Counted from the first letter of the stretch, positions 1 to 64,000 are shown. The stretch is 64,000 nt of DNA from Dehalococcoidia bacterium (GCA_963555985.3 OY820591.1:2336001-2400000); one strand, 5' to 3'. The notes: a model not told the origin generated them from the letters alone. Numbers and translations are program-made.

Positions 1-637
1 CGTCCGCCGGCGAGCGGTCGCCTTCCTCGATGATCGCGAGCGCGAGCTCGGCGGTGCCGGCGTAGCGGACACGGACCTTGATCCCGGTCTGTTCTTCAAA
101 GCGCTCGATAATCCCGCCAACGAGCGACTCGCCGCGACCGGAGTAGATCGTCAGCGTGCCCGGGTCGGTCGGCGAGGTCGCGCTCACCGCGCTCGAGACG
201 AGCCAGCGGTTCGGCGTGGTATCGGCGGGGAAGATGCGGCCTCTCGGCAACAAGTCTTCGCCGTCGGCGCGAACGCCGAACTCGGTGTCGCCGTCGGCCT
301 GGCGGCGCGCGATCACCTGGAGTTGCACGCCATGCCGCTCAACGACCGAGCTCACACGCCAGCGACTGTCGGTGATGCCGGCGGAGAAGATGCGGCGCGT
401 CGGGGTGAGGTTGATTCCGTCCGCGCGCAGGCCGAATTCGATATCGCCGTCGGATTGCAGGCGAGCGCGAACCTGAACGTCGAACATCGAACCGGCTTGC
501 GCTCCAGCCGGGGCAATGACGCTGAACACGCCGGCCAGCAGGGCGGTCAGCGCGAGGAGTCCCAGCAGTTGGCGAGTCAGCCGCCTGTGCAGATGGGGCA
601 GGGGGAGCCTCCCGGCTCCTGGCGAGGTGGTCGGCAT
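1..637 (-). CDS. Fe(III) ABC transporter substrate-binding protein (FutA/AfuA-like) with two N-terminal repeat modules; 5' part only, runs off the window edge
   Basis: Not in the ORF track. Manual translation from ATG 637 (RBS AGGAGA) gives a signal peptide (..LLGLLALTALLAGVFSVIAPAGA-Q), two ~45-aa repeats, then GTLTIYSGRGESLVGGIIERFEEQTGIKVRVRYAGTAELALAIIEEGDRSPAD, a typical iron SBP N-terminus. Confidence 0.85.
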   Translation of the reverse strand, partial: MPTTSPGAGRLPLPHLHRRLTRQLLGLLALTALLAGVFSVIAPAGAQAGSMFDVQVRARLQSDGDIEFGLRADGINLTPTRRIFSAGITDSRWRVSSVVERHGVQLQVIARRQADGDTEFGVRADGEDLLPRGRIFPADTTPNRWLVSSAVSATSPTDPGTLTIYSGRGESLVGGIIERFEEQTGIKVRVRYAGTAELALAIIEEGDRSPAD

Positions 638-769
638 CAATCACTCTCCTTTGCGGATGCACTTCCAGACGCCGCACGAGCGTGTTCGTCCGGCTATGAG
701 GAGAGTTTATGGGTTAGGTTGCAGAATATGCAAGCAATGCGCCAAAAGTCGGCAAACAGAGCCGTTCGG

Positions 770-1072
770 CTACCAGGAACTCTTGCGCACGCCCGGGAGC
801 AGGCCCAGTGAGGCCATCTCGCGGAAGGTGATCCGCGAAAGCCCGAACTTGCGCATGTAGGCGCGCGGGCGGCCCGTGACCGCGCAGCGATTCTTGAGGC
901 GGGTGGGACTGCTGTTGCGCGGCAACTGCTGCAACTGGAACTGAATCCGCTGCTTCTCGCCGGGCTGCTCGGTCTCGCGCAGCTGCTGCTTCAGCGACTC
1001 GCGCTTGGCCTTGTACTTCTCGTGCATCCTGCGGCGCTTCAGATCGCGGTGAATGTTGCTCTTACGGGCCAT
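770..1072 (-). CDS. rpsN: 30S ribosomal protein S14, long C-minus (Zn-independent) type
   Basis: MARKS...[49 protein letters not shown]. 100 aa with only one Cys, so no CxxC..CxxC ribbon. Confidence 0.97.
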
Positions 1073-1175
1073 ACAGTCCGGCTTTCTCTACCGATGCGCG
1101 ACGAAACTCGGGCGGCACATGCCCTCAGCCTACCCGCCAGCGCGGATAGAGGACAGTCGCCGCCGCTGCACTCGC

Positions 1176-1637
1176 TCACTCGCGCCGCTTGCGTTTCTCA
1201 ATCTCCCGGCCCTGCTTCTGCTCCAGCCGGCCCAGCGCGCGGCCTTTGTCGGGGTGCGGATCGATGCGAACGCCGTAGTTGACGCGGCCTTCGTGACCTT
1301 CGGGCAAGTACTCCGTGATGGGAAGACCTTCCTCATCGCAGAAGAGCAGTCAATGGCAGTACTTCCAGCGCTGCATCTCCTCGCAGGGGCAGATCCAGGT
1401 GGATTCCTTGACCTCTTCCGCCTTGTCCTCATAGAAGTTGCAGGGACAGAGCGGACGCCCGTAGTCGTCGATATGTTTGGCCAAGCCGATCACCAGAAAT
1501 TCGGTGATGTCGTGCTCGGGATGCAGATAGGACCCGCTCTTCTCCGCGAAGTTGCGGGCGAACTTCCACATCTTGTTCAGGTTCTTCTCCGACGCCTGCT
1601 GACGATCGTCGTCGCTGACTCGCTCGACATCAGCCAT
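1176..1637 (-). CDS. Ferredoxin:thioredoxin reductase catalytic subunit, selenocysteine-containing (UGA at 1352-1350), 153 aa
   Basis: Motifs CPC, CPC and CH-[TGA]-LLF match the FTR CPC/CPC/CHC-LF signature. The frame stays open for 57 more codons (LLFCDEEGLPITEYLPEGHEGRVNYGVRIDPHPDKGRALGRLEQKQGREIEKRKRRE) to TGA 1178-1176. A hairpin follows the UGA. Confidence 0.9.
1312..1342 (-). promoter_or_regulatory. Putative bacterial SECIS element
   Basis: mRNA UCUGCGAUG-A-GGAA-GGUC-UUCC-CAUCACGGA: stems GAUG/CAUC and GGAA/UUCC, a bulged A, and a G-leading 4-nt apical loop starting 22 nt after the UGA. Confidence 0.8.
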
Positions 1638-1694
1638 AAGTCACTCCCCGCCCGTGCCTGCGGCCCGCATCTGCGGAGCCTGTGTCCACCGTAC

Positions 1695-2591
1695 TCAGTT
1701 GTCGCTCTCCTGGCGTCCGCGCAGGAAGTTCTCTAGGTCTTCTATCAGCGCGTCGGCAGAGGGAAGGTCAGCTGCGCCACCTTGGGACTGCGCTTCCGGC
1801 GCGGCCGGTTCGGGCGCGGCCGCTTCCAGCCGCGCTACATATTCGCGCAGCTCGGGATTCTCGCTGAGCGCTTCCTCGAGCTGCGCGTGGAATCGCTGAA
1901 TCGCGCGATCCAGCGGCTCCAGATCGAGGCGCAGGTCAGTCATGTCGCCAACCACGCGAAGCAACGCCTGAGCGCCGACCGGGTTCGTGATCCCGGGCAG
2001 ATAGTGCGGCACCGAGGCCCACAGGCTCACGCCGCCCACGTCTCGCCGGCGGCAGTGATCGTGAAACACGCCCACGATCCCGCTCGGGCCTTCAAAGCGC
2101 GAGGGATGCATGTTGTAGCGCTCGGCCAACTGCGAATTGTTCGCCGAACCGGAGACATGCACCGGTCGCGTGTGCGGCGCGCCGCTGGCGACCGCGCCCA
2201 TCGAGAGCACCAGCTTGGCCCCGATCACATCCACCAACTCCGACATCGCGGCCAGATAGCGCCGCCAGCGATAGTGCGGCTCAATCCCCAGGCCGACGAC
2301 GATATCTCGGCGCGCGCCCGGGCGTGCGCGCAAATGCACGAACTCCGTGCGCGGCCAGACGATGATCCGTTCGCCGCGGTGGTAGCGCGCCATCGGTCGA
2401 GCTTCGGTGAAGTCGTAGAATTCCTCCGGGTCGATGCTGGCGAACGGTCCCGTGCCGTGCTGCTGGATCAGGTACTGGGCCGCCGTCGAGGCTGACTCGC
2501 CAGCGTCGTTCCAGCCCTCCCAGGCCAGAATCAGGATGGGATCGGTGAGATCGGGCAGGCGCTCGATTTGTAGGTCAGGTGAGGTGCTCAT
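1695..2591 (-). CDS. PAC2 family (proteasome assembly chaperone-like) protein
   Basis: ILAWEGWNDAGESAS, IDPEEFYDF..RP, GIEPHY.W, PHTRP, EGPSGIVG, SLWASVPHY, LREYV.RLE, IEDLENFLR. Confidence 0.9.
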   Translation of the reverse strand: MSTSPDLQIERLPDLTDPILILAWEGWNDAGESASTAAQYLIQQHGTGPFASIDPEEFYDFTEARPMARYHRGERIIVWPRTEFVHLRARPGARRDIVVGLGIEPHYRWRRYLAAMSELVDVIGAKLVLSMGAVASGAPHTRPVHVSGSANNSQLAERYNMHPSRFEGPSGIVGVFHDHCRRRDVGGVSLWASVPHYLPGITNPVGAQALLRVVGDMTDLRLDLEPLDRAIQRFHAQLEEALSENPELREYVARLEAAAPEPAAPEAQSQGGAADLPSADALIEDLENFLRGRQESDN

Positions 2592-3495
2592 GGCGGCAGT
2601 CTATCGGAACGCGGGCGAGCGTCCTGTTGAGCGAGCCGCAAACTCGGACTTGGCCGCTCAACTCGCCAAAGACTGGGCCGCAGCCGTGGCAGCCAACCGC
2701 GAACAGGTCGCGCGCGTCCGCGAACAGCCCGAACGAGCCGACCACTACGCGCCGATCGCGGGCGCATTTCGCGCGGATCCGCAGCGTACCGGCGACGAGG
2801 CGCTCAACGCGCTGCTCGCAGTCGCCCAGCCCGGCGATACTTGGCTCGACATCGGCGCGGGCGCGGGGCGATTCGCGCTGGCGCTGGCGCTCCGCGTCAA
2901 GCATGTGATCGCGGTGGAGCCGTCCGAGGCGATGCGCGCCGAATTCGAGACGATCAGTCGCGAGCACGGGATTGAGAACGTCACTCTGCTCGATCAACGC
3001 TGGCCGCCGCCTGAACCGAGGCTGATCGACGGCGTTGATGTCGCCATGATCTCGCACGTGGGCTACGACATCGAGGAGATGGGCGGACTCTTGGACGCGA
3101 TGGAGACCGCCGCGCGCCGCGAATGCGTCGCCTTGATGTATGAACGCTCGCCCGGCTCGCTCTTCCACGAACTTTGGCCGGCGATCCACGGAGAGCCGCA
3201 GGCGCACTTGCCCGCATTGCCGCAGCTGGTGGCGCTCTTGCAAGCTCGCGGCTCCGAGCCGGCCCTGACCGAGATTCCCACGCGGCGCTGGCGCTTCGCC
3301 GCGCACGCTGAGGCCGAAGAGTGGGCGCGGCGGCGCTTGTGGCTTGAGCCCGACTCCGCCCGACTCTCTACCCTGCGTGCAGGCTTGACGGACTTGCTCG
3401 CCGGCGACGGCGACCAACTCAGCTTGCCGGATACGCCCAAACAGATGCTCGTACGCTGGACACGCGCCGGCGTCAGCGAAAGGAACGATCGATGA
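2590..3495 (+). CDS. Class I SAM-dependent methyltransferase (start uncertain)
   Basis: WLDIGAGAGRFAL motif I and VIAVEPSEAM motif II. The stop overlaps the next ATG (ATGA). Confidence 0.85.
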   Translation: MAAVYRNAGERPVERAANSDLAAQLAKDWAAAVAANREQVARVREQPERADHYAPIAGAFRADPQRTGDEALNALLAVAQPGDTWLDIGAGAGRFALALALRVKHVIAVEPSEAMRAEFETISREHGIENVTLLDQRWPPPEPRLIDGVDVAMISHVGYDIEEMGGLLDAMETAARRECVALMYERSPGSLFHELWPAIHGEPQAHLPALPQLVALLQARGSEPALTEIPTRRWRFAAHAEAEEWARRRLWLEPDSARLSTLRAGLTDLLAGDGDQLSLPDTPKQMLVRWTRAGVSERNDR

Positions 3496-4082
3496 ACCGC
3501 GTCCCACCTCTCAGCACCGACGAACTGCTTCAAGTCGCTCCCTTCATGCAGGAGATGCGCGACAACGGCGTCACGATTCCCACCTCGCTGCACGTGCTCG
3601 GCTACCGCCCGCGCGTGCTGGAAGCGTTCGGGCCGTTCTTCGGCTCGATCATGCGCGAAGGCGATGTGCCCGCCGGACTCAAGCAGCTGATCGCGCATGT
3701 CGTCTCCCGTTCGGCCGGCTGCCTCTACTGCCAGGCCCACACCGGTCACTTCGCGCACACGCTCGCGGGCGAGACGTTTGATCGCGTGGAGGCGGTCTGG
3801 GCGTTCGAGACTTCGGAACTGTTCAATGACGCCGAGCGCGCCGCTCTGCGCCTGGCGCGCGACTCCGGGGTCGTGCCGAACGCGGCCACCGACGAGCATT
3901 TTGAGGAGCTGCACAAGCACTGGTCGGACTCGGAGATCGTCGAGATCGTGAGCGTGATCTCGATGTTCGGCTTCCTCAACCGCTTCAACGACACGCTCGC
4001 CAACGCGCTGGAACCGGACGCGATCGAGTTCTCCGAGAACCACCTCGTTGAGGCTGGCTGGACCGTCGGCAAGCACGGCTGA
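3492..4082 (+). CDS. AhpD/carboxymuconolactone decarboxylase family protein
   Basis: LKQLIAHVVSRSAGCLYCQAH (CxxC..H) and FGFLNRFND. Confidence 0.9.
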   Translation: MNRVPPLSTDELLQVAPFMQEMRDNGVTIPTSLHVLGYRPRVLEAFGPFFGSIMREGDVPAGLKQLIAHVVSRSAGCLYCQAHTGHFAHTLAGETFDRVEAVWAFETSELFNDAERAALRLARDSGVVPNAATDEHFEELHKHWSDSEIVEIVSVISMFGFLNRFNDTLANALEPDAIEFSENHLVEAGWTVGKHG

Positions 4083-4188
4083 GCAAACTCACCCTCCCTC
4101 CTCGTTGGCGGTTGATCAGGCGCGGGTGGGAAATTTCTGGTCGCTACGGCGAATTTGCAGCCGTGGATAGGAAATTGGGCGTTGGGTA

Positions 4189-4296
4189 GTCCGGAAAAGT
4201 CCAGATTTGTCCAGATCCGTCTAGATTTGAGGATATCTAGAGCGGAATTGTGAGTGTGAATCCGGGTTTGTCTGAGGATGTCCCGATCGGTTCCGG
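4189..4296. repeat. Degenerate 10-bp-period array (GTCCAGA-like core)
   Basis: GTCCGGA 4189, GTCCAGA 4199, GTCCAGA 4209, GTCTAGA 4219; looser 10-bp-spaced units at about 4260-4295. Confidence 0.55.
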
Positions 4297-4443
4297 CGGT
4301 CATGGCGGGTTCCGTTGATTGTGGTCGGAGTGTTGTCTGCGGGCGATGGTATATGGACTGGTGTTCGATAGCGGAACTCGGGTTGGGAGAGGTGTTGCGG
4401 GGGTGACAGTTGGGTTGGGCCTTGGGCGTACGTCGATGTACTC

Positions 4444-4564
4444 CGTCCCCCGTTCAAGCCGGGGGCAGGCTATTGCCGCGCTCCGGCGCGGCAATCTCGC
4501 CGAGTTGAGCCGGAACGTCGGTGCAGAACACGGCGAGATACCCGCGGCAAGCGCGGGTATGACG
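4444..4564 (-). repeat. CGTC-tagged palindromic (REP-like) composite element
   Basis: Minus strand CGTCATACCCGCG-CTTGC-CGCGGGTATCTCG ... GCGAGATTGCCGCG-CCGGAG-CGCGGCAAT. Near-identical to 43979-44075; first hairpin also at 51490. Confidence 0.85.
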
Positions 4565-4610
4565 ATCTTTGATTTACGCGCAGGTCTCCCCTGGGAGAGG
4601 TTTGGATTGT

Positions 4611-5507
4611 TTAGCGCGGCTTCTCTCGGATGGGATCTGGCGCGCCTCGGAAGAAGGCTCCTCGGTAGATTGCCGTATCTCCGCGTACTCTCGCCTCCCA
4701 CTCCTGATCGGTCATGGCTTCGCGGAGGCGGATGGTCTGGATCGTGTCCTCTCCGACCGGCCAGCGCATTGGCAGCTGCTGGACGAGTTCCACGATGTCG
4801 GCTACTGCGGTCGCTACGCTGCGCGAGCCGGGGCGGGTCGCCGCCCGCTTGCGGAATTCGGACAGGGCGAGGTCGGCCGACTCCTGGTAGACGCTGCGGC
4901 TTTCGCGCACGGCCGCCGCGACGTCCAGATTCGTGGTCTGCCAATCGCTCTGATACATGCCCGGTTCGAGGATCGTGACCTCCACGCCCCAGCGCGAGAC
5001 CTCGTAGCGCAACGCCTCCGACATCGCTTCGACCGCCCACTTGCTCGCGGCGTAGAGACCCAGCAGCGGTCCCACGATTCGTCCGGCCAGCGAGGAGACG
5101 TTGATGATCTTGCCGCTGCCCTGCTCGCGCATCGCCGGCAACACGGCTTGAGCGACGCGGATCTGGCCGACGAAGTTCGTATCCATTTCGCGCAGGATCT
5201 CGTCCTCGCTGAACTCCTCGACCGGCCCATAGAGGCCGTAGCCGGCGTTGTTGAAGAGCGCGTCGATCCGGCCGAAGCGCGCCAGCCCCGCCTCCACTGC
5301 GGCGTCAATCGAGGCGCGCTCGGTCACGTCGCAGCGGGCGATACAGACCAGCTCGGGATCGATGCCGGCCAGATTCGGCCCGTCCCGATCGGGATTGCGC
5401 ATCGTCGCGATCACGCGGTGACCGCGTTGCGTCAGCTCTTCCGCCGCGGCCAGGCCGAAGCCCCGCGATGCGCCGGTAATCAATGTGACCTGCCGTTCAA
5501 GTACCAT
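4611..5507 (-). CDS. Short-chain dehydrogenase/reductase (SDR)
   Basis: TGASRGFG, NNAG, SS, YAASK, EPG. Confidence 0.95.
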   Translation of the reverse strand: MVLERQVTLITGASRGFGLAAAEELTQRGHRVIATMRNPDRDGPNLAGIDPELVCIARCDVTERASIDAAVEAGLARFGRIDALFNNAGYGLYGPVEEFSEDEILREMDTNFVGQIRVAQAVLPAMREQGSGKIINVSSLAGRIVGPLLGLYAASKWAVEAMSEALRYEVSRWGVEVTILEPGMYQSDWQTTNLDVAAAVRESRSVYQESADLALSEFRKRAATRPGSRSVATAVADIVELVQQLPMRWPVGEDTIQTIRLREAMTDQEWEARVRGDTAIYRGAFFRGAPDPIREKPR

Positions 5508-5581
5508 GTTGAAAGCCTCAATACTCTGTCCTGCCCGGTTGTGATGATGGTAGTGAGCGGGACAGCTAGCAAGAGTCCCTA

Positions 5582-6613
5582 GTGGAATGGTTCACCGATC
5601 CATGGTCGTTTGAGTTCATGCGGCGCGCACTTCTGGCCGGGCTCATCGTGTCGGTGGCCGCAGGGATGGTCGGCGCCTTCGTCGTCCTGCGCGGTCTGGC
5701 CTTTCTTGGTGATGCGGTCGCACACACCCAGCTCGCGGGCGCCGCAGTCGCGCTGGTCCTGGGTGGAGGCGCAGTCCTGATCACACTGGGCGCCGGCGTC
5801 GCGGCGGTGCTGACGGCCTTGGGCGTGGCCCTGCTCACGCTGCGCGGGCGACTGCGCGCGGACACCGCGATCGGCATCATGTTCGCCGGGTTCTTCGCGC
5901 TCGGCGTGATGCTGATTTCGAGAGAACGCACCTTCACGATCGATCTGGGCGCATTATTGGTCGGCCACATCTTGGGCGCTTCCTGGACCGATTTGATCGT
6001 GATGGCCGCGTTAACTGCCGTTGTCACCGTGCTGGTTCTGGCCTTCCTGCCGGAGTTGCGGTTTTCGGCATACGATCCTGAGGTGGCCGCTGTCTCGGGG
6101 GTTCCGGTCACCATGATGCAGATCGGACTCCTCGTCCTGATCGCGCTGGCGACGGTGGTGGCGTTTCGGCTCGTCGGGGTGATCTTGGCGGTCGCCATGC
6201 TGGTCGCTCCGGCAGCGGCCGCGGTGCTGCTGACTCGGCGACTGGCGCTGATGATGCTGGTGGCGACCCTGATCGGTGTGTTTTCGACGGTGGTGGGCCT
6301 GTATGCATCGTTTCACTTCGATCTGGCGGCTGGACCGTCGATCGTGCTGAGCGCAGTCCTGGTGATGGTGTTCTCGTTCGTGCTCAGCCCGCGCGGACTG
6401 CGCGGGACATTGCCATCGCTTGAGTTTCTGGCCGCCGACGGCGCGGAGGAAGTTCCACCGCCAGGCTGGCGGCGAACCGCCCGCATCTGCTGGGGCGCGT
6501 GCTGTCTGGTCAGCGACGCCGGCTGGGGCGCGTGTTGCCGGGTCGGCGACGTTTGCTGGGGCGCGTGTTGCCGAGTTGGAGAACGCTTCTCGCTGCGCGG
6601 GCGGGCGGGCTAA
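5582..6613 (+). CDS. Zn/Mn ABC transporter permease (ZnuB/MntB family) with Cys-rich C-terminal tail
   Basis: FEFMRRALLAG, GAFVVLRGLAFLGDAVAH, YDPEVA..SG, VGVILAVAMLVAPAAAA, GPSIVL. Tail ICWGACCLVSDAGWGACCRVGDVCWGACCRVG. Confidence 0.92.
   Translation: MEWFTDPWSFEFMRRALLAGLIVSVAAGMVGAFVVLRGLAFLGDAVAHTQLAGAAVALVLGGGAVLITLGAGVAAVLTALGVALLTLRGRLRADTAIGIMFAGFFALGVMLISRERTFTIDLGALLVGHILGASWTDLIVMAALTAVVTVLVLAFLPELRFSAYDPEVAAVSGVPVTMMQIGLLVLIALATVVAFRLVGVILAVAMLVAPAAAAVLLTRRLALMMLVATLIGVFSTVVGLYASFHFDLAAGPSIVLSAVLVMVFSFVLSPRGLRGTLPSLEFLAADGAEEVPPPGWRRTARICWGACCLVSDAGWGACCRVGDVCWGACCRVGERFSLRGRAG
6484..6582 (+). repeat. 3 x 33-bp in-frame tandem repeat encoding (C/G)WGACC units
   Basis: Core GCTGGGGCGCGTG(C/T)TG repeated at a 33-bp period. 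Confidence 0.85.
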
Positions 6614-7170
6614 TCGGCAGGCTTAAAAATCTGCTGGCGATACCAACGCAGCTCGTCGATCGACTCGCGGATATCGTCCAGCGCCCGATGCCGCTCCTGC
6701 TTGGCGAACTTCTCCAGCTCGGGGTACCAGCGCTTGGCCAGTTCCTTGACCGTCGATACGTCCACGATTCGGTAGTGCAGCCAGTCGACCAGCTTGGGCA
6801 TCTCGCGGTAGAGGAAGCGCTTGTCCTGGTGGACGGAGTTGCCGCAGAGGGGCGACTCGCCTTCGACCGTCCACTGGCGGACGAACTCCAGGATCTCCGC
6901 CTCCGCCTGCTCGATGGTGAGATCCGACGCTCGGACGCGCTTGATCAGGCCGGAGCCATGATGGGTGCGCCGGTTCCAGTCGTTCATCACCGACAGTTCC
7001 TCCTCGCTGCGGTGAATGGCGAGATCCGGTCCGTCGGCGACGATGTTCAGCTCTGAGTCAGTGATCAGCACGGCCGCCTCAATGACGACATCTCGTTCCG
7101 GGTCGAGCCCGGTCATCTCGAGATCGATCCAGACCAGCGGACTGCTGGCCGGCGGCTCAGGGTGAGTCAT
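6610..7170 (-). CDS. orn: Oligoribonuclease
   Basis: LVWIDLEMTGLDP, HHGSGL, PLCGNSVHQD.RFL, HYRIVDVSTVKELAKRW, HRALDDIRESI.EL. Confidence 0.97.
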   Translation of the reverse strand: MTHPEPPASSPLVWIDLEMTGLDPERDVVIEAAVLITDSELNIVADGPDLAIHRSEEELSVMNDWNRRTHHGSGLIKRVRASDLTIEQAEAEILEFVRQWTVEGESPLCGNSVHQDKRFLYREMPKLVDWLHYRIVDVSTVKELAKRWYPELEKFAKQERHRALDDIRESIDELRWYRQQIFKPAD

Positions 7171-7202
7171 GGCCCGCAGCGTAGCGCGGGCAGTCCCAGC
7201 CG

Positions 7203-8345
7203 CTACTGATCGGCGACGGCGCGCGCGTTCGCCAGCAGAATGTCGATGTATGTCGGCTCGTCGTCGGTCGGCTGCGACCAGATCACCCGCCGCTCGACTC
7301 CGGTTTCGTCGGCGATCGTGTCCAGAATCGTGGAGTCGAACTGCGGCTCGTGGAACACGGTTTGAACGCCTTCGTGTTCGATCAGCTCGATCAGTTCGGT
7401 GATCGCCTCGGCCGAGACGCCCTGTTCCGGGCCCTCGACCAGGAAGCCCGCGACAGTCAGGTCGTAGCGGCGGGCGAAGTATCCGAATGCGTCGTGGAAC
7501 GTGAACAGCAGGCGTTTTTCGGCTGGCAGATCGGCAAGCAGCGAGCGAGCTTCTTCGTCGGCCTCGTCAATCTCGTTGAGGTAGTTGTCGCGGCGCTCGG
7601 CAATCGCCTCTTCTGCGTCCGGCTTGAGCGCGATCAACTCCGCCGCAATCGCGGTGACCGAGGCCTTGGCGATGTCGGTGTCGAACCAGAAGTGCGGGTC
7701 CTCGCCAGTGTGGTCGTGTGCGTGTTCTTCTTGCTGCTGTCCGTGTTGCTGCTCTTGTTGCTGCTGTTCCTGGTGATGCTCTTCCTGCTGCTCTTGCTCC
7801 TGCTGTTCCTGGTGATGCTCTTCCTGTTGCTCCTGCTGCTCCTGGTGATGCTCTTCCTGTTGCTCCTGGTGATGCTCTTCCTGTTGCCCCTGCTGCTCCT
7901 CCTGCTGACCGTGTTCCTGCTGTTCCTGGTGATGTTCCTCATCGGAGCCGATCATGCCCTCGAACGGATGCAACTCGTGTCCCATCGCTTCGACGGCATT
8001 GGCCAGCTCGAGCAGGTTGCCCGCGTTCTCTTCGACCGCCTCCTCATAAGCGGATTCCAGTCCGGCGCCATTGATGATCACGAGATCGGCCTCGGCGACC
8101 GCACGGATGTCGTCAACACTGACCTCGAACGTGTGCGCATCAGCGCCAGCGGGGACAAGCGCCCGTACATCGACGAGATCGCCGCCGACCTCGCGCGTCC
8201 AATCGGCGATCACCTGGGTTGAGACGACCACCTGGAGCGGCGCGGCGTCGCCGTCGTCGCTGCCGCAGGCGAGCAACGCCAACGGCGCGAGCAGCGTTGC
8301 CGCGAACACAGCGACGCGCAGCGTCAACCTTCGAAAACGGGGCAT
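7203..8345 (-). CDS. Zn/Mn ABC transporter substrate-binding lipoprotein (ZnuA/TroA family) with long His/Gln/Glu-rich loop
   Basis: Lipobox LLAC, GADAHTFE, NGAGLE, DPHFW, FHDAFGYF. Confidence 0.95.
   Translation of the reverse strand: MPRFRRLTLRVAVFAATLLAPLALLACGSDDGDAAPLQVVVSTQVIADWTREVGGDLVDVRALVPAGADAHTFEVSVDDIRAVAEADLVIINGAGLESAYEEAVEENAGNLLELANAVEAMGHELHPFEGMIGSDEEHHQEQQEHGQQEEQQGQQEEHHQEQQEEHHQEQQEQQEEHHQEQQEQEQQEEHHQEQQQQEQQHGQQQEEHAHDHTGEDPHFWFDTDIAKASVTAIAAELIALKPDAEEAIAERRDNYLNEIDEADEEARSLLADLPAEKRLLFTFHDAFGYFARRYDLTVAGFLVEGPEQGVSAEAITELIELIEHEGVQTVFHEPQFDSTILDTIADETGVERRVIWSQPTDDEPTYIDILLANARAVADQ
7715..7942 (-). repeat. Coding low-complexity tandem repeats (EEHHQEQQ)n
   Basis: Repeated plus-strand unit CCTGGTGATGCTCTTCCTG with variable CTG/CTC spacers. 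Confidence 0.9.
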
Positions 8346-8573
8346 GAGGAGCGAGTTCTAGGCAGCCGGGGCGTCTGGACAAGCCCGCAACGCTGCATAT
8401 CTCTTGGTCTGGGCGTCAGGCTACCACATCGGCGCGGCCACTCCAGCGGCGAGCCAGATCGCGGGGCACTGCACAGACGGTGAAGAATCTGTTAGATTGC
8501 GGCGAGCGTTCTGGATCGGCTGCGATTCCCGTTCGATCCTGGGTTTCCCCCAGGCGAGTGAGGCTAGTCAGGA

Positions 8574-9728
8574 ATGTCCCGCAGCGGCCCCAGCGACGGC
8601 GATTCGGCGGCCGTACCCAGCGGCCGCGCCGCTGCGTCTGCCAGCCACGATCACGACGACCACGCCGGGCACGATTATCACGACCACGATGATCACTCCG
8701 GCCACGACCACGCCGGACACGATCATCACGACCACGATGATCACTCCGGCCACGACCACGCCGGGCACGACCATCACGACCATGATGATCACTCCGGCCA
8801 CGACCATCACGACCATGCGCACGACTTGCGCGAGGCGAGCCGGCGCACGCTAATCATCTCGCTCGGCATCATCCTGTTCTTCATGGTCGTCGAGATCGTC
8901 GGCGGCATCCTCTCCGGCTCGCTGGCCCTGCTCGCCGACGCTGGCCACATGGCGACCGACGCCGGCGCCATCGCCCTGGCGCTGATCGCAATGTGGGTCG
9001 CGAATCGGCCTTCCTCGGTCGACCGCACTTTCGGCTTCGCTCGCACCGAGATCCTCGCTGCGTTCGTCAACATTCTCACGCTCTGGCTGATCTCCGGTTG
9101 GGTGATCTGGGAAGCGGTGCACCGGATCGGCGGCGAGCCGGAAGTCGAAGGCGTGTTGATGACCGCGGTCGGCGTGGTCGGCCTGATCGTCAACATCATC
9201 GTCGCCTACATCCTGCACGGCTCGTCGGAACACAGCCTCAACGTCCAGGGCGCATTCCTCCACGTACTCGGAGACCTGCTGGGGTCGATCGCCGTGATCG
9301 TGTCCGGCGCCCTGGTGATGGGGTTCGGCTGGAATCTGGCCGACCCGATCGTCAGCATCATCATCGGCGTCTTCATCCTCTTCCTCTCCTACCGGCCGGC
9401 GATGCAGATCTTCCACGTGCTGATCGAAGGCGTTCCGCCTCACATCGACCTCTACGCGCTCTGCCATGAGATCGAGGAGATCGAAGGGGTAACCGTCATC
9501 CACGACGTCCATGCCTGGACGATCACATCCGGCTACGACTCGATCTCGGCGCACATCATGGTCGACCACGAGCACCCGAACCGGCAGAGCATTCTCGATG
9601 AGGCGGTCGTGATCGCGCGCCACCGGTACAACCTCAGCCACATCACCTTCCAGGTCGAGACATCGGTCGAGGGTTGCACCGAAGACCACCATGTCGGCCA
9701 TCTCGAAGCGACGTCTCGCGCAAGGTGA
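8574..9728 (+). CDS. Cation diffusion facilitator (CzcD/ZitB-like) with long His-rich N-terminus
   Basis: SGSLALLADAGHMATD, RTFGFAR.E, SLNVQGAFLHVLGDLLGS, HDVHAWTIT, HITFQVE. Confidence 0.95.
   Translation: MSRSGPSDGDSAAVPSGRAAASASHDHDDHAGHDYHDHDDHSGHDHAGHDHHDHDDHSGHDHAGHDHHDHDDHSGHDHHDHAHDLREASRRTLIISLGIILFFMVVEIVGGILSGSLALLADAGHMATDAGAIALALIAMWVANRPSSVDRTFGFARTEILAAFVNILTLWLISGWVIWEAVHRIGGEPEVEGVLMTAVGVVGLIVNIIVAYILHGSSEHSLNVQGAFLHVLGDLLGSIAVIVSGALVMGFGWNLADPIVSIIIGVFILFLSYRPAMQIFHVLIEGVPPHIDLYALCHEIEEIEGVTVIHDVHAWTITSGYDSISAHIMVDHEHPNRQSILDEAVVIARHRYNLSHITFQVETSVEGCTEDHHVGHLEATSRAR
8646..8825 (+). repeat. 48-bp coding tandem repeat (HDHDDHSGHDHAGHDH)
   Basis: CACGACCACGATGATCACTCCGGCCACGACCACGCCGG... 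repeated about 3 times. Confidence 0.9.
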
Positions 9729-9782
9729 GCTGATTCCAGAGTGCGTACAGTTCGCCGGCAACGGCGATGAAAGGGAGGAACC

Positions 9783-9971
9783 ATGACGACAGCGGCCCAC
9801 ACCCATCGGTACGAGCACACCGAGCACCACGCGCACAGCGCGACCGAGGTGGCCGAGCACGACCACTGCCAGAGCGAGCACGAGTGCAGTTGCGACCACA
9901 GCGAGCACTGCTGCTGCTGCGTGGACTCCAGCTGCGCCAGCGGCGACTGCGACTGCCACAGCGCCGACTAG
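9783..9971 (+). CDS. Small Cys/His-rich metallothionein-like protein (62 aa)
   Basis: Strong RBS GGGAGG, GC3-rich codons, 10 Cys and 12 His (CSC, CCCC, CDC). Lies directly downstream of the CDF. Confidence 0.8.
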   Translation: MTTAAHTHRYEHTEHHAHSATEVAEHDHCQSEHECSCDHSEHCCCCVDSSCASGDCDCHSAD

Positions 9972-9994
9972 CGATCGACGCTCCGGGACAAGCG

Positions 9995-10465
9995 TCAGGC
10001 GGTCCTCAGCGCTTTGAGGACCGCCTGGCCGTGATCCGCGGCCCTGGCTCGTTTCCAAACCTTGGCCAGCACGCCGTCCGGACCGATCACGAACGTGGCC
10101 CGGTTCATGCCAATGCTCTTGCGCCCGTAGAGCGTCTTCTCACCCCAGGCGCCGTAGCGCGTCGCCACTTCCGCCTCGGTGTCAACGAGGAGCGGGAAGT
10201 TCAGTTCGTATTTCGCGCGGAACTGCTGATGAGATTCGGCGGAATCGGTGGAGACGCCCAACACTGTCGCCCCCTCCGCGCCGATCTCCGCCAGCTCGTC
10301 GCGGAACGAACACGCCTGCTTCGTACAGCCCGGCGTGTCGTCGCGCGGGTAGAAATAGAGCACGACGGTCTGCCCGGCGTAGTCGGACAGCCGGTGCAGC
10401 TTCCCATCCTGGTCGGGCAATGCGAAATCAGGCGCCGGATCGCCCTTGGCCAGAGTCACAGGCAC
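9995..10465 (-). CDS. bcp: Peroxiredoxin BCP/PrxQ
   Basis: APDFALPDQDG, VVLYFYPRDDTPGCTKQAC.FRD. GTG start at 10465 with RBS GAGGA. Confidence 0.95.
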   Translation of the reverse strand: MPVTLAKGDPAPDFALPDQDGKLHRLSDYAGQTVVLYFYPRDDTPGCTKQACSFRDELAEIGAEGATVLGVSTDSAESHQQFRAKYELNFPLLVDTEAEVATRYGAWGEKTLYGRKSIGMNRATFVIGPDGVLAKVWKRARAADHGQAVLKALRTA

Positions 10466-10475
10466 GTTCAAATCC

Positions 10476-10868
10476 TCAATCCGTGTGCAGCACCGGGCTG
10501 CCATGGTGATGAATGATCTTCCAGCTCCCGGCTTCGCGCCGGTAGAGGTTGGTCGCCACAATCGGCACCCCCGCCACCACCTCGCGTCCCGCCACGATCC
10601 CGATATCGCCAACAATCCGAGGCGTCTCCGCCGCAAACACGATCCGCGGCTGATCGGGATTGGTCAGAATTGCGCGCCAACTCCGCATCACTTCGCGGTG
10701 TCCCGAGATCACCGCGCGATGCGGATGAATGCAGGTCACGTCCGCAGTCTGCGCCCAGAGTTGCGCCATGCCTTCCACATCGCGCTCGTTGAACGCCTCA
10801 TAGAAGGCGCGGTTAGCGGCGAGCACGGCCTCCGCGTCGTCGCGATCGGAAGCGGGTTCGTCCGTCAT
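10476..10868 (-). CDS. SnoaL/NTF2-like family protein
   Basis: AVLAANRAFYEAF, VTCIHP, ATNLY....G.WKIIHHHGSP. Confidence 0.9.
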   Translation of the reverse strand: MTDEPASDRDDAEAVLAANRAFYEAFNERDVEGMAQLWAQTADVTCIHPHRAVISGHREVMRSWRAILTNPDQPRIVFAAETPRIVGDIGIVAGREVVAGVPIVATNLYRREAGSWKIIHHHGSPVLHTD

Positions 10869-10920
10869 CGCTGCCTGCCTTCACGCCGGCGCGGACCGGA
10901 TTCCCCGATACGCTGGCCGC

Positions 10921-12393
10921 ATGATGATCATACGAAAAAACTGGCTCCACGCGACGCTCGTGGGCGCGGCGCTTACGTTCGCCCTCGCCGCGTGCAGCGA
11001 CGATCCCCAAGAAGCTCCCGCAGCCGCGCAAACCGAGCAACAGCAGCAACAGCCTGTCGAGCAGCCGCAACCCGCAGAGTCCGCCGATCCGCAGCAGACA
11101 CAGGAACAACCAACCCAAACCGCCGCAACTCAGCAAGCGACTCAACCGCAACAGCAGGCGACTCAGGCCGCAGCGCAAGCCCAGCAGGCGCAGCAGCAGG
11201 ACGACACTCTCGCCGACATCACTCCGGTCACTACCTTTCTCCCCCGCGACGCGACCGAGACCCCCGAAGGCATCCCGATCATCCGCGACTCGCAGACGCC
11301 GCAGTACTTCGGCCTCGACTGGTCCACCCACTGGGGCATCCGCATCGTCGCGCTCGAAGAACTCTCGCAAGGCGCCGCCCGCGACGCGATCCCCGCGATC
11401 AGCGCGCCCCGCTACTGGACGATCGAAGAAGCGGCGGTCGTCTACACCGACAACGTGCCCCTAGTCCAGGTTCGCGTCGGCGACGACGTGCGCGGCTTCC
11501 CGCTCGAAATCCTCACCTGGCACGAGATCGTCAACGATACGATCGGCGGCAAGCCGCTCACGATCACCTTCTGTCCGCTCTGCAATACCGCGATCGCCTT
11601 CGAGTCCCAGATTGGCGAAGAGATCTTCATCTTCGGCGTCTCCGGCCTGCTCCGAAACTCCGACCTGGTCATGTACGACCGCAACACCGAGTCGCTCTGG
11701 CAGCAGTCCTCGGGGCGAGCCATCGTCGGCACGATGGTCGGGGCCCGACTCAACTACCTGCCTGCCTCAGTCGTCAGCCTCGGACAACTCCGCGCCGCCT
11801 ATCCCGACGCGCTCGTGATGTCCCGCGATACCGGCTGGAATCGTCCCTACGGGCAGAACCCCTACCAGGGTTATGACAACCCCGAACACGGCGGCCCCTA
11901 CGGGTTCTTCTTCGACCGCGACAGCGTCGACCCGCGCCTGCCGCCCGCAGAGCGCGTCGTCAGTGTCGAAGGCCCCTCCGGCGCCGCCGTCGCCTACCCC
12001 TGGTCTGCGCTCTCCGAGCAGCGCGTCCTTCACGACAGTTTCGACGGCATCGCGCTGGTCGTCTTCTGGACACCCGGCGCGCTCTCCGTCCTCGACTCCG
12101 GCAACCTCGCCCAAGCCCGCGAGATTGGTACCACCGCCGTCTTCGAGACCACCCTCGAAGGAGTCGGCCCACTCACCTTCACACCCAATCCCGGCGATCC
12201 CGACGGTCAAACCTTCATGGACGCCGAGACCGGCTCCACTTGGGACATCTTCGGCCGCGCGATCGCAGGCGAATTGGCCGGGTCAGAATTGACCCGCGTG
12301 ATCCACTCCGACCACTTCTGGTTCGCCTGGCAGGCGTTCCACCCCGAGACCGAGGTGGTCGACGAATCCACCATCGCCGACGCCGGCGAGTAG
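10921..12393 (+). CDS. DUF3179 domain lipoprotein with Gln-rich linker
   Basis: Lipobox LAAC, DAIPAI, ILTWHEIVND, ITFCPLCNTA, FGVSGLLRNSDLVMYDRNTESLWQQ..G.AI.G, FWFAWQAFHPET. Confidence 0.9.
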   Translation: MMIIRKNWLHATLVGAALTFALAACSDDPQEAPAAAQTEQQQQQPVEQPQPAESADPQQTQEQPTQTAATQQATQPQQQATQAAAQAQQAQQQDDTLADITPVTTFLPRDATETPEGIPIIRDSQTPQYFGLDWSTHWGIRIVALEELSQGAARDAIPAISAPRYWTIEEAAVVYTDNVPLVQVRVGDDVRGFPLEILTWHEIVNDTIGGKPLTITFCPLCNTAIAFESQIGEEIFIFGVSGLLRNSDLVMYDRNTESLWQQSSGRAIVGTMVGARLNYLPASVVSLGQLRAAYPDALVMSRDTGWNRPYGQNPYQGYDNPEHGGPYGFFFDRDSVDPRLPPAERVVSVEGPSGAAVAYPWSALSEQRVLHDSFDGIALVVFWTPGALSVLDSGNLAQAREIGTTAVFETTLEGVGPLTFTPNPGDPDGQTFMDAETGSTWDIFGRAIAGELAGSELTRVIHSDHFWFAWQAFHPETEVVDESTIADAGE

Positions 12394-12422
12394 AATGCTG
12401 AAAACTCGCAATCGCCGGAATT

Positions 12423-12509
12423 CGTCATTCCAAGCTTGACCTGGAATCTCGCTTCTCGCTGCTGGCGTATCTGTTCGGACGAGCTTCCCGGTCGGGATCG
12501 AGAATGACG
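12423..12509. repeat. CGTC-tagged palindromic repeat dimer (degenerate)
   Basis: Starts CGTCATTCCAAG..CTGGAATCTCG and ends ..GAGAATGACG (inverted termini). Confidence 0.6.
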
Positions 12510-12547
12510 AGGACGCTCAGATCGCCGAGGGCAAGGGAGGAGCAGGC

Positions 12548-13296
12548 ATGAACAAGACAAGGTTGTCTGGAGTGTTGGCGCTGGCGGCCATCGTGGTAGG
12601 GGCGGCAATGCTTGGCGTCGCTCGGAGTCAAAGCGATCCAGGCGGCGTTGAGGTCAGGGTCGCCGCGCGCGCGCACACAACGACAGAAGGGTAGAGTTCG
12701 CAGTTCAGCCGAGGGACGGCAACGAGTGGGGAGATCGTGTTGTACCCCGCGGCAGGTTCCTACCTGCTGAACCGCCTGTCGGCAGGTGGCTCTACAGCAC
12801 GCCGGTCACAATCGGCGAACTGAGGATCCACCCCGGGATCGTTCCGTTTCCCGTTCCCAATGGCGCGGTTGAAATCAGCGGCAAGAACAGCTCCGGAGCG
12901 ACATTCAAGGTCAGCTATGACGATCTGACCGGCAAGACCGAAACAATCATCACGACCAGCGCAGGTGACTGGGGAGACGATATCCAGTTCGAGCTTGCTT
13001 GCGATCGAGACGGCGTGCTGCATGTCGGCATCAGTTCTTGGAGCTGGTGGTCGTCCTACAATCAAGCCGTCACCTGGCGGTTCGACCGCTCGCTAAGTAA
13101 GACCGAAGAATGGATCGGCGGAAACTTCCCTGGCCAAACATCCTCCCCGAACCCACAGTTGATGCTCAGAGAACTGCGCGGCGCGCGCGAGTTCACGTTC
13201 ATCCGCGACAGTGATGACGAGTCGAGCACGATTTCGCTAGAGGGTCTGTTGGACACGCCGGCTCAGCCGAACATCGACCGCTGCGGGACATACTGA
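12548..13296 (+). pseudogene. Frameshifted secreted protein carrying the repeat module of the Fe SBP (pseudogene, phase-variable gene or assembly error)
   Basis: RBS GGGAGG and ATG 12548 give a signal peptide then VEVRVAARAH, stopping at TAG 12692. The shifted frame continues NDRRVEFAVQPRDGNEWGDRVVPRGRFLPAEPPVGRWLYSTPV... to TGA 13296. The shift maps to a (GC)n(AC)n run at about 12665-12678. Confidence 0.75.
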
Positions 13297-13502
13297 CCTG
13301 CTAGACTTGTCAGCGGAAGCCTTGTCAGGCATGGTCGCCTTCGCACCACCAACAAGGCAACCTGGGCGGGCGAGCAGGCACAGGTCGTGACGATGCCTGT
13401 TCGCCCTAGCGCGGGGGCGGCTCATAAACGCTTCCCGCGCTCGCCCTAACCTACCAGCCGCTCGTAGGTCAGTTGCGTCTCGCAGGTGTGCGGTCAGTAC
13501 GC

Positions 13503-14366
13503 CTAGCCGAGCAGTTCCACCTCGTCGCCGACGTTGACCGTACCGCTCTCGACGACGTTGCAGTACGCGCCCAGGTGCTGCTTGGTCTGCTCAATCAACG
13601 CCCGGCCAACCGCGCGGCTCGAACCGAAATCCCGTTGCCCGTGCGCCGGGATCGAGCAGCGAACCGTGGTCGTTTTCAACTCGATCACGACCTCACCGAC
13701 GCGCAGCTTGCTCCCGCTCCAGTCCACCTCCAGCAGGCCCTCGGCTTCGCCGGTGTCGATCACGATGTTCGGCCGGAACCGCCGCACATCGACATCATCG
13801 CCCCCGCCCGCAGCGCGAAGCGCATTCAGCGAGGCAGTCGTCATGATGTGGATCGGGTATGCGTCGAAGTACGTTCCGGGCGGGGTCGAGAACTGCGCCA
13901 AAACATCCAGGGGGATATCGCCGAGGTCGGGGAATGGATCATCGGGCTCGAGTCCGAAGACTTCGCGCATCCCGGCGACCGGGTCGGCGTCGGGATCGGC
14001 CGGCCCGCGGCGATAGTGCTCGAGGTCTTCCGCCGGGTGCAGCGGGGTCAGTACGACCTCTCGGCCCAGGGCGGCGGAGAGGCGTTGATCAAAGTCGGCG
14101 GCGTCGCTGACCAGCGACTCGTCGTCGGGCAGGGTGAGGGCAACACGCGGCGAGCGCCGGTCGCCGGCCGGCGCCTCGGCATAGCGCGCGGCGCACTGCA
14201 ACAGACGCGGAATCTGACGCGCGGTGCGCGTCTCCCCGGCCTCGCGGATCGCCCAGCCGCGATCGCCTGCGACCCCGTTGCCGTCGATCGCGGCGCTGTC
14301 GATCTGCTCACCGCCCATCGACTTCACCGGGTAACGCCAGAGTTCCAGCACTTGTCCGACTGCCAT
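13503..14366 (-). CDS. MOSC domain-containing protein
   Basis: LWRYPVKSMGGE, GDRGWA, YFDAYPIH, RRFRPNIV, RC, G.V.VGD. Confidence 0.93.
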   Translation of the reverse strand: MAVGQVLELWRYPVKSMGGEQIDSAAIDGNGVAGDRGWAIREAGETRTARQIPRLLQCAARYAEAPAGDRRSPRVALTLPDDESLVSDAADFDQRLSAALGREVVLTPLHPAEDLEHYRRGPADPDADPVAGMREVFGLEPDDPFPDLGDIPLDVLAQFSTPPGTYFDAYPIHIMTTASLNALRAAGGGDDVDVRRFRPNIVIDTGEAEGLLEVDWSGSKLRVGEVVIELKTTTVRCSIPAHGQRDFGSSRAVGRALIEQTKQHLGAYCNVVESGTVNVGDEVELLG

Positions 14367-14476
14367 GATCAATCCTCCAAAGCTGATCCGCCGCCAGTGC
14401 GGCAATCCGAAGCGCAGCGTAAAGAATGCTACGCCCCGCTGCCGCTCAGGGCGACAGCGGGCTCGAGCTCAATCTG

Positions 14477-14505
14477 TACTTATCTAGTAATCTTTGTCAG
14501 GATTA
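14477..14505. promoter_or_regulatory. AT-rich imperfect palindrome upstream of cysD (possible Rrf2/CymR-type operator or promoter)
   Basis: TATCTAGTAATCTTTGTCAGGATTA is an AT island in GC-rich DNA about 40 bp before cysD. The regulator assignment is inference only. Confidence 0.3.
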
Positions 14506-14544
14506 GCTTGAGACACGAGCAGACCTACTCACGACTGGCCGCCC

Positions 14545-15465
14545 ATGACCACCGTTGCCGCCCCACCCGCGCACTCCACGCTCGCCTGGCTCGAAGCCGA
14601 GGGCATCCACATCATCCGCGAAGTCGCCGCCGAACTCGAACGCCCCGTCCTCCTCTTCTCCGGCGGCAAAGACTCGATTGTGATGCTGCGCCTGGCCGAA
14701 AAAGCCTTCTGGCCCGCGCGCATTCCCTTTCCCGTGATGCACGTGGACACCGGCCACAACTTCCCCGAAGCGATCGACTTCCGCGACCGCCGCGTCGAAG
14801 AACTCGAAGTACAACTGGTTGTCGCCTCCGTCCAGGACTCGATCGACCAGGGGCGAGTCGTCGAAGAGACCGGCCCCCGCGCCTCCCGCAACCGCCTCCA
14901 GACCGTCACTCTGCTCGATGCGATCGAGGAACACGGTTTCGACGCGCTCTTCGGCGGCGCCCGCCGCGATGAAGAGAAAGCACGCGCTAAGGAGCGCATC
15001 TTCAGCTTCCGCGACGCCTTCGGCCAGTGGGATCCCTCCAACCAGCGCCCTGAACTCTGGAACCTCTACAACGGACGCCTCACGCGCGGTGAGCACATCC
15101 GCGCCTTCCCCCTCTCCAACTGGACCGAACTCGATGTCTGGCAGTACATCCGCCAGGAACAGCTCGAAATTCCCTCGATCTACTTCGCCCACGAGCGCGA
15201 GATGTTCCAGCGCGACGGGATGCTCTTCCCCGTCTCTGAGTTCGTCCCCCGCCTGCCCAACGAAGACCCCTTCTCTGCCCGCGTCCGTTTCCGCACCGTC
15301 GGCGACATGACCTGCACCGCCGGCGTCCGCTCCGACGCCGACACGATCGAATCCGTCGTCGCCGAAATCGCCGCCACCCGCATCACCGAACGCGGTGAAA
15401 CCCGCGCCGACGACCGCTTCTCCGAAGCCGCCATGGAAGACCGCAAACGCGAGGGCTACTTCTAA
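14545..15465 (+). CDS. cysD: Sulfate adenylyltransferase subunit 2
   Basis: LFSGGKDS, HVDTGHNF, GGARRDEEKARAKERIFSFRD, QRPELWNLYNG, MEDRKREGYF. Confidence 0.98.
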   Translation: MTTVAAPPAHSTLAWLEAEGIHIIREVAAELERPVLLFSGGKDSIVMLRLAEKAFWPARIPFPVMHVDTGHNFPEAIDFRDRRVEELEVQLVVASVQDSIDQGRVVEETGPRASRNRLQTVTLLDAIEEHGFDALFGGARRDEEKARAKERIFSFRDAFGQWDPSNQRPELWNLYNGRLTRGEHIRAFPLSNWTELDVWQYIRQEQLEIPSIYFAHEREMFQRDGMLFPVSEFVPRLPNEDPFSARVRFRTVGDMTCTAGVRSDADTIESVVAEIAATRITERGETRADDRFSEAAMEDRKREGYF

Positions 15466-16770
15466 ATGGTCACGCTGAACCCCGATCCGGAAACCGACCT
15501 CTTTCCCGAGCACGAGCGCCCACTCCTCCGTCTCGCCACCGCCGGCTCCGTCGACGACGGCAAGAGCACCCTGATCGGGCGTCTGCTGTTCGACTCCAAG
15601 CAGACCTTCATCGACCAGATGGAAGCGATCGAGCGCACATCGCGCACGCGCGGCGACGACGCCGTCAATCTCGCCTACCTCACCGACGGTCTCCGCTCCG
15701 AGCGCGAGCAGGGCATCACCATTGACGTCGCCTACCGCTACTTCGCTACCCCGCGCCGCAAGTTCATCCTCGCCGACACCCCGGGACACGTGCAGTACAC
15801 CCGCAACATGGTCACCGGCGCCTCCACCGCCGACCTCGCCCTCCTGCTGGTCGACGCACGCCGGGGCGTACTCGAACAGACCCGCCGCCACGCTTATCTC
15901 TCCGCCCTGCTCGGCATCCGCCACTTCGTCCTCTGCGTCAACAAGATGGACCTGGTCGACTGGGATCAACAAGTCTTCGAGCAGATCGCGCAGGAACTGA
16001 CTCTGTTCGCCTCCCGCATGGGCGTCACCGACGTTCGCGCCATCCCAATCTCGGCCAAGTTCGGCGATTCGGTGGTCGAACGATCTGCGCGAATGCCCTG
16101 GTACGACGGCCCGTCCTTGCTCGAATTGCTCGAAGAGGTCGAAGTCCTCGACCCGCCCCAACACCATGCAGCGCGTCTGCCGGTGCAATACGTCATCCGC
16201 CCCCAGCGAGACGTCTACCACGACTATCGCGGCTACGCCGGAACGATGGCCGCCGGTGTCCTCCGCCTCGGCGATCGCGTGCAAGTCCTGCCCTCGGGAG
16301 CCGAGACCACCGTGACCGCGATCGACGCATTCGAGCAGCCTCTCCACGAAGCCGCACCGCCAATGGCCGTCACCGTGCGCCTGGCCGATGAGCTCGATGT
16401 GCGCCGAGGCTCGATCATCGCCGCCGCCGAAGCCCCGCCCCTGGTCGCAACCACGCTTGAGGCCCACATCTGCTGGATGAGCGAGCGCGCTCCCCTGCGA
16501 CCGCGCCAGCGCCTGGTAGTCAAACACACCACCCAGACCACGCGCGCGCTCGTCGACGAAGTCACCGCCCGCCTCGACGTGAATACGCTCGACTACGATC
16601 TCACCGCCTCCCAACTCAGCCTCAACGAGATCGGGCGCGTCCGCCTGCGCCTCATGGCACCTATCTGCGTTGATCCATACGATGAGTCGCGCGCGACCGG
16701 AGCGTTCATCCTGATTGACGAAGCGACCAGCGCCACGGTCGCAGCGGGCATGATCAACTCAGCCTCATGA
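15466..16770 (+). CDS. cysN: Sulfate adenylyltransferase subunit 1 (GTPase, no APS kinase domain)
   Basis: TAGSVDDGKSTLIGRLL, EREQGITIDVAYRYF, DTPGH, NKMD, GAFILID. Confidence 0.97.
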   Translation: MVTLNPDPETDLFPEHERPLLRLATAGSVDDGKSTLIGRLLFDSKQTFIDQMEAIERTSRTRGDDAVNLAYLTDGLRSEREQGITIDVAYRYFATPRRKFILADTPGHVQYTRNMVTGASTADLALLLVDARRGVLEQTRRHAYLSALLGIRHFVLCVNKMDLVDWDQQVFEQIAQELTLFASRMGVTDVRAIPISAKFGDSVVERSARMPWYDGPSLLELLEEVEVLDPPQHHAARLPVQYVIRPQRDVYHDYRGYAGTMAAGVLRLGDRVQVLPSGAETTVTAIDAFEQPLHEAAPPMAVTVRLADELDVRRGSIIAAAEAPPLVATTLEAHICWMSERAPLRPRQRLVVKHTTQTTRALVDEVTARLDVNTLDYDLTASQLSLNEIGRVRLRLMAPICVDPYDESRATGAFILIDEATSATVAAGMINSAS

Positions 16771-17732
16771 CCAACGCCCGATTTCTTCTCTCCCCCCGCA
16801 GTGCGGGGGGAGATGTCCCAAAGGGACAAAGGGGGGTCCCACCCCTCTTCGCCGTAGGAGTGCTCATCGCGGCGCTGCTCGCCGCCGTCAACTTCAACGC
16901 TTGCAGCGACGATCCCGGCTACAACTCCGACGAATTGATCCTCGCCACTACCACCAGCCTCAACGATTCCGGTCTGCTCGATCAGCTCGTACCAATCTTC
17001 GAAGACGAAGCAGATCTGACTGTCAAGATCATCGCCGTCGGCACCGGCGCCGCCCTGCGCATGGGTGCCGAGGGCAACGCCGATGTGCTCCTCACCCACG
17101 CGCCTGCCTCGGAGCAAGAGTTGCTCAACGCCGGCGACGTCACGGGCCGCACGCTGGTCGCCTACAACGACTTCATCATCGTAGGACCGATCGCAGATCC
17201 CGCAGGAGTAGCGGGATGGACGAACGCGAGCAGAGCGCTTGGGCAGATCGCCGCGCTCTGCGTAGGCGGGCCCTGCCAATTCGCCTCCCGCGGCGACGAC
17301 AGCGGCACGCACAAGAAGGAAATCGCCCTCTGGCAAGATGCGGGCATCGACACCGCCCGGCGCAACGAGGACTGGTACCTCGAAGTCGGACAAGGCATGA
17401 GCGCGACCCTGACGCTGGCCAATCAACGCCTCGCCTATGCCCTCACCGACCGCGGCACCTACTTGGCTCTCTCGGACGATCTGCCCGATCTGGTCGTCTT
17501 GGTCGAGGGCGATGCGCGCTTGCTGAACTTCTATAGCGTGATGACGGTCAACCCTGCGAAGGGCCGGGTCAACACTCCCGCCGCCGAAGCCTTCGCCGCC
17601 TTCCTCACCCGCGACGACATCCAAACCATGATCGGCGAATACCTCAGCGCCGAATACGGGCGTCCGCTGTTCATTCCCGCCGCCGGCGACACTGAGCAGG
17701 CAATCTCCGCGCGCGGCGGCGCGCCCCGCTGA
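16767..17732 (+). CDS. tupA: Tungstate ABC transporter substrate-binding lipoprotein
   Basis: LATTTSLNDSGLL, IAVGTGAAL, SRGDDSGTHKKE, GQGM, DRGTYL. The ATG overlaps the cysN stop. Confidence 0.9.
   Translation: MTNARFLLSPRSAGGDVPKGQRGVPPLFAVGVLIAALLAAVNFNACSDDPGYNSDELILATTTSLNDSGLLDQLVPIFEDEADLTVKIIAVGTGAALRMGAEGNADVLLTHAPASEQELLNAGDVTGRTLVAYNDFIIVGPIADPAGVAGWTNASRALGQIAALCVGGPCQFASRGDDSGTHKKEIALWQDAGIDTARRNEDWYLEVGQGMSATLTLANQRLAYALTDRGTYLALSDDLPDLVVLVEGDARLLNFYSVMTVNPAKGRVNTPAAEAFAAFLTRDDIQTMIGEYLSAEYGRPLFIPAAGDTEQAISARGGAPR
16789..16836. repeat. Palindromic repeat (TCTCCCCC..GGGGGAGA family) inside the tupA 5' end
   Basis: TCTCCCCCCGCAGTGCGGGGGGAGA-TGTCCCAAAGGGACA-AAGGGGGG. Same architecture as intergenic copies at 51321 and 51407. 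Confidence 0.8.
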
Positions 17733-17772
17733 GCTGGGCAGACGACACTCGCCGCAAGGCTAAGATCGCGCC

Positions 17773-18471
17773 ATGGACTTGATCTGGGACGGCATTCGAG
17801 AAGCGGCGCGGCTGTGGTGGGCAGGCGACCGCGAGGTGATCGAAATCACCCTGCGTACGCTCGCGATCTCATCGGCGGCGACCGCGCTGGCGCTCGCCGT
17901 CGGCATCCCGCTGGGCGCAGTCCTGGCCCTGCGCCGCTTCTGGGGGCGCGGCCTGATCGTAGCGGCGGTGAACACCGGCATGGGGATGCCACCGGTCGTG
18001 GTCGGACTGATTGTGATCCTGATCCTGATTCGGCAAGGCCCGTTGGGCGGTCTCGAGATCGCCTTCACTCCAACCGCGATGGTGATCGCTCAGCTACTGC
18101 TCTCGCTGCCGCTGGTCGTGGGCTTCTCGCTGGCCTCGATCCAGTCGGTCAATCCGCGCCTGATCGGGCAGATGTGGGCAATGGGAGCAAACCGCTGGCA
18201 GGTGCTCTGGCTCCTGATTCGGGAAACTCGACTGGGCTTGCTGGCAGCGGTGATGGCCGGTTTCGGCGCGGCGATCTCCGAGGTCGGCGCTTCGATGCAG
18301 GTTGGCGGCAACCTGGCCGGCGAGACGCGAGTGCTGACCACAGCGACGGTGCTGGAAACGAGCCGCGGCAACTGGGAGGTGGCCATCGCGCTGGGGTTCG
18401 TCCTGGTCGTGCTCGCCTTCTTGGTCAACCTCGTCCTGACCGCCGTACAGCAGCGGCGGCCGGTCGCGTGA
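17773..18471 (+). CDS. tupB: Tungstate ABC transporter permease
   Basis: MGMPPVVVGL, GPLG, FTPTAMVIAQ, FGAAISEVGA...GGN..GETRVLTTA.VLET. Confidence 0.92.
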   Translation: MDLIWDGIREAARLWWAGDREVIEITLRTLAISSAATALALAVGIPLGAVLALRRFWGRGLIVAAVNTGMGMPPVVVGLIVILILIRQGPLGGLEIAFTPTAMVIAQLLLSLPLVVGFSLASIQSVNPRLIGQMWAMGANRWQVLWLLIRETRLGLLAAVMAGFGAAISEVGASMQVGGNLAGETRVLTTATVLETSRGNWEVAIALGFVLVVLAFLVNLVLTAVQQRRPVA

Positions 18472-19559
18472 CTGACACAGCCGAGCGAGCGGATCCGCAC
18501 CTCCAGATCCGCGATCTGGCGGTCCAGCGCGGCGGCGTGACCGTGCTCACCATTGACCAACTCGATCTGCAACGGGGCGAGGTCACGGTCGTGATCGGGC
18601 CAAACGGGTCGGGTAAGAGCACGCTGCTGGGCGCATTGCAGCTGGTGCTGCGACCATTGCGCGGTCAGCTTCTGCTTGACCGCGAACCGATGAATCGCGA
18701 TCCGGTTCACACCCGTCGCCGGATGGCGGCGGCATTCCAGGAACCGCTGCTGCTGAGCATGTCGGTGCAGGCGAACGTTGAGCTTCCGCTCCGCATTCGC
18801 GGCGTTGGCCGCCGCGAGCGGCGCGAGCGCGCCGCGCACTGGCTGGAGCGGTTCGGCATTGCCAACCTGGCCAAACGCCACTCGCGCCAGCTCTCCGGAG
18901 GCGAAGCGCAGCGGGTCAGCCTGGCGCGGGCGTTTGCCTCCCAGCCGGAGGTGCTGTTGCTGGACGAGCCGTTCGCCGGCGTGGACGCACCCACGCGGGA
19001 GGGTCTGATCGAAGACTTCGCCGAGATCGTGTCCGAGATGCGCCCGACTACGGTGCTGGTCACGCACGACCGCGACGAAGCATTGCGACTGGGCGACCAC
19101 GCCGCCTTGCTGATCGGCGGCAGTCTGCGTCAGACCGGACCACCGGCAGAAGTCTTCGACCGCCCCGCCGACCGTGCAGTCGCGGAGTTTGTGGGCATGG
19201 AGAATGTGTGGGAGGGACGGCGCTCGGAATCAGGGATATATAGCGCCGGCGGGGTGCGGCTGGCGTCGACGGTGAAGTCGGTGGCGCTTGGATCGCCCGC
19301 CGTGCTCTGCGTGCGGCCTGAACGGATCGTGCTCTCGCGGGATGGGGAGATGAGCGGGAACCGGCTGAGAGCAGTCGTACGCACGATCAGACCGCGCGGC
19401 CCGGTCGTGAGAGCTGTGTTGACCAGCGGAGGGCTGATACTCACCGCCGATGTGCCGGTAGCCGCGTGGGACGAGCTCAGGCTGTCCGTGGGTGAGGAAG
19501 CGATTGCGCGCATCGCCCCCGCCGACCTGCACGTGATCAGCGACGACGGAGCAGCCTGA
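18468..19559 (+). CDS. tupC: Tungstate ABC transporter ATP-binding protein with TOBE domain
   Basis: GPNGSGKST, LSGGEAQR, LLLDEP, VTHD. GTGA overlap with tupB. Confidence 0.88.
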   Translation: MTDTAERADPHLQIRDLAVQRGGVTVLTIDQLDLQRGEVTVVIGPNGSGKSTLLGALQLVLRPLRGQLLLDREPMNRDPVHTRRRMAAAFQEPLLLSMSVQANVELPLRIRGVGRRERRERAAHWLERFGIANLAKRHSRQLSGGEAQRVSLARAFASQPEVLLLDEPFAGVDAPTREGLIEDFAEIVSEMRPTTVLVTHDRDEALRLGDHAALLIGGSLRQTGPPAEVFDRPADRAVAEFVGMENVWEGRRSESGIYSAGGVRLASTVKSVALGSPAVLCVRPERIVLSRDGEMSGNRLRAVVRTIRPRGPVVRAVLTSGGLILTADVPVAAWDELRLSVGEEAIARIAPADLHVISDDGAA

Positions 19560-19947
19560 GCGGACTCATCGTCGCGCTGTCGTCGCTGACGCCGAAGAGC
19601 TCGGCCAGTTGCGCTCGGCTCGGTTCGGTGGCGACGTGTTTGCCGTCAAGCAGAATCGTCGGTGTCGAGCGGTAGCCGCGATTGAGCGATTCGACGATCA
19701 GCGCCGCGTCCTCATCTTGAGTGATATCAACTGTGCGATAGGCGATCTCGTGACGGTCGAGGAAGTCGACCGCGCGGCGGCAGTCACCGCACCAGGGGCT
19801 GACGTAGAGCAGCACATCGCGCTCACCGGGAGCAGGGGCTGCTTCGGAGGCCGCGATTGGGCCGGCGGCGAAGTCGACTTCGCAGGCGTCGCCTTCCTCG
19901 ATCAGCTCATCGCTTTGCGCATCGGTCGTCTGCTCAGCGTCCGCCAT
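19537..19947 (-). CDS. Glutaredoxin/mycoredoxin-like protein
   Basis: Y.SPWCGDCRR, VDI..D, N.GYRSTPTI. Confidence 0.88.
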   Translation of the reverse strand: MADAEQTTDAQSDELIEEGDACEVDFAAGPIAASEAAPAPGERDVLLYVSPWCGDCRRAVDFLDRHEIAYRTVDITQDEDAALIVESLNRGYRSTPTILLDGKHVATEPSRAQLAELFGVSDDSATMSPLRLLRRR

Positions 19948-19980
19948 GATCAGCTCCCTCTCCGTCGAATCGGGTTTCGC

Positions 19981-21426
19981 TCAGGATATGCGGTGGAGCT
20001 TGAGGAAGTTGGTCGGTTCGCCCTGGCCGAGCGGGAATCCGCCGGTGAGCACGACTTGATCGCCTGATTCGAGTGCGAATGCGTCAACTGCGGCACGTTC
20101 GACTTCGCGCAGCATATGGTCGATATCGTCCGGCGGTGGACAGCGGCGCGGCTGGACGCCCCACATCAGGGCGAGGCGCTGCAAGACTGGGTCGTCCGGG
20201 GCCAATACGAGCACGGGTACGGGTAGCCGCACGTGTGAAATCAGGCGGCCCGAGCGTCCGCTGATGGTGAAGACGATGACAGCGCGCACCTGGGGGTGCT
20301 GTTCAACGGCGGCAGCGACGGCGACGGCGATGGTGCGGGCGGCGTCGGCTTTGAGTTCAATCGGCTGGGCGACTGCCGTGCGGCCGGCGTCGCCGGATTC
20401 GGCGCGGCGGATAATGTCGTCCATCATGGCGACCACTTCGACCGGATGACGCCCGACTGCGGTCTCGGCGGAGAGCATGAGCGCATCGGCGCCGTCCCAG
20501 ACAGCGTTGGCGACATCGGAAGCCTCGGCGCGGGTTGGGCGTTGGCGCTGCACCATCGACTCAAGCATCTGGGTGGCGATGATGACGGGCTGGAGCGCGC
20601 GACCGGCGGCTTCGATGATCTGGCGCTGCATGACCGGCACCTCGGCCGGTCCGACCTCGACGCCCAGATCGCCGCGCGCGACCATCACGCCGTCCGAGAC
20701 AGCAATGATCTCGCGCAGCTCGCGGATGGCGGAAATGGTTTCGATCTTGGCGATGAGGGGGAGTTCGCCGCCAGCGGCATGGACGGCGGTTTGGGCTTCC
20801 GCGAGGTCGAAGGCGGTGCGAACGAAGGAGAGTGCGAGAAAGTCGACGCCGTGTTCGACGGCGAAGTGAATGTGCTTGCGGTCTTGCGGGGTGACGGCCG
20901 GCAGACGCTGGCCGGCGCCCGGGGCGTGCAGCCCGGCGCGAGCAGTGAGCAGGCCGCCGCCGCGCACGGTCGTCTGAATGCGGTTGCCAACGATCGCTTC
21001 GATCAGGAGATCGAGTTCGCCGTCGCGGAGATAGACGCGGCCTCCGGGCTCCACCTCTTCCACCAGGGCTGCGTAGTTGCAGCTGATCGTGAGACGATCC
21101 TGTTCGAGCGCCGCGTCAACGGTGCTGCCGACGACGATGTCGACGCGTTCGCCGCGGACGATCTCGATTCCATCGGGGACGCCGCCGATCCTGATTTTCG
21201 GGCCTTGCAGGTCGCCGAGAATGGCGACTGGTTTGCCGGTTTCCGCCTGCGCCTTGCGGATGGCCTGGATCGCCGCGAGCCAAGAGCGCTCGTCGCCGTG
21301 CGAGAAGTTGATGCGTGCGACATCGAGGCCGGCATCCACCAGCGCACGAACACTGGCAGGGTCGCTGCTGGCGGGACCGAGCGTAGCGACAATCTTGGCT
21401 CGTCGGCGGGAGTTCGGCGCACTCAT
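19981..21426 (-). CDS. pyk: Pyruvate kinase
   Basis: AKIVATLGPAS, ARINFSHG, DLQGPKIR, IAKIE, MVARGDLGVE, ATQMLESM, PTRAEASDVANA. Confidence 0.97.
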   Translation of the reverse strand: MSAPNSRRRAKIVATLGPASSDPASVRALVDAGLDVARINFSHGDERSWLAAIQAIRKAQAETGKPVAILGDLQGPKIRIGGVPDGIEIVRGERVDIVVGSTVDAALEQDRLTISCNYAALVEEVEPGGRVYLRDGELDLLIEAIVGNRIQTTVRGGGLLTARAGLHAPGAGQRLPAVTPQDRKHIHFAVEHGVDFLALSFVRTAFDLAEAQTAVHAAGGELPLIAKIETISAIRELREIIAVSDGVMVARGDLGVEVGPAEVPVMQRQIIEAAGRALQPVIIATQMLESMVQRQRPTRAEASDVANAVWDGADALMLSAETAVGRHPVEVVAMMDDIIRRAESGDAGRTAVAQPIELKADAARTIAVAVAAAVEQHPQVRAVIVFTISGRSGRLISHVRLPVPVLVLAPDDPVLQRLALMWGVQPRRCPPPDDIDHMLREVERAAVDAFALESGDQVVLTGGFPLGQGEPTNFLKLHRIS

Positions 21427-21444
21427 CTGACTCTCCGGACACAA

Positions 21445-21476
21445 CAGCGGGCCGCCCCCTAGGGGGCGGCCCGCTG
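21445..21476 (-). terminator. Perfect 32-bp palindrome after groEL (terminator or mRNA stability hairpin)
   Basis: CAGCGGGCCGCCCCCTAGGGGGCGGCCCGCTG, followed on the minus strand by TTGTGT. Confidence 0.65.
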
Positions 21477-21511
21477 GCGGATGCATCGTTGCCGCGTTCG
21501 CGGCCTGTGCA

Positions 21512-23305
<1,794 letters not shown>

Positions 23306-23368
23306 TCAAACGCGCTACAGCGTGCATCGCGTTTCGAGCGCGGAGGCGTCGTTCTGACAAGCGCTCAC

Positions 23369-23779
23369 CTAGAGGAGCCAGCGCAGTCGCTGGAAGGGAG
23401 CGATTCGGGCGATCACTACGGCTTCGATTTCAGATTCGGGGATGAGCCCGAGGCGGCGGCTGTCGGCGCTGCGGGTGCTGCCGTCGCCAATGACGAACCA
23501 TCCGCCCGATTCGCGGGTCAGTGCTCGCTTGACATAGAACCGCTCGCGGTTGGTTCCAGCTTCAGATTGGCTGATGCGACGGAAGACGACGATCCGCCCC
23601 GGCCGGATCGGGGCGAGCTGGGTTGAGACTGCGAGCAGGCGTTCGCCGTGCTCGAGCGTGGGCGACATGGAGTCGCCGTCCACCGTGCAGATGGTGACCC
23701 AGCCGAGGCGGGGCGTAGACGCCGCGGGCGTGTGCTGCTGGGATGATCGAGGGCTAGAAATCGTCCATCCCGAAGTCAT
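23369..23779 (-). CDS. S26-family Ser/Lys peptidase, SodX (NiSOD maturation protease)-like; start uncertain
   Basis: VDGDSMSPTLEHGERLL, PGRIVVF, YVKR, WFVIGD...SADSRRLG. The only ATGs upstream of the catalytic Ser lie inside the end of the upstream gene (23779, 23809). Confidence 0.8.
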   Translation of the reverse strand: MTSGWTISSPRSSQQHTPAASTPRLGWVTICTVDGDSMSPTLEHGERLLAVSTQLAPIRPGRIVVFRRISQSEAGTNRERFYVKRALTRESGGWFVIGDGSTRSADSRRLGLIPESEIEAVVIARIAPFQRLRWLL

Positions 23780-24050
23780 CCATGCCGAAATCGTCGTGCG
23801 AGTGGCCATGGTCGTGTCCGTGACCGCCCATCGCGCCCATGTCGGGCATCCCGCCCATCGCGCCCATATCGAAGTCGTCGAAGCTGCTGGCGGACGCGCC
23901 GGTATGGATGGCGACGCCCGCGCCGAAGACGCGCGCGCCTACGCCACCGTCGCCCTTGGGACACTCAGGCGAGTCCGGCGCTTGACCCATTCGTGCAAGC
24001 ACCTCGAAGACCTCCGAGCATTCACCGCAGCGGTAGTCGTACATCGGCAT
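23754..24050 (-). CDS. FmdB-family zinc-ribbon protein with Gly/Met/His/Asp-rich tail
   Basis: MPMYDYRCGECSEVFE...CPK; RBS AGGAG. Tail FDDFDMGAMGGMPDMGAMGGHGHDHGHSHDDFGMDDFGMDDF. Confidence 0.88.
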   Translation of the reverse strand: MPMYDYRCGECSEVFEVLARMGQAPDSPECPKGDGGVGARVFGAGVAIHTGASASSFDDFDMGAMGGMPDMGAMGGHGHDHGHSHDDFGMDDFGMDDF

Positions 24051-24140
24051 CGTCGCCAGCTCCTTTCTGAGCTCGGATCATTCGGATCGTTTGAGGAATA
24101 TCCTACGACGGCTGCCGAGCAACATGATGGAGGTACTGCG

Positions 24141-25445
24141 ATGCCCGATATCCGCGACTTTTGCGACCGCCTGTGGAACGGCGAAATCGACATCATTCAC
24201 GCGGCGCACCCGGTGACCAGCCCCTGGAACAACCGCATCCCGGAAGAGATCGAAGACGGGTTGCTGTACTACAAGTCGGCTGCGTCGGTGAATACGCTCG
24301 ACACCGGCGACGGTCTGGTGATGCTCGACACTGGTACCGACCGTGACGCCGAAGCGATCTACAAGGGGGTGCGCCAGTGGCGTCCCGAGGCGCGGCTGGC
24401 GGCAGCGGTGTTCTCGCACCATCACGTGGATCACATCTTCGGCGTGGGGCGGTTTGACCAAGAAGCGGAGGCGGCGGGGCAGCCGCATCCAACGGTGTAC
24501 GGGCAGCGCGAGATTCCGCCGCATTTCGACCGCTACAAGCGGACGGTGGGGTACAACACGGCGATCAACACGCGGCAGTTTCATCGTCCACAGATGGGGC
24601 CGGGCTTCCGTCTGGATTGGCCGGACGAGTTTCGCTATCCGGACGTGACCTTTGACGAGCGGATTGAGTTTCGGGTGGGCGACTGCACGTTTGAGGTGAC
24701 GCACACGCGGGGCGAGACGGAGGACGCGGCCTGGACCTGGGTACCGGAGCGGAAGCTGTTGTGTCCGGGCGATCTGTTCATCTGGGCGGTGCCGAACGCG
24801 GGCAATCCGCAGAAGGTGCAGCGCTGGGCAGGAGAATGGGCGGCGGGTTTGCGGCAGATGGCGGCGCTGGGGGCGGAAACGATGCTGCCCGGGCACGGCT
24901 TTCCGATCTTCGGGGCGGAGCGGATTCGGACGGCGCTGACGGACACAGCCGATCTGTTAGACGCGATTGAGTCACGGACGCTGGCGTTGATGAACACGGG
25001 CGCGACGCTGGATCGGGTCTTGCATGAGATTGAGTATCCGCAGGAACTGCTGGAGAAACCATGGCTGAGCTCGGCGTATGACCATCCCGAGTTCATCGCG
25101 CGTAACGTCTGGCGCTTCTTTGGCGGCTGGTATGAGGGCGAGCCGGATCGTCTGCTGCCTGCGCCGCGTTCGGCGGAGGCGGCGGAGTGGATCACGCTGG
25201 CGGGCGGTCTGGAGCCGGTGTTGAACCGGGCGCGAGCGCATCTGGCTCACGGGAACTTGCAGTTGGCGTGTCACCTGATCGAACACGCGGCGGCAGCAGC
25301 GCCCTCGAATGAGGAGGTGCATGATCTGCGCGCTGAGATTTATGAGGCGCGGGCGTTGGAGCAGGATTCGTCAATGGCGCGGGGGATTTTCAACTTTGCA
25401 GCGACGTCGAGTCGTGAGCGGGTGCGGGATGTATTCAATCCGTAA
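24141..25445 (+). CDS. Alkyl/aryl-sulfatase-like metallo-beta-lactamase fold hydrolase
   Basis: ATG 24141 with RBS GGAGG; SHHHVDH, GETED, GDLF...PNAGNPQKVQR, PGHG, dimerisation-domain GGWY.G.P..L.P. Confidence 0.9.
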   Translation: MPDIRDFCDRLWNGEIDIIHAAHPVTSPWNNRIPEEIEDGLLYYKSAASVNTLDTGDGLVMLDTGTDRDAEAIYKGVRQWRPEARLAAAVFSHHHVDHIFGVGRFDQEAEAAGQPHPTVYGQREIPPHFDRYKRTVGYNTAINTRQFHRPQMGPGFRLDWPDEFRYPDVTFDERIEFRVGDCTFEVTHTRGETEDAAWTWVPERKLLCPGDLFIWAVPNAGNPQKVQRWAGEWAAGLRQMAALGAETMLPGHGFPIFGAERIRTALTDTADLLDAIESRTLALMNTGATLDRVLHEIEYPQELLEKPWLSSAYDHPEFIARNVWRFFGGWYEGEPDRLLPAPRSAEAAEWITLAGGLEPVLNRARAHLAHGNLQLACHLIEHAAAAAPSNEEVHDLRAEIYEARALEQDSSMARGIFNFAATSSRERVRDVFNP

Positions 25446-25454
25446 GTGTGTGTC

Positions 25455-26120
25455 TTAGGGCAAGCGCTGGGCGCGGAAGTGGTGGGAGGCGAAGGCGAGG
25501 CCGGATTCGATCCGAATCATGGCGCGGTCGGCGATCAGTTCGTTGCTCGTGCCTTGGCCCAGACCCCTGGTGAACGTTGCGTCGATCAGGGGCCACTTGA
25601 GGCCGACGGTCGTAATCCCGCTGACTTGCTCGCTGACGGCGGTGATAGATACGTAGTCGCCGGGGCTGCCGTGGAAGTGGGTTTCGCGGACGCCGTCGCC
25701 ACGCAGCACAGTGATGGCTGTCCAGCCATCGACGGTCCAGGTGGGGACGTCTCGCAGCGTGGGATGAGTCAAGAGGTAAAGATTGGCAACAGCGTGATCC
25801 TGGCGGGGGCCGCCAAGCAGGCCGACGACGATGATGCTGGTCGCGCCTCGCTTGAGGGCGAGTTCGATGGCGACATCGCCGTCGGTGCGCTCTTCGGGCG
25901 CAGGATGGGGGGCGAACTCGACGCCGGCGGCGCGGAGGCCGAAGAGATCGTCGCCTGGGAGCGAGTCGAGATCGCCGATCACGACGTGCGGCGTGAAGCC
26001 GAGCGGGCGCAGGCGAGAGGCGCCGCTGTCGGCGGCGACGATCAGGCCCGCGCCCATGAGGGCATTGCGCACCAGCGGGGAGTCGTGGATCTCACCCGCG
26101 AGTGCGACGACAGCTTGCAT
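25455..26120 (-). CDS. thiN: Thiamine diphosphokinase
   Basis: AADSGA, VIGDLDS, TDGD.A, GGPRQDH, GLKWPL, GTSNE. Confidence 0.93.
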   Translation of the reverse strand: MQAVVALAGEIHDSPLVRNALMGAGLIVAADSGASRLRPLGFTPHVVIGDLDSLPGDDLFGLRAAGVEFAPHPAPEERTDGDVAIELALKRGATSIIVVGLLGGPRQDHAVANLYLLTHPTLRDVPTWTVDGWTAITVLRGDGVRETHFHGSPGDYVSITAVSEQVSGITTVGLKWPLIDATFTRGLGQGTSNELIADRAMIRIESGLAFASHHFRAQRLP

Positions 26121-26141
26121 GGCGCTCTCGCCAGCTCGGCC

Positions 26142-27383
26142 TTAGTCGGTTACCGGCTCGGGTTCGGGAGCGGATTCGGCTCCGTTGCTGGAGGCTTGAG
26201 CGGCTTCGAGTCCCTGGCGGAAAGCTTCGGGGAGTTCCTTGCCGGCGTCGGCGAAGGCTTTGGCCATCGCCTTTTGGCCTGCTCCGAAGATGTCGAGTTG
26301 ACGATCCTCAACGAAATCGCGTGAGGCGACGAGGCGATCGAGTTGGCCCTGATAGCGCGGCGCGACGTAGCGCATGAGCAGTTCGTAGCTGCGCTTGGTC
26401 GCCTCAGTCGAAGCCCACTCGTGGTGCATCGAGAGCAAGCCGCCGACGCCGCCGGAGCGCTCGTGCAGGGCCTCGATCTGATCAACGGCGTCGTCGGGCG
26501 AACCGACGATCACCATGTTCTTGTCGATTGCCTCTTCGATCGTGTCGGCCATCTGCAGGGCGATACCGCCGCGACGACCCGGATCGCGCACGTCGCCGAC
26601 GTAGGCGCGCTTGAGGAAGCCCGCGCGCACATCTTCGATCGCCTGGGCGCGGGTCTCGGCGACATGGATCGCCAGCACCACGCGCCAGTTCTTGCGCGAG
26701 ACCTCGTGGCCGTTCTCGGCCGCCGCCTCTTCGTACCAGTCCCAGACGTTGCGCATGCCCTCGGAGTCGGCGCCGGCAACGGAGAGCAGGCTCGCGCCGT
26801 ACTTGCCGGCGAGCTGCGGGCCGGACGGCGTGAGGATCACCGCGACAGCCAGCTCGGGATGTGGATCCGAATACCAGGCCATTTGCAGGCGAGCTTCGGT
26901 CAGTGAGAACCAGTCGGTTTCCATCGAGACCGGTTCATCGCTGCGCGCGAGCTGCACGATGGCATCGAACGCCTCGGCCATCCGCTGCCGCTGGGTGGTG
27001 GGCTCGATCCCCATCTGCACCGCATCGGAGGTGAGCGCGCCGGGTCCCACGCCAAGCATCACCCGGCCACGGGTCTGGTGGTCGAGTTGGAGCAGGTCGT
27101 CAGCGATCATCAGCGGGTTGTGATAGGGCAGCGAGACGACACCGGTGCCGAGCCGGATGTGCTTGGTGCGCTCGGCCAGGGCGGCGATGAAGATCATCGG
27201 GTTGGAGATGATCTCGCGCGCAAAGGAGTGATGCTCGCCGATCCAGGCTTCGTCGTAGCCGAGGTCGTCAAGATGTTCGATCAGCTCCACGTCGCGCTGA
27301 AGCGCAAGGGTGGGATGCTCGCCGACATGGTGGAAGGGGGCCAGGAAGAGGCCGAACTTCATCCGTCTGGGTCGCCAGGACAT
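26142..27383 (-). CDS. LLM-class flavin-dependent monooxygenase (limonene 1,2-monooxygenase-like)
   Basis: MKFGLFLAPFH, GYDEAWIGEHHS, LGTGVVSLPYHNP, GRVMLGVGPGALTSDA. Confidence 0.93.
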   Translation of the reverse strand: MSWRPRRMKFGLFLAPFHHVGEHPTLALQRDVELIEHLDDLGYDEAWIGEHHSFAREIISNPMIFIAALAERTKHIRLGTGVVSLPYHNPLMIADDLLQLDHQTRGRVMLGVGPGALTSDAVQMGIEPTTQRQRMAEAFDAIVQLARSDEPVSMETDWFSLTEARLQMAWYSDPHPELAVAVILTPSGPQLAGKYGASLLSVAGADSEGMRNVWDWYEEAAAENGHEVSRKNWRVVLAIHVAETRAQAIEDVRAGFLKRAYVGDVRDPGRRGGIALQMADTIEEAIDKNMVIVGSPDDAVDQIEALHERSGGVGGLLSMHHEWASTEATKRSYELLMRYVAPRYQGQLDRLVASRDFVEDRQLDIFGAGQKAMAKAFADAGKELPEAFRQGLEAAQASSNGAESAPEPEPVTD

Positions 27384-27462
27384 GTGGGGTCTCCTGCCAT
27401 TCACTGAGTCCGATGGGCCAACGCCTTTGAGGATAGCGGTGTAAGAGGAGCGCAGAACGAGC

Positions 27463-27488
27463 GTTACCTTTTCGCCCCGCAATCCGTC
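27463..27488 (+). promoter_or_regulatory. Putative ECF-sigma autoregulatory promoter
   Basis: GTTACC-N16-CGTC about 25 bp upstream of the first gene of the ECF operon. CGTC is a typical ECF -10 element. Confidence 0.55.
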
Positions 27489-27513
27489 TTGTCTATAGAG
27501 GGGGAAAAGGACA

Positions 27514-27705
27514 TTGCGACTCCAGCTTGACTTGTCCGCTCGGACGACATGGGTTATGGCCGGGCTGCTGTTCGGCCTGTTCATCCCGCTGATTGTCTTC
27601 CTGTCCGGTGATGAATTCCTGCTGACGATCGTCGCCACCGCGATGGGCGCGGGCCTGGGGTTCGCGCTCTGGACGGCCTCGCAGAGGGGAACCGGACATG
27701 GTTGA
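27514..27705 (+). CDS. Small two-TM membrane protein
   Basis: TTG start after a purine-rich RBS; two hydrophobic segments; overlaps the sigma start. Confidence 0.6.
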   Translation: MRLQLDLSARTTWVMAGLLFGLFIPLIVFLSGDEFLLTIVATAMGAGLGFALWTASQRGTGHG

Positions 27706-28318
27706 GATCCGGATCAGCCGGTCGCAACGGGCGGCTGAGGACCTTGACGCGCAGCGAGAGGCGGAAGTGTTCGTGTTTGACGACGAATCGGACGCTGTCC
27801 TCGTGCGGCGCTGGCAGCGTGGGGACATCGCCGCTGCCAGTGTGGCGATTCAGCGACACGAGGGGATGGTCTACGCGGCGGCCTTTCGCCTGCTGCGCAA
27901 TCACGCGCTGAGCGAGGACATCTCGCAAGACGCCTTCCTGCGTGCGCACGAACGGATCAACGAGCTTCGGCAGCCGGCGGCGTTCCCTGGTTGGGTCCGC
28001 CGGATCGCGGTACGTCTGGCGACCGACGAACTGCGCCGCGGCTCCTTCGTTGAGCTCAGCGACGACGAGCCAGACCCGGGGCCTGGTCCGGAAGCCACGG
28101 CAGAGACGCTGGACGCGCTGGAGCGGTTTCGAATGCAGCTCGATGGGTTGCCGCTGGCTCAGCGAGCGGTCGTCGTCCTGCGCGACGTGGAGGGGTTCTC
28201 GATTCGCGAGACGGCTGAGCAATTGGAGATCTCTGAGGCCGCGGTGAAGATGCGGCTCAGCCGGGCACGCGCCTCGCTGGCGCCGGACCGGCCGGCCGCG
28301 AGAGGTGAATCAGCATGA
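27698..28318 (+). CDS. ECF RNA polymerase sigma factor
   Basis: EDISQDAFLRA, F.GWVRRIA, QRAVVVLRDVEGFS..ETA..L.ISEAAVKMRLSRAR. Confidence 0.93.
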   Translation: MVEIRISRSQRAAEDLDAQREAEVFVFDDESDAVLVRRWQRGDIAAASVAIQRHEGMVYAAAFRLLRNHALSEDISQDAFLRAHERINELRQPAAFPGWVRRIAVRLATDELRRGSFVELSDDEPDPGPGPEATAETLDALERFRMQLDGLPLAQRAVVVLRDVEGFSIRETAEQLEISEAAVKMRLSRARASLAPDRPAARGESA

Positions 28319-28620
28319 GCGACGCTGACATCGGACACCGACACTTCGACGACGAGCGGATCGAGGAACTGGCCCGCGCTCGACTCGACGGTGAGGAGAT
28401 CGAATTCGTTCCTGACGACTGCCAGGAGTGTGAGGCGCGGATCTCGGCCCAGGGACGCTATCACAGCCTGGCCCGCCTGCTGACCAGGGACACGCGGTCG
28501 CCGGAAGGGCAGCCAGCCGTGGAGGCCGTTCGCTCCATTCGCCGCCAGTCGTACCGCCGCCGGGCGCTGGGCGAGATTGCGGCCCTCCTGACCACTTCTC
28601 CGCTGAAAGCGCGGGTGTGA
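28315..28620 (+). CDS. Putative soluble zinc-binding anti-sigma factor
   Basis: ATGA-coupled to the sigma gene; H..H...LDGE...CQEC. Lacks the canonical His of HxxxCxxC and has no TM. Confidence 0.6.
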   Translation: MSDADIGHRHFDDERIEELARARLDGEEIEFVPDDCQECEARISAQGRYHSLARLLTRDTRSPEGQPAVEAVRSIRRQSYRRRALGEIAALLTTSPLKARV

Positions 28621-28621
28621 C

Positions 28622-29419
28622 GTGGACCAGCTCGTCGACCGATTCGAAACACTTGGCGCCGACGCCGCGCTCTATGCGCCGCGCCTGCTCGGGGCAGCCG
28701 CTTTCCTGTTGCTCGGTGTGGCCATCGCCTGGTTGATGGATCGCGCACTGCAGGCGATCTGCCGACGCATGCAACTGGATGAATCCAGCGGCGGCCAGCG
28801 ATTGCAGTTTTTGTTCTCGCTGGCCGGTTTCCAGACCAGTCCGAGCACCGCGCTGAGATGGGTAGTGCGCTGGACGCTGATCGTAGTGGCGGTGGCCCAG
28901 GCCGCGCGCTTTCTCGATCTCTACGTGGTCGCAAACGTGATCGACCGGCTCATCAACATCGCCCCGATCTTGCTCGTCGTCCTGGCCGTGGCCTTCATCG
29001 GCGCCGCGCTCAGCGAGCGTCTCTCCAGGGCGGCCCACGCCGCGGCCGAGCGGAGTGGCGCCATTCCGCCGACGCTCGTGGCCGGTACGGTCCGCGCGGC
29101 GATCCTGGCCGGAGCGCTGGCGCTGGCTCTCGAGGCGGCCGGCGTGACGGCCAACCTGCCCGTCGTCGTCCTGGCAATATGTCTGGCGGCCACGCTGGTG
29201 CTCGTGATCGCCGCCCTGGTGATCGGCGCGCGGGGCCTGCTCGAAAACCTGCTCGCCGCCCGCTACGTGGAAGAGCACTACATCGAGGGACAGATCGTCG
29301 AGTTCCACTCGGAGCGGGCCCAGATCCGTTCGATCGGTCTTTTGGCAACCGTCGTTCGCACCAGTGACGGGACTGACCACACGATGCCGAACGCGATGTT
29401 CCTGCGGGAATCGATCTGA
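28622..29419 (+). CDS. MscS-like small-conductance mechanosensitive channel protein (TM_helix repeats)
   Basis: PRLLGAA..LL.G, second repeat PILLVV, GARGLLENLLA, GQIVE.....I.SIGLLAT......HTMPN. Confidence 0.8.
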   Translation: MDQLVDRFETLGADAALYAPRLLGAAAFLLLGVAIAWLMDRALQAICRRMQLDESSGGQRLQFLFSLAGFQTSPSTALRWVVRWTLIVVAVAQAARFLDLYVVANVIDRLINIAPILLVVLAVAFIGAALSERLSRAAHAAAERSGAIPPTLVAGTVRAAILAGALALALEAAGVTANLPVVVLAICLAATLVLVIAALVIGARGLLENLLAARYVEEHYIEGQIVEFHSERAQIRSIGLLATVVRTSDGTDHTMPNAMFLRESI

Positions 29420-29479
29420 GTTCGGCGACCACACCGGAAGCGTCCGCGGCGACGCCGTCGCGGCCAGGCGAAAGGAACG

Positions 29480-29851
29480 ATGATGGCAACGGAAGAACAG
29501 CAGGCTCCCAGCGGACAACTCGAGATCGACGACAACGTCTTGGACCGGATTGCCGCCATGGCCGCGGAGGCGGTCGAGGGCGTCTATTCGCTCGGGCGCA
29601 GCGGCATCGCCGGTGCGATCGACAGCGTGCGCGGCGCCGGCGTGAGTTCCGAGCACGGACGGCGCGAGGCGGCCTTCGACTTCGACCTCGTGGTGCAGTG
29701 GGGTCAGAACATCCCCAGCGTCGTCGAAGAAGTACGAGCCAAAGTCGCTGAGGCGATTGAGACGATGACCAACCTGAAGACGGTGGAGATCAACATCCAC
29801 GTGCGGGACATCCATCGCGACGACGAGCCTGCGGGCCGCAAGCTGGATTAA
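29480..29851 (+). CDS. Asp23/Gls24 family envelope stress protein
   Basis: G.LEIDDNVLDRIAAMAA..VEGV, D.VVQWGQNIP, IETMT.L..VEINIHVRDI. Confidence 0.9.
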   Translation: MMATEEQQAPSGQLEIDDNVLDRIAAMAAEAVEGVYSLGRSGIAGAIDSVRGAGVSSEHGRREAAFDFDLVVQWGQNIPSVVEEVRAKVAEAIETMTNLKTVEINIHVRDIHRDDEPAGRKLD

Positions 29852-29896
29852 GGCCTGTATCGGCATCGACATGGCTGCAACGAGACGAGGATTAAG

Positions 29897-30508
29897 ATGC
29901 GCAGCGTTGCTCACTGGTTGAACACGCTCGTTGTAGCGGCCGGAGCGGTCGGCATGACGCTGGCCGCCGTCGGTGTCCTCCTCGTCCTCAGTGGCGCGCT
30001 CCAACCTGGTGCCGAAGCGCCGTTTCGCTGGTTCGCCAGCCAACTGACGCTGGCGCAGGAGCTTGGAGGGGGCGAAGCAACGCTCGCCTTCGCCCTCTCG
30101 GTCGTGGCCGGTCTGGCCGGCATCGCAATCACCCTGGCCGAGCTGCGGCTGCTGCTGCCCGCGGGCGCCGCGGCGCTGTTGATCAGCGATGACGAGTTAG
30201 GCCGGACCACGATCGAGCGGGATTCGGTCGAGTCGTTTCTAGCGTTGGTCGCGAGCTCGATTGAACGGGTCGAATCGGCGCATGTACGGGCCCGGGCCAA
30301 CCGCGACGGCAGCCTCAGCGTCAGCGCCGGGCTTAGCCTCAGTCCGAACCGGGAAACCGTGGTACCCAGCGCTGCAGCCGAAGCGCGCCGCGCGATGGCT
30401 GAGTCCGCATCCGCTCAGCTTGGCCTGGAAATCGTCGATCTGGTCGTCACCACCTCGATGCGGCCGACCCGCGCGGATCGAAAGCGCAGGCGGCTCCAAC
30501 TTGCCTAA
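29897..30508 (+). CDS. AmaP-like (Asp23 membrane anchor) protein
   Basis: Two N-terminal TMs, then G.TTIERDSVE..L..V and a C-terminal Asp23-like domain; follows asp23. Confidence 0.65.
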   Translation: MRSVAHWLNTLVVAAGAVGMTLAAVGVLLVLSGALQPGAEAPFRWFASQLTLAQELGGGEATLAFALSVVAGLAGIAITLAELRLLLPAGAAALLISDDELGRTTIERDSVESFLALVASSIERVESAHVRARANRDGSLSVSAGLSLSPNRETVVPSAAAEARRAMAESASAQLGLEIVDLVVTTSMRPTRADRKRRRLQLA

Positions 30509-30555
30509 GCCGCGCGCGAGGCACCTCCAGCTTCGACGTTCGCAGGATTGTACGC

Positions 30556-31515
30556 CTAGCCCAGAACCTGAGGATTCACAATCGCTTCGGGCCTGTTTCC
30601 GCTCACGACGTTGACCACGTTGCGAGTCGCCAGGGCACGCATGGCGTAGCGGGTTTCTTCGGTGGCGGTTCCGATGTGGGGGAAGCTGATCACGTTAGGG
30701 AGCTTGACGATTGGCTCGTCCGGGTCGGGGGGCTCGTCCTCGAGCACGTCGAGACCGGCTCCGGCTATCTGGTTGGCGACGAGTGCGTTGTGCAGGGCTT
30801 TCTGGTCGACGGCGGGGCCGCGCGACGTGTTGATCAGGTACGCGGTCGGCTTCATCAACGCGATCTCGCGCGCGCCGATCATGTGCCGCGACGACTGGTT
30901 GAGATCGGTGTGGACGCTGACGAAGTCGGACTCGGCGAGCAGTTCGTCGAGGGTGCGCTTTTCGGCCGGCGGCGCGTCGGCGGGCGGGTTGTCGTAGATG
31001 TCGTACCAGAGCACCTTCATGCCGGCGAAGTTGGCGCGGCGGGCCACTTCCTGGCCAATGCGTCCGAAGCCGACGATGCCGATGGTCTTGCCCAGGGGGT
31101 CGTTGGCCAGACCGGGATACGGCTCGCGGCGTCCCCAGCCACCGGAGCGGTTGTAGGCCTCGAACTCCATCAGATGGCGCGAGAGCATGAGCAGGAAGGC
31201 CATGGTCAGGTCGGCGACGGCGGCGCTGAGCACGCCGGGCGTGTTGCAGAGGGCGATGCCGTTGGCGGTGAGGAAGGGCACATCAAAGGCGTCGAAGCCG
31301 ACTGAGGTCGTCGCTACGACTTTCAGGTTGGGGGCGAGGTCGACGACCTGCTGGTCGATGGTGATCAGCGGGTTGCCCAGCACGCCGTCGGCGTCTTTGA
31401 CCGCTTCGAGGAACGCGCCGCGGTCGCGTCCGTCAACGACCCGAACATCGCCGGCCTCAGCGAGCATGTCGTGGAGTTCGTCTTCAATCGGTACGGCTTG
31501 GACGATGGTGGGCAT
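30556..31515 (-). CDS. D-2-hydroxyacid dehydrogenase (glyoxylate reductase-like)
   Basis: GIVGFGRIG, INTSRG, GLDV...EP, PHIGTAT. Confidence 0.95.
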   Translation of the reverse strand: MPTIVQAVPIEDELHDMLAEAGDVRVVDGRDRGAFLEAVKDADGVLGNPLITIDQQVVDLAPNLKVVATTSVGFDAFDVPFLTANGIALCNTPGVLSAAVADLTMAFLLMLSRHLMEFEAYNRSGGWGRREPYPGLANDPLGKTIGIVGFGRIGQEVARRANFAGMKVLWYDIYDNPPADAPPAEKRTLDELLAESDFVSVHTDLNQSSRHMIGAREIALMKPTAYLINTSRGPAVDQKALHNALVANQIAGAGLDVLEDEPPDPDEPIVKLPNVISFPHIGTATEETRYAMRALATRNVVNVVSGNRPEAIVNPQVLG

Positions 31516-31593
31516 GGTTCGGTCTTTCAGTTGTGGTGGGTTGGGTGAATGGTAGGACAGAGGCTCTCACCTAGAGGGAGAAGGGACGTTCGT

Positions 31594-32103
31594 TTAGGGG
31601 GGGTCGACAACGAGATCGGTGGTCACGATGGCGAAGACGCCCCCTGAGTCACGGACCGGCACGGAGCGTGTGATCATCCATACGTCACCGCCGCCGGCGT
31701 CGAAGTACGGGTCGGTCCAGATCCCCGCGCCGGAAGCCAGCGGCGCGGTGAACCAATCCTGTGTTTCGATTTGGTAGTCAGGATCGGCTAAGTCAGTCGT
31801 GACGTAGCCGCCAGCCGCGCGGTACACATAGGGACTTGCGATGACCGCGCCCGAGCGGTCGAGCAACGCGGCCGCGCTGCCGAAGAATGACGGGTGGTCC
31901 TCCAGGTACGAGCGCAGGCGCTGCACGTACTCGGCAACATCCCCCGGTGGATCCGCGGCCAAGTCCGCTGCCAACACGTCCAGCGCGGCAGCCGCTGCGC
32001 TGCGCAACTCGTCTTCGTCGGCAGCGTCGTCGCTGCATCCCTGGATCACGATCAGGGCGAGCACGGCGAGCAGCAGGACGCCAACCAGCCGCAGGAGCTT
32101 CAC
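31594..32103 (-). CDS. Stand-alone Cache/PDC sensor-domain lipoprotein
   Basis: Signal ending IQGC; SPYVYR, QDWFTAP..SG.GIWTDPYFDAGGG.VWMITRSVPV...GVFAIVTTD. No second TM or output domain. Confidence 0.75.
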   Translation of the reverse strand: MKLLRLVGVLLLAVLALIVIQGCSDDAADEDELRSAAAAALDVLAADLAADPPGDVAEYVQRLRSYLEDHPSFFGSAAALLDRSGAVIASPYVYRAAGGYVTTDLADPDYQIETQDWFTAPLASGAGIWTDPYFDAGGGDVWMITRSVPVRDSGGVFAIVTTDLVVDPP

Positions 32104-32145
32104 GCTTCGGGCTCCCGATCCGGACCGTTCGAATGCGAGCACACG

Positions 32146-33165
32146 TCAGTGCGGATCCAGCCGATACACCCGCAGCGCCGTGTCATGGAACATCTGATCC
32201 TTCTCATCTTGCGGGTAATCCGCGACGAGCTTGAAGAACTGGTTGTACATGTTCGTGTAGCTGCAGGAGGCCTTGTCGACCGGGAAGTTGCTCTCGAACA
32301 TGCAGCGGTCGGGACCGAAGGATTGAATCGTGTGCTCGTACCAGGGTCGGTTGACTTGGAGCAGCTCGTCCGAGGATGGCGCCCGTTCCCGCTCGTGCCA
32401 GCCGAAGCCGTTGATCACCATCTGGATGCCGCCGACTTTGGCGACGACGTTCTCGCAGGTAGCGAGCTCGCTGATCGAATCGCGCCAGCCCGGGAAGATT
32501 TCGTCGTGCTTGCCGGCATAGGGGCCGATGCCGAGCGGGCCTCCGAGGTGGTTGAGGATGATCGTGGTGTCGGGGAAGGCGCGGGCGAGCTCGGTCAGTT
32601 CGGGGATTTGGGGATGGTAGAGCCAACCCTCGAAGCTGAGGTTGCGCTTGCCCAGCTCGGCGAAGCCGGCGCGATAGGTCTCGTTCAGATAGAGGTGCGG
32701 CTGATCGACGATCCGCGAGTTGGGCACGTCGGGCGACGGGTCCCAGCTGGCGTGGTGGCGGATGCCTCGGAAGCGTGAGCTCATCTCCATGTGCGCATCC
32801 AGCACCTCGCCGACGGCTGCGCCGAGTAGCAGGTCGGCATGGGAGACGATGCCGGTGCAGGCGCGCATCTCGCCGTAGATGCCGCTCGCGCTCTGGGCGG
32901 AGACGCCGGCGACATACTCGGTCTCACCGACCGGGGCCATCGCGCGGTCGCCTTCGGCGCGATACATCGCTCCGCACTCGATGAACACGGTCTGGCGGAC
33001 GTTGAGGTCGGCGGTGTCTTCGAGCAGCTCGTCGAGGAAATAGCGCAGCAGACGGCCGTCCTCGCGGCCGTCCCAGAGGTGGTGGTGCGGATCGATGATC
33101 TTCTGATCGGGGTCGAAGGCCGGCTCCTGGTTGGTGGCGAGCCAGTCGAAGTTGTTGGTGACCAT
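32146..33165 (-). CDS. Amidohydrolase family protein (Amidohydro_2)
   Basis: IDPHHHLWD, FRGIRH, ILNHLGGP, FGPDRCMFESNFPVD. Confidence 0.93.
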   Translation of the reverse strand: MVTNNFDWLATNQEPAFDPDQKIIDPHHHLWDGREDGRLLRYFLDELLEDTADLNVRQTVFIECGAMYRAEGDRAMAPVGETEYVAGVSAQSASGIYGEMRACTGIVSHADLLLGAAVGEVLDAHMEMSSRFRGIRHHASWDPSPDVPNSRIVDQPHLYLNETYRAGFAELGKRNLSFEGWLYHPQIPELTELARAFPDTTIILNHLGGPLGIGPYAGKHDEIFPGWRDSISELATCENVVAKVGGIQMVINGFGWHERERAPSSDELLQVNRPWYEHTIQSFGPDRCMFESNFPVDKASCSYTNMYNQFFKLVADYPQDEKDQMFHDTALRVYRLDPH

Positions 33166-33174
33166 GTTTGACTC

Positions 33175-33981
33175 CTAGACGCCGTCCGTGAGTTCGCGGA
33201 GGCCGCGGCCGAGCTCGGTGTAGCCCTGGTTGAGGAGGAAACGGTCCCAACCAATGCAGAAGTGGCGCACGCCCAGGTCGAGGTAGCGCTGGGCCTGCTC
33301 GACCGCGCCGATCTCGATTCGGGGCGCGACGCCCCACTCGATCGACTTGGCGATCACCTTCTCTTCGGCCTCGCGTACTTCCTCGGGATTCGGCCGTTCG
33401 TCGAAGGAGAAGCCGTAGTCGGCGGGACCCCACTGGGTCATGTCCACGCCGAGTTCGGCGGCGCGCTCGAGAATCGCATCGATGTCTTCGAGGGCGACGC
33501 GCTTCTCGATCATGATCACGGTGACGATGCCGTCGAGATCGGCGCCGTAGTCGTCGGCCGCGTATCCGGCGAGCGCCGGACGCCGCGTCTTGACGCCCAT
33601 ATGCCCTCCCAGTTCGCCGAGCGTGCTCGGCCTGTCGGGGCGGATCGCCTGGAGCGCCAGGTCAACGTCCTCGGGTGTGCGGATGTCTGTGTAGAGCATC
33701 GCCTTGAATCCGGCTCCGAGCGCCGCCTGCGCCCAGAAGGTCTGGTTGGCCTGATCGAGCTTGATCATCAGGGGGAGATTGCCGCACTGCGCGGCGCGTG
33801 CGAGATGGTAGAGGGTCTTCATGTCGAAGGTGGAGTACTCGGCCACGTACTCGGCGTAGTCGAACTGACCCGTGTCGCCGATCAGCTCGGCGATGTCCGG
33901 GTCGTTGAAGAGGAAATGGGTCCCGATCGTCGGTTTGCCGGCATTGAGCGTCTCGCGGAAGGTGTTGGGAAGTACGGCCAT
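33175..33981 (-). CDS. HpcH/HpaI aldolase family protein
   Basis: FDY.EY.AEY, VIMIEKRVALEDID.IL, WGPADY, HFCIGWD. Confidence 0.88.
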   Translation of the reverse strand: MAVLPNTFRETLNAGKPTIGTHFLFNDPDIAELIGDTGQFDYAEYVAEYSTFDMKTLYHLARAAQCGNLPLMIKLDQANQTFWAQAALGAGFKAMLYTDIRTPEDVDLALQAIRPDRPSTLGELGGHMGVKTRRPALAGYAADDYGADLDGIVTVIMIEKRVALEDIDAILERAAELGVDMTQWGPADYGFSFDERPNPEEVREAEEKVIAKSIEWGVAPRIEIGAVEQAQRYLDLGVRHFCIGWDRFLLNQGYTELGRGLRELTDGV

Positions 33982-34094
33982 AAGTCGGGGCTCCTTGATG
34001 TTGTTCGAGAGTGGTTCGCGGAACAGGGTAGACGCGACGCCGTCCTCCGGGTATTAGCCTGCGCCGCAGCGGACTGAGGCAGAGAGGCAGAGCC

Positions 34095-34766
34095 ATGGAT
34101 CTCTACGAACACCGTGTGACGATGGTGGAGCCGAAGCGCTTCCCCGAGTACCGCGACCTGTTTCTGCAAGAGAGCTGGCCGCGACTGGTGGGGGCGGGCT
34201 TTCGTCCGCTGTGTCTGCTCAACCCGGCGATTGGCGGGACGCCAGAGGAGGTGCACAGCTTCACTGGGTTTCCGTCGTGGGACGACTGGCGGCGGGGTCA
34301 GGAGATCCTGGTTGGGATTGGCGACGGCGCCTATCGGAAGGTTCGCCGCGAGTTGATCGTGAATGAGACGGCGCGGCCGAAGATCCCGTATTCGGGGCGT
34401 CCGCTGGCGCTGACGCCCGATTCCGATCGGCGGGCGGTGTACGGGCTGCGTCGCTGGACGATTGATCCAGATACGTGGGGGCGGTTCTCGGAGCTGACCG
34501 AGTTTGGGGTCTGGCCAGCGATGGACGCGATGGGGCATCGGGTGCTGGGTAACTTCACCGACGCCGTGCTGAGCGACGATATGGAGGTGACCAACCTGGC
34601 CGGTTATACTTCGGTTGGCCATTGGCATGAGACTCGAACGCCAGAGGCGCCGGGGTCGGGAGTGTCGGAGGAGTTGCTGAAGCTGTTTCGGGAGAGTATT
34701 CGCGAGCGGCATTCGCTGACTCGTCATACGTGGGTGCAGGTGATGAACGCACACTGGCCTGAGTGA
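34095..34766 (+). CDS. Tandem NIPSNAP-like (dimeric alpha-beta barrel) protein
   Basis: Two similar halves: LYEHRV..V.P...EY...F...WP and VYGLRRWTIDP..W..F.......WPAM. Confidence 0.6.
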   Translation: MDLYEHRVTMVEPKRFPEYRDLFLQESWPRLVGAGFRPLCLLNPAIGGTPEEVHSFTGFPSWDDWRRGQEILVGIGDGAYRKVRRELIVNETARPKIPYSGRPLALTPDSDRRAVYGLRRWTIDPDTWGRFSELTEFGVWPAMDAMGHRVLGNFTDAVLSDDMEVTNLAGYTSVGHWHETRTPEAPGSGVSEELLKLFRESIRERHSLTRHTWVQVMNAHWPE

Positions 34767-34788
34767 TCGATGGCGCGCTGCCGAATGT

Positions 34789-35559
34789 CTAGGACAACAA
34801 CTCGAAATGCTCGCTCCAAGCGGAACCGACCAGCGCTAGAACACGATCTGCAAGGATTTCAGCGTGAGTCGGAGTCGCCAGAACGAAATAGGCGCGCGCC
34901 GTTCCGCGACCGAATCTCAACGCGAAGATGTCGCCAGGCTGTATGCGCCCAATCAAACGTTCACACCACTCGGCGATTTGCTGCGAATGGCTGCCATTAC
35001 GGGCGAGGTGGTGATAAATCACGACCGATTGACCGCGATCGTATAGCTGTTGGACTTCTTCGAGGTAGGTGTATTTCGGTGCCTTGACCCGCGTGATCGG
35101 AGTTGACTTTGTCTCAAGTCCATTGTCGGGATCGAGAAAGACAAGATCGCATTTCGCAGTAGCGCGCCGTGACTCATCCGCCCAACGCCTGCGTGGGATA
35201 GCTCTCGCCTCGCCCGATGCGTCCGTTCGGGGTCCAGCAACGTAGTCGCGATAGAAGGCAGTATTCGCTCCCAGCAGGCCCGTTTCCTCGACGGCGGCAA
35301 CACGCCTGTCATTGCGAGCGACAATCTCCTGAAGCCGGTCATACAGGGGCGGGTCACAAGGCCGATACTCAGGCATTTTGTCGGGACGCAGATATCCGAT
35401 GTGCTTGCCGTCGTTGGCTGAGTCTGCCTCGACAATCGATTCGTCGGTTCGGTACCAGATCACGCCGAGTCGCAGCACCGGGTCGTCGTGACCGCACAGC
35501 GCTCGCAACAAGCCGTACTTGCCGAAGTCTCCTACGTCGCCCGTGTAGCGGTCTTGCAT
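34789..35559 (-). CDS. Conserved hypothetical protein, RlmJ-like SAM-dependent methyltransferase fold (inferred)
   Basis: MQDRYTGDVGDFGKYGLLRAL, LGVIWY, DLVFLDPDNGL, SVVIYHH. Confidence 0.6.
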   Translation of the reverse strand: MQDRYTGDVGDFGKYGLLRALCGHDDPVLRLGVIWYRTDESIVEADSANDGKHIGYLRPDKMPEYRPCDPPLYDRLQEIVARNDRRVAAVEETGLLGANTAFYRDYVAGPRTDASGEARAIPRRRWADESRRATAKCDLVFLDPDNGLETKSTPITRVKAPKYTYLEEVQQLYDRGQSVVIYHHLARNGSHSQQIAEWCERLIGRIQPGDIFALRFGRGTARAYFVLATPTHAEILADRVLALVGSAWSEHFELLS

Positions 35560-35600
35560 GTCGGCAGCGTACAAGCCATATCGGAGGGAGAACGAGACAG

Positions 35601-35671
35601 GAGCGGGTCCCCGCTCGGGGGCGGGGACAGGACCCCCTCAGCCTTCGGCAGCTCCCCCTTGCAGGGGGAGC
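35601..35671. repeat. Cluster of palindromic repeats
   Basis: GTCCCCGCTCGGGGGCGGGGAC (35607-35628; near-identical reverse complement of 42579-42600) plus ACCCCCTCAGCCTTCGGCAGCTCCCCCTTGCAGGGGGAGC. Confidence 0.75.
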
Positions 35672-35703
35672 GCGGAAGTGGGCGCGAGCAACTGGCGCCT
35701 TCG

Positions 35704-36720
35704 CTACGCGTTGAACTGCGGGACCAGGTAGTCGTGGTCCTTGTGGTAGACCTGCACGCGGCCTCGGCCTCCGTCGCTGATCGCGATCCGGTCCTGGCCG
35801 TCGATGGCGATGCCTCGGGGGCGGTCGAAGATGCCGAACTTGATCAGCTCGACCGGATTGACGCGGCGGAAGGCCTGCGCGTACTCCATGTTGACTTCCA
35901 TGACCTGTTGGGCGGTCTTGGAGAATTCGTGGGCGTCGCCCTGGAGGCTGCAAATGATGTCTCCGTCGGGGTAGTAGATCTGGACTCGGCGGTTGCCCCA
36001 GTCGCAGACGTAGACGTCGCCGACGCTGTCGACAGCGACATCGGCGGGGCGCTTGAGGCTGCCGCCGTCGTCGAAGTCTTCGTAGCGGGAGCCGAAGCGG
36101 ACCAGGAACTCACCGTCCGGCGCGAACTTCTGCACGCGGTCGTTGCCCCAGTCGGCGAGGTAGAGCGAGCCCTCATTGTCGAAGGAGATGCCCCAGGGGT
36201 GATTGAGCTGGCCTTCGCCGGATCCCTGCGTGCCCCAGGAACCGAGGAATTCGCCATCCTTGGTGAACTGCTGGACGCGGTGGTTGAGGCTGTCGACGAC
36301 GTGCAGGTTGTCGTCGGCGTCGAAGGCGATCCCGGAGGGTCGGTTGAACTGACCGTCGCCGTCGCCGAACTCGCCCCAGTCGCCGATCGGCGAGCCTTCG
36401 GGGTCGTAGCCGAAGATGCGGTGGTGGAAGGCGTCGGCGCACCAGACGGAGCCGTCGCGGGCGAGCGCGAGGCCCTCGGGCCACTTGAGGTCGCCGGCGC
36501 CCATCTCGCCGAGGAACTCGTCCTCGATCCGATGCTTGTAGATCTTCGAGCCGAGGCCGCCTGCGCCCGAGTACTCGGCCAGGCCGATATCGGCGACGTA
36601 GATCGTGCCGCTGGCGGTCGCTGCAATCGGGGTCGGGTAGGTGTAGCCCTGCGGGCCGACGAAGTGCCCGATCGAGTGGTCGAAATGCCAGGTGCGTCCG
36701 GCGACTGTTGTGGTCAGCAT
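35704..36720 (-). CDS. NHL-repeat beta-propeller protein
   Basis: Repeated GQFNRPSGIA / VDSLNHRVQQF / DWGNDRVQKF units; no signal peptide. Confidence 0.93.
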   Translation of the reverse strand: MLTTTVAGRTWHFDHSIGHFVGPQGYTYPTPIAATASGTIYVADIGLAEYSGAGGLGSKIYKHRIEDEFLGEMGAGDLKWPEGLALARDGSVWCADAFHHRIFGYDPEGSPIGDWGEFGDGDGQFNRPSGIAFDADDNLHVVDSLNHRVQQFTKDGEFLGSWGTQGSGEGQLNHPWGISFDNEGSLYLADWGNDRVQKFAPDGEFLVRFGSRYEDFDDGGSLKRPADVAVDSVGDVYVCDWGNRRVQIYYPDGDIICSLQGDAHEFSKTAQQVMEVNMEYAQAFRRVNPVELIKFGIFDRPRGIAIDGQDRIAISDGGRGRVQVYHKDHDYLVPQFNA

Positions 36721-36750
36721 GGCGGTTCCTCTTTGCTGTTCTTGCGGCTG

Positions 36751-36787
36751 GCCCTCACCCTGGCCCTCTCCCAGAGGGAGAGGGGAC
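36751..36787. repeat. Palindromic repeat CCCTCACCCTGGCCCTCTCCC..GGGAGAGGG
   Basis: Hairpin CCCTCTCCC-AGA-GGGAGAGGG with a CCCTCACCC leader; a widespread short intergenic repeat type. Confidence 0.75.
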
Positions 36788-36832
36788 TTCAGCTTTCTGG
36801 CAGAGGGCTACGGTGAGAGCGCTCCCCAGTGC

Positions 36833-37990
36833 CTATGCGGTCGCCATGAGCGGGTCGACGAAGCGCAGCTTCTCGAACTCGCCGTCGACGATCGGCTTGG
36901 CGTCGAGACCCATCCAGTCTTCGAGCAGCGTTGAGTAGACGCCGCGGAAGTCGTGGTTGGGGACCAGGTCGCCCTGCTCGAGGTGCTTGGGGTTGATGCT
37001 GGGGAACTCGCCGTGCATGCCGCCCCTGACCTGCGGCCCGATCACGAAGCAGCCGCCGCCGGCGCCGTGGTCGGAGCCGGAGCCGTTATCGCGCACGCGG
37101 CGGCCGAACTCGGTGAACAGGAACATCGTCACGTTGTCGGCTGCGTCGTGCGCCTTGACGTCGTCCCAGAAGTCGGAGATCGCCCGCGAGAGGTCGGTCC
37201 AGAGCTTCTCGAAGACCGGCTTCTGGTTGGCGTGGGTGTCGAAGCCGATCAGCTGGGTGTAGAAGACGCGCGTGCCGAGGTCGGCGCAGTGGATCGTGGC
37301 GATGTCCTTGAGGCTGCGCGAGATCTGCTCGGTACCCCACTCGACCGCGGTTTCGTAGCGGCCGAGTCCCTCCTTGAGGATGTCGGCGCCCTTGAGCGCG
37401 TCGAGTCCGGTGCGGCCCAGGTATTCCTGGACGTAGCCGGTGCCGATCGCGCGGCCGTACATGTTGACGAAGCGTTCGAGCATCTTCTCGCGCTGTTGCT
37501 GCTGCTCGATGCCGGTCAGCAGACCGTAGGTCGAGAGGTCGGCGACTGAGGCAACGGTCACACCCGGCACGACCAGCGCGCGGGGCAGGCCCTGCCCGAT
37601 GTGGACGCCGGTGACCGGGTTCTCACCGGTCGGGTCGAGATCGCGGATGGCGCGGCCGACCCAACCCTCGGTGCCGACCTTGTTGGGCTCGCAGGTGTGC
37701 CAGATGTCCATCGAGCGGAAGTGCGAGCGGGGCGAGTTGGGATAGCCGACGCCGTGAATCAACGCCATCTCGCCCTGGTCGTAGAGCTCCTTCAGGGGCG
37801 CCATCGTCGGATGCAGGCCGAAATGGTCGTCGATCTTGAGGACCTGGTCCTCGCCGATGCAGAGGTCGCCGTTGCGGGCGTCGTTGTAGTACCCGTCGGC
37901 GTAGGGCACCACGCTGTTCATGTAGTCGTTGCCGCCGGTCAACTGGATGATGACGACGACGGGCTCTTTGCTTCTGGTCGCGGTGGTCAT
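36833..37990 (-). CDS. DUF1501 domain protein (no Tat signal)
   Basis: VIIQLTGGND..N.VVP, GLHP, GVGYPN..RSHFRSMDIW, GFDTHANQ, TEFGRR..DNGSGSDHG, DFRGVY. Confidence 0.93.
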   Translation of the reverse strand: MTTATRSKEPVVVIIQLTGGNDYMNSVVPYADGYYNDARNGDLCIGEDQVLKIDDHFGLHPTMAPLKELYDQGEMALIHGVGYPNSPRSHFRSMDIWHTCEPNKVGTEGWVGRAIRDLDPTGENPVTGVHIGQGLPRALVVPGVTVASVADLSTYGLLTGIEQQQQREKMLERFVNMYGRAIGTGYVQEYLGRTGLDALKGADILKEGLGRYETAVEWGTEQISRSLKDIATIHCADLGTRVFYTQLIGFDTHANQKPVFEKLWTDLSRAISDFWDDVKAHDAADNVTMFLFTEFGRRVRDNGSGSDHGAGGGCFVIGPQVRGGMHGEFPSINPKHLEQGDLVPNHDFRGVYSTLLEDWMGLDAKPIVDGEFEKLRFVDPLMATA

Positions 37991-38016
37991 GGCTGGGTGT
38001 CTCCTGGTGGTCGCCT

Positions 38017-38139
38017 GTTCGGTGCTGTTCGGGGTCGTTCGATGTTGTTCGGCCCGGTTCGAGGCTGTTCGGCTGTGTTCGAGGCTGTCCTGTTCGGTTC
38101 CGTTCGGATCTGTTCGATTCCGTTCGGATTTATCCGAAC
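38017..38139. repeat. Helically phased array: 11 x GTTCG (CGAAC on the mRNA strand) at a 10-bp period
   Basis: GTTCG at 38017, 38027, 38037, 38047, 38057, 38067, 38077, then (5-bp phase shift) 38092, 38102, 38112, 38122, with variable spacers. Closing hairpin GTTCGGAT-TT-ATCCGAAC spans the DUF1800 stop. Confidence 0.9.
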
Positions 38140-39539
38140 TGGTACTCCGTGGTCGCGACGATTAGCGCGAGCATTTCGCCGACGCGCTCCGAGGAACCGT
38201 CGTAGTCCTCGTTCCAGGAGAGGTCGCCTCCCTCTGAAGCGTGCTCGATCAGTTCGAGCCGGGTGGCCTCGCCCACATCGAGCGGCCCGAACAGGTCGAG
38301 GCACTGGTCGACCATCTCGTCCGGCGTCATGCTGGCCCCGTTCGAGGCGGCGATGCGCTGGCAGATCTTCTGCACGCCGGGGAGGTCGGTATTGCTGACC
38401 CGATCGGCGACGAAGTTGATCCGTCCGACCACGGCGCCGGAGTTGATCCAGTTGGGGCCCGTCGACCAGCCTTCGACCGAAGGCGGGTTGTGCAGGCTCT
38501 GGCCCATGTGCGCCGATTCCTGGCCGAGCTCGATCAGTGCGGGCTGCGGACCGACCATGTCTTCGGTCAGGCGCAGGGTCGAGACGACGGTCTCGACCGG
38601 ACTCTTGACTTTCTTGAAGGTCGCCTCCTTGAAGAAATCGGAGTTGAAGAGCGCTCGCAGGACCGGCTTGATCTCGAAGTTGGAGTCCTTGAACACGCCG
38701 GCGAGATAGTCGATCGCCTCCGGATCTCTGGGTGGCTCGATGTCCCAGGCCGGCACCTGCGGTTCGTCGGCGACGAAGAAGGTGTACAGATGGCGGGCGA
38801 TGAAGCGGGGGCAGGCTTCCTCTTCGAGGATGATGTCGATGATGTCGAGGCCGTCGAAGTTGCCCGTGCGGCCGAGGAACTCCTTCTCGCCGTAGTCGTG
38901 TTCTTCTGGGCGGAACTCGAACTGGAAGAAGAAGCGGTGGTTGGGCACGCGCGGGATCTTCGGGCCCAGGGTCCAGCCGGTGAAGGCGCGGGCGCACTCG
39001 AAGACGTCCTTCTCGGTGTAGTTGCCGACCCCCATCGAGAACAGCTCGAGCAACTCGCGGCCCCAGTTCTCGTTGGGCGAGCGCTTGTGGTTCTCGTGGT
39101 TGTCGAGCCAGTAAATCATGGCCGGGCTCTGGGCCAGCATGATCAGCAGATCGCGATAGTTGGCCGTGCCGTGATCGCGGAACATGTCGATCATCGCGGT
39201 CAGGTGATTGTCGTTGTCGACCTTGGAGTTGCCGACCGCGAAGATGCCGTGCCAGAAGAGGGCCATCTTCTCTTCCAGCGGGCGCTGCGTGTTGACCAGG
39301 TGGTAGAGCCAGTTGGCCGCGCCGGGAACGGTCACTGGACCGCCGGTTTCGAGCGACGGCATGTAGCGGAAGAGCAGGTGCAGGTCGGCGCGCGGGATAT
39401 GCGCCGGCGGATCGACCAACTGCTCAACGGTTTCCTCGTATCCCTGCGCGACGAGCCGTTCCAGCTCATCGCGTCCGGCGCCGAATCCGGCTCGGCGCAT
39501 CAGGTGGGCCATCAGGGCGATCTCTTGCGTGTCCGACAT
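38130..39539 (-). CDS. DUF1800 domain protein
   Basis: AHLMRRAGFG, PLEEKMALFWH, PAMIYWLDN, PNENWGRELLELFSMGVGNYTE.DV.ECARAFTGW, PPSVEGW. Confidence 0.93.
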   Translation of the reverse strand: MSDTQEIALMAHLMRRAGFGAGRDELERLVAQGYEETVEQLVDPPAHIPRADLHLLFRYMPSLETGGPVTVPGAANWLYHLVNTQRPLEEKMALFWHGIFAVGNSKVDNDNHLTAMIDMFRDHGTANYRDLLIMLAQSPAMIYWLDNHENHKRSPNENWGRELLELFSMGVGNYTEKDVFECARAFTGWTLGPKIPRVPNHRFFFQFEFRPEEHDYGEKEFLGRTGNFDGLDIIDIILEEEACPRFIARHLYTFFVADEPQVPAWDIEPPRDPEAIDYLAGVFKDSNFEIKPVLRALFNSDFFKEATFKKVKSPVETVVSTLRLTEDMVGPQPALIELGQESAHMGQSLHNPPSVEGWSTGPNWINSGAVVGRINFVADRVSNTDLPGVQKICQRIAASNGASMTPDEMVDQCLDLFGPLDVGEATRLELIEHASEGGDLSWNEDYDGSSERVGEMLALIVATTEYQFG

Positions 39540-39641
39540 TCCGTTCCTCAAATTCCGTACCCGTGGGCGCCGCCGCTCCGAGCGCGGCGCCTGGTAACAC
39601 AAGCTACACGTTTTGCCAAGCGATTGTCGAACGGATCGCGG

Positions 39642-40496
39642 TTAGCGCCCGGACAACTCGCGCCCTCGCTCCAGCGCCGCCGACTGCCGGACCGGGCCGG
39701 GCATGAGGAATGAGAATCCTTCAGCGATTCGCTGCTCCACGTTGGCCAGGTCAACCTGCGGCGAGCCGTAAGGCACGCCACGCTCCCGGCAGACGGCGCG
39801 AGCTCGCTGGACGGCTTCGTCGAGCAGCGGGCCGGGTTGGCCTCTCTGACCGAGGGAGACGGAGAGATCGCTTTCGCTGATCAGGATCAGACCCGGTTTG
39901 GGCACGGCGTCGAGAATGGCGGGCAGATTGTTCACGCCCTCGATCGTCTCGCATTGCAGTATGGGCAGGATTTCGCCGTTGGGATCGAGCGGCCAGACAT
40001 CGGCGCGGTCGAAGTATTCCGGCTGATCCAGTCCCCAGTAGCGCAGCGCATTGCCGGGCGCGTGACCGCGCCGCCCGATCGGCTCCTGATCGGGAGCATC
40101 CGTCGCCTGGATGTAGCGGGCGGCCTGCAACGCTGCGATCGCGTCAGCGGGCGTGTTGATCATGGGGAAGACGATCCCGTAGACGCCGATGTCGAGCACT
40201 TGCTTGACGATCCATTGGCTTTGTTCGCGCCCGTTGACGGGAATGCGTACAAACGGCGTCACGGCGGGCGCCAAGGATCCCGATTCGAGGATTTGGCGGC
40301 GGTTGAGCATGTATTGCAGGGAGAGGCTGAGGTCGCTGAGGTTGAAGGCGTTGTGTTCGAGCTCGTAGACGACGAAGTCATAGCTGGAGGAGGCGATCCA
40401 GGTCGCGTCGGGAATGGATCCGGCGGGCAGGAACGGCCCGAAGGCGGGCTTACCAGCCTCGATCAGCTCAATCACTTTGTTCAGTCGTTCAGCCAT
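39642..40496 (-). CDS. HpcH/HpaI aldolase family protein
   Basis: YDFVVYELEH, PFVRIP, KQVLDIGVYGIVFP, LQCET.EGV.NL..IL, SDLSVSLG. Confidence 0.9.
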   Translation of the reverse strand: MAERLNKVIELIEAGKPAFGPFLPAGSIPDATWIASSSYDFVVYELEHNAFNLSDLSLSLQYMLNRRQILESGSLAPAVTPFVRIPVNGREQSQWIVKQVLDIGVYGIVFPMINTPADAIAALQAARYIQATDAPDQEPIGRRGHAPGNALRYWGLDQPEYFDRADVWPLDPNGEILPILQCETIEGVNNLPAILDAVPKPGLILISESDLSVSLGQRGQPGPLLDEAVQRARAVCRERGVPYGSPQVDLANVEQRIAEGFSFLMPGPVRQSAALERGRELSGR

Positions 40497-40602
40497 GACG
40501 CGATCTCCACTCATCTATTCGTCTGAGGGTCGTAGAGCGTGAAGGTATCAGCGACTTCGAGTTTCGTGATCTAGCCTGCACTCCGAGTACAGGAGACGAA
40601 CC

Positions 40603-41370
40603 ATGCACAGCGAACTCATCATCGAAGACGGACCCGTAACCCGTCTCACGATCAACCGCCCCGAGCGGCACAACGCGATCAACACGGAAGTCGGCGACGC
40701 GATGGTCGACGTGGTCAACCGCGTCGGGCGCGACCCGTCCGTGCAGGTGCTGGTCCTGGCCGGCCAGGGCCGCTCGTTCTGCTCCGGCGACGACGTGAGC
40801 GAGGGCGGCGACGGCAGCATTCCCGACTATCCCTGGAAGAACCCCTATCACGCGCCGCATATCGCGGCGTTCAACCTCGAACGCCACCCGTACTTCCGTC
40901 TGCAATCGCTGCTGCGGCGGATTCCGCAGATGGTGATTGCGCAGGTGCAGGGCTATTGCATGGGCTCCGGTTTCGATCTGATGCTGGCGTCGGACTACGC
41001 GATTGCGGATCCGGACGCGAAGCTCAGGATGGTGATCGGCGCGACCGCGTTCCTGCCGAAGTACGTCGGGCTCAAGCACGCGACGCGGTTGATCATGGAT
41101 GATCAGTTCATTTCCGCCGACGAAGCGGCTGAGTTGGGTCTCGTCACGAAGGTCGCCGCGCCCGGCTCGCTTGCCGACGAAGTGACCGAGCTCGCGGAGC
41201 GGCTCGCGCAGATCGGGCAGGAGCGTCACGGTTATCTCGGCGTGATCAAAGAGTCGATCAACCGCTCGCTCTGGCCGCAGCTCGACGACGACCTGCGAAT
41301 GCAGTTGATCGGTCATCGCATGAGCGATCTCTATCGACAGCACCCATACGAACTTGACGTGGACTCATGA
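40603..41370 (+). CDS. Enoyl-CoA hydratase/isomerase family protein (divergent)
   Basis: TINRPERHNAI, GRSFCSGDD, IAQVQGYCMGSG; canonical catalytic Glu residues not evident. Confidence 0.88.
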   Translation: MHSELIIEDGPVTRLTINRPERHNAINTEVGDAMVDVVNRVGRDPSVQVLVLAGQGRSFCSGDDVSEGGDGSIPDYPWKNPYHAPHIAAFNLERHPYFRLQSLLRRIPQMVIAQVQGYCMGSGFDLMLASDYAIADPDAKLRMVIGATAFLPKYVGLKHATRLIMDDQFISADEAAELGLVTKVAAPGSLADEVTELAERLAQIGQERHGYLGVIKESINRSLWPQLDDDLRMQLIGHRMSDLYRQHPYELDVDS

Positions 41371-43910
41371 CGCTCTCTGATCTTCCGCTTACCGGTTCGG
41401 TCGTCATCGACCTGAGCGACGAGTGCCTTTGCCTGGGCGCACGCTGGCTCGCCGACTTTGGCGCGGATGTGATCCGGGTCGAGGCGTCGTCGGGCGACGC
41501 GCTGCGAATCAACGGGCCGCATCTGGACGGCCGAGAGGATGTCGAGAGCGGGCTGCGGCATCTGCTTTACAACGCGGGCAAGCGCAGCCTCGCGCTGAAC
41601 TTCGATGCGCCGGGCGCCTGGGATTTGATCGATCGGTTGCTCAGCCGGGCGGATGTCGTGTTTGCACCGCTCGAGAAGTCGGCGGCGCGGCGGTTCTTCG
41701 ATCGCGAGCGATTGTTGCGAGTGCATCCTCATCTCGGCGTGATCGACGTAGTCACCCGACGCGGTGGTGAGGCATTGCCTGCGTCCGACATCGTAGGTGT
41801 CGCAGCCGGCGGTCTCATGCAAGGCCTGGGATTCCCCGACGTCGCCCCCGACTATCCGGCAGGCAAGCTGGCCTACAAGCAGGCCAGCCAGGTGGGAGCA
41901 GCGACCGCCGTCGCAATGCTGTTCGATCGCCAGGCTGGCACCCGTGCCAGTCACGCTTACATCTCGCTCCAAGAAGCGATCCTCTCGACCACGATCCACT
42001 TCGCTAACGAGAACCTGTGGCGTCAGATGGGCGAGAAGGCGTTTCGTCCTGGCGGTGAGATCTCGTCTCTCGTGCAGGCCAAGGACGGCGAATGGCTGAC
42101 ATTTGGGATCACGCCCAACACGCACGATCGCTGGGCGGCGTTTGGGCAGTGGCTCTATGAGCGATCTGGATACGACGGTCTGATCGGGGCGGAGTATCCG
42201 GGCGATATCTACATCCCGGAGTGGGGCGGCGAGACGCATCGGGCGTTCCAACAAGCCTGTGCGTCGCTGGACAGAGAAGAACTGTGTTACGAGGGTCAGT
42301 CGCGGGGGTTCCTGGCGGTGCCGGTCAACTCGGCGCGGGACATTGTTGAGGATCCGCATCTGCATGAGCGGGGCGCGTTCCTGGCGGTGGAGCATCCGCA
42401 GTTTGAGCGGAGCATTGATTTGCCGCGTCTGCCGATTCACTCGACGGAGTATGAGCCGGTCGGCCGGCCGGCGCCGGCCCTCGGTGCGGATTCGGCGGAT
42501 GTGTTGGCTGAACTCCTACACATCGATGCCGAGGGGTATGGTCGTCTACTCGCGAACGGTCTGGTCGCAGGGCCACCCGTCCCCGCCTCCGAGCGGGGAC
42601 CCGTTCCCCCTCCGCGCGAGGTACCTCAGCAGATAGCGAGCGAGGCGTCGAACGGGTCCCCGATTGAATCGGGGACGGGAACCTCGGGACAGCGCGACGC
42701 CATCGACCGAGACGACTTACCGCTCAAGGGCATCCGCGTGATTGATTTCTGCTGGCAGGCGGCGGGGCCGTTGACCACGGAGTTGATGGCCAATCTGGGC
42801 GCGGATGTGATCAAGATCGAGTCGGACGCTCGGATCGACACGCTGCGGGTGGCGCTGCCGGCGCATGATCCGCCGACGATTGAGACCGGCGCGTTCTTCC
42901 AGGACTGCAACACCGACAAGCGCAGCATCAACCTGAATCTTGGAGCTCCCGACGGGTTGCGCGTGGCCTACGACCTGATCCGCGAGGCGGATGTGGTGAC
43001 CGACAACTTCACCGGCGGCGTGATGAAGCGACTCGGTTTGGGCTACGACGACCTGAAACAGATCAACCCGCGCATCGTCGTTTGCAGCTTGCCGGTGATG
43101 GGTACCTGGGGTCCGAAGGCGTCGTGGAAGGGGATTGGTAACAGCGTGGTCGCGCTCTGCGGGTTGGCGGCCCACACCGGCGCGGCCGATCGCAAGCCGA
43201 CCGGCGTGCTGCTGCATACGGACTTCACGCTCGGACCGTTGGCGGCGGCGGCGATCGTCTCCGCGCTGATCCAACGCGAGCGCACCGGCGTTGGCCAGGA
43301 GATTGAGATTCCGCAGTATGAGGCGGGGATTCATCTGCTCGACACCGAGCTCATCGAGCAATTGGCAAATGGCGTCACACCGAAGCGGCGCGGCAACCGC
43401 TCGCCGGAGATGGCGCCGCACGGTCTCTTCCGCTGCGCCGGCGACGATCGCTGGCTCGCGCTGGCCGTCCGCAACACGGTCGATTGGCTCGAGCTGTGCC
43501 GGGTGATCGGTCGTGACGATCTGGCTGCGCGCGACGATCTACGCACACTGGAGGGTCGCAAGACGGCAGAAGACGAGCTCGAGGCGGCGATCAGCGCTTG
43601 GACGTGTGGTCAGGATGTCTGGGAGGCAACCGACTTACTGCAACAGGCAGGCATCCCGGCGGGGCCGAACGAGGACATTGAGGATCTGGTCGAAACCGAT
43701 CTCTCGATACGCGGGTTCTTCCACGAGTTCGATCATCCGGTAGGGATCAAGTTCATGGCGCAGAACCAACCGTTCCTCTGGAACGGCAAACGGCTCCCGA
43801 TCCGGCGAGCGCCCTTCTTCGGCGAGCACAACGAGCAGGTCTACCGCAACGAGTTGGGCTTGAGTGAGGAAGAAGTCACGCAACTAATCATCAATGAAGT
43901 GATCCGCTAG
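41367..43910 (+). CDS. Family III CoA-transferase, fused tandem CaiB/BaiF domains
   Basis: Two domains (LADFGADVIRVE..NAGKRS; ANLGADVIKIE..NTDKRS). Catalytic-type Asp (HTDF) only in the second. Confidence 0.93.
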   Translation: MTLSDLPLTGSVVIDLSDECLCLGARWLADFGADVIRVEASSGDALRINGPHLDGREDVESGLRHLLYNAGKRSLALNFDAPGAWDLIDRLLSRADVVFAPLEKSAARRFFDRERLLRVHPHLGVIDVVTRRGGEALPASDIVGVAAGGLMQGLGFPDVAPDYPAGKLAYKQASQVGAATAVAMLFDRQAGTRASHAYISLQEAILSTTIHFANENLWRQMGEKAFRPGGEISSLVQAKDGEWLTFGITPNTHDRWAAFGQWLYERSGYDGLIGAEYPGDIYIPEWGGETHRAFQQACASLDREELCYEGQSRGFLAVPVNSARDIVEDPHLHERGAFLAVEHPQFERSIDLPRLPIHSTEYEPVGRPAPALGADSADVLAELLHIDAEGYGRLLANGLVAGPPVPASERGPVPPPREVPQQIASEASNGSPIESGTGTSGQRDAIDRDDLPLKGIRVIDFCWQAAGPLTTELMANLGADVIKIESDARIDTLRVALPAHDPPTIETGAFFQDCNTDKRSINLNLGAPDGLRVAYDLIREADVVTDNFTGGVMKRLGLGYDDLKQINPRIVVCSLPVMGTWGPKASWKGIGNSVVALCGLAAHTGAADRKPTGVLLHTDFTLGPLAAAAIVSALIQRERTGVGQEIEIPQYEAGIHLLDTELIEQLANGVTPKRRGNRSPEMAPHGLFRCAGDDRWLALAVRNTVDWLELCRVIGRDDLAARDDLRTLEGRKTAEDELEAAISAWTCGQDVWEATDLLQQAGIPAGPNEDIEDLVETDLSIRGFFHEFDHPVGIKFMAQNQPFLWNGKRLPIRRAPFFGEHNEQVYRNELGLSEEEVTQLIINEVIR
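42576..42679. repeat. CGTC-tagged palindromic dimer inside the CoA-transferase interdomain linker
   Basis: CCCGTCCCCGCCTCCGAGCGGGGACCCGTTC ... GAACGGGTCCCCGATTGAATCGGGGACGGG: two hairpins with inverted termini. Confidence 0.8.
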
Positions 43911-43978
43911 CGCGCCTTCAAATTGACGGTCGCCAGGCCAATCTTTGATCGTCACTCTCGCCATTGTCGCACCGACAC

Positions 43979-44075
43979 CGTCATACCCGCGCTTGCCGCG
44001 GGTATGACGGTGAGTCGAGCACGGAGGTCGTCGCCAACACTGCGAGATTGCCGCGACGGAGCGCGGCAATGACGG
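43979..44075 (+). repeat. CGTC-tagged palindromic composite element
   Basis: CGTCATACCCGCGCTTGCCGCGGGTATGACG ... GCGAGATTGCCGCGACGGAGCGCGGCAATGACGG; homologous to 4472-4564. Confidence 0.85.
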
Positions 44076-44137
44076 AACTATCGACTCGCGCGCAAGTCTC
44101 CAGAGAGGGAAGTGGGTATACCCGCAGCTCCCTTGAG

Positions 44138-45253
44138 CTACGGATTGAAGAGACCTTCCGCCTCAGCGTCGTTGCCGATCTCCCGAATCAGGCCCAGAAA
44201 GTCGGCCAGAGAACCAGCCCGATCGCGCAGCGCAAACAGCCGCTCGCCCCAGGGCGTGGTTGAGGCGGGATTCGCGCCGTAGGCGCCGCTAAACGCAAAA
44301 TAGGCCTGGTTGATACGGCGAATGTTCCTGCCCATCTCTACCAGCCGGAGGCGTGTTTCCTCCATCAGCGCCTCAGCCGCTGCGATCTCTCCCTGCTCGA
44401 GCAACGCATCCACTTCGAGTCTCAGTGTCCGCAGGATCGGATCGGTCGCGGAGCGAATGGCCTCCCGCGCGGCTGCCTCCGCGCGCGCCGCTGCGGACAG
44501 CGGCTGCGGATATCGCGCAGTCGTGAGTTCAGCCAGTTCGTCGCCCACGATGTCGCTCGCCGTTTCGTTGATCGTGCGCATCGTGCCGCTCCGCGCGTAG
44601 GCCTGTCCGAGCGGATAGAAGGCGAGATAATGGTGCGACCATTCATGCGCGATCAGTTGCAGCGCAGACCGATAGTCCCGTGTGCTCACGACCAGCGCTG
44701 GATACAAGGCGACCCCGCCCACAGTTGTCACCAGCGCCGAGCGTTGGCGATCAGCTTCGATCGCCGACTCGATCGCCGCGAAATCGCCGCGCGGAAGTTC
44801 GGCTTCGAGTAGCACGGACGCCGTCAACCGAATTTCCTCGCGGGGCGAGACCGCGAGTACCCGCAAGGGAGGCTTGAACTCAATGTCGACCGGAGGCCAG
44901 ACGACGTGCTGATGCTTGAACAGCGGCAGCGGCGTCGCAAGCCCGGCGGCGCGAATCGCTTCGCTCAGACGCCGTTCGAGGATGCGCTCGACGCGATTGG
45001 CGTCGTTGGCCGGCCGCGACTCGAACCAGCGCGCCAGGATCGCCTCTTCGTCTTCTTCGCTCCCGTCAAACCACTCTGCAACCTGCGTCAACCAGTGATT
45101 GGGCAGGTGCGAGAGCTCGTATTCGAGCAAGCTGAAGCGGTGTTCACGTGTCGCGTCCGCGATCGACGTATTGGCCGCGACCCGGATCGTGACGACCGCG
45201 ATCACGGCGGCGCTGAGCGCAACCAGCGCCCCGGCGGTGAGCGTGCGCCTCAT
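44138..45253 (-). CDS. Secreted or membrane-anchored HExxH zinc metalloprotease-like hypothetical protein
   Basis: N-terminal hydrophobic helix; IAHEWSHHYL followed by INETAS (third-ligand Glu), IRRINQAYFAF.G.Y. Confidence 0.75.
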   Translation of the reverse strand: MRRTLTAGALVALSAAVIAVVTIRVAANTSIADATREHRFSLLEYELSHLPNHWLTQVAEWFDGSEEDEEAILARWFESRPANDANRVERILERRLSEAIRAAGLATPLPLFKHQHVVWPPVDIEFKPPLRVLAVSPREEIRLTASVLLEAELPRGDFAAIESAIEADRQRSALVTTVGGVALYPALVVSTRDYRSALQLIAHEWSHHYLAFYPLGQAYARSGTMRTINETASDIVGDELAELTTARYPQPLSAAARAEAAAREAIRSATDPILRTLRLEVDALLEQGEIAAAEALMEETRLRLVEMGRNIRRINQAYFAFSGAYGANPASTTPWGERLFALRDRAGSLADFLGLIREIGNDAEAEGLFNP

Positions 45254-45302
45254 CGTTCGATGGTACGCTCGTGGCCGGATGGCGGTGCGACGAGGCGGCG
45301 CG

Positions 45303-45728
45303 ATGGCGGACACGGACTGGCGACCCGCCCGGCGTGAAGCGAAGGCGGTCGCAGGCGCGATTGATCTAGTCGTCGTGGCGCTGCTCGGAGCAGTCTTCGC
45401 CATGCTGGGCTTCCTGATCATGCTGATTCAGGTCAATCCGCTGGAGCGCGACCCCACCGGCGGTGAGTGGGCGCTGGGCTATGCGATCTGGCTGCTCTGG
45501 ATCCCGGCCGCGGCGATCTATGCCGCGCTCGGAGACTGGACGCTCGGCGCGCGCATGATCGGTCTGCGCCTAGAGCGGCGACGCTGGGACGCGCTCGCTC
45601 TGCGCGGACTGCTCTGGTGGCCGTCCCTGATTGCACTCGGCGTGGGCCTGTGGTGGAGCTGGGTCGACCGCGAGGGACGCAGCCCGGCGGATATCGTCAG
45701 CGGCGCGGGGATGCTCGAGCGGCGGTGA
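45303..45728 (+). CDS. RDD family membrane protein
   Basis: R...A.AID, TLGARMIGLR, D.EGRSPADIVSG. Confidence 0.75.
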   Translation: MADTDWRPARREAKAVAGAIDLVVVALLGAVFAMLGFLIMLIQVNPLERDPTGGEWALGYAIWLLWIPAAAIYAALGDWTLGARMIGLRLERRRWDALALRGLLWWPSLIALGVGLWWSWVDREGRSPADIVSGAGMLERR

Positions 45729-46576
45729 GTACCCTCCAGCTGCCGCCGCAGCCCGCGCGCCGCTTGACGGCGCGATCACGGGAGACCGTACGCGAGCGGC
45801 GTTGGCGCTGGTGGCTGCTCGGCCTGCTTGCCGCCCTCACCGCCGTCGTAACCGCAGCGGCAGTGGTCTGTTTCTCCGCGATGCAGCTCAGCGAACGCGG
45901 CAACGCTGAGACGCTCATGACCCGAGTCGTGCGTGCCCTGCTGGAGCCGGACCGCTACGTCGCCAATGCATGGCCACGCTTCACGGAAGAGGCGAGCAGC
46001 GGCGCGCCGATCCCGCTGAGCGGCTGGCCGCTCGAACTCACGCTCGCGCCGGGGGCGCTGGAGCAAGGGCAGCAGGCTGTCTCGGATGCCCTCACCGCGA
46101 CAACTGCTCGCACGCTCTATGAGCACGGCTTCGACGCCCTCCAAGATCAACCCCAGGCGAGTCGCCTGTTCTCGCAGGCATCCGCCTTCAGTTCCACCGT
46201 TGGCCGGCTGACCAGCGGCGGACACGCCGTTGCGACCGTTGCGCTAGTGGTGTCCGTTGCTCTCTTGGTCGGGCTCGCCCTCGCCACCGCCGCGCAGGCG
46301 CGCGGAATGGGGCGGCTCGCCGCGCCGGGCATCGCCGTCGCTGTAGGCGCAGCGGTGTTGTTGCTCGGAGCGGAGATCGCAGAATCGGCTTTCGGAGATC
46401 GCGCGAACGCAAGTCTCGATCCGTTTATGACCGACATGTGGATGATCGCTGCCGACGCGACCGCCGTCGTCAGCCGCAACGCGCGGATTGCCGCTCTCTT
46501 CGGCGGCGCGCTCAGCCTGATTGCCCTCTTCGGCTGGATGGCGTTGCTCTGGCTTGACGACCGGCGCGCACGTTGA
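45725..46576 (+). CDS. Hypothetical membrane protein (about 4 TM)
   Basis: GTGA-coupled to the RDD gene; one N-terminal TM, an extracytoplasmic region and three C-terminal TMs. Confidence 0.7.
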   Translation: MSTLQLPPQPARRLTARSRETVRERRWRWWLLGLLAALTAVVTAAAVVCFSAMQLSERGNAETLMTRVVRALLEPDRYVANAWPRFTEEASSGAPIPLSGWPLELTLAPGALEQGQQAVSDALTATTARTLYEHGFDALQDQPQASRLFSQASAFSSTVGRLTSGGHAVATVALVVSVALLVGLALATAAQARGMGRLAAPGIAVAVGAAVLLLGAEIAESAFGDRANASLDPFMTDMWMIAADATAVVSRNARIAALFGGALSLIALFGWMALLWLDDRRAR

Positions 46577-46641
46577 GCCGTGTCCGCTCCGCAACTCTCC
46601 CGCGAGCGGGACTGCCTGTGTACGATGCAGAGAGCATGAGT

Positions 46642-46716
46642 GCGGGAGTAGCTCAGTGGTAGAGCATCTGCTTCCCAAGCAGAGGGTCGCGGGTTCGAAT
46701 CCCGTCTCCCGCTCCA
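46642..46716 (+). tRNA. tRNA-Gly(CCC)
   Basis: GCGGGAG acceptor stem, AGCTCAGTGGTAGAGC D-arm, TCTGC-TTCCCAA-GCAGA anticodon arm, GGTTCGAATCC T-arm, 3' CCA. Confidence 0.97.
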
Positions 46717-46758
46717 GCACGTGAGCTGTCGAACAGACTGAATCAGTGAGGTAGACCG

Positions 46759-47940
46759 ATGGAACTGCGATTTTCCGAGGCCGAGGAAACCCTGCGCGGC
46801 GAGGTCCGACAATTCCTGCTCGACCACATCCCCGAACCCGCTTCCAGCGAAGGTCCCGGCGGCGCCCGCGAGAACGATGAGGACTTCGAGAACGCCAAGG
46901 CCTTCAACACCAAGCTCGCCGAGCGCGGCTGGATTGCTCCCGCCTGGCCCAAGGAATACGGCGGTCTGGGCGCCTCGATCTACGAGCAGATCGTCTTCAA
47001 CGAGGAGTTCGGCTACCACGGCGCGCCCGACACCGGCACCCGCGGCTTCGGCGTCGGCATGATCGGCCCGACTCTGATCATCCACGGCTCCGACGAGCAG
47101 AAGGAGCAGTACCTGCCCAAGATCACCTCCGGCGAGCACATCTGGTGCCAGGGCTACTCCGAGCCCGGCTCCGGCTCCGACCTCGCCTCGCTCCAGACTC
47201 GCGCCGTCCGCGACGGCGACGACTACATCATCAACGGCCAGAAAATCTGGACCTCCGGCGGTCACCGCGCCAATCAGATGTTCTGCCTCGTCCGCACTGA
47301 CCCCGACGCGCCCAAGCACCGCGGCATCTCCTTCCTCTTGATCGACGACATCAAGAACACCCCCGGCCTCTCCGTCCGACCGCTGATCAACATGGCCGGC
47401 CGCCACCACTTCAACGAGGTCTTCTTCGAGGACGTCCGCGTCCCCGCCAAGAACCGCATCGGCGAAGAGAACCGCGGCTGGTACGTCGGCATGACCCTGC
47501 TCGACTTCGAGCGCTCCGGCATCGGCACCACCGCCGGCCAGCGCCGCACCCTCGAAGGCATGACCGAAGAGCTCCAGAACGACGCCGCCGAGAGCCGCAA
47601 CCGCTACCGCCTCGGTCTCGCCGATCTCGTCGTCGCCAACAACGTGGCCAAGTACCTCGGCTACCGGATCGGCCACATCCAGGCCTCCGGCGAGGTACCG
47701 AACTACGAGGCCTCCGTGATCAAGATCTTCCAGTCCGAGCTGGGCCAGAAGATCTACAACTACGGCATCAGCATGTTCGGCCTCAGCGGCCAACTCATCC
47801 CCGAAGAGCCGACCGCCCCTTGGGCCGGAGACATGCCCGAGCAATACCTCCTGGCCGTCCCCAGCACGATCTACTCCGGCACCAACGAGATCCAGAGAAA
47901 CATCATCGCGACTCGTGGTCTGGGATTGCCGCGCAGCTAG
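46759..47940 (+). CDS. Acyl-CoA dehydrogenase family protein
   Basis: WCQGYSEPGSGSDLASL, INGQKIWTS, FNEVFFEDVRVP, IYSGTNEIQRNIIA. Confidence 0.96.
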   Translation: MELRFSEAEETLRGEVRQFLLDHIPEPASSEGPGGARENDEDFENAKAFNTKLAERGWIAPAWPKEYGGLGASIYEQIVFNEEFGYHGAPDTGTRGFGVGMIGPTLIIHGSDEQKEQYLPKITSGEHIWCQGYSEPGSGSDLASLQTRAVRDGDDYIINGQKIWTSGGHRANQMFCLVRTDPDAPKHRGISFLLIDDIKNTPGLSVRPLINMAGRHHFNEVFFEDVRVPAKNRIGEENRGWYVGMTLLDFERSGIGTTAGQRRTLEGMTEELQNDAAESRNRYRLGLADLVVANNVAKYLGYRIGHIQASGEVPNYEASVIKIFQSELGQKIYNYGISMFGLSGQLIPEEPTAPWAGDMPEQYLLAVPSTIYSGTNEIQRNIIATRGLGLPRS

Positions 47941-47968
47941 CCCCGCAAGCGTCGCAGAGGAGCGCGAG

Positions 47969-48364
47969 GTGGAGATCACCTACGCCGTCCTCTGCGACGC
48001 CGCCAACCTCAGCGACGACGGCCGACTCAACGTGCTGGGCGCGTTCAATGTGCTGTACGCGGAGGACTTTCCTCACGTTCATCCGGCGATGTCTCTGGCG
48101 CTGCAGTTCGAGGTGGAGCCCGATGACGCCGATCAAGTGCATGAATTCACGTTGCAACTGGTGGATCCCGACGGCGACCTGACCCACGAAAGCTCCGTCT
48201 TTGTCGAGACCATCGGGTCAGTGAATGAGGGCCGGGCGTATCGGGTGCCATCCTTCGAGAAGATTGGGAATGCCTGGCATCCGACACCTGGGGACTATGA
48301 ACTGCGTATCCTCTACCAAGGTGGCCTCATGGCGATTGTCCCATACGAGGTCCTGCGCCTGTGA
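47969..48364 (+). CDS. Conserved hypothetical protein (DUF6941-like)
   Basis: GTG start with RBS GAGG; AVLCDAA..DGRLNVLGAF, FP.VHP, LVDPDG, PG.YELRI. Confidence 0.7.
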   Translation: MEITYAVLCDAANLSDDGRLNVLGAFNVLYAEDFPHVHPAMSLALQFEVEPDDADQVHEFTLQLVDPDGDLTHESSVFVETIGSVNEGRAYRVPSFEKIGNAWHPTPGDYELRILYQGGLMAIVPYEVLRL

Positions 48365-48615
48365 CGTCTTGGGAGGAGAGTCAAGTGCCAGAGGAACGTT
48401 GGCCGCCAACGCCGATCCGCATGAAGTCGACCCGTCGCCGCGTGAACTTCAAGCGAGGATATGGCTATGTCGGCACGCACTCGCCAGAACGCGATGATCA
48501 CGTGAAGATGTTGTTCAAGAACGCCAGCGAGTACGAGCACTTCATCCTCTCGGAAGCAGAGCGTATTCGCGGGCGGGATCGTCAAGGCGATTCTAGTGGG
48601 GAGGCTGCCGGCTGA
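48361..48615 (+). CDS. Small hypothetical protein
   Basis: GTGA overlap with the upstream gene; no recognisable motif. Confidence 0.45.
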   Translation: MTSWEESQVPEERWPPTPIRMKSTRRRVNFKRGYGYVGTHSPERDDHVKMLFKNASEYEHFILSEAERIRGRDRQGDSSGEAAG

Positions 48616-48627
48616 GATCCTGTGTTG

Positions 48628-49590
48628 CTAGGCGGACGTGTCGTCAACGCCGCAGAGCGAACCAAACACGGGCGGATTCCGCTCCGCCTGGTCATCGCCA
48701 ACCTCAATGCGATACTCGCTCAGTTCGGAGTCCCGGCTGGCGTAGATCACTTGCATGGTCCCGTCGGCCTCGGCGGCGATTGGGGCGTTGAGCGAGAACG
48801 CGATGCTCCCCTTGCTGGCGCTCGGCACGGCTTCGTCGTCCAAGACCCAGATGGCTGCTATTGAGCGGTCACCTGCTGATCCCGCGTCCGGCCACACCAG
48901 GATCGCCCCGTCGCCGAGCGCCCGATCGACCAACGTCAACACCCAGGGATGCACCACCGCCTCTTCCCAAAGCCGGCCGCAACCCTCGACCTCTCGCAAC
49001 TCATCAGCCATCTCGCCTGTGAACGCGCTCTCGAGAACTGTGTAGCCCTTGCTCTCTAATTCCTCAACATTCGAGCGCAGCCCATAGTGCTCAATCCGAT
49101 GCTCGACATCCGGATTGTTGATCGTCCGCCGCGCCATGTGATCGTGCAAACCGCCCAGAAACGGCAGCAGCGGCGCATGAGACGGAAACGATCCCTTCAT
49201 CTGCACCGGCTTGTCCCGCGACAAGAATCCGTACTCCCGCTGCGCCCGCGCCTGAATCGCCGCGTCGCCCCCATAGATCGTCCAGCCGATCGGCAGGATC
49301 GCGTTGTAGTCTCCGTCGATCTCAGTGTCCGCTTCGGCGGCAGGTCCGGGACCGACCTCGATCTGCCCCCCGGAGATCGTGAACCAAAAGCCTGCCACGT
49401 TGTCCTGGAATCCGAGGTGCGGCGGCGCGTGCTGCCAGCGTTCGGTCACCGACCACTCAACTCCATCTAGGGCTTCGGGATGTTTGGCGGCCTGCTCCTG
49501 CAAGTAGCGTTCCGCCTCCGCGCACCATTCGCGCGAGGCAAACTCCACCTGCTCGCTCGGGGGCACGGTCGGCTTCGTCCAAGCGGTCAT
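48628..49590 (-). CDS. SCP2-like sterol-carrier domain fused to a degenerate PhyH-like domain
   Basis: EFASREW...AD.EIDGDY (SCP2-like); NVEELESKGYTVLE, EEAVVHP.VL.LV...LG, AIWVLDD (PhyH-like, no HxD...H triad). Confidence 0.6.
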   Translation of the reverse strand: MTAWTKPTVPPSEQVEFASREWCAEAERYLQEQAAKHPEALDGVEWSVTERWQHAPPHLGFQDNVAGFWFTISGGQIEVGPGPAAEADTEIDGDYNAILPIGWTIYGGDAAIQARAQREYGFLSRDKPVQMKGSFPSHAPLLPFLGGLHDHMARRTINNPDVEHRIEHYGLRSNVEELESKGYTVLESAFTGEMADELREVEGCGRLWEEAVVHPWVLTLVDRALGDGAILVWPDAGSAGDRSIAAIWVLDDEAVPSASKGSIAFSLNAPIAAEADGTMQVIYASRDSELSEYRIEVGDDQAERNPPVFGSLCGVDDTSA

Positions 49591-49693
49591 CTTGATCTCC
49601 CGTCCATCTTCCCGCGAACATAGCGAACTCCAGGCAGACTGCGCTTATCTTCCCCCATGAGCGGGTGATCAGCCCCCGCCGAGGGAGACTCAT

Positions 49694-50482
49694 ATGCCCG
49701 AGCCGCCACTGCTCTTTGAGAAAGACCCGGCCAAACGCCGCGCCCTGATGACCTTCAACCGCCCCGAGCGGATGAACGCCATGTCGCCCGACCTCCAGGT
49801 GCTCATGCGTGAGGCAATCGAGGAGTTCAAGAACGATCCCGACCTCTGGGTCCTGATCGTCACCGGCGCCGGCGAGCGCGCCTTCTGCGCCGGCGCCGAC
49901 TTGGGCAGCACCATCCCCAACGCCACCGAGGCCGCGCGCGACGAGCCGCTCAAGGTCAACGAGACCCGCAACCTGCACGACGTGCACAAGCCGGTCATCG
50001 CCGCCGTCAACGGCTACTGCATCGCCGGCGGACTCGAATTCATGCTCGGCACCGACATTCGCGTCGCCGCCGAGCACGCCGAGTTCGGCCTCCAGGAAGT
50101 GCGCTGGGGCATCATCCCGATCGGCGGCTCGCACATCCGCCTGCCGCGACAGATTCCCTGGTGCTGGGCGATGGAAATCCTCCTCACCGGACGCCGCCTG
50201 TCGGCGCGGGAAGCGTTGCAGTGCGGGCTGATCAACCGCGTCGTCCCCGCCGATCAGCTGATGGAGACCGCTAACGGCATCGCCGATCTGATCTGTCGCA
50301 ACGGCCCCCTCGCCGTGCGCACGGCAAAGGAGATCGCCGTGCGCGGCGCGATGGGTATGTCCTGGGAGCAAGCCTGGAGCCTGGAATCCCTGCTCGGCGC
50401 TCGCGCCTTCGGCAGCGAAGACGCAATCGAGGGACCCAGAGCGTTCATGGAGAAGCGCGATCCAGTCTTCAAGGGCCGCTAG
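49694..50482 (+). CDS. Enoyl-CoA hydratase (paralog 1)
   Basis: NRPERMNAM, AFCAGADL, AVNGYCIAGGLE, FGLQEVRWG. Confidence 0.95.
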   Translation: MPEPPLLFEKDPAKRRALMTFNRPERMNAMSPDLQVLMREAIEEFKNDPDLWVLIVTGAGERAFCAGADLGSTIPNATEAARDEPLKVNETRNLHDVHKPVIAAVNGYCIAGGLEFMLGTDIRVAAEHAEFGLQEVRWGIIPIGGSHIRLPRQIPWCWAMEILLTGRRLSAREALQCGLINRVVPADQLMETANGIADLICRNGPLAVRTAKEIAVRGAMGMSWEQAWSLESLLGARAFGSEDAIEGPRAFMEKRDPVFKGR

Positions 50483-50518
50483 GCCGATCCGCTCAAATCC
50501 GAAGTGAGGAGATTATCG

Positions 50519-51307
50519 ATGTCCGACCTACCACTGATCTACGAGAAAGACCCAGCCAACCGGCGCTGTGTGATCACGTTCAATCGACCCGAGCGAATGA
50601 ACGCGATGTCGGTGGAGCTGCTTCGGCTGCTGCGCGACGCGACTGAAGACTTCAACAACGACCCGGATATTTGGGTGGCAATCCTCACCGGTGCCGGCGA
50701 ACGCGCCTTCTGCGCCGGCGCCGACCTCGGCAGCACCATCCCGGCCAAGTCGGCCGGCGCGCGCGACAACCCGCTCCGCGTGCAGGAGACGCGCAACCTG
50801 CACCACGTCTACAAGCCGATCATTTCCGCCGTGAATGGCTACTGCATCGCCGGCGGACTCGAGTACATGCTGGGCACCGACATTCGCGTCGCCGCCGAGC
50901 ACGCCGAATTCGGACTGCAAGAAGTGCGCTGGGGCATCGTCCCCGATCAGGGCGCGCACATTCGCCTCCCCCGCCAAATCCCCTGGGCCTGGGCGATGGA
51001 ACTCATCCTCACCGGCCGCCGCTTGAGCGCCCAAGAAGCGCTCCACTGTGGGCTCATCAACCGAGTCGTCCCGCTGGACCAACTCATGCCCACCGCCCAC
51101 GCCATCGCCGACCTGATCTGCGCCAACGGCCCGCTCGCTGTCCGCACCGCCAAAGAAATCGCCGTCCGAGGCGCAATGGGCATGTCCTGGGAACAAGCCT
51201 GGAGCCTCGAATCCCTCCTAGGCGCAAGAGCCTTCGGCAGCGAAGACGCCATCGAAGGCCCCAAAGCCTTCATGGAAAAACGCACCCCCCAATTCAAAGG
51301 CAGATAA
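50519..51307 (+). CDS. Enoyl-CoA hydratase (paralog 2, tandem duplicate)
   Basis: Same motifs; long stretches identical to paralog 1. Confidence 0.95.
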   Translation: MSDLPLIYEKDPANRRCVITFNRPERMNAMSVELLRLLRDATEDFNNDPDIWVAILTGAGERAFCAGADLGSTIPAKSAGARDNPLRVQETRNLHHVYKPIISAVNGYCIAGGLEYMLGTDIRVAAEHAEFGLQEVRWGIVPDQGAHIRLPRQIPWAWAMELILTGRRLSAQEALHCGLINRVVPLDQLMPTAHAIADLICANGPLAVRTAKEIAVRGAMGMSWEQAWSLESLLGARAFGSEDAIEGPKAFMEKRTPQFKGR

Positions 51308-51320
51308 CCCCACCTCCCCA

Positions 51321-51526
51321 TCTCCCCCTTGAGGGGGAGATGCCCCAGAGGGGCAGAGAGAGTGAAAACGCCGCGACCAGCACAGACAACCCAACCCCAG
51401 CTCCCCTCTCCCCCCCTTTGCGGGGGGAGATGTCGCGCAGCGACAGAGGGGGTCCGCCTCTCCCTGGCATCCCCGCCCCAAACAAGTTCCGTCATACCCG
51501 CGCCCCGTCGCGGGTATCTCGCCGTG
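51321..51526. repeat. Cluster of palindromic repeats (two TCTCCCCC..GGGGGAGA units and one CGTC-tagged unit)
   Basis: Units at 51321-51360 and 51407-51452, and CGTCATACCCGCG..CGCGGGTATCTCGCCGTG from 51490. Confidence 0.85.
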
Positions 51527-51636
51527 ACCAGCACCCAACCCTCTGCCAACCACGACACACCCCCAAATTACCCACCCGAACACCCATCCATATAAGATCA
51601 AGTGTCCTTCATTGAGCAAGAGAGGAACCCCGACCC

Positions 51637-51987
51637 ATGCCCTTCAACTACACCTACCAGTCCGCTATGGCCGGCGTCGGCGAGCTCGCCTTCTGCAAGC
51701 GCCAACCCGGCTACGTCCGCGCCCAGGCCTTCGCCATCCTGCGCCGCGAACTCTCCCCGGCCAACCCCAAGAGCCGCGAGATCCACCACGCGCTCGGCAT
51801 CGCGCCCCACCCCGAACCCGCGCCCCGGCCCAACCATTCCCCCCACCTGCCCGGAGCGCCGCTCACCGCCGAGCAGAAGAAGGCGCTCCACTTGCACCCG
51901 CACGCGATCGCCGTCGCTCTGATGCGCGGCGAAGACGTACCCCTGATGGACGACGACAGTCTCGAAGAAGAGGAGGAACCGCAGTAA
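51637..51987 (+). CDS. Hypothetical protein (116 aa, acidic tail)
   Basis: RBS AGAGG and C-ending codon bias; no recognised family. Confidence 0.6.
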   Translation: MPFNYTYQSAMAGVGELAFCKRQPGYVRAQAFAILRRELSPANPKSREIHHALGIAPHPEPAPRPNHSPHLPGAPLTAEQKKALHLHPHAIAVALMRGEDVPLMDDDSLEEEEEPQ

Positions 51988-52192
51988 TCCCCCGACCGGA
52001 GGGCTGTGCCCAGCCCTCAAGCGGCCGCTCGCCCCTCGTTTTTTTCTCACCGGATCGCGCGGATCACCACTGCGAGTCCCTACCGTGCCGCTTCATCTCA
52101 CCCCGCAAGGAGAGCTGCTGGAGCTGAAACGGACTCACGCGCTCGTATCCTGTCCCTAGCTGCGCGACTGGAAAGCGACGGAGGCACGCAGG

Positions 52193-53359
52193 ATGAGCGA
52201 CCTCACCAGATACGGCGCTGACACCTTGGACGCGAGCCTGCGCTCGCGCTTCATCGAAGGCGTCAACGGCCTCACGATGCACATCCTCGAAGCCGGCTGG
52301 GACGGCGAAGATCGACCCCGCCTGCTGATGCTGCACGGCTTCCCTGAGATCGCCTACAGCTGGCGCAAAGTGCTGCCGCTGCTCGCTGACGCCGGCTTCC
52401 ACGTCGTCGCGCCCGACCAGCGCGGCTACGGCCGCACCACCGGCTGGACGGCCAACTACGACGACAGCCTGATCCCATACGGGATGCTCAACCTCACTCG
52501 AGACGCAGTCGGGCTGGCCAACGCGCTCGGTTGGGACAGCGTCGATGGAGTGATCGGGCACGACTTCGGCTCGCCGGTCGCCGCCTACTGCGCCCTGATC
52601 CGTCCCGACATCTTCCGCTCCGTCGTGACCATGAGCGGGCCCTGGCAGGGGCCGCCCGCCTTGGCGGCGGGCGAAGCACGCGGCTCCGGCGCAGCCGGCT
52701 CCGCCTCCATCGCCGACGACTTGGCCACGCTGGATCGCCCACGCAAGCACTATCAGCTCTACTACTGCACCCGCCCCGCCGACGACGACATGACCAACGC
52801 CCCTCAGGGCGTCCACGACTTCCTCCGCGCCTACTACCACCACAAAAGCGCCGACTGGACACAGAACCAGCCGCACCCTTTGGACGCCTGGACGGCGACT
52901 GAACTGGCCAAATTGCCCACCTACTACGTCATGGATCTCGACGAGGACATGCCCACGACCGTGGCGCACGAGATGCCGTCGGCGGAAGCGATCGCCAATT
53001 GCTCGTGGCTGACCGAGGACGAACTCGCCGTCTACGCAGGCGAATACGCCCGCAACGGCTTCCAGGGCGGCCTCAACTGGTACCGCGCAACCCGAGATCC
53101 GGCCTGCATCGCCCAACTCCAACTCTTCCACGGACGCACGATCGACGTGCCGACGGCATTCATCGGCGGCGCCTCCGATTGGGGCGTCTACCAGTCCCCG
53201 GGAGCATGGGATCGGATGCCAGCCGCCTGCACGAAGCTGCTGGGTCAACACTTGGTTGAGGGCGCGGGCCACTGGGTCCAGCAGGAGCAGCCCGAAGCCG
53301 TGGCTGACCTGCTGCTCAACTTCCTCGATGCCGCAGCGATCGAGGCCAGCGGCGCATGA
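52193..53359 (+). CDS. Alpha/beta hydrolase, epoxide hydrolase-like
   Basis: LHGFPE, APDQRGYG, GHDFGS nucleophile, GGLNWYR, GAGHWVQQE. Confidence 0.93.
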   Translation: MSDLTRYGADTLDASLRSRFIEGVNGLTMHILEAGWDGEDRPRLLMLHGFPEIAYSWRKVLPLLADAGFHVVAPDQRGYGRTTGWTANYDDSLIPYGMLNLTRDAVGLANALGWDSVDGVIGHDFGSPVAAYCALIRPDIFRSVVTMSGPWQGPPALAAGEARGSGAAGSASIADDLATLDRPRKHYQLYYCTRPADDDMTNAPQGVHDFLRAYYHHKSADWTQNQPHPLDAWTATELAKLPTYYVMDLDEDMPTTVAHEMPSAEAIANCSWLTEDELAVYAGEYARNGFQGGLNWYRATRDPACIAQLQLFHGRTIDVPTAFIGGASDWGVYQSPGAWDRMPAACTKLLGQHLVEGAGHWVQQEQPEAVADLLLNFLDAAAIEASGA

Positions 53360-54321
53360 AAGCCGTCGTCTACGACCGCTACGGCACAGCCGACCAACTG
53401 CGAGTCGAGGAAGTCGAACAGCCTGCGCCGGGCCAAGGCGAGGTATTGGTGCGCGTCGTCGCCAGCTCAGTCAACTCCTGGGACTGGCACCTGCTCACCG
53501 GCGGCTTCTTCGAACGCCTGATATTCGGCGCGTTTCGGCCTCGATTTCGCGTACTCGGTTCGGAAATCGCAGGAGTGGTCGAAGCCGTCGGAACCGGCGT
53601 GACCGAGTTCAGCCCCGGAGATGAGGTCTTCGGCGACCTGAGCACGAGCGGTTGGGGCGGCTTCGCCGAGTACGCCGTCGGCCGCGCCGACTCGATGGCG
53701 CGCAAACCGGGCGATGTCAGCTTTGAGCACGCTGCCACATTGCCGCAGAGCGGTCGGCTGGCATTGCATTGCCTGCGCGAGCGCTGGCCAATTCGCTCCG
53801 GCGATCGCGTGCTGATCAACGGCGGAGGCGGCGCGGCCGGGACGATGGCGCTACAGATCGCCAAGCACTTCGGCGCGCATGTGACCTGCGTCGACCAGGA
53901 CAGCAAGCTGGAGCTGCTCCGATCGCTCGGCGCCGACGCCACAATCGACTACCGCCGCGAGGACTACACCCGCAGCGGAGAGCGCTACGACTTGATCTTC
54001 GATGTCGCCGCACATCGAGGCTTCTTCGACGTTCGCCGCGCGCTCGCGTCTGTCGGTGTCTACGTGATGACCGGTGGTCCGGTGCTGCGAATCGTTCAGT
54101 GGGGTCTGGTTGCGCCGATCGCGAGCCGAATCGGGCAGCGCTCGTACACAATCCGCACGCACGAGTTCAATCGCGACGACCTCGCCTGGCTCACCGACCG
54201 CATCGCCGCCGGCGACATCACTCCGGCGATCGACCGCACCTACTCGCTTGAGGAGGTGCCTGACGCGCTGCGCTACTTCGACTCGGGCGAGGTCAAGGGC
54301 AAGCTGGTCATCCTGCACTAA
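53356..54321 (+). CDS. NAD(P)-dependent MDR oxidoreductase (Zn-independent)
   Basis: MKAVVY..YG, SVNSWDW, GGFAEY, VLINGGGGAAG, GKLVI. Confidence 0.93.
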   Translation: MKAVVYDRYGTADQLRVEEVEQPAPGQGEVLVRVVASSVNSWDWHLLTGGFFERLIFGAFRPRFRVLGSEIAGVVEAVGTGVTEFSPGDEVFGDLSTSGWGGFAEYAVGRADSMARKPGDVSFEHAATLPQSGRLALHCLRERWPIRSGDRVLINGGGGAAGTMALQIAKHFGAHVTCVDQDSKLELLRSLGADATIDYRREDYTRSGERYDLIFDVAAHRGFFDVRRALASVGVYVMTGGPVLRIVQWGLVAPIASRIGQRSYTIRTHEFNRDDLAWLTDRIAAGDITPAIDRTYSLEEVPDALRYFDSGEVKGKLVILH

Positions 54322-55385
54322 CGCCTGAGTTGCAGGATCACATCGGCCACGAAACGCTCGCTGCACTCCGAGTAGGGGTGACTCGGATCGAGGGTCGTCC
54401 CCGCAATAAAGAATCGCGTGACGCCCAACTCGATCAGCTCGCCCAGGCGTTGCGCGCAATAGTCGGAAGGACCAAAAATGCCGAAGCTGCTGGCGAACTT
54501 CTGCGTCACTTGCGCCGACTGCGCGCTCCCAGCCTGCGCGTGATGATGCATGTCGTAGCTGTCGTGAATCTTGGTCAGCACTTCGCGCTGGTAGTCGCTG
54601 ACCGGACCCACGATCTCTCCGTACATATTCGAGAAGCGCGCGAACAGCGACAGTCCCGCCGAGCCAATCGAGAGCGCGACTTCGGGATCGTCATGCACGA
54701 CCGCGGGGATGTACGCCCCGAACGCGATCGCCGGGTCCAGGCCGGCCTCCGATCGCGCCTCACGCGCCACCTCCATGCCCCACCGAATCCGTTCCGGGTC
54801 GCCCCCGACCGCGAGGCTGACCTGATCGGCATGACGCGCCGCCGCCGCGATCACCCGAGGCCCGGTCGCAGCCACATCAACCGGCACCTTCGCGTACGAC
54901 GATCCGATCCAGCGAATCCGGCTGGCCTCCGGCGTATCCGCCAGCCCCAGCGCCTCGACGTTGGTCTCCCCAAAAGCCACATCCTCGCCGCGCAGGTAGC
55001 CTTGCAGCTGTTCGAGATATCGCTCGAACGCCGGAACCGCGTGCGGCGCGAGCCCGAGATGCGCCAGCGCAGAGTCGCCGCGCCCGATCCCGAGATAGGC
55101 CCGCCCCCCGCTCTCTGCCTGAATCGTGGCGATCGCAGAGGCCGTCACCGCCGGATGGCGCGTGTACGAGTTCGTCACGCCCGTGCCCAGCTTGAGCCGC
55201 GTCGTCGCATGCGCCGCCACCGTCAGAGCCACATAACAGTCGCCCGCGAGATTCTGGCTGTCGACAAAGGTGATCCCGTCGTAACCCAACTCCTCCGCTC
55301 GCTTGGCCTGTTTGGCGGAGTCGAACACCGCCGGATCAGGACTGCTCGCACGGCCCCGACCGGATGTCCAGAACTCGACGCTCAT
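54318..55385 (-). CDS. LLM-class (F420/flavin) oxidoreductase, paralog A
   Basis: VDSQNL, LGTGVTN..TRH, LGIGRGDSA, VDVAATGPR. Confidence 0.92.
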   Translation of the reverse strand: MSVEFWTSGRGRASSPDPAVFDSAKQAKRAEELGYDGITFVDSQNLAGDCYVALTVAAHATTRLKLGTGVTNSYTRHPAVTASAIATIQAESGGRAYLGIGRGDSALAHLGLAPHAVPAFERYLEQLQGYLRGEDVAFGETNVEALGLADTPEASRIRWIGSSYAKVPVDVAATGPRVIAAAARHADQVSLAVGGDPERIRWGMEVAREARSEAGLDPAIAFGAYIPAVVHDDPEVALSIGSAGLSLFARFSNMYGEIVGPVSDYQREVLTKIHDSYDMHHHAQAGSAQSAQVTQKFASSFGIFGPSDYCAQRLGELIELGVTRFFIAGTTLDPSHPYSECSERFVADVILQLRR

Positions 55386-55400
55386 GTCAGCCTCCATTCG

Positions 55401-56465
55401 TCACTTGAGCTGCGGAACGACTTCCGACACGAAGCGTTCGCTGGACTTCGTGTCGGGATCGTTCGGATCCAGCGGCGAACCGCGGAAGATGAAGCGGTCA
55501 ATGCCGATCTCAATCAACTCGCCGAGGCGCTGGACGGCGTAGTCGGGCGGGCCGAAGACGCCGAAGGCGCGCTCAAACTCGGTCGGAATCACGCCCGCCT
55601 GCGCACTCCCCGGACGGCCGTGGCCATGCATGTCGTAGGCGTCATGGATGTCGGTCAGCACTTTGGCCTGCTCTGCCGTGGCAGGGCCGACGATCGTCCC
55701 GTACATGTTCGAGAAGCGCGCGAACAGCGAGACCTGCCCGGCCCCAATCCGCATCGCCTGCTCGGGATCGTCGTGAACGGCGAGCGGGATGTAGGCGGCG
55801 AAGGGAATCTCCGGGTCAAGTCCCGCCTCTGCGCGCGCCGTCCGTGCGACCTCCATACCCCACAGCGTCCGCTCAACATCCGCGCCGACATTGAAGCTGA
55901 CCCGATCGGCGTGTCTGGCGGCGGCCTGGATCACGCGCGGTCCGGTCGCTGCGACATCGACCGGCACCTTCGGTCCCATGCGGTTCATGTAGCGGATGTG
56001 ACTCGCTTGCGGCGTGTCGGCCAGGCCGAGCGCATCGACATCGCTCTCCTCAAAGCCCACGCTTTCACCGCGCAGGTAGGCCTGAAGCTCCTCCAGGTAG
56101 CGCTCAAACGGGCCGACCGCGTGCGGCGCAAGACCAAGATGCGCCAGCGCCGAGTCGCCGCGACCGATCCCCATGTGCGCCCGTCCCCGGCTCTCCGCCT
56201 GCACCGTAGCGATGCACGACGCCGTGATCGCCGCGTGCCGCGTATAGGAGTTGGTCACGCCCGTGCCAAGCTGAATGCGCGAGGTCGCGTGGGCGGCCAG
56301 GGCCATCGAGATGTAGCAGTCGGGGGCCAGATTCTGGCTGTCGACCCAGACGATGCCGTCGTAGCCCAGCTGCTCAGCCTGGACGGCCATCTGCACGCCG
56401 TCGAAGACGGCTGGATCGGCGCTGGTCGGAACACCGGCGCCCATGGTCCAGAATTCGACTGTCAT
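55401..56465 (-). CDS. LLM-class (F420/flavin) oxidoreductase, paralog B
   Basis: Same motifs; collinear with paralog A. Confidence 0.92.
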   Translation of the reverse strand: MTVEFWTMGAGVPTSADPAVFDGVQMAVQAEQLGYDGIVWVDSQNLAPDCYISMALAAHATSRIQLGTGVTNSYTRHAAITASCIATVQAESRGRAHMGIGRGDSALAHLGLAPHAVGPFERYLEELQAYLRGESVGFEESDVDALGLADTPQASHIRYMNRMGPKVPVDVAATGPRVIQAAARHADRVSFNVGADVERTLWGMEVARTARAEAGLDPEIPFAAYIPLAVHDDPEQAMRIGAGQVSLFARFSNMYGTIVGPATAEQAKVLTDIHDAYDMHGHGRPGSAQAGVIPTEFERAFGVFGPPDYAVQRLGELIEIGIDRFIFRGSPLDPNDPDTKSSERFVSEVVPQLK

Positions 56466-56621
56466 GGTCTGATCTCCTTCGCTGTGCGTTGGAGGGTAGT
56501 CCCTGCCTGTGAGCGTCGGTTATGGGGCATGGCGCTGCTGACGCCTACCGATCAAATTCGCTAGCTTGCGTTGACTGACCACAGCAGCCGCGTGCGTGCG
56601 GCTCGGAGAAGGAGAGCGAGC

Positions 56622-58532
56622 ATGTCGAACTATTGGAGCAGGATGCGCCGGCAGCAATTGAGCCGAAGAGCGTTGCTGCGCGCATCGGCGCGAGCGGGTG
56701 TCGGCGCGGCTGGTCTGGCCTTGGTGGGATGCGGCGATGACGATGACGACGACGCTCAGCCGGCGGCGGCGCAGGCTCAGCAGCAGCAAGAGCAGCAGGA
56801 TCAACCAGCTGCCCAGCAACAGCAAGACCAGCAGCAGCAACAGCGGGCCGCACAGCAACAGCAGCAGGCGGCGCAACAGCAGCAGCAAGCTGAGCAACAG
56901 GCGCAGCAGGCCGAACAGCAGGAACAGACTGCGGCTGAGGCGCAGGCTCAGCAGGAAGAACAGCAAGCTGCTGCGGACGACAACATCGACTACAACGCCA
57001 CGGCGATCGGTGCCTACGGGTCGTTCCCGCAGATGCTCGACCAGGGCAGCGCGCTGGCGCGCGGCGGGCAGTCGGCCTCGAACAGCTACCACTACGCCTC
57101 GGTCTTCCCGCTGGAAGCGCAGGGCACTGCCGTTCCGGGCGGTCTGGCCGAGTGGGAATTCGTCGGTGCCGAGTCGCTGATTGTTCGGATGAACCCGGGC
57201 CGCGTGTTCCACAACGGCGACCCCGTCACGGCTGAGGACGTCAAGTTCACGATCGATCGGCTCTCGAACAAAGCCGAATACAACCCCGAGTACAACTCCG
57301 CCTGGACCGGCGAGTTGATCTGGACCGCGGACAACGAACTGATCGACCAAAACACGCTGAGAATCGACCAGAACTCCGAGAGCGCAAGCGTCGACGCAGC
57401 CAACAGCTTGGCCACCGGCGGTTTTCCCGTGTTCCCCAAGAATCACCTGGAGTCGGTGGGCGACGAGGCCTACGCGCAGTTCCCGATCGCAACCGGTCCG
57501 TTCAAGTTCGTGGAATGGTCGCCGGATGAGCGAATCGTCAGTATGCGCAACGAGGACTTCTACAACGGACGCGACTTCGCCGGAGCGCCGCGAACCCCGT
57601 ACCTGGCCGGATTCGAAGCACGCCTGATTCCCGAAATCGGCGCCCGGGTCTCGGCCCTGGAGGCCGGCGAGATTGACCTGGCCAACTCGATTCCGCCGGA
57701 TCTCGCGGTCCCGCTCGGCGAAACCGGTGACTTCAACGTCTACTACCACCCGGCGCAGCGCGGACTGCACATCAAGCTGCCGATGACGATCGAGGAAGAT
57801 CCGTACAACCCCGGTCAGCCCAACCCTTGGCGCGACAAGCGCGTACGGATCGCGGCCAACCTCGCGGTCGACGTCGACGCGATCACGCAGAACATCATGA
57901 CCGGGCGCGAGAACTACACCTACTCGCTCTCGTCGGGTCAGTTCGGTTTCCCGAAGGACATCCTGGAGCAGCGCTGGGCCTACGACCCGGAGCGGGCCAA
58001 GGAGCTGCTGGTCGAGGCCGGATTCGGCGACGGCCTGGAGACCGACTTGATCTATCTGAGCGGCCTCTACACGAACGACCAACTGTTCATGGAGGCGATC
58101 GCGGAGATGCTGCGCGAGGTTGGCTTCATCGTCAACCTGATCCCCGACGACATCTCCAAGTTCCTCGGCGAGGCCCGCAACAAGGAACTCACGGCCCCAT
58201 ATCTGTTCCCGCAGCCGGCCGGCTTCACCTCGCTGGGCTCGTTCGCGATCGGCGTCGACAGCGCTGCCACCTACGCCCACAAGGTGGAGGTCCTCCCCGA
58301 CGAGCGCGCCGAGGTCGACCGCCTGATCGCTGAAGCGCGAGCGGAGTTCGACACTGAGAAGCGGCGTGTGCTGCTTGAAGATGCGGTGCGCATCCACTAC
58401 CTGGAAGCGTCCTGGCTCTTCCTCTTCGAGCTGACCCAGACCCACGTCGGCACCTCGCGGCTGGAGTGGGACCCGTTCTTCCTGCAGCCGGCCTCGGTCG
58501 AGCTCTGGAACCTGAAGTCGATGAAGACCTAG
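56622..58532 (+). CDS. Peptide/nickel-type ABC substrate-binding Tat-lipoprotein with poly-Gln linker
   Basis: SRRALLR Tat motif plus LVGC lipobox; FHNGDPVTAEDVKFT, TGPFKF, YDPERAKELL.EAG. Confidence 0.93.
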   Translation: MSNYWSRMRRQQLSRRALLRASARAGVGAAGLALVGCGDDDDDDAQPAAAQAQQQQEQQDQPAAQQQQDQQQQQRAAQQQQQAAQQQQQAEQQAQQAEQQEQTAAEAQAQQEEQQAAADDNIDYNATAIGAYGSFPQMLDQGSALARGGQSASNSYHYASVFPLEAQGTAVPGGLAEWEFVGAESLIVRMNPGRVFHNGDPVTAEDVKFTIDRLSNKAEYNPEYNSAWTGELIWTADNELIDQNTLRIDQNSESASVDAANSLATGGFPVFPKNHLESVGDEAYAQFPIATGPFKFVEWSPDERIVSMRNEDFYNGRDFAGAPRTPYLAGFEARLIPEIGARVSALEAGEIDLANSIPPDLAVPLGETGDFNVYYHPAQRGLHIKLPMTIEEDPYNPGQPNPWRDKRVRIAANLAVDVDAITQNIMTGRENYTYSLSSGQFGFPKDILEQRWAYDPERAKELLVEAGFGDGLETDLIYLSGLYTNDQLFMEAIAEMLREVGFIVNLIPDDISKFLGEARNKELTAPYLFPQPAGFTSLGSFAIGVDSAATYAHKVEVLPDERAEVDRLIAEARAEFDTEKRRVLLEDAVRIHYLEASWLFLFELTQTHVGTSRLEWDPFFLQPASVELWNLKSMKT

Positions 58533-58577
58533 ACCGCCGGGGCATCACCTGCACGGCAGGCAGCGGGGGAGCACGCG

Positions 58578-59501
58578 ATGGCCGGGCATCTGATTCCGCG
58601 CCTGCTCCAGTCGATCATGGTCGTCTTTGTCGTTGTGTCCCTGGTGTTCGTCGGCAGCCGCCTGATCGGCGATCCGATCGAGGCTTACTCGGCCCAGAAC
58701 GCGACCCAGGAGGCGATCGACGCGGCGCGCGAGCGCTTGGGTCTGCTCGACCCGCTGATCGTGCAGTACGGCAACTTCCTCTGGGGCGTAGTTCGGCTCG
58801 ATTTTGGCGAATCGATCTTCACCAACCAACCAGCTTGGGACGAAGTCTCCGCGCGGCTCTGGGCCACAGTCCAACTGAGCCTGGCTGCCTTCGTGCTGAT
58901 CCTTGTAGTCGGAGTACCTATCGGTGTGTTAGCCGCGGTGCGCCGAGGCTCAGTCCCGGACTTGTTGGCCCGCTTAATCGCGCTCGTCGGTCAGGCGATG
59001 CCCAACTTCTGGCTCGGGCTGCTGCTGATCTTCATCTTCTCGGTCCGGCTCGGCTGGTTGCCAACCAGCGGACGCGGAGGCTTCGAGAACCTGATCTTGC
59101 CCGCGATCACGCTGGCCGGATTCGGCGCCGCCGCCGCGATGCGGCTGACCCGTTCCGGCATGTTGGAGGTCCTGAGTAACGACTACATCCGCACCGCGCA
59201 GGCGAAGGGCCTCGCCAATCGCACGGTGATCGTGCGTCACGCCCTCCGCAACGCGCTGCTCGGACTGGTGACGGTCCTAGGCATTATGTTGGCTCAGCTC
59301 CTTGCGGGCTCGATCATCGTCGAGGTCGTCTTCGCCTGGCCCGGAGTCGGCAGGTTGATCTTCCGCTCGATCAGCCTGCGCGACTTCCCTGTGATCCAGG
59401 TGGGTGTGCTGGTGATCGCGGTCTGGTTCGTAGTGATCAACATCCTGGTCGACATCTCCTACAACTTCCTCGATCCGCGCATTCGCGTAGGGACCAACTG
59501 A
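58578..59501 (+). CDS. ABC transporter permease (DppB/OppB family)
   Basis: GDP, DFGES, PNFWLG, DYIRTA.AKGL, RHALRNA, FAWPGVG, LDPRIR. Confidence 0.95.
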   Translation: MAGHLIPRLLQSIMVVFVVVSLVFVGSRLIGDPIEAYSAQNATQEAIDAARERLGLLDPLIVQYGNFLWGVVRLDFGESIFTNQPAWDEVSARLWATVQLSLAAFVLILVVGVPIGVLAAVRRGSVPDLLARLIALVGQAMPNFWLGLLLIFIFSVRLGWLPTSGRGGFENLILPAITLAGFGAAAAMRLTRSGMLEVLSNDYIRTAQAKGLANRTVIVRHALRNALLGLVTVLGIMLAQLLAGSIIVEVVFAWPGVGRLIFRSISLRDFPVIQVGVLVIAVWFVVINILVDISYNFLDPRIRVGTN

Positions 59502-60412
59502 TGAGCGCGCAAAGCGCCCAAGCGGGGACGTTGCTCGACACGCTTGGCGAGCGCCGTCGCGTCTGGCTGCGGCGACTCCCGCGCGGCTGGCCCCTGCTCT
59601 CGCTCTATCTGGCGATCATCGGAGTGTTCATTGTTGCCGGCATCTTCGCCGACTGGATCGCCCCGCACGATCCGACCGATCAGAACCTGATCAGCCGTTT
59701 GCAGGACCCCTGGTGGCAGGCTGAGGGCACCTCTGAGCACATCTTTGGTACCGACGGCTTAGGCCGCGACACGTTCAGCCGCCTGATCAAAGGCAGTCAG
59801 ACATCGCTGCTGGTGATCGCGACCGTGATTCCCGGATCGCTCGTGCTTGGTACAGCGATCGGTCTCTTCGCGGGTTGGCGGCGCGGCCCCTTCGACTCGT
59901 TCGCAATGCGTCTGGTCGAAGTGCAGCTCGCGTTTCCGGCGTTGCTGTTCGCCCTACTGATTGCGGCGATGCTGGGGCCCTCACTCCGAAACGTGGTGAT
60001 CATCCTGATCGTCTTCCTCTGGGCGCCGTACGCACGATTAGTGCGCGCAGAGGTGCTGAGCCTACGCGAGCGGGAGTTCATCCTGGCGGCGCGGACGATC
60101 GGCGCATCCGACTTTCGCTTGATGACGCGGCATCTCTTGCCGAGCGTCGTCAATTCGGTCGTCATCCTGGCCACGCTCAACGTCTCCACCGTGATCATCG
60201 CCGAGGCCTCGCTCTCCTTCCTCGGCGCGGGCGTCGGCCCCGAGACGATCTCCTGGGGCAAGATGGTGGCTGAGGGCCGCGACCTGCTCAAGATCCGCTT
60301 CTGGCTAACAGGCGTGCCCGGCATCACGATCATGATCATCGCCCTGGTCGGCAATCTGCTCGGCGACTGGCTGCGCGATGCGCTCGATCCGCAGTTACGC
60401 CGCCGCGCCTAG
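59501..60412 (+). CDS. ABC transporter permease (DppC/OppC family)
   Basis: GTDGLGRD, EFILAAR.IGAS, RHLLP, EASLSFLG.G, LGDWLRDALDP. Confidence 0.95.
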   Translation: MSAQSAQAGTLLDTLGERRRVWLRRLPRGWPLLSLYLAIIGVFIVAGIFADWIAPHDPTDQNLISRLQDPWWQAEGTSEHIFGTDGLGRDTFSRLIKGSQTSLLVIATVIPGSLVLGTAIGLFAGWRRGPFDSFAMRLVEVQLAFPALLFALLIAAMLGPSLRNVVIILIVFLWAPYARLVRAEVLSLREREFILAARTIGASDFRLMTRHLLPSVVNSVVILATLNVSTVIIAEASLSFLGAGVGPETISWGKMVAEGRDLLKIRFWLTGVPGITIMIIALVGNLLGDWLRDALDPQLRRRA

Positions 60413-60544
60413 TTCGCTGCCAGATCGAAAGCGAGCGGAGATGGTCTGGACGAAAGAACCGGCTGAACTCACGCGCGTAATGGGCGTCCGATCGACGACG
60501 CCACTTAGGCTCAAGGTCAAGAAGACACGCAAGGAATTCTGGCC

Positions 60545-62935
60545 GTGAGCGATCCGCTGCCACTTGAGGGCGTCCGAGTACTGGAGCTTGCCCATCAGCG
60601 GGTGGCGCTCGGTGGACGATTGCTCGCCGACCTCGGTGCCGATGTGCTCCTGATCGAGCCGCCGGATGGCTGCAACACTCGCTGGGCGGGCCCGTTCGTC
60701 GACGATGAGCCTGGGGCTGAACGCTCGTTTCAACACCTCTATTTCAACGCGAACAAGCGCTCCACGGTGCTTGACTGGCGTTCGGGCGACGGTTGGGAGC
60801 GGCTGCGCGCGTTGACAGCTGAGGCGGACATCCTGATCGAGAGCGATCCACCGGACGACCTTGACGTCGCGGCGCTGATGACTGTGAACCCGCACCTGAT
60901 CGTGGTCTCGGCGACGCCTTACGGACAGACCGGCTCCAAGCGGCATTGGCGTGCGACCGACCTCACCGCGTCGGCGGCTGGCGGTCTGTTGCAGGTCGCC
61001 GGAGACCCCGCCGATCCGCCAACCCACAGCACCGCCAACCCGGCCTACATGATGACCGGTCTGACCGTCGCGTCATCAGCCATGACTGCGTTGCACGGGC
61101 GTGATCGGACTCCAGGACAGCCGGGGATCCGGATCGATATCTCGATGCAAAAGGCCACCTCGTTCCAGTTGGTGCAGACCTCGAACCCGTGCGTCTGGCG
61201 CTGGCGCGGCGAGATTCCAGCCCGGCCCGCGCTTTCGCAGGCGTTTCAGTGCGCGGACGGCAAATGGATGGCTTGCAACGTCGGCCCGAACAAGCTGGTC
61301 GAGTTCATCAAGATGCTTGACGACGCAGGGGTTGAGCACGACCTCGATCCTGACAACTGGGAGATCATTCACAGCGGCGACCGCGCTGCCTGGCAGTACC
61401 TCGAAAATCCGCTGCAAGACCTGGCCGGCGAGCTTGCCGCTGTGATCCCGCGTCAGCACTTCCTCGATCAGATGTGGGCTGCGCCAATGCCGGCTATGCC
61501 GACCCTGCGCTTCAGCGAGTTCGCGGATTCTGAGCACTACCCGAACTCGGGTCAGTTCCAGGACGTTGAGATTCCGGCGTTGAACACATCGCTCAGCTTC
61601 TCGCGGAGTGCGCTCGATCCCGTGCAATCCCCGTTGGAGATCCGACCCGCGCCGACGCTGGGACGAGATGATTCAGCGCCAGCGCCGCGGCAGTGGGGTG
61701 ACGAGCCAACCGATCCGTACCCGTCAATGCCGCTTGCGGGGATTCGGGTGCTCGATCTCACCTGGGTTGCGGCGGGGCCGTTCTCGGCTCGGTTGTTGGC
61801 CAACTTTGGCGCTGAGGTGATCAAGGTGGAGTCCGGCGGTCTGCGCATGGACCCGCTGCGCGTCCAGCCAATCGCGGGCGGGAAGTTCCAGCCCGATCTG
61901 CCCGATCTCTTCAACGACGCCAACACCGGTAAGAAGTCGGTCACGCTCGATCTGTCCACCGAAGCGGGCAAGGAGCTCTTGCGCCGGCTCGCAGCCAAAT
62001 GCGACGTCCTGACCGAAAACTACTCCGGTGGTTCGCTCGCACGGATGGGCTTCCCCTACCAAGAGCTACGTGAGATCAATCCCCGCCTGATCGTCGTCCA
62101 CCTGCCGGGCGTCGGCGGCGACAGCCCTTGGCGACCGCTGCGCTCGCTCGGCAATCTGCTGATGGCCGCCTCGGGCATGAACTTCCTGATCGGATTCCCC
62201 GGCCGAGCGCCGCGCGGGATCGGTACCGCCTATCCCGATTTCACGACCCCGCACGTGGCCGTCACTGCGATCCTCAGCGCGCTGCGCGCACGCGAACGAA
62301 CCGGTCTTGGTCGAGAGATCGAACTCTCCCAACTCAGCTCAACGGTGGCGCTGATCGGCGCGGCCTGGATGGAGTTCGCCAGGCGCGGAACCGATCCTGA
62401 ACCGCTGGGGAATGCCGACCCGAACATGTCGCCGCATGGCGTCTTCCCGTCCACGGGCGACGATCAGTGGGTCGCGCTAGCACTGGAAGGCGACGCCCAG
62501 TGGCCGGCCTTTGCGGAATTGATTGGCCGGCCCGAATGGGCTGAGGTGGACGAGTTGCAATCACTAGAGAGTCGCCGCGAACGGAGCGACGCGATTGAGC
62601 AGGCGATTTGCGCCTGGTCGTCCAGCTTGAGCAAGTGGGATGCCGCCGAGCAACTACAGGCGCTCGGGATCGCCGCCAGCGCGGTTGAAGACCTGCGCGA
62701 CATGATGGATATCGACAAAGAGTTCCGCGACCACTATCAACGTGTCGAGCAGCCGTCGGAGCCTGGCTTCGGAATCTGGATCGACGGCGCGCCCTGGGAG
62801 TTCGCCCATCTGGAACCGCGCACTCTGGAGCGCGCACCGATGTTGGGCGAGCATAACGACTACGTGCTTGGCGAACTGCTCGGACTCTCGGGCGAAGAGA
62901 TCGCAGAGTTGGTCGCTTCCGGGGCCGTCGGCTGA
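60545..62935 (+). CDS. Family III CoA-transferase, fused tandem CaiB/BaiF domains
   Basis: LADLGADV..IE..NANKRS and LANFGAEVIKVE..NTGKKS; Asp (YPDF) in the second domain. Confidence 0.93.
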   Translation: MSDPLPLEGVRVLELAHQRVALGGRLLADLGADVLLIEPPDGCNTRWAGPFVDDEPGAERSFQHLYFNANKRSTVLDWRSGDGWERLRALTAEADILIESDPPDDLDVAALMTVNPHLIVVSATPYGQTGSKRHWRATDLTASAAGGLLQVAGDPADPPTHSTANPAYMMTGLTVASSAMTALHGRDRTPGQPGIRIDISMQKATSFQLVQTSNPCVWRWRGEIPARPALSQAFQCADGKWMACNVGPNKLVEFIKMLDDAGVEHDLDPDNWEIIHSGDRAAWQYLENPLQDLAGELAAVIPRQHFLDQMWAAPMPAMPTLRFSEFADSEHYPNSGQFQDVEIPALNTSLSFSRSALDPVQSPLEIRPAPTLGRDDSAPAPRQWGDEPTDPYPSMPLAGIRVLDLTWVAAGPFSARLLANFGAEVIKVESGGLRMDPLRVQPIAGGKFQPDLPDLFNDANTGKKSVTLDLSTEAGKELLRRLAAKCDVLTENYSGGSLARMGFPYQELREINPRLIVVHLPGVGGDSPWRPLRSLGNLLMAASGMNFLIGFPGRAPRGIGTAYPDFTTPHVAVTAILSALRARERTGLGREIELSQLSSTVALIGAAWMEFARRGTDPEPLGNADPNMSPHGVFPSTGDDQWVALALEGDAQWPAFAELIGRPEWAEVDELQSLESRRERSDAIEQAICAWSSSLSKWDAAEQLQALGIAASAVEDLRDMMDIDKEFRDHYQRVEQPSEPGFGIWIDGAPWEFAHLEPRTLERAPMLGEHNDYVLGELLGLSGEEIAELVASGAVG

Positions 62936-62971
62936 GCCAGGAGTACCGTAGTCGGCGATTGAGGAGCTGAG

Positions 62972-63934
62972 ATGCCGAAGTACCTGATGCTGCCGCCAAT
63001 CGACGACGACATCCGCGAGTGGGCCGGGCGACTCCGCGCCGAGTTGCCCGAGCTTGAGGTTGTGATCGTGGAGGACGAAGCCGACGCGCCGGAGGCGCTG
63101 ATTGACGCCGATGGCGCCTACGGCTGGGTCGCGCCGGACGTGTTGCCTAACGTTGAACGATTGCGGCTGCTCCAGAATCCGATGGCCGGACCACCGGTGG
63201 GTTGGTATTACCCGGAGTTGGCCGAGCATTCGGTGGTGGTCAGCAATCCGCGCGGGATCTACTCCGACCACATCGCGCAGCACATCATGATGTACATGCT
63301 CGCGCTGGCGCGAGGTTTGCCGTACTGGAATGCCGCGCAAGCAGAGGGACGCTGGGATGTCAAGGCGCGTCGTCGCGGATACATCGAGCTCTCCCAGGCG
63401 ACCGTGCTGATCAACGGCATCGGCGGCATCGGCGCAGAGGCAGCGCGTCTATGTACTGCATTCGGCTCCCAAGTGATCGGCGTTGATCCGAGTCCGTATG
63501 GTGACTTTGACGATGAGATTATCTCGCCTGCCGAGCTTGACGTTCGCCTGCCCGAAGCCGACTTCGTGGTCACGACTGTGCCGCACACGCCCGAGACCGA
63601 GTTCATGTGGAACGCCGAGCGCTTCGCCGCGATGCGGAACTCCGCCTACTTCATCAACATCGGCCGCGGCATGACCTGCAAGCTTGATGATCTGGTGAAC
63701 GCGCTGGATCGCGGAGAGATTGCGGGCGCCGGGCTCGATGTGTTCGAGATCGAGCCGTTGCCCGAGGGCCACCCGCTCTGGCAGATGGAGAACGTGATCA
63801 TTACGCCGCACATCGCGGTCGCGGATGCGGAGAACATTCCGGAGCGGCGGTTTGAGTTGATCCTGGAGAATGCGCGCCGTCTCGTTGACGGGCGTGAATT
63901 TGTCAACGTGGTTGACAAGGAGAAGTGGTACTGA
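62972..63934 (+). CDS. D-2-hydroxyacid dehydrogenase family protein
   Basis: G.GGIG, INIGRG, GLDVFEIEPLP, ITPHIA. Confidence 0.94.
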   Translation: MPKYLMLPPIDDDIREWAGRLRAELPELEVVIVEDEADAPEALIDADGAYGWVAPDVLPNVERLRLLQNPMAGPPVGWYYPELAEHSVVVSNPRGIYSDHIAQHIMMYMLALARGLPYWNAAQAEGRWDVKARRRGYIELSQATVLINGIGGIGAEAARLCTAFGSQVIGVDPSPYGDFDDEIISPAELDVRLPEADFVVTTVPHTPETEFMWNAERFAAMRNSAYFINIGRGMTCKLDDLVNALDRGEIAGAGLDVFEIEPLPEGHPLWQMENVIITPHIAVADAENIPERRFELILENARRLVDGREFVNVVDKEKWY

Positions 63935-63961
63935 CGCCACTTCCAGGAATCGAGGTCCGAC

Positions 63962-64000
63962 ATGAAGATCGTGGAGATGTACGGCGACTCCCGCGTCGGG
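63962..64000 (+). CDS. Partial CDS at the window end (MKIVEMYGDSRVG...)
   Basis: ATG with GAGG RBS; too short to assign. Confidence 0.45.
   Translation, partial: MKIVEMYGDSRVG

Follow-up and report, generated by a model that had tools for sequence, protein, structure and literature searches.

A predicted single-selenocysteine relative of the ferredoxin:thioredoxin reductase catalytic subunit in Dehalococcoidia

Does the UGA codon that cuts short a small gene of a Dehalococcoidia bacterium terminate translation, or is it read as selenocysteine (Sec, U)? The gene lies on the minus strand of a 64,000-nucleotide stretch of DNA, referred to here in its full length as the window, and its product is homologous to the catalytic subunit of ferredoxin:thioredoxin reductase (FTR). 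Under translation table 11 the open reading frame (ORF) occupies 1350..1637 (-); it opens with an ATG at 1637-1635 and ends in W-K-Y-C-H, directly before a TGA at 1352-1350. A preliminary description of the locus had proposed that this TGA stands exactly where FTR has the last cysteine (Cys) of a CHC motif. The sequence comparisons reported here argue that the early-stopping gene is a real selenoprotein gene, and that it encodes a single-subunit FTR relative with Sec in place of the cluster-proximal active-site Cys.

Reading frame, active-site motifs and fold

When the TGA is translated as U, a single frame is obtained in which C94-H95-U96 is followed by LLF and 54 further codons (57 after the TGA), as had been described. 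The complete coding sequence then extends over 1176..1637 (-) and comprises 153 residues, with one internal TGA only and a terminal TGA at 1178-1176. A GGAG at 1644..1647 (-), read from the sequence 6 nt 5' of the ATG, is the likely ribosome-binding site. The predicted protein is called Sec-FTR below.

Sec-FTR matches the Pfam family PF02943 (FeThRed_B) over residues 20-103, a segment that spans the TGA, with a score of 87.6 bits (cut-off 22). With phmmer it retrieves the FTR catalytic chains 7bzk_A (E = 5.4e-25) and 1dj7_A (E = 8.3e-22). The alignment to 1dj7_A is ungapped, placing residues 16-101 of the query on residues 7-92 of the chain, and it pairs C64 with residue 55, C66 with 57, C83 with 74, C85 with 76, C94 with 85 and U96 with 87; the proposed coincidence of the TGA with the last Cys of CHC is confirmed by this pairing and by the translation. 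Three motifs are located in this way. The first, C64-P-C66, lies at 1440..1448 (-), and all 115 homologues share C64, P65 and C66; the second, C83-P-C85, lies at 1383..1391 (-), with C83 and C85 invariant in the same 115 homologues; the third, C94-H95-U96, lies at 1350..1358 (-) and includes the Sec codon, which pairs with Cys87 of 1dj7_A.

The FTR catalytic subunit is characterized by the signature CPC-X16-CPC-X8-CHC, with seven Cys/His residues. Sec-FTR displays it as C64-P-C66-X16-C83-P-C85-X8-C94-H95-U96, with Sec replacing the last Cys, and the spacing agrees with that of 1dj7_A. In FTR, residues 55, 74, 76 and 85 are reportedly the ligands of the [4Fe-4S] cluster, and residues 57 and 87 form the redox-active disulfide; Cys57 is said to be the exposed nucleophile, and Cys87 to become bonded, in the one-electron intermediate, to an iron of the cluster. 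C64 aligns with the cluster ligand Cys55, and C66 with the redox-active Cys57, of Synechocystis FTR. C83 and C85 align with the cluster ligands Cys74 and Cys76, and U96 with Cys87, the partner in the active-site disulfide that lies nearer the cluster. The GOS paper likewise describes the redox-active disulfide of FTR as being made by two Cys (Zhang and Gladyshev, 2008).

An AF2 model built with 115 homologues has a pLDDT of 93.1 and a pTM of 0.86. It superimposes on 7bzk_A with a Z of 12.9 and an rmsd of 1.6 over 93 aligned residues (Foldseek E = 3e-8), and its residues 13-106 match FTR catalytic chains with Z 11.6-12.9, rmsd 1.0-1.6 and 39-45% identity. The PDB alignments stop at model residue 105-106, leaving a C-terminal extension of residues 107-153 (1179..1319 (-)), for which no PDB counterpart was found among the chains compared, plant and cyanobacterial FTR catalytic chains included. 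This extension is confidently modelled (block pLDDT 96-98 at residues 101-140) and has the conserved pattern PITEYLP..HEGR..YG...DP.PDKGRA; it is common to the Sec and Cys forms of the protein and is not Sec-specific. The preliminary description had suggested that it may stand in for the FTR variable subunit. A Pfam search of Sec-FTR found no second domain, be it rubredoxin or glutaredoxin.

The UGA codon and the sequence downstream of it

By arithmetic from a GC content of ~0.6, an open stretch of 57 codons is expected by chance in about one case in five. When the 66 nt past the UGA are folded as a single sequence, z is -0.61, and the fold is equalled or bettered by 57 of 200 shuffles. An Rfam scan of 1100-1700, with E up to 10, returned no SECIS family; its matches to mir-1677 (21 bits) and leuA-Halobacteria (12.7 bits) are at chance level. 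Taken alone, the ORF and the fold are weak; their significance derives wholly from comparative data.

An orthologue with an in-frame TGA is present in 35 of 36 genomes of the same family, the 36th providing a contig-end fragment that covers residues 99-151. All 32 same-family loci that were translated read C-H-U. Across the class, the gene occurs in 104 of the 401 genomes sampled, and translation of 55 further loci gave 34 Sec and 21 Cys forms. Together with the 32 same-family Sec loci and three Cys loci, these 55 bring the total for the class to 90 orthologous loci, with TGA in the column of residue 96 in 66 and TGC or TGT in 24; the Sec forms are spread over several families. Only translated loci were counted, since a '1 TGA' flag can be due to the terminator. 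This was the case for G093 and G351, rejected as Sec forms when their translation identified them as Cys forms with a terminal TGA. Outside the 90 stand G268 (unpublished) and the same-family genomes for which no locus was retrieved. The alignment of homologues across the UGA that had been recommended as a check therefore delivered both Sec/Cys pairs (66 vs 24) and conservation downstream. An association of Sec with CPC (vs CAC) in the second motif was considered and dropped, the pattern being limited to family f1. One metagenome-assembled genome (MAG), G323, carries Sec and Cys forms on separate contigs (L089 and L100; C57 and C61), which may represent two paralogues or a mixed bin.

Purifying selection acts on the codons that follow the TGA. 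Over the 496 pairs formed by the 32 Sec forms, dN/dS is 0.138 upstream of the UGA and 0.215 for residues 109-145, and at least two codons are used in 19 of the 23 amino-acid-invariant columns past the UGA. Were the UGA a true stop, the product would be an FTR-like protein truncated to 95 residues, and the sequence past the stop would be untranslated or form a separate small ORF (TTG 1307). Gene callers do take this view: public collections contain 95-residue proteins ending in KYCH (P0066, which represents 75 member sequences, and P0075), and ORF lists give 1350..1637 and 1176..1307 as separate ORFs. Such a protein, however, would have only one of the two partners of the active-site disulfide, the constrained downstream frame aligns in register with uninterrupted Cys-form proteins, and the TGA has been retained at the column of residue 96 in 66 loci of several families. 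Termination at this codon is, in our judgement, very unlikely.

The estimated contamination of the source assembly (7.5%) might raise the suspicion that the TGA arose through an error in sequencing or assembly, or that it marks a recent pseudogene. An identical TGA is nevertheless found in 65 other assemblies, and the sequence is under strong purifying selection both before and after the codon. The reads point in the same direction. Contigs of two DNA runs (two samples, with summed depths of ~46 and 422) and of two RNA-library runs were compared over 1000-1800, and among the 40 differences listed (22 more exist) there is no variant at 1350-1352 or at 1317-1337; TGC or TGT at 1352-1350, which the preliminary description had named as an observation that would refute it, was thus not seen among these differences in any of the four runs. 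Synonymous sites flanking the hairpin described below and the TGA do vary (1307, 1314 and 1344), and RNA-library contigs of 90-95% relatives span 1287-1412. We give practically no credence to an error or a pseudogene.

Besides the protein, the RNA downstream of the UGA appears constrained. The stem-loop GAUG-A-GGAA-[GGUC]-UUCC-CAUC, already described in the preliminary account, lies at 1337..1317; counted from the UGA, the first nucleotide of its loop is number 22. This putative apical SECIS hairpin (1317..1337 (-)) has a stem that starts 12 nt past the UGA. For residues 97-108, dS is 0.125, against 0.72 in the upstream and 1.08 in the downstream flank, and the hairpin falls within a fixed codon run, TGC GAT GAG GAA GGT CTT CCS ATC. 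Its codons GAT, GAA, GGT and CTT recur in 30-32 of 32 sequences, whereas the gene elsewhere favours GAC, GAG, GGC and CTC. Standard pairs account for 98.8% of the 248 pair cells, compared with 32-64% for slid partners; covariation is seen in one pair (GC 24, CG 4, UG 2, other 1), and six pairs are invariant and hence uninformative either way.

A hairpin of at least 4 bp in the same interval after codon 96 is present in all 66 Sec forms and in 8 of 24 Cys forms; the remaining 16 of 24 Cys forms have none there, and the main hairpin type is kept in a single Cys form, L086. Three types of hairpin, belonging to three Sec clades, occupy the same place: the main clade has (N)GGAA-GGUC-UUCC(N), f34 (six loci) has AUGGGGA-CGGGC-UCCCCAU and L088 has GAUGG-CGUGC-CCAUC. 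These comparisons support the prediction that a conserved RNA stem-loop shortly 3' of the UGA acts as a SECIS. Codon 100, a TGC at 1338-1340 that gives U-L-L-F-C, adjoins the hairpin on its 5' side. A Cys stands at this position in 59 of the 66 Sec forms, against 1 of 24 Cys forms, which have Val instead; it may reflect a constraint on the RNA or an additional redox Cys.

Decoding of UGA as Sec demands a dedicated machinery, and a search of the genome for selA, selB, selC and selD had been proposed. The source genome (96.4% complete) contains all of it: profile searches detected selA with 531 bits, selB with 349, selD with 366 and tRNA-Sec with 74, and ARAGORN reports a tRNA-SeC with the anticodon tca. 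The SelD of this genome (C1:1998583-1999506 (-), locus L011) is itself a selenoprotein, with an in-frame TGA (...CGG-U-GSKFG...) followed by stable hairpins, which differ from that of Sec-FTR, so that no genome-specific motif is held in common. Two copies of selA, both scoring 531.1 bits, are present (C1:1680550-1681896 and C7:5496-6842); the duplicate is probably a redundant contig, in keeping with the estimated contamination of the assembly.

Across the class, selA scores above the cut-off in 298 of 401 genomes. It is found in 52 of the 53 Sec-form genomes of the class sample, the exception (G123) being 95% complete and split into 100 contigs. The 23 genomes with Cys forms only comprise 8 that clearly lack selA and 15 that have it; all 8 gene-carrying genomes clearly without selA (8/8) have the Cys form. 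Sec is thus not obligatory where the machinery exists. One may still ask if the UGA is read as another residue, either Cys or Trp inserted by a near-cognate tRNA or the result of a lineage-wide code change. Yet TGA terminates Sec-FTR itself and many of its orthologues, and the complete Sec system, the hairpin at SECIS distance and the presence of Cys codons where selA is missing all argue for Sec; we consider another residue highly improbable.

The distribution of Sec and Cys was examined on an unrooted maximum-likelihood tree of 87 rows and 139 columns, in which the Sec/Cys column was masked. The tree requires at least four Sec/Cys changes, and an AU test of a group defined by the trait (Sec), run after the tree had been seen, rejects one Sec clade (delta lnL 160, p 3.8e-76). 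The direction of change is not readable, as the tree is unrooted. One Cys form (L086, G093:C14) is nested inside the main Sec clade of 57 rows. Its UGC is followed by the hairpin UCGGAA-GGUC-UUCCGA and its genome retains selA; by its sequence it looks like a recent Sec-to-Cys conversion with a fossil SECIS. The f34 Sec clade and L088 are placed among Cys forms, each with its own hairpin. Polyphyly of the Sec forms combined with three hairpins suggests repeated recruitment of Sec at one site. The occurrence of three hairpin types in three clades would be consistent with Sec having been gained three times and lost once, though turnover of the SECIS may have produced it too.

Candidate role in the source genome and proposed mechanism

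The neighbourhood of the gene offers no functional partner of the expected kind. Upstream lies a gene for a PAC2-family protein (1695..2591 (-); Pfam PF09754, 9.8e-50) and downstream that for ribosomal protein S14 (rpsN, 770..1072 (-); NCBIfam NF006477, 131 bits). The PAC2 gene adjoins Sec-FTR in 31 of 32 same-family loci, the remaining one being cut by a contig end, and all 32 loci contain S14. According to tblastn with the PAC2 and S14 proteins of the window, the order PAC2 / Sec-FTR / S14 (770-2591 (-)) is conserved within the family only, and the adjacency to PAC2 is absent from three Cys-form loci of other families (L053-L055). A Pfam search of 21 frames from the flanks of three Cys-form loci identified DprA, a CNNM/CBS transporter, a polyketide cyclase-like protein and a response regulator. 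Neither thioredoxin nor ferredoxin genes were found in these flanks or, in agreement with an earlier remark on the locus, beside the FTR gene in the window, where the neighbours are PAC2 and S14.

The same remark extended to the FTR variable subunit and to the way of life of the host, and here it holds genome-wide: PF02941, the variable subunit, has 0 matches in the source genome, a Synechococcus control being positive. The type II photosynthetic reaction centre (PF00124) was not found in it either, so the host, presumed to be non-phototrophic, is so as far as tested. Since PF02941 is missing, Sec-FTR is filed as a homologue of the FTR catalytic subunit (FTRc) and not as a classical heterodimeric FTR.

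Two thioredoxin genes are present in the source genome, at C1:2975276-2975575 (canonical) and C1:1533897-1534205, with scores of 113 and 87 bits. The best match in this genome to NADPH thioredoxin reductase (TIGR01292) reaches 31.9 bits against a cut-off of 343, which 13 of 14 control genomes pass. A TrxB-like match (E <= 1e-50) is found in 368 of 401 class genomes and in 14 of 25 same-family genomes; several of the 11 same-family genomes without one are single-contig assemblies, and the missing reductase of the source genome, whose assembly is not closed, could be an assembly gap. With thioredoxins present and both an NADPH thioredoxin reductase and a variable subunit missing, Sec-FTR is the best candidate for a reductase of thioredoxin or of a thioredoxin-like disulfide, and it may be the main thioredoxin reductase of this organism. 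The genome also encodes a second, Cys-only FTR-like paralogue (C1:68153-68404 (-), locus L197 ~1480-1825), with the motifs CPC...CVC...CFC in a ~117-residue frame that scores 32.6 bits against PF02943; it could act on thioredoxins too.

A real selenoprotein need not have thioredoxin as its substrate. Sec-FTR might instead act on an atypical thioredoxin-like protein or another disulfide, in the manner of the archaeal and bacterial ferredoxin:disulfide reductases (FDRs), which act on atypical thioredoxins (PMC6262447). The fold is also related to that of 4tpu (Z 6.5) and 7pwe (Z 7.5), no thioredoxin gene is linked in the loci examined, and a TrxB-like gene is present in most gene-carrying genomes of the class as well. 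Sec-FTR is, however, far nearer to true FTR catalytic chains, as its Z scores and identities show, than to the FDRs, and the source genome, which has thioredoxins, shares the lack of a TrxB-like gene with 11 of 25 family members. We therefore regard an FDR-like substrate as unlikely, though worth keeping in mind.

For a thioredoxin-reducing Sec-FTR, the following sequence of events is proposed. The UGA at codon 96 would be decoded as Sec by the organism's own SelA, SelB, SelD and tRNA-Sec, directed by the hairpin 12 nt past it. In the protein, C64, C83, C85 and C94 would hold a [4Fe-4S] cluster, as homology predicts, beside which C66 and U96 would form a selenenylsulfide in place of the Cys57-Cys87 disulfide. 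By analogy with FTR, ferredoxin would supply a first electron to break the Se-S bond; the freed C66 would then attack the substrate disulfide while the U96 selenolate resided on a cluster iron, and a second electron would allow U96 to resolve the mixed disulfide. We are highly confident of the explanation as a whole, namely a predicted 153-residue, single-subunit Sec-FTRc whose UGA is decoded under the direction of a hairpin, which carries a cluster and the C66-U96 pair, and which is a candidate thioredoxin reductase.

A broader reading joins these elements, and we put it forward tentatively, as possible but rather doubtful. In Dehalococcoidia devoid of NADPH thioredoxin reductase, Sec-FTR would be the sole thioredoxin reductase, so thiol homeostasis would need ferredoxin and selenium. 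Placed at the cluster-binding (Cys87) site and not at the substrate-attacking one, Sec would give rise to an Fe-Se-bonded [4Fe-4S] intermediate. At least three recruitments, each with its own SECIS, would then speak for an advantage in catalysis or oxygen tolerance, possibly replacing a protective variable subunit.

Significance and relation to known systems

Gene callers cut this gene at residue 95, and Sec forms are frequent among these Dehalococcoidia; the redox metabolism of these uncultured bacteria is consequently mis-annotated. A natural Sec at a cluster-binding residue would provide a built-in spectroscopic probe and a natural experiment on cluster-mediated disulfide cleavage. If the absence of NADPH thioredoxin reductase is real, the thioredoxin systems of the source organism and of the 11 relatives would be run on ferredoxin and selenium. 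Furthermore, Sec/Cys switching, a putative fossil hairpin and the match with selA together constitute a compact case of selenoprotein gain and loss.

Selenoproteins of the FTR type are not new. Homologues of FTR were described as a new selenoprotein family from GOS, with 2 Sec sequences and 10 Cys homologues (Zhang and Gladyshev, 2008). The preliminary description had mentioned Sec-containing FTRs from marine metagenomes, correctly so, although the published ones are of a double-Sec subtype. In the supplement, both GOS sequences read CPU...CPC...CIU, are ~100 residues long and have no extension (Zhang and Gladyshev, 2008). A true double-Sec FtrB of the same motif pattern exists in another genome of the class (L056 1372-1836 (-) = G056:C1), and closely resembles the two GOS reads. 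In a table of a 2022 review the family is entered under COG4802 with the motif CxU, and the 2026 BSepDB paper ranks Dehalococcoidia among the most selenoprotein-rich organisms. A single-Sec CH-U subtype with a C-terminal extension was not found described in the literature searched, nor were FTR terms found in one BSepDB supplement; homology-based catalogues may contain this subtype already.

Three groups of known proteins invite comparison with Sec-FTR, in addition to the FTR catalytic chains themselves. It resembles the latter in fold (residues 13-106) and in the spacing CPC-X16-CPC-X8-CH(C/U), and departs from them in having Sec for Cys87 and a C-terminal extension of ~47 residues, in the missing variable-subunit gene and in a host that is non-phototrophic as far as tested. 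The FDRs, exemplified by 4tpu of M. acetivorans and by the glutaredoxin-FDR fusion 7pwe, are likewise non-photosynthetic FTRc relatives without a variable subunit. They are, however, more distant (Z 6.5-7.5, 20-27% identity) and have rubredoxin or glutaredoxin domains of their own, which Sec-FTR lacks.

Closer in selenium use are the double selenoproteins of GOS and of NCBIfam NF041072 ('FtrB family double-selenoprotein'). They come from environmental bacteria as well, and share FTRc homology and a Sec at the last Cys of the third motif; they have Sec at both redox positions, whereas the Sec-FTR of the source genome keeps Cys66 and has one Sec, and its NF041072 score of 42.7 bits lies below the cut-off of 160. 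The third group consists of the Cys-form 'ferredoxin:thioredoxin reductase' orthologues of Dehalococcoidia, Chloroflexota and Methylomirabilota MAGs, which are 60-76% identical over the full length, extension included, and differ in having Cys at residue 96. FTR selenoproteins have thus been known since 2008, and what sets the predicted Sec-FTR apart from them is a single Sec at the cluster-proximal site together with the C-terminal extension.
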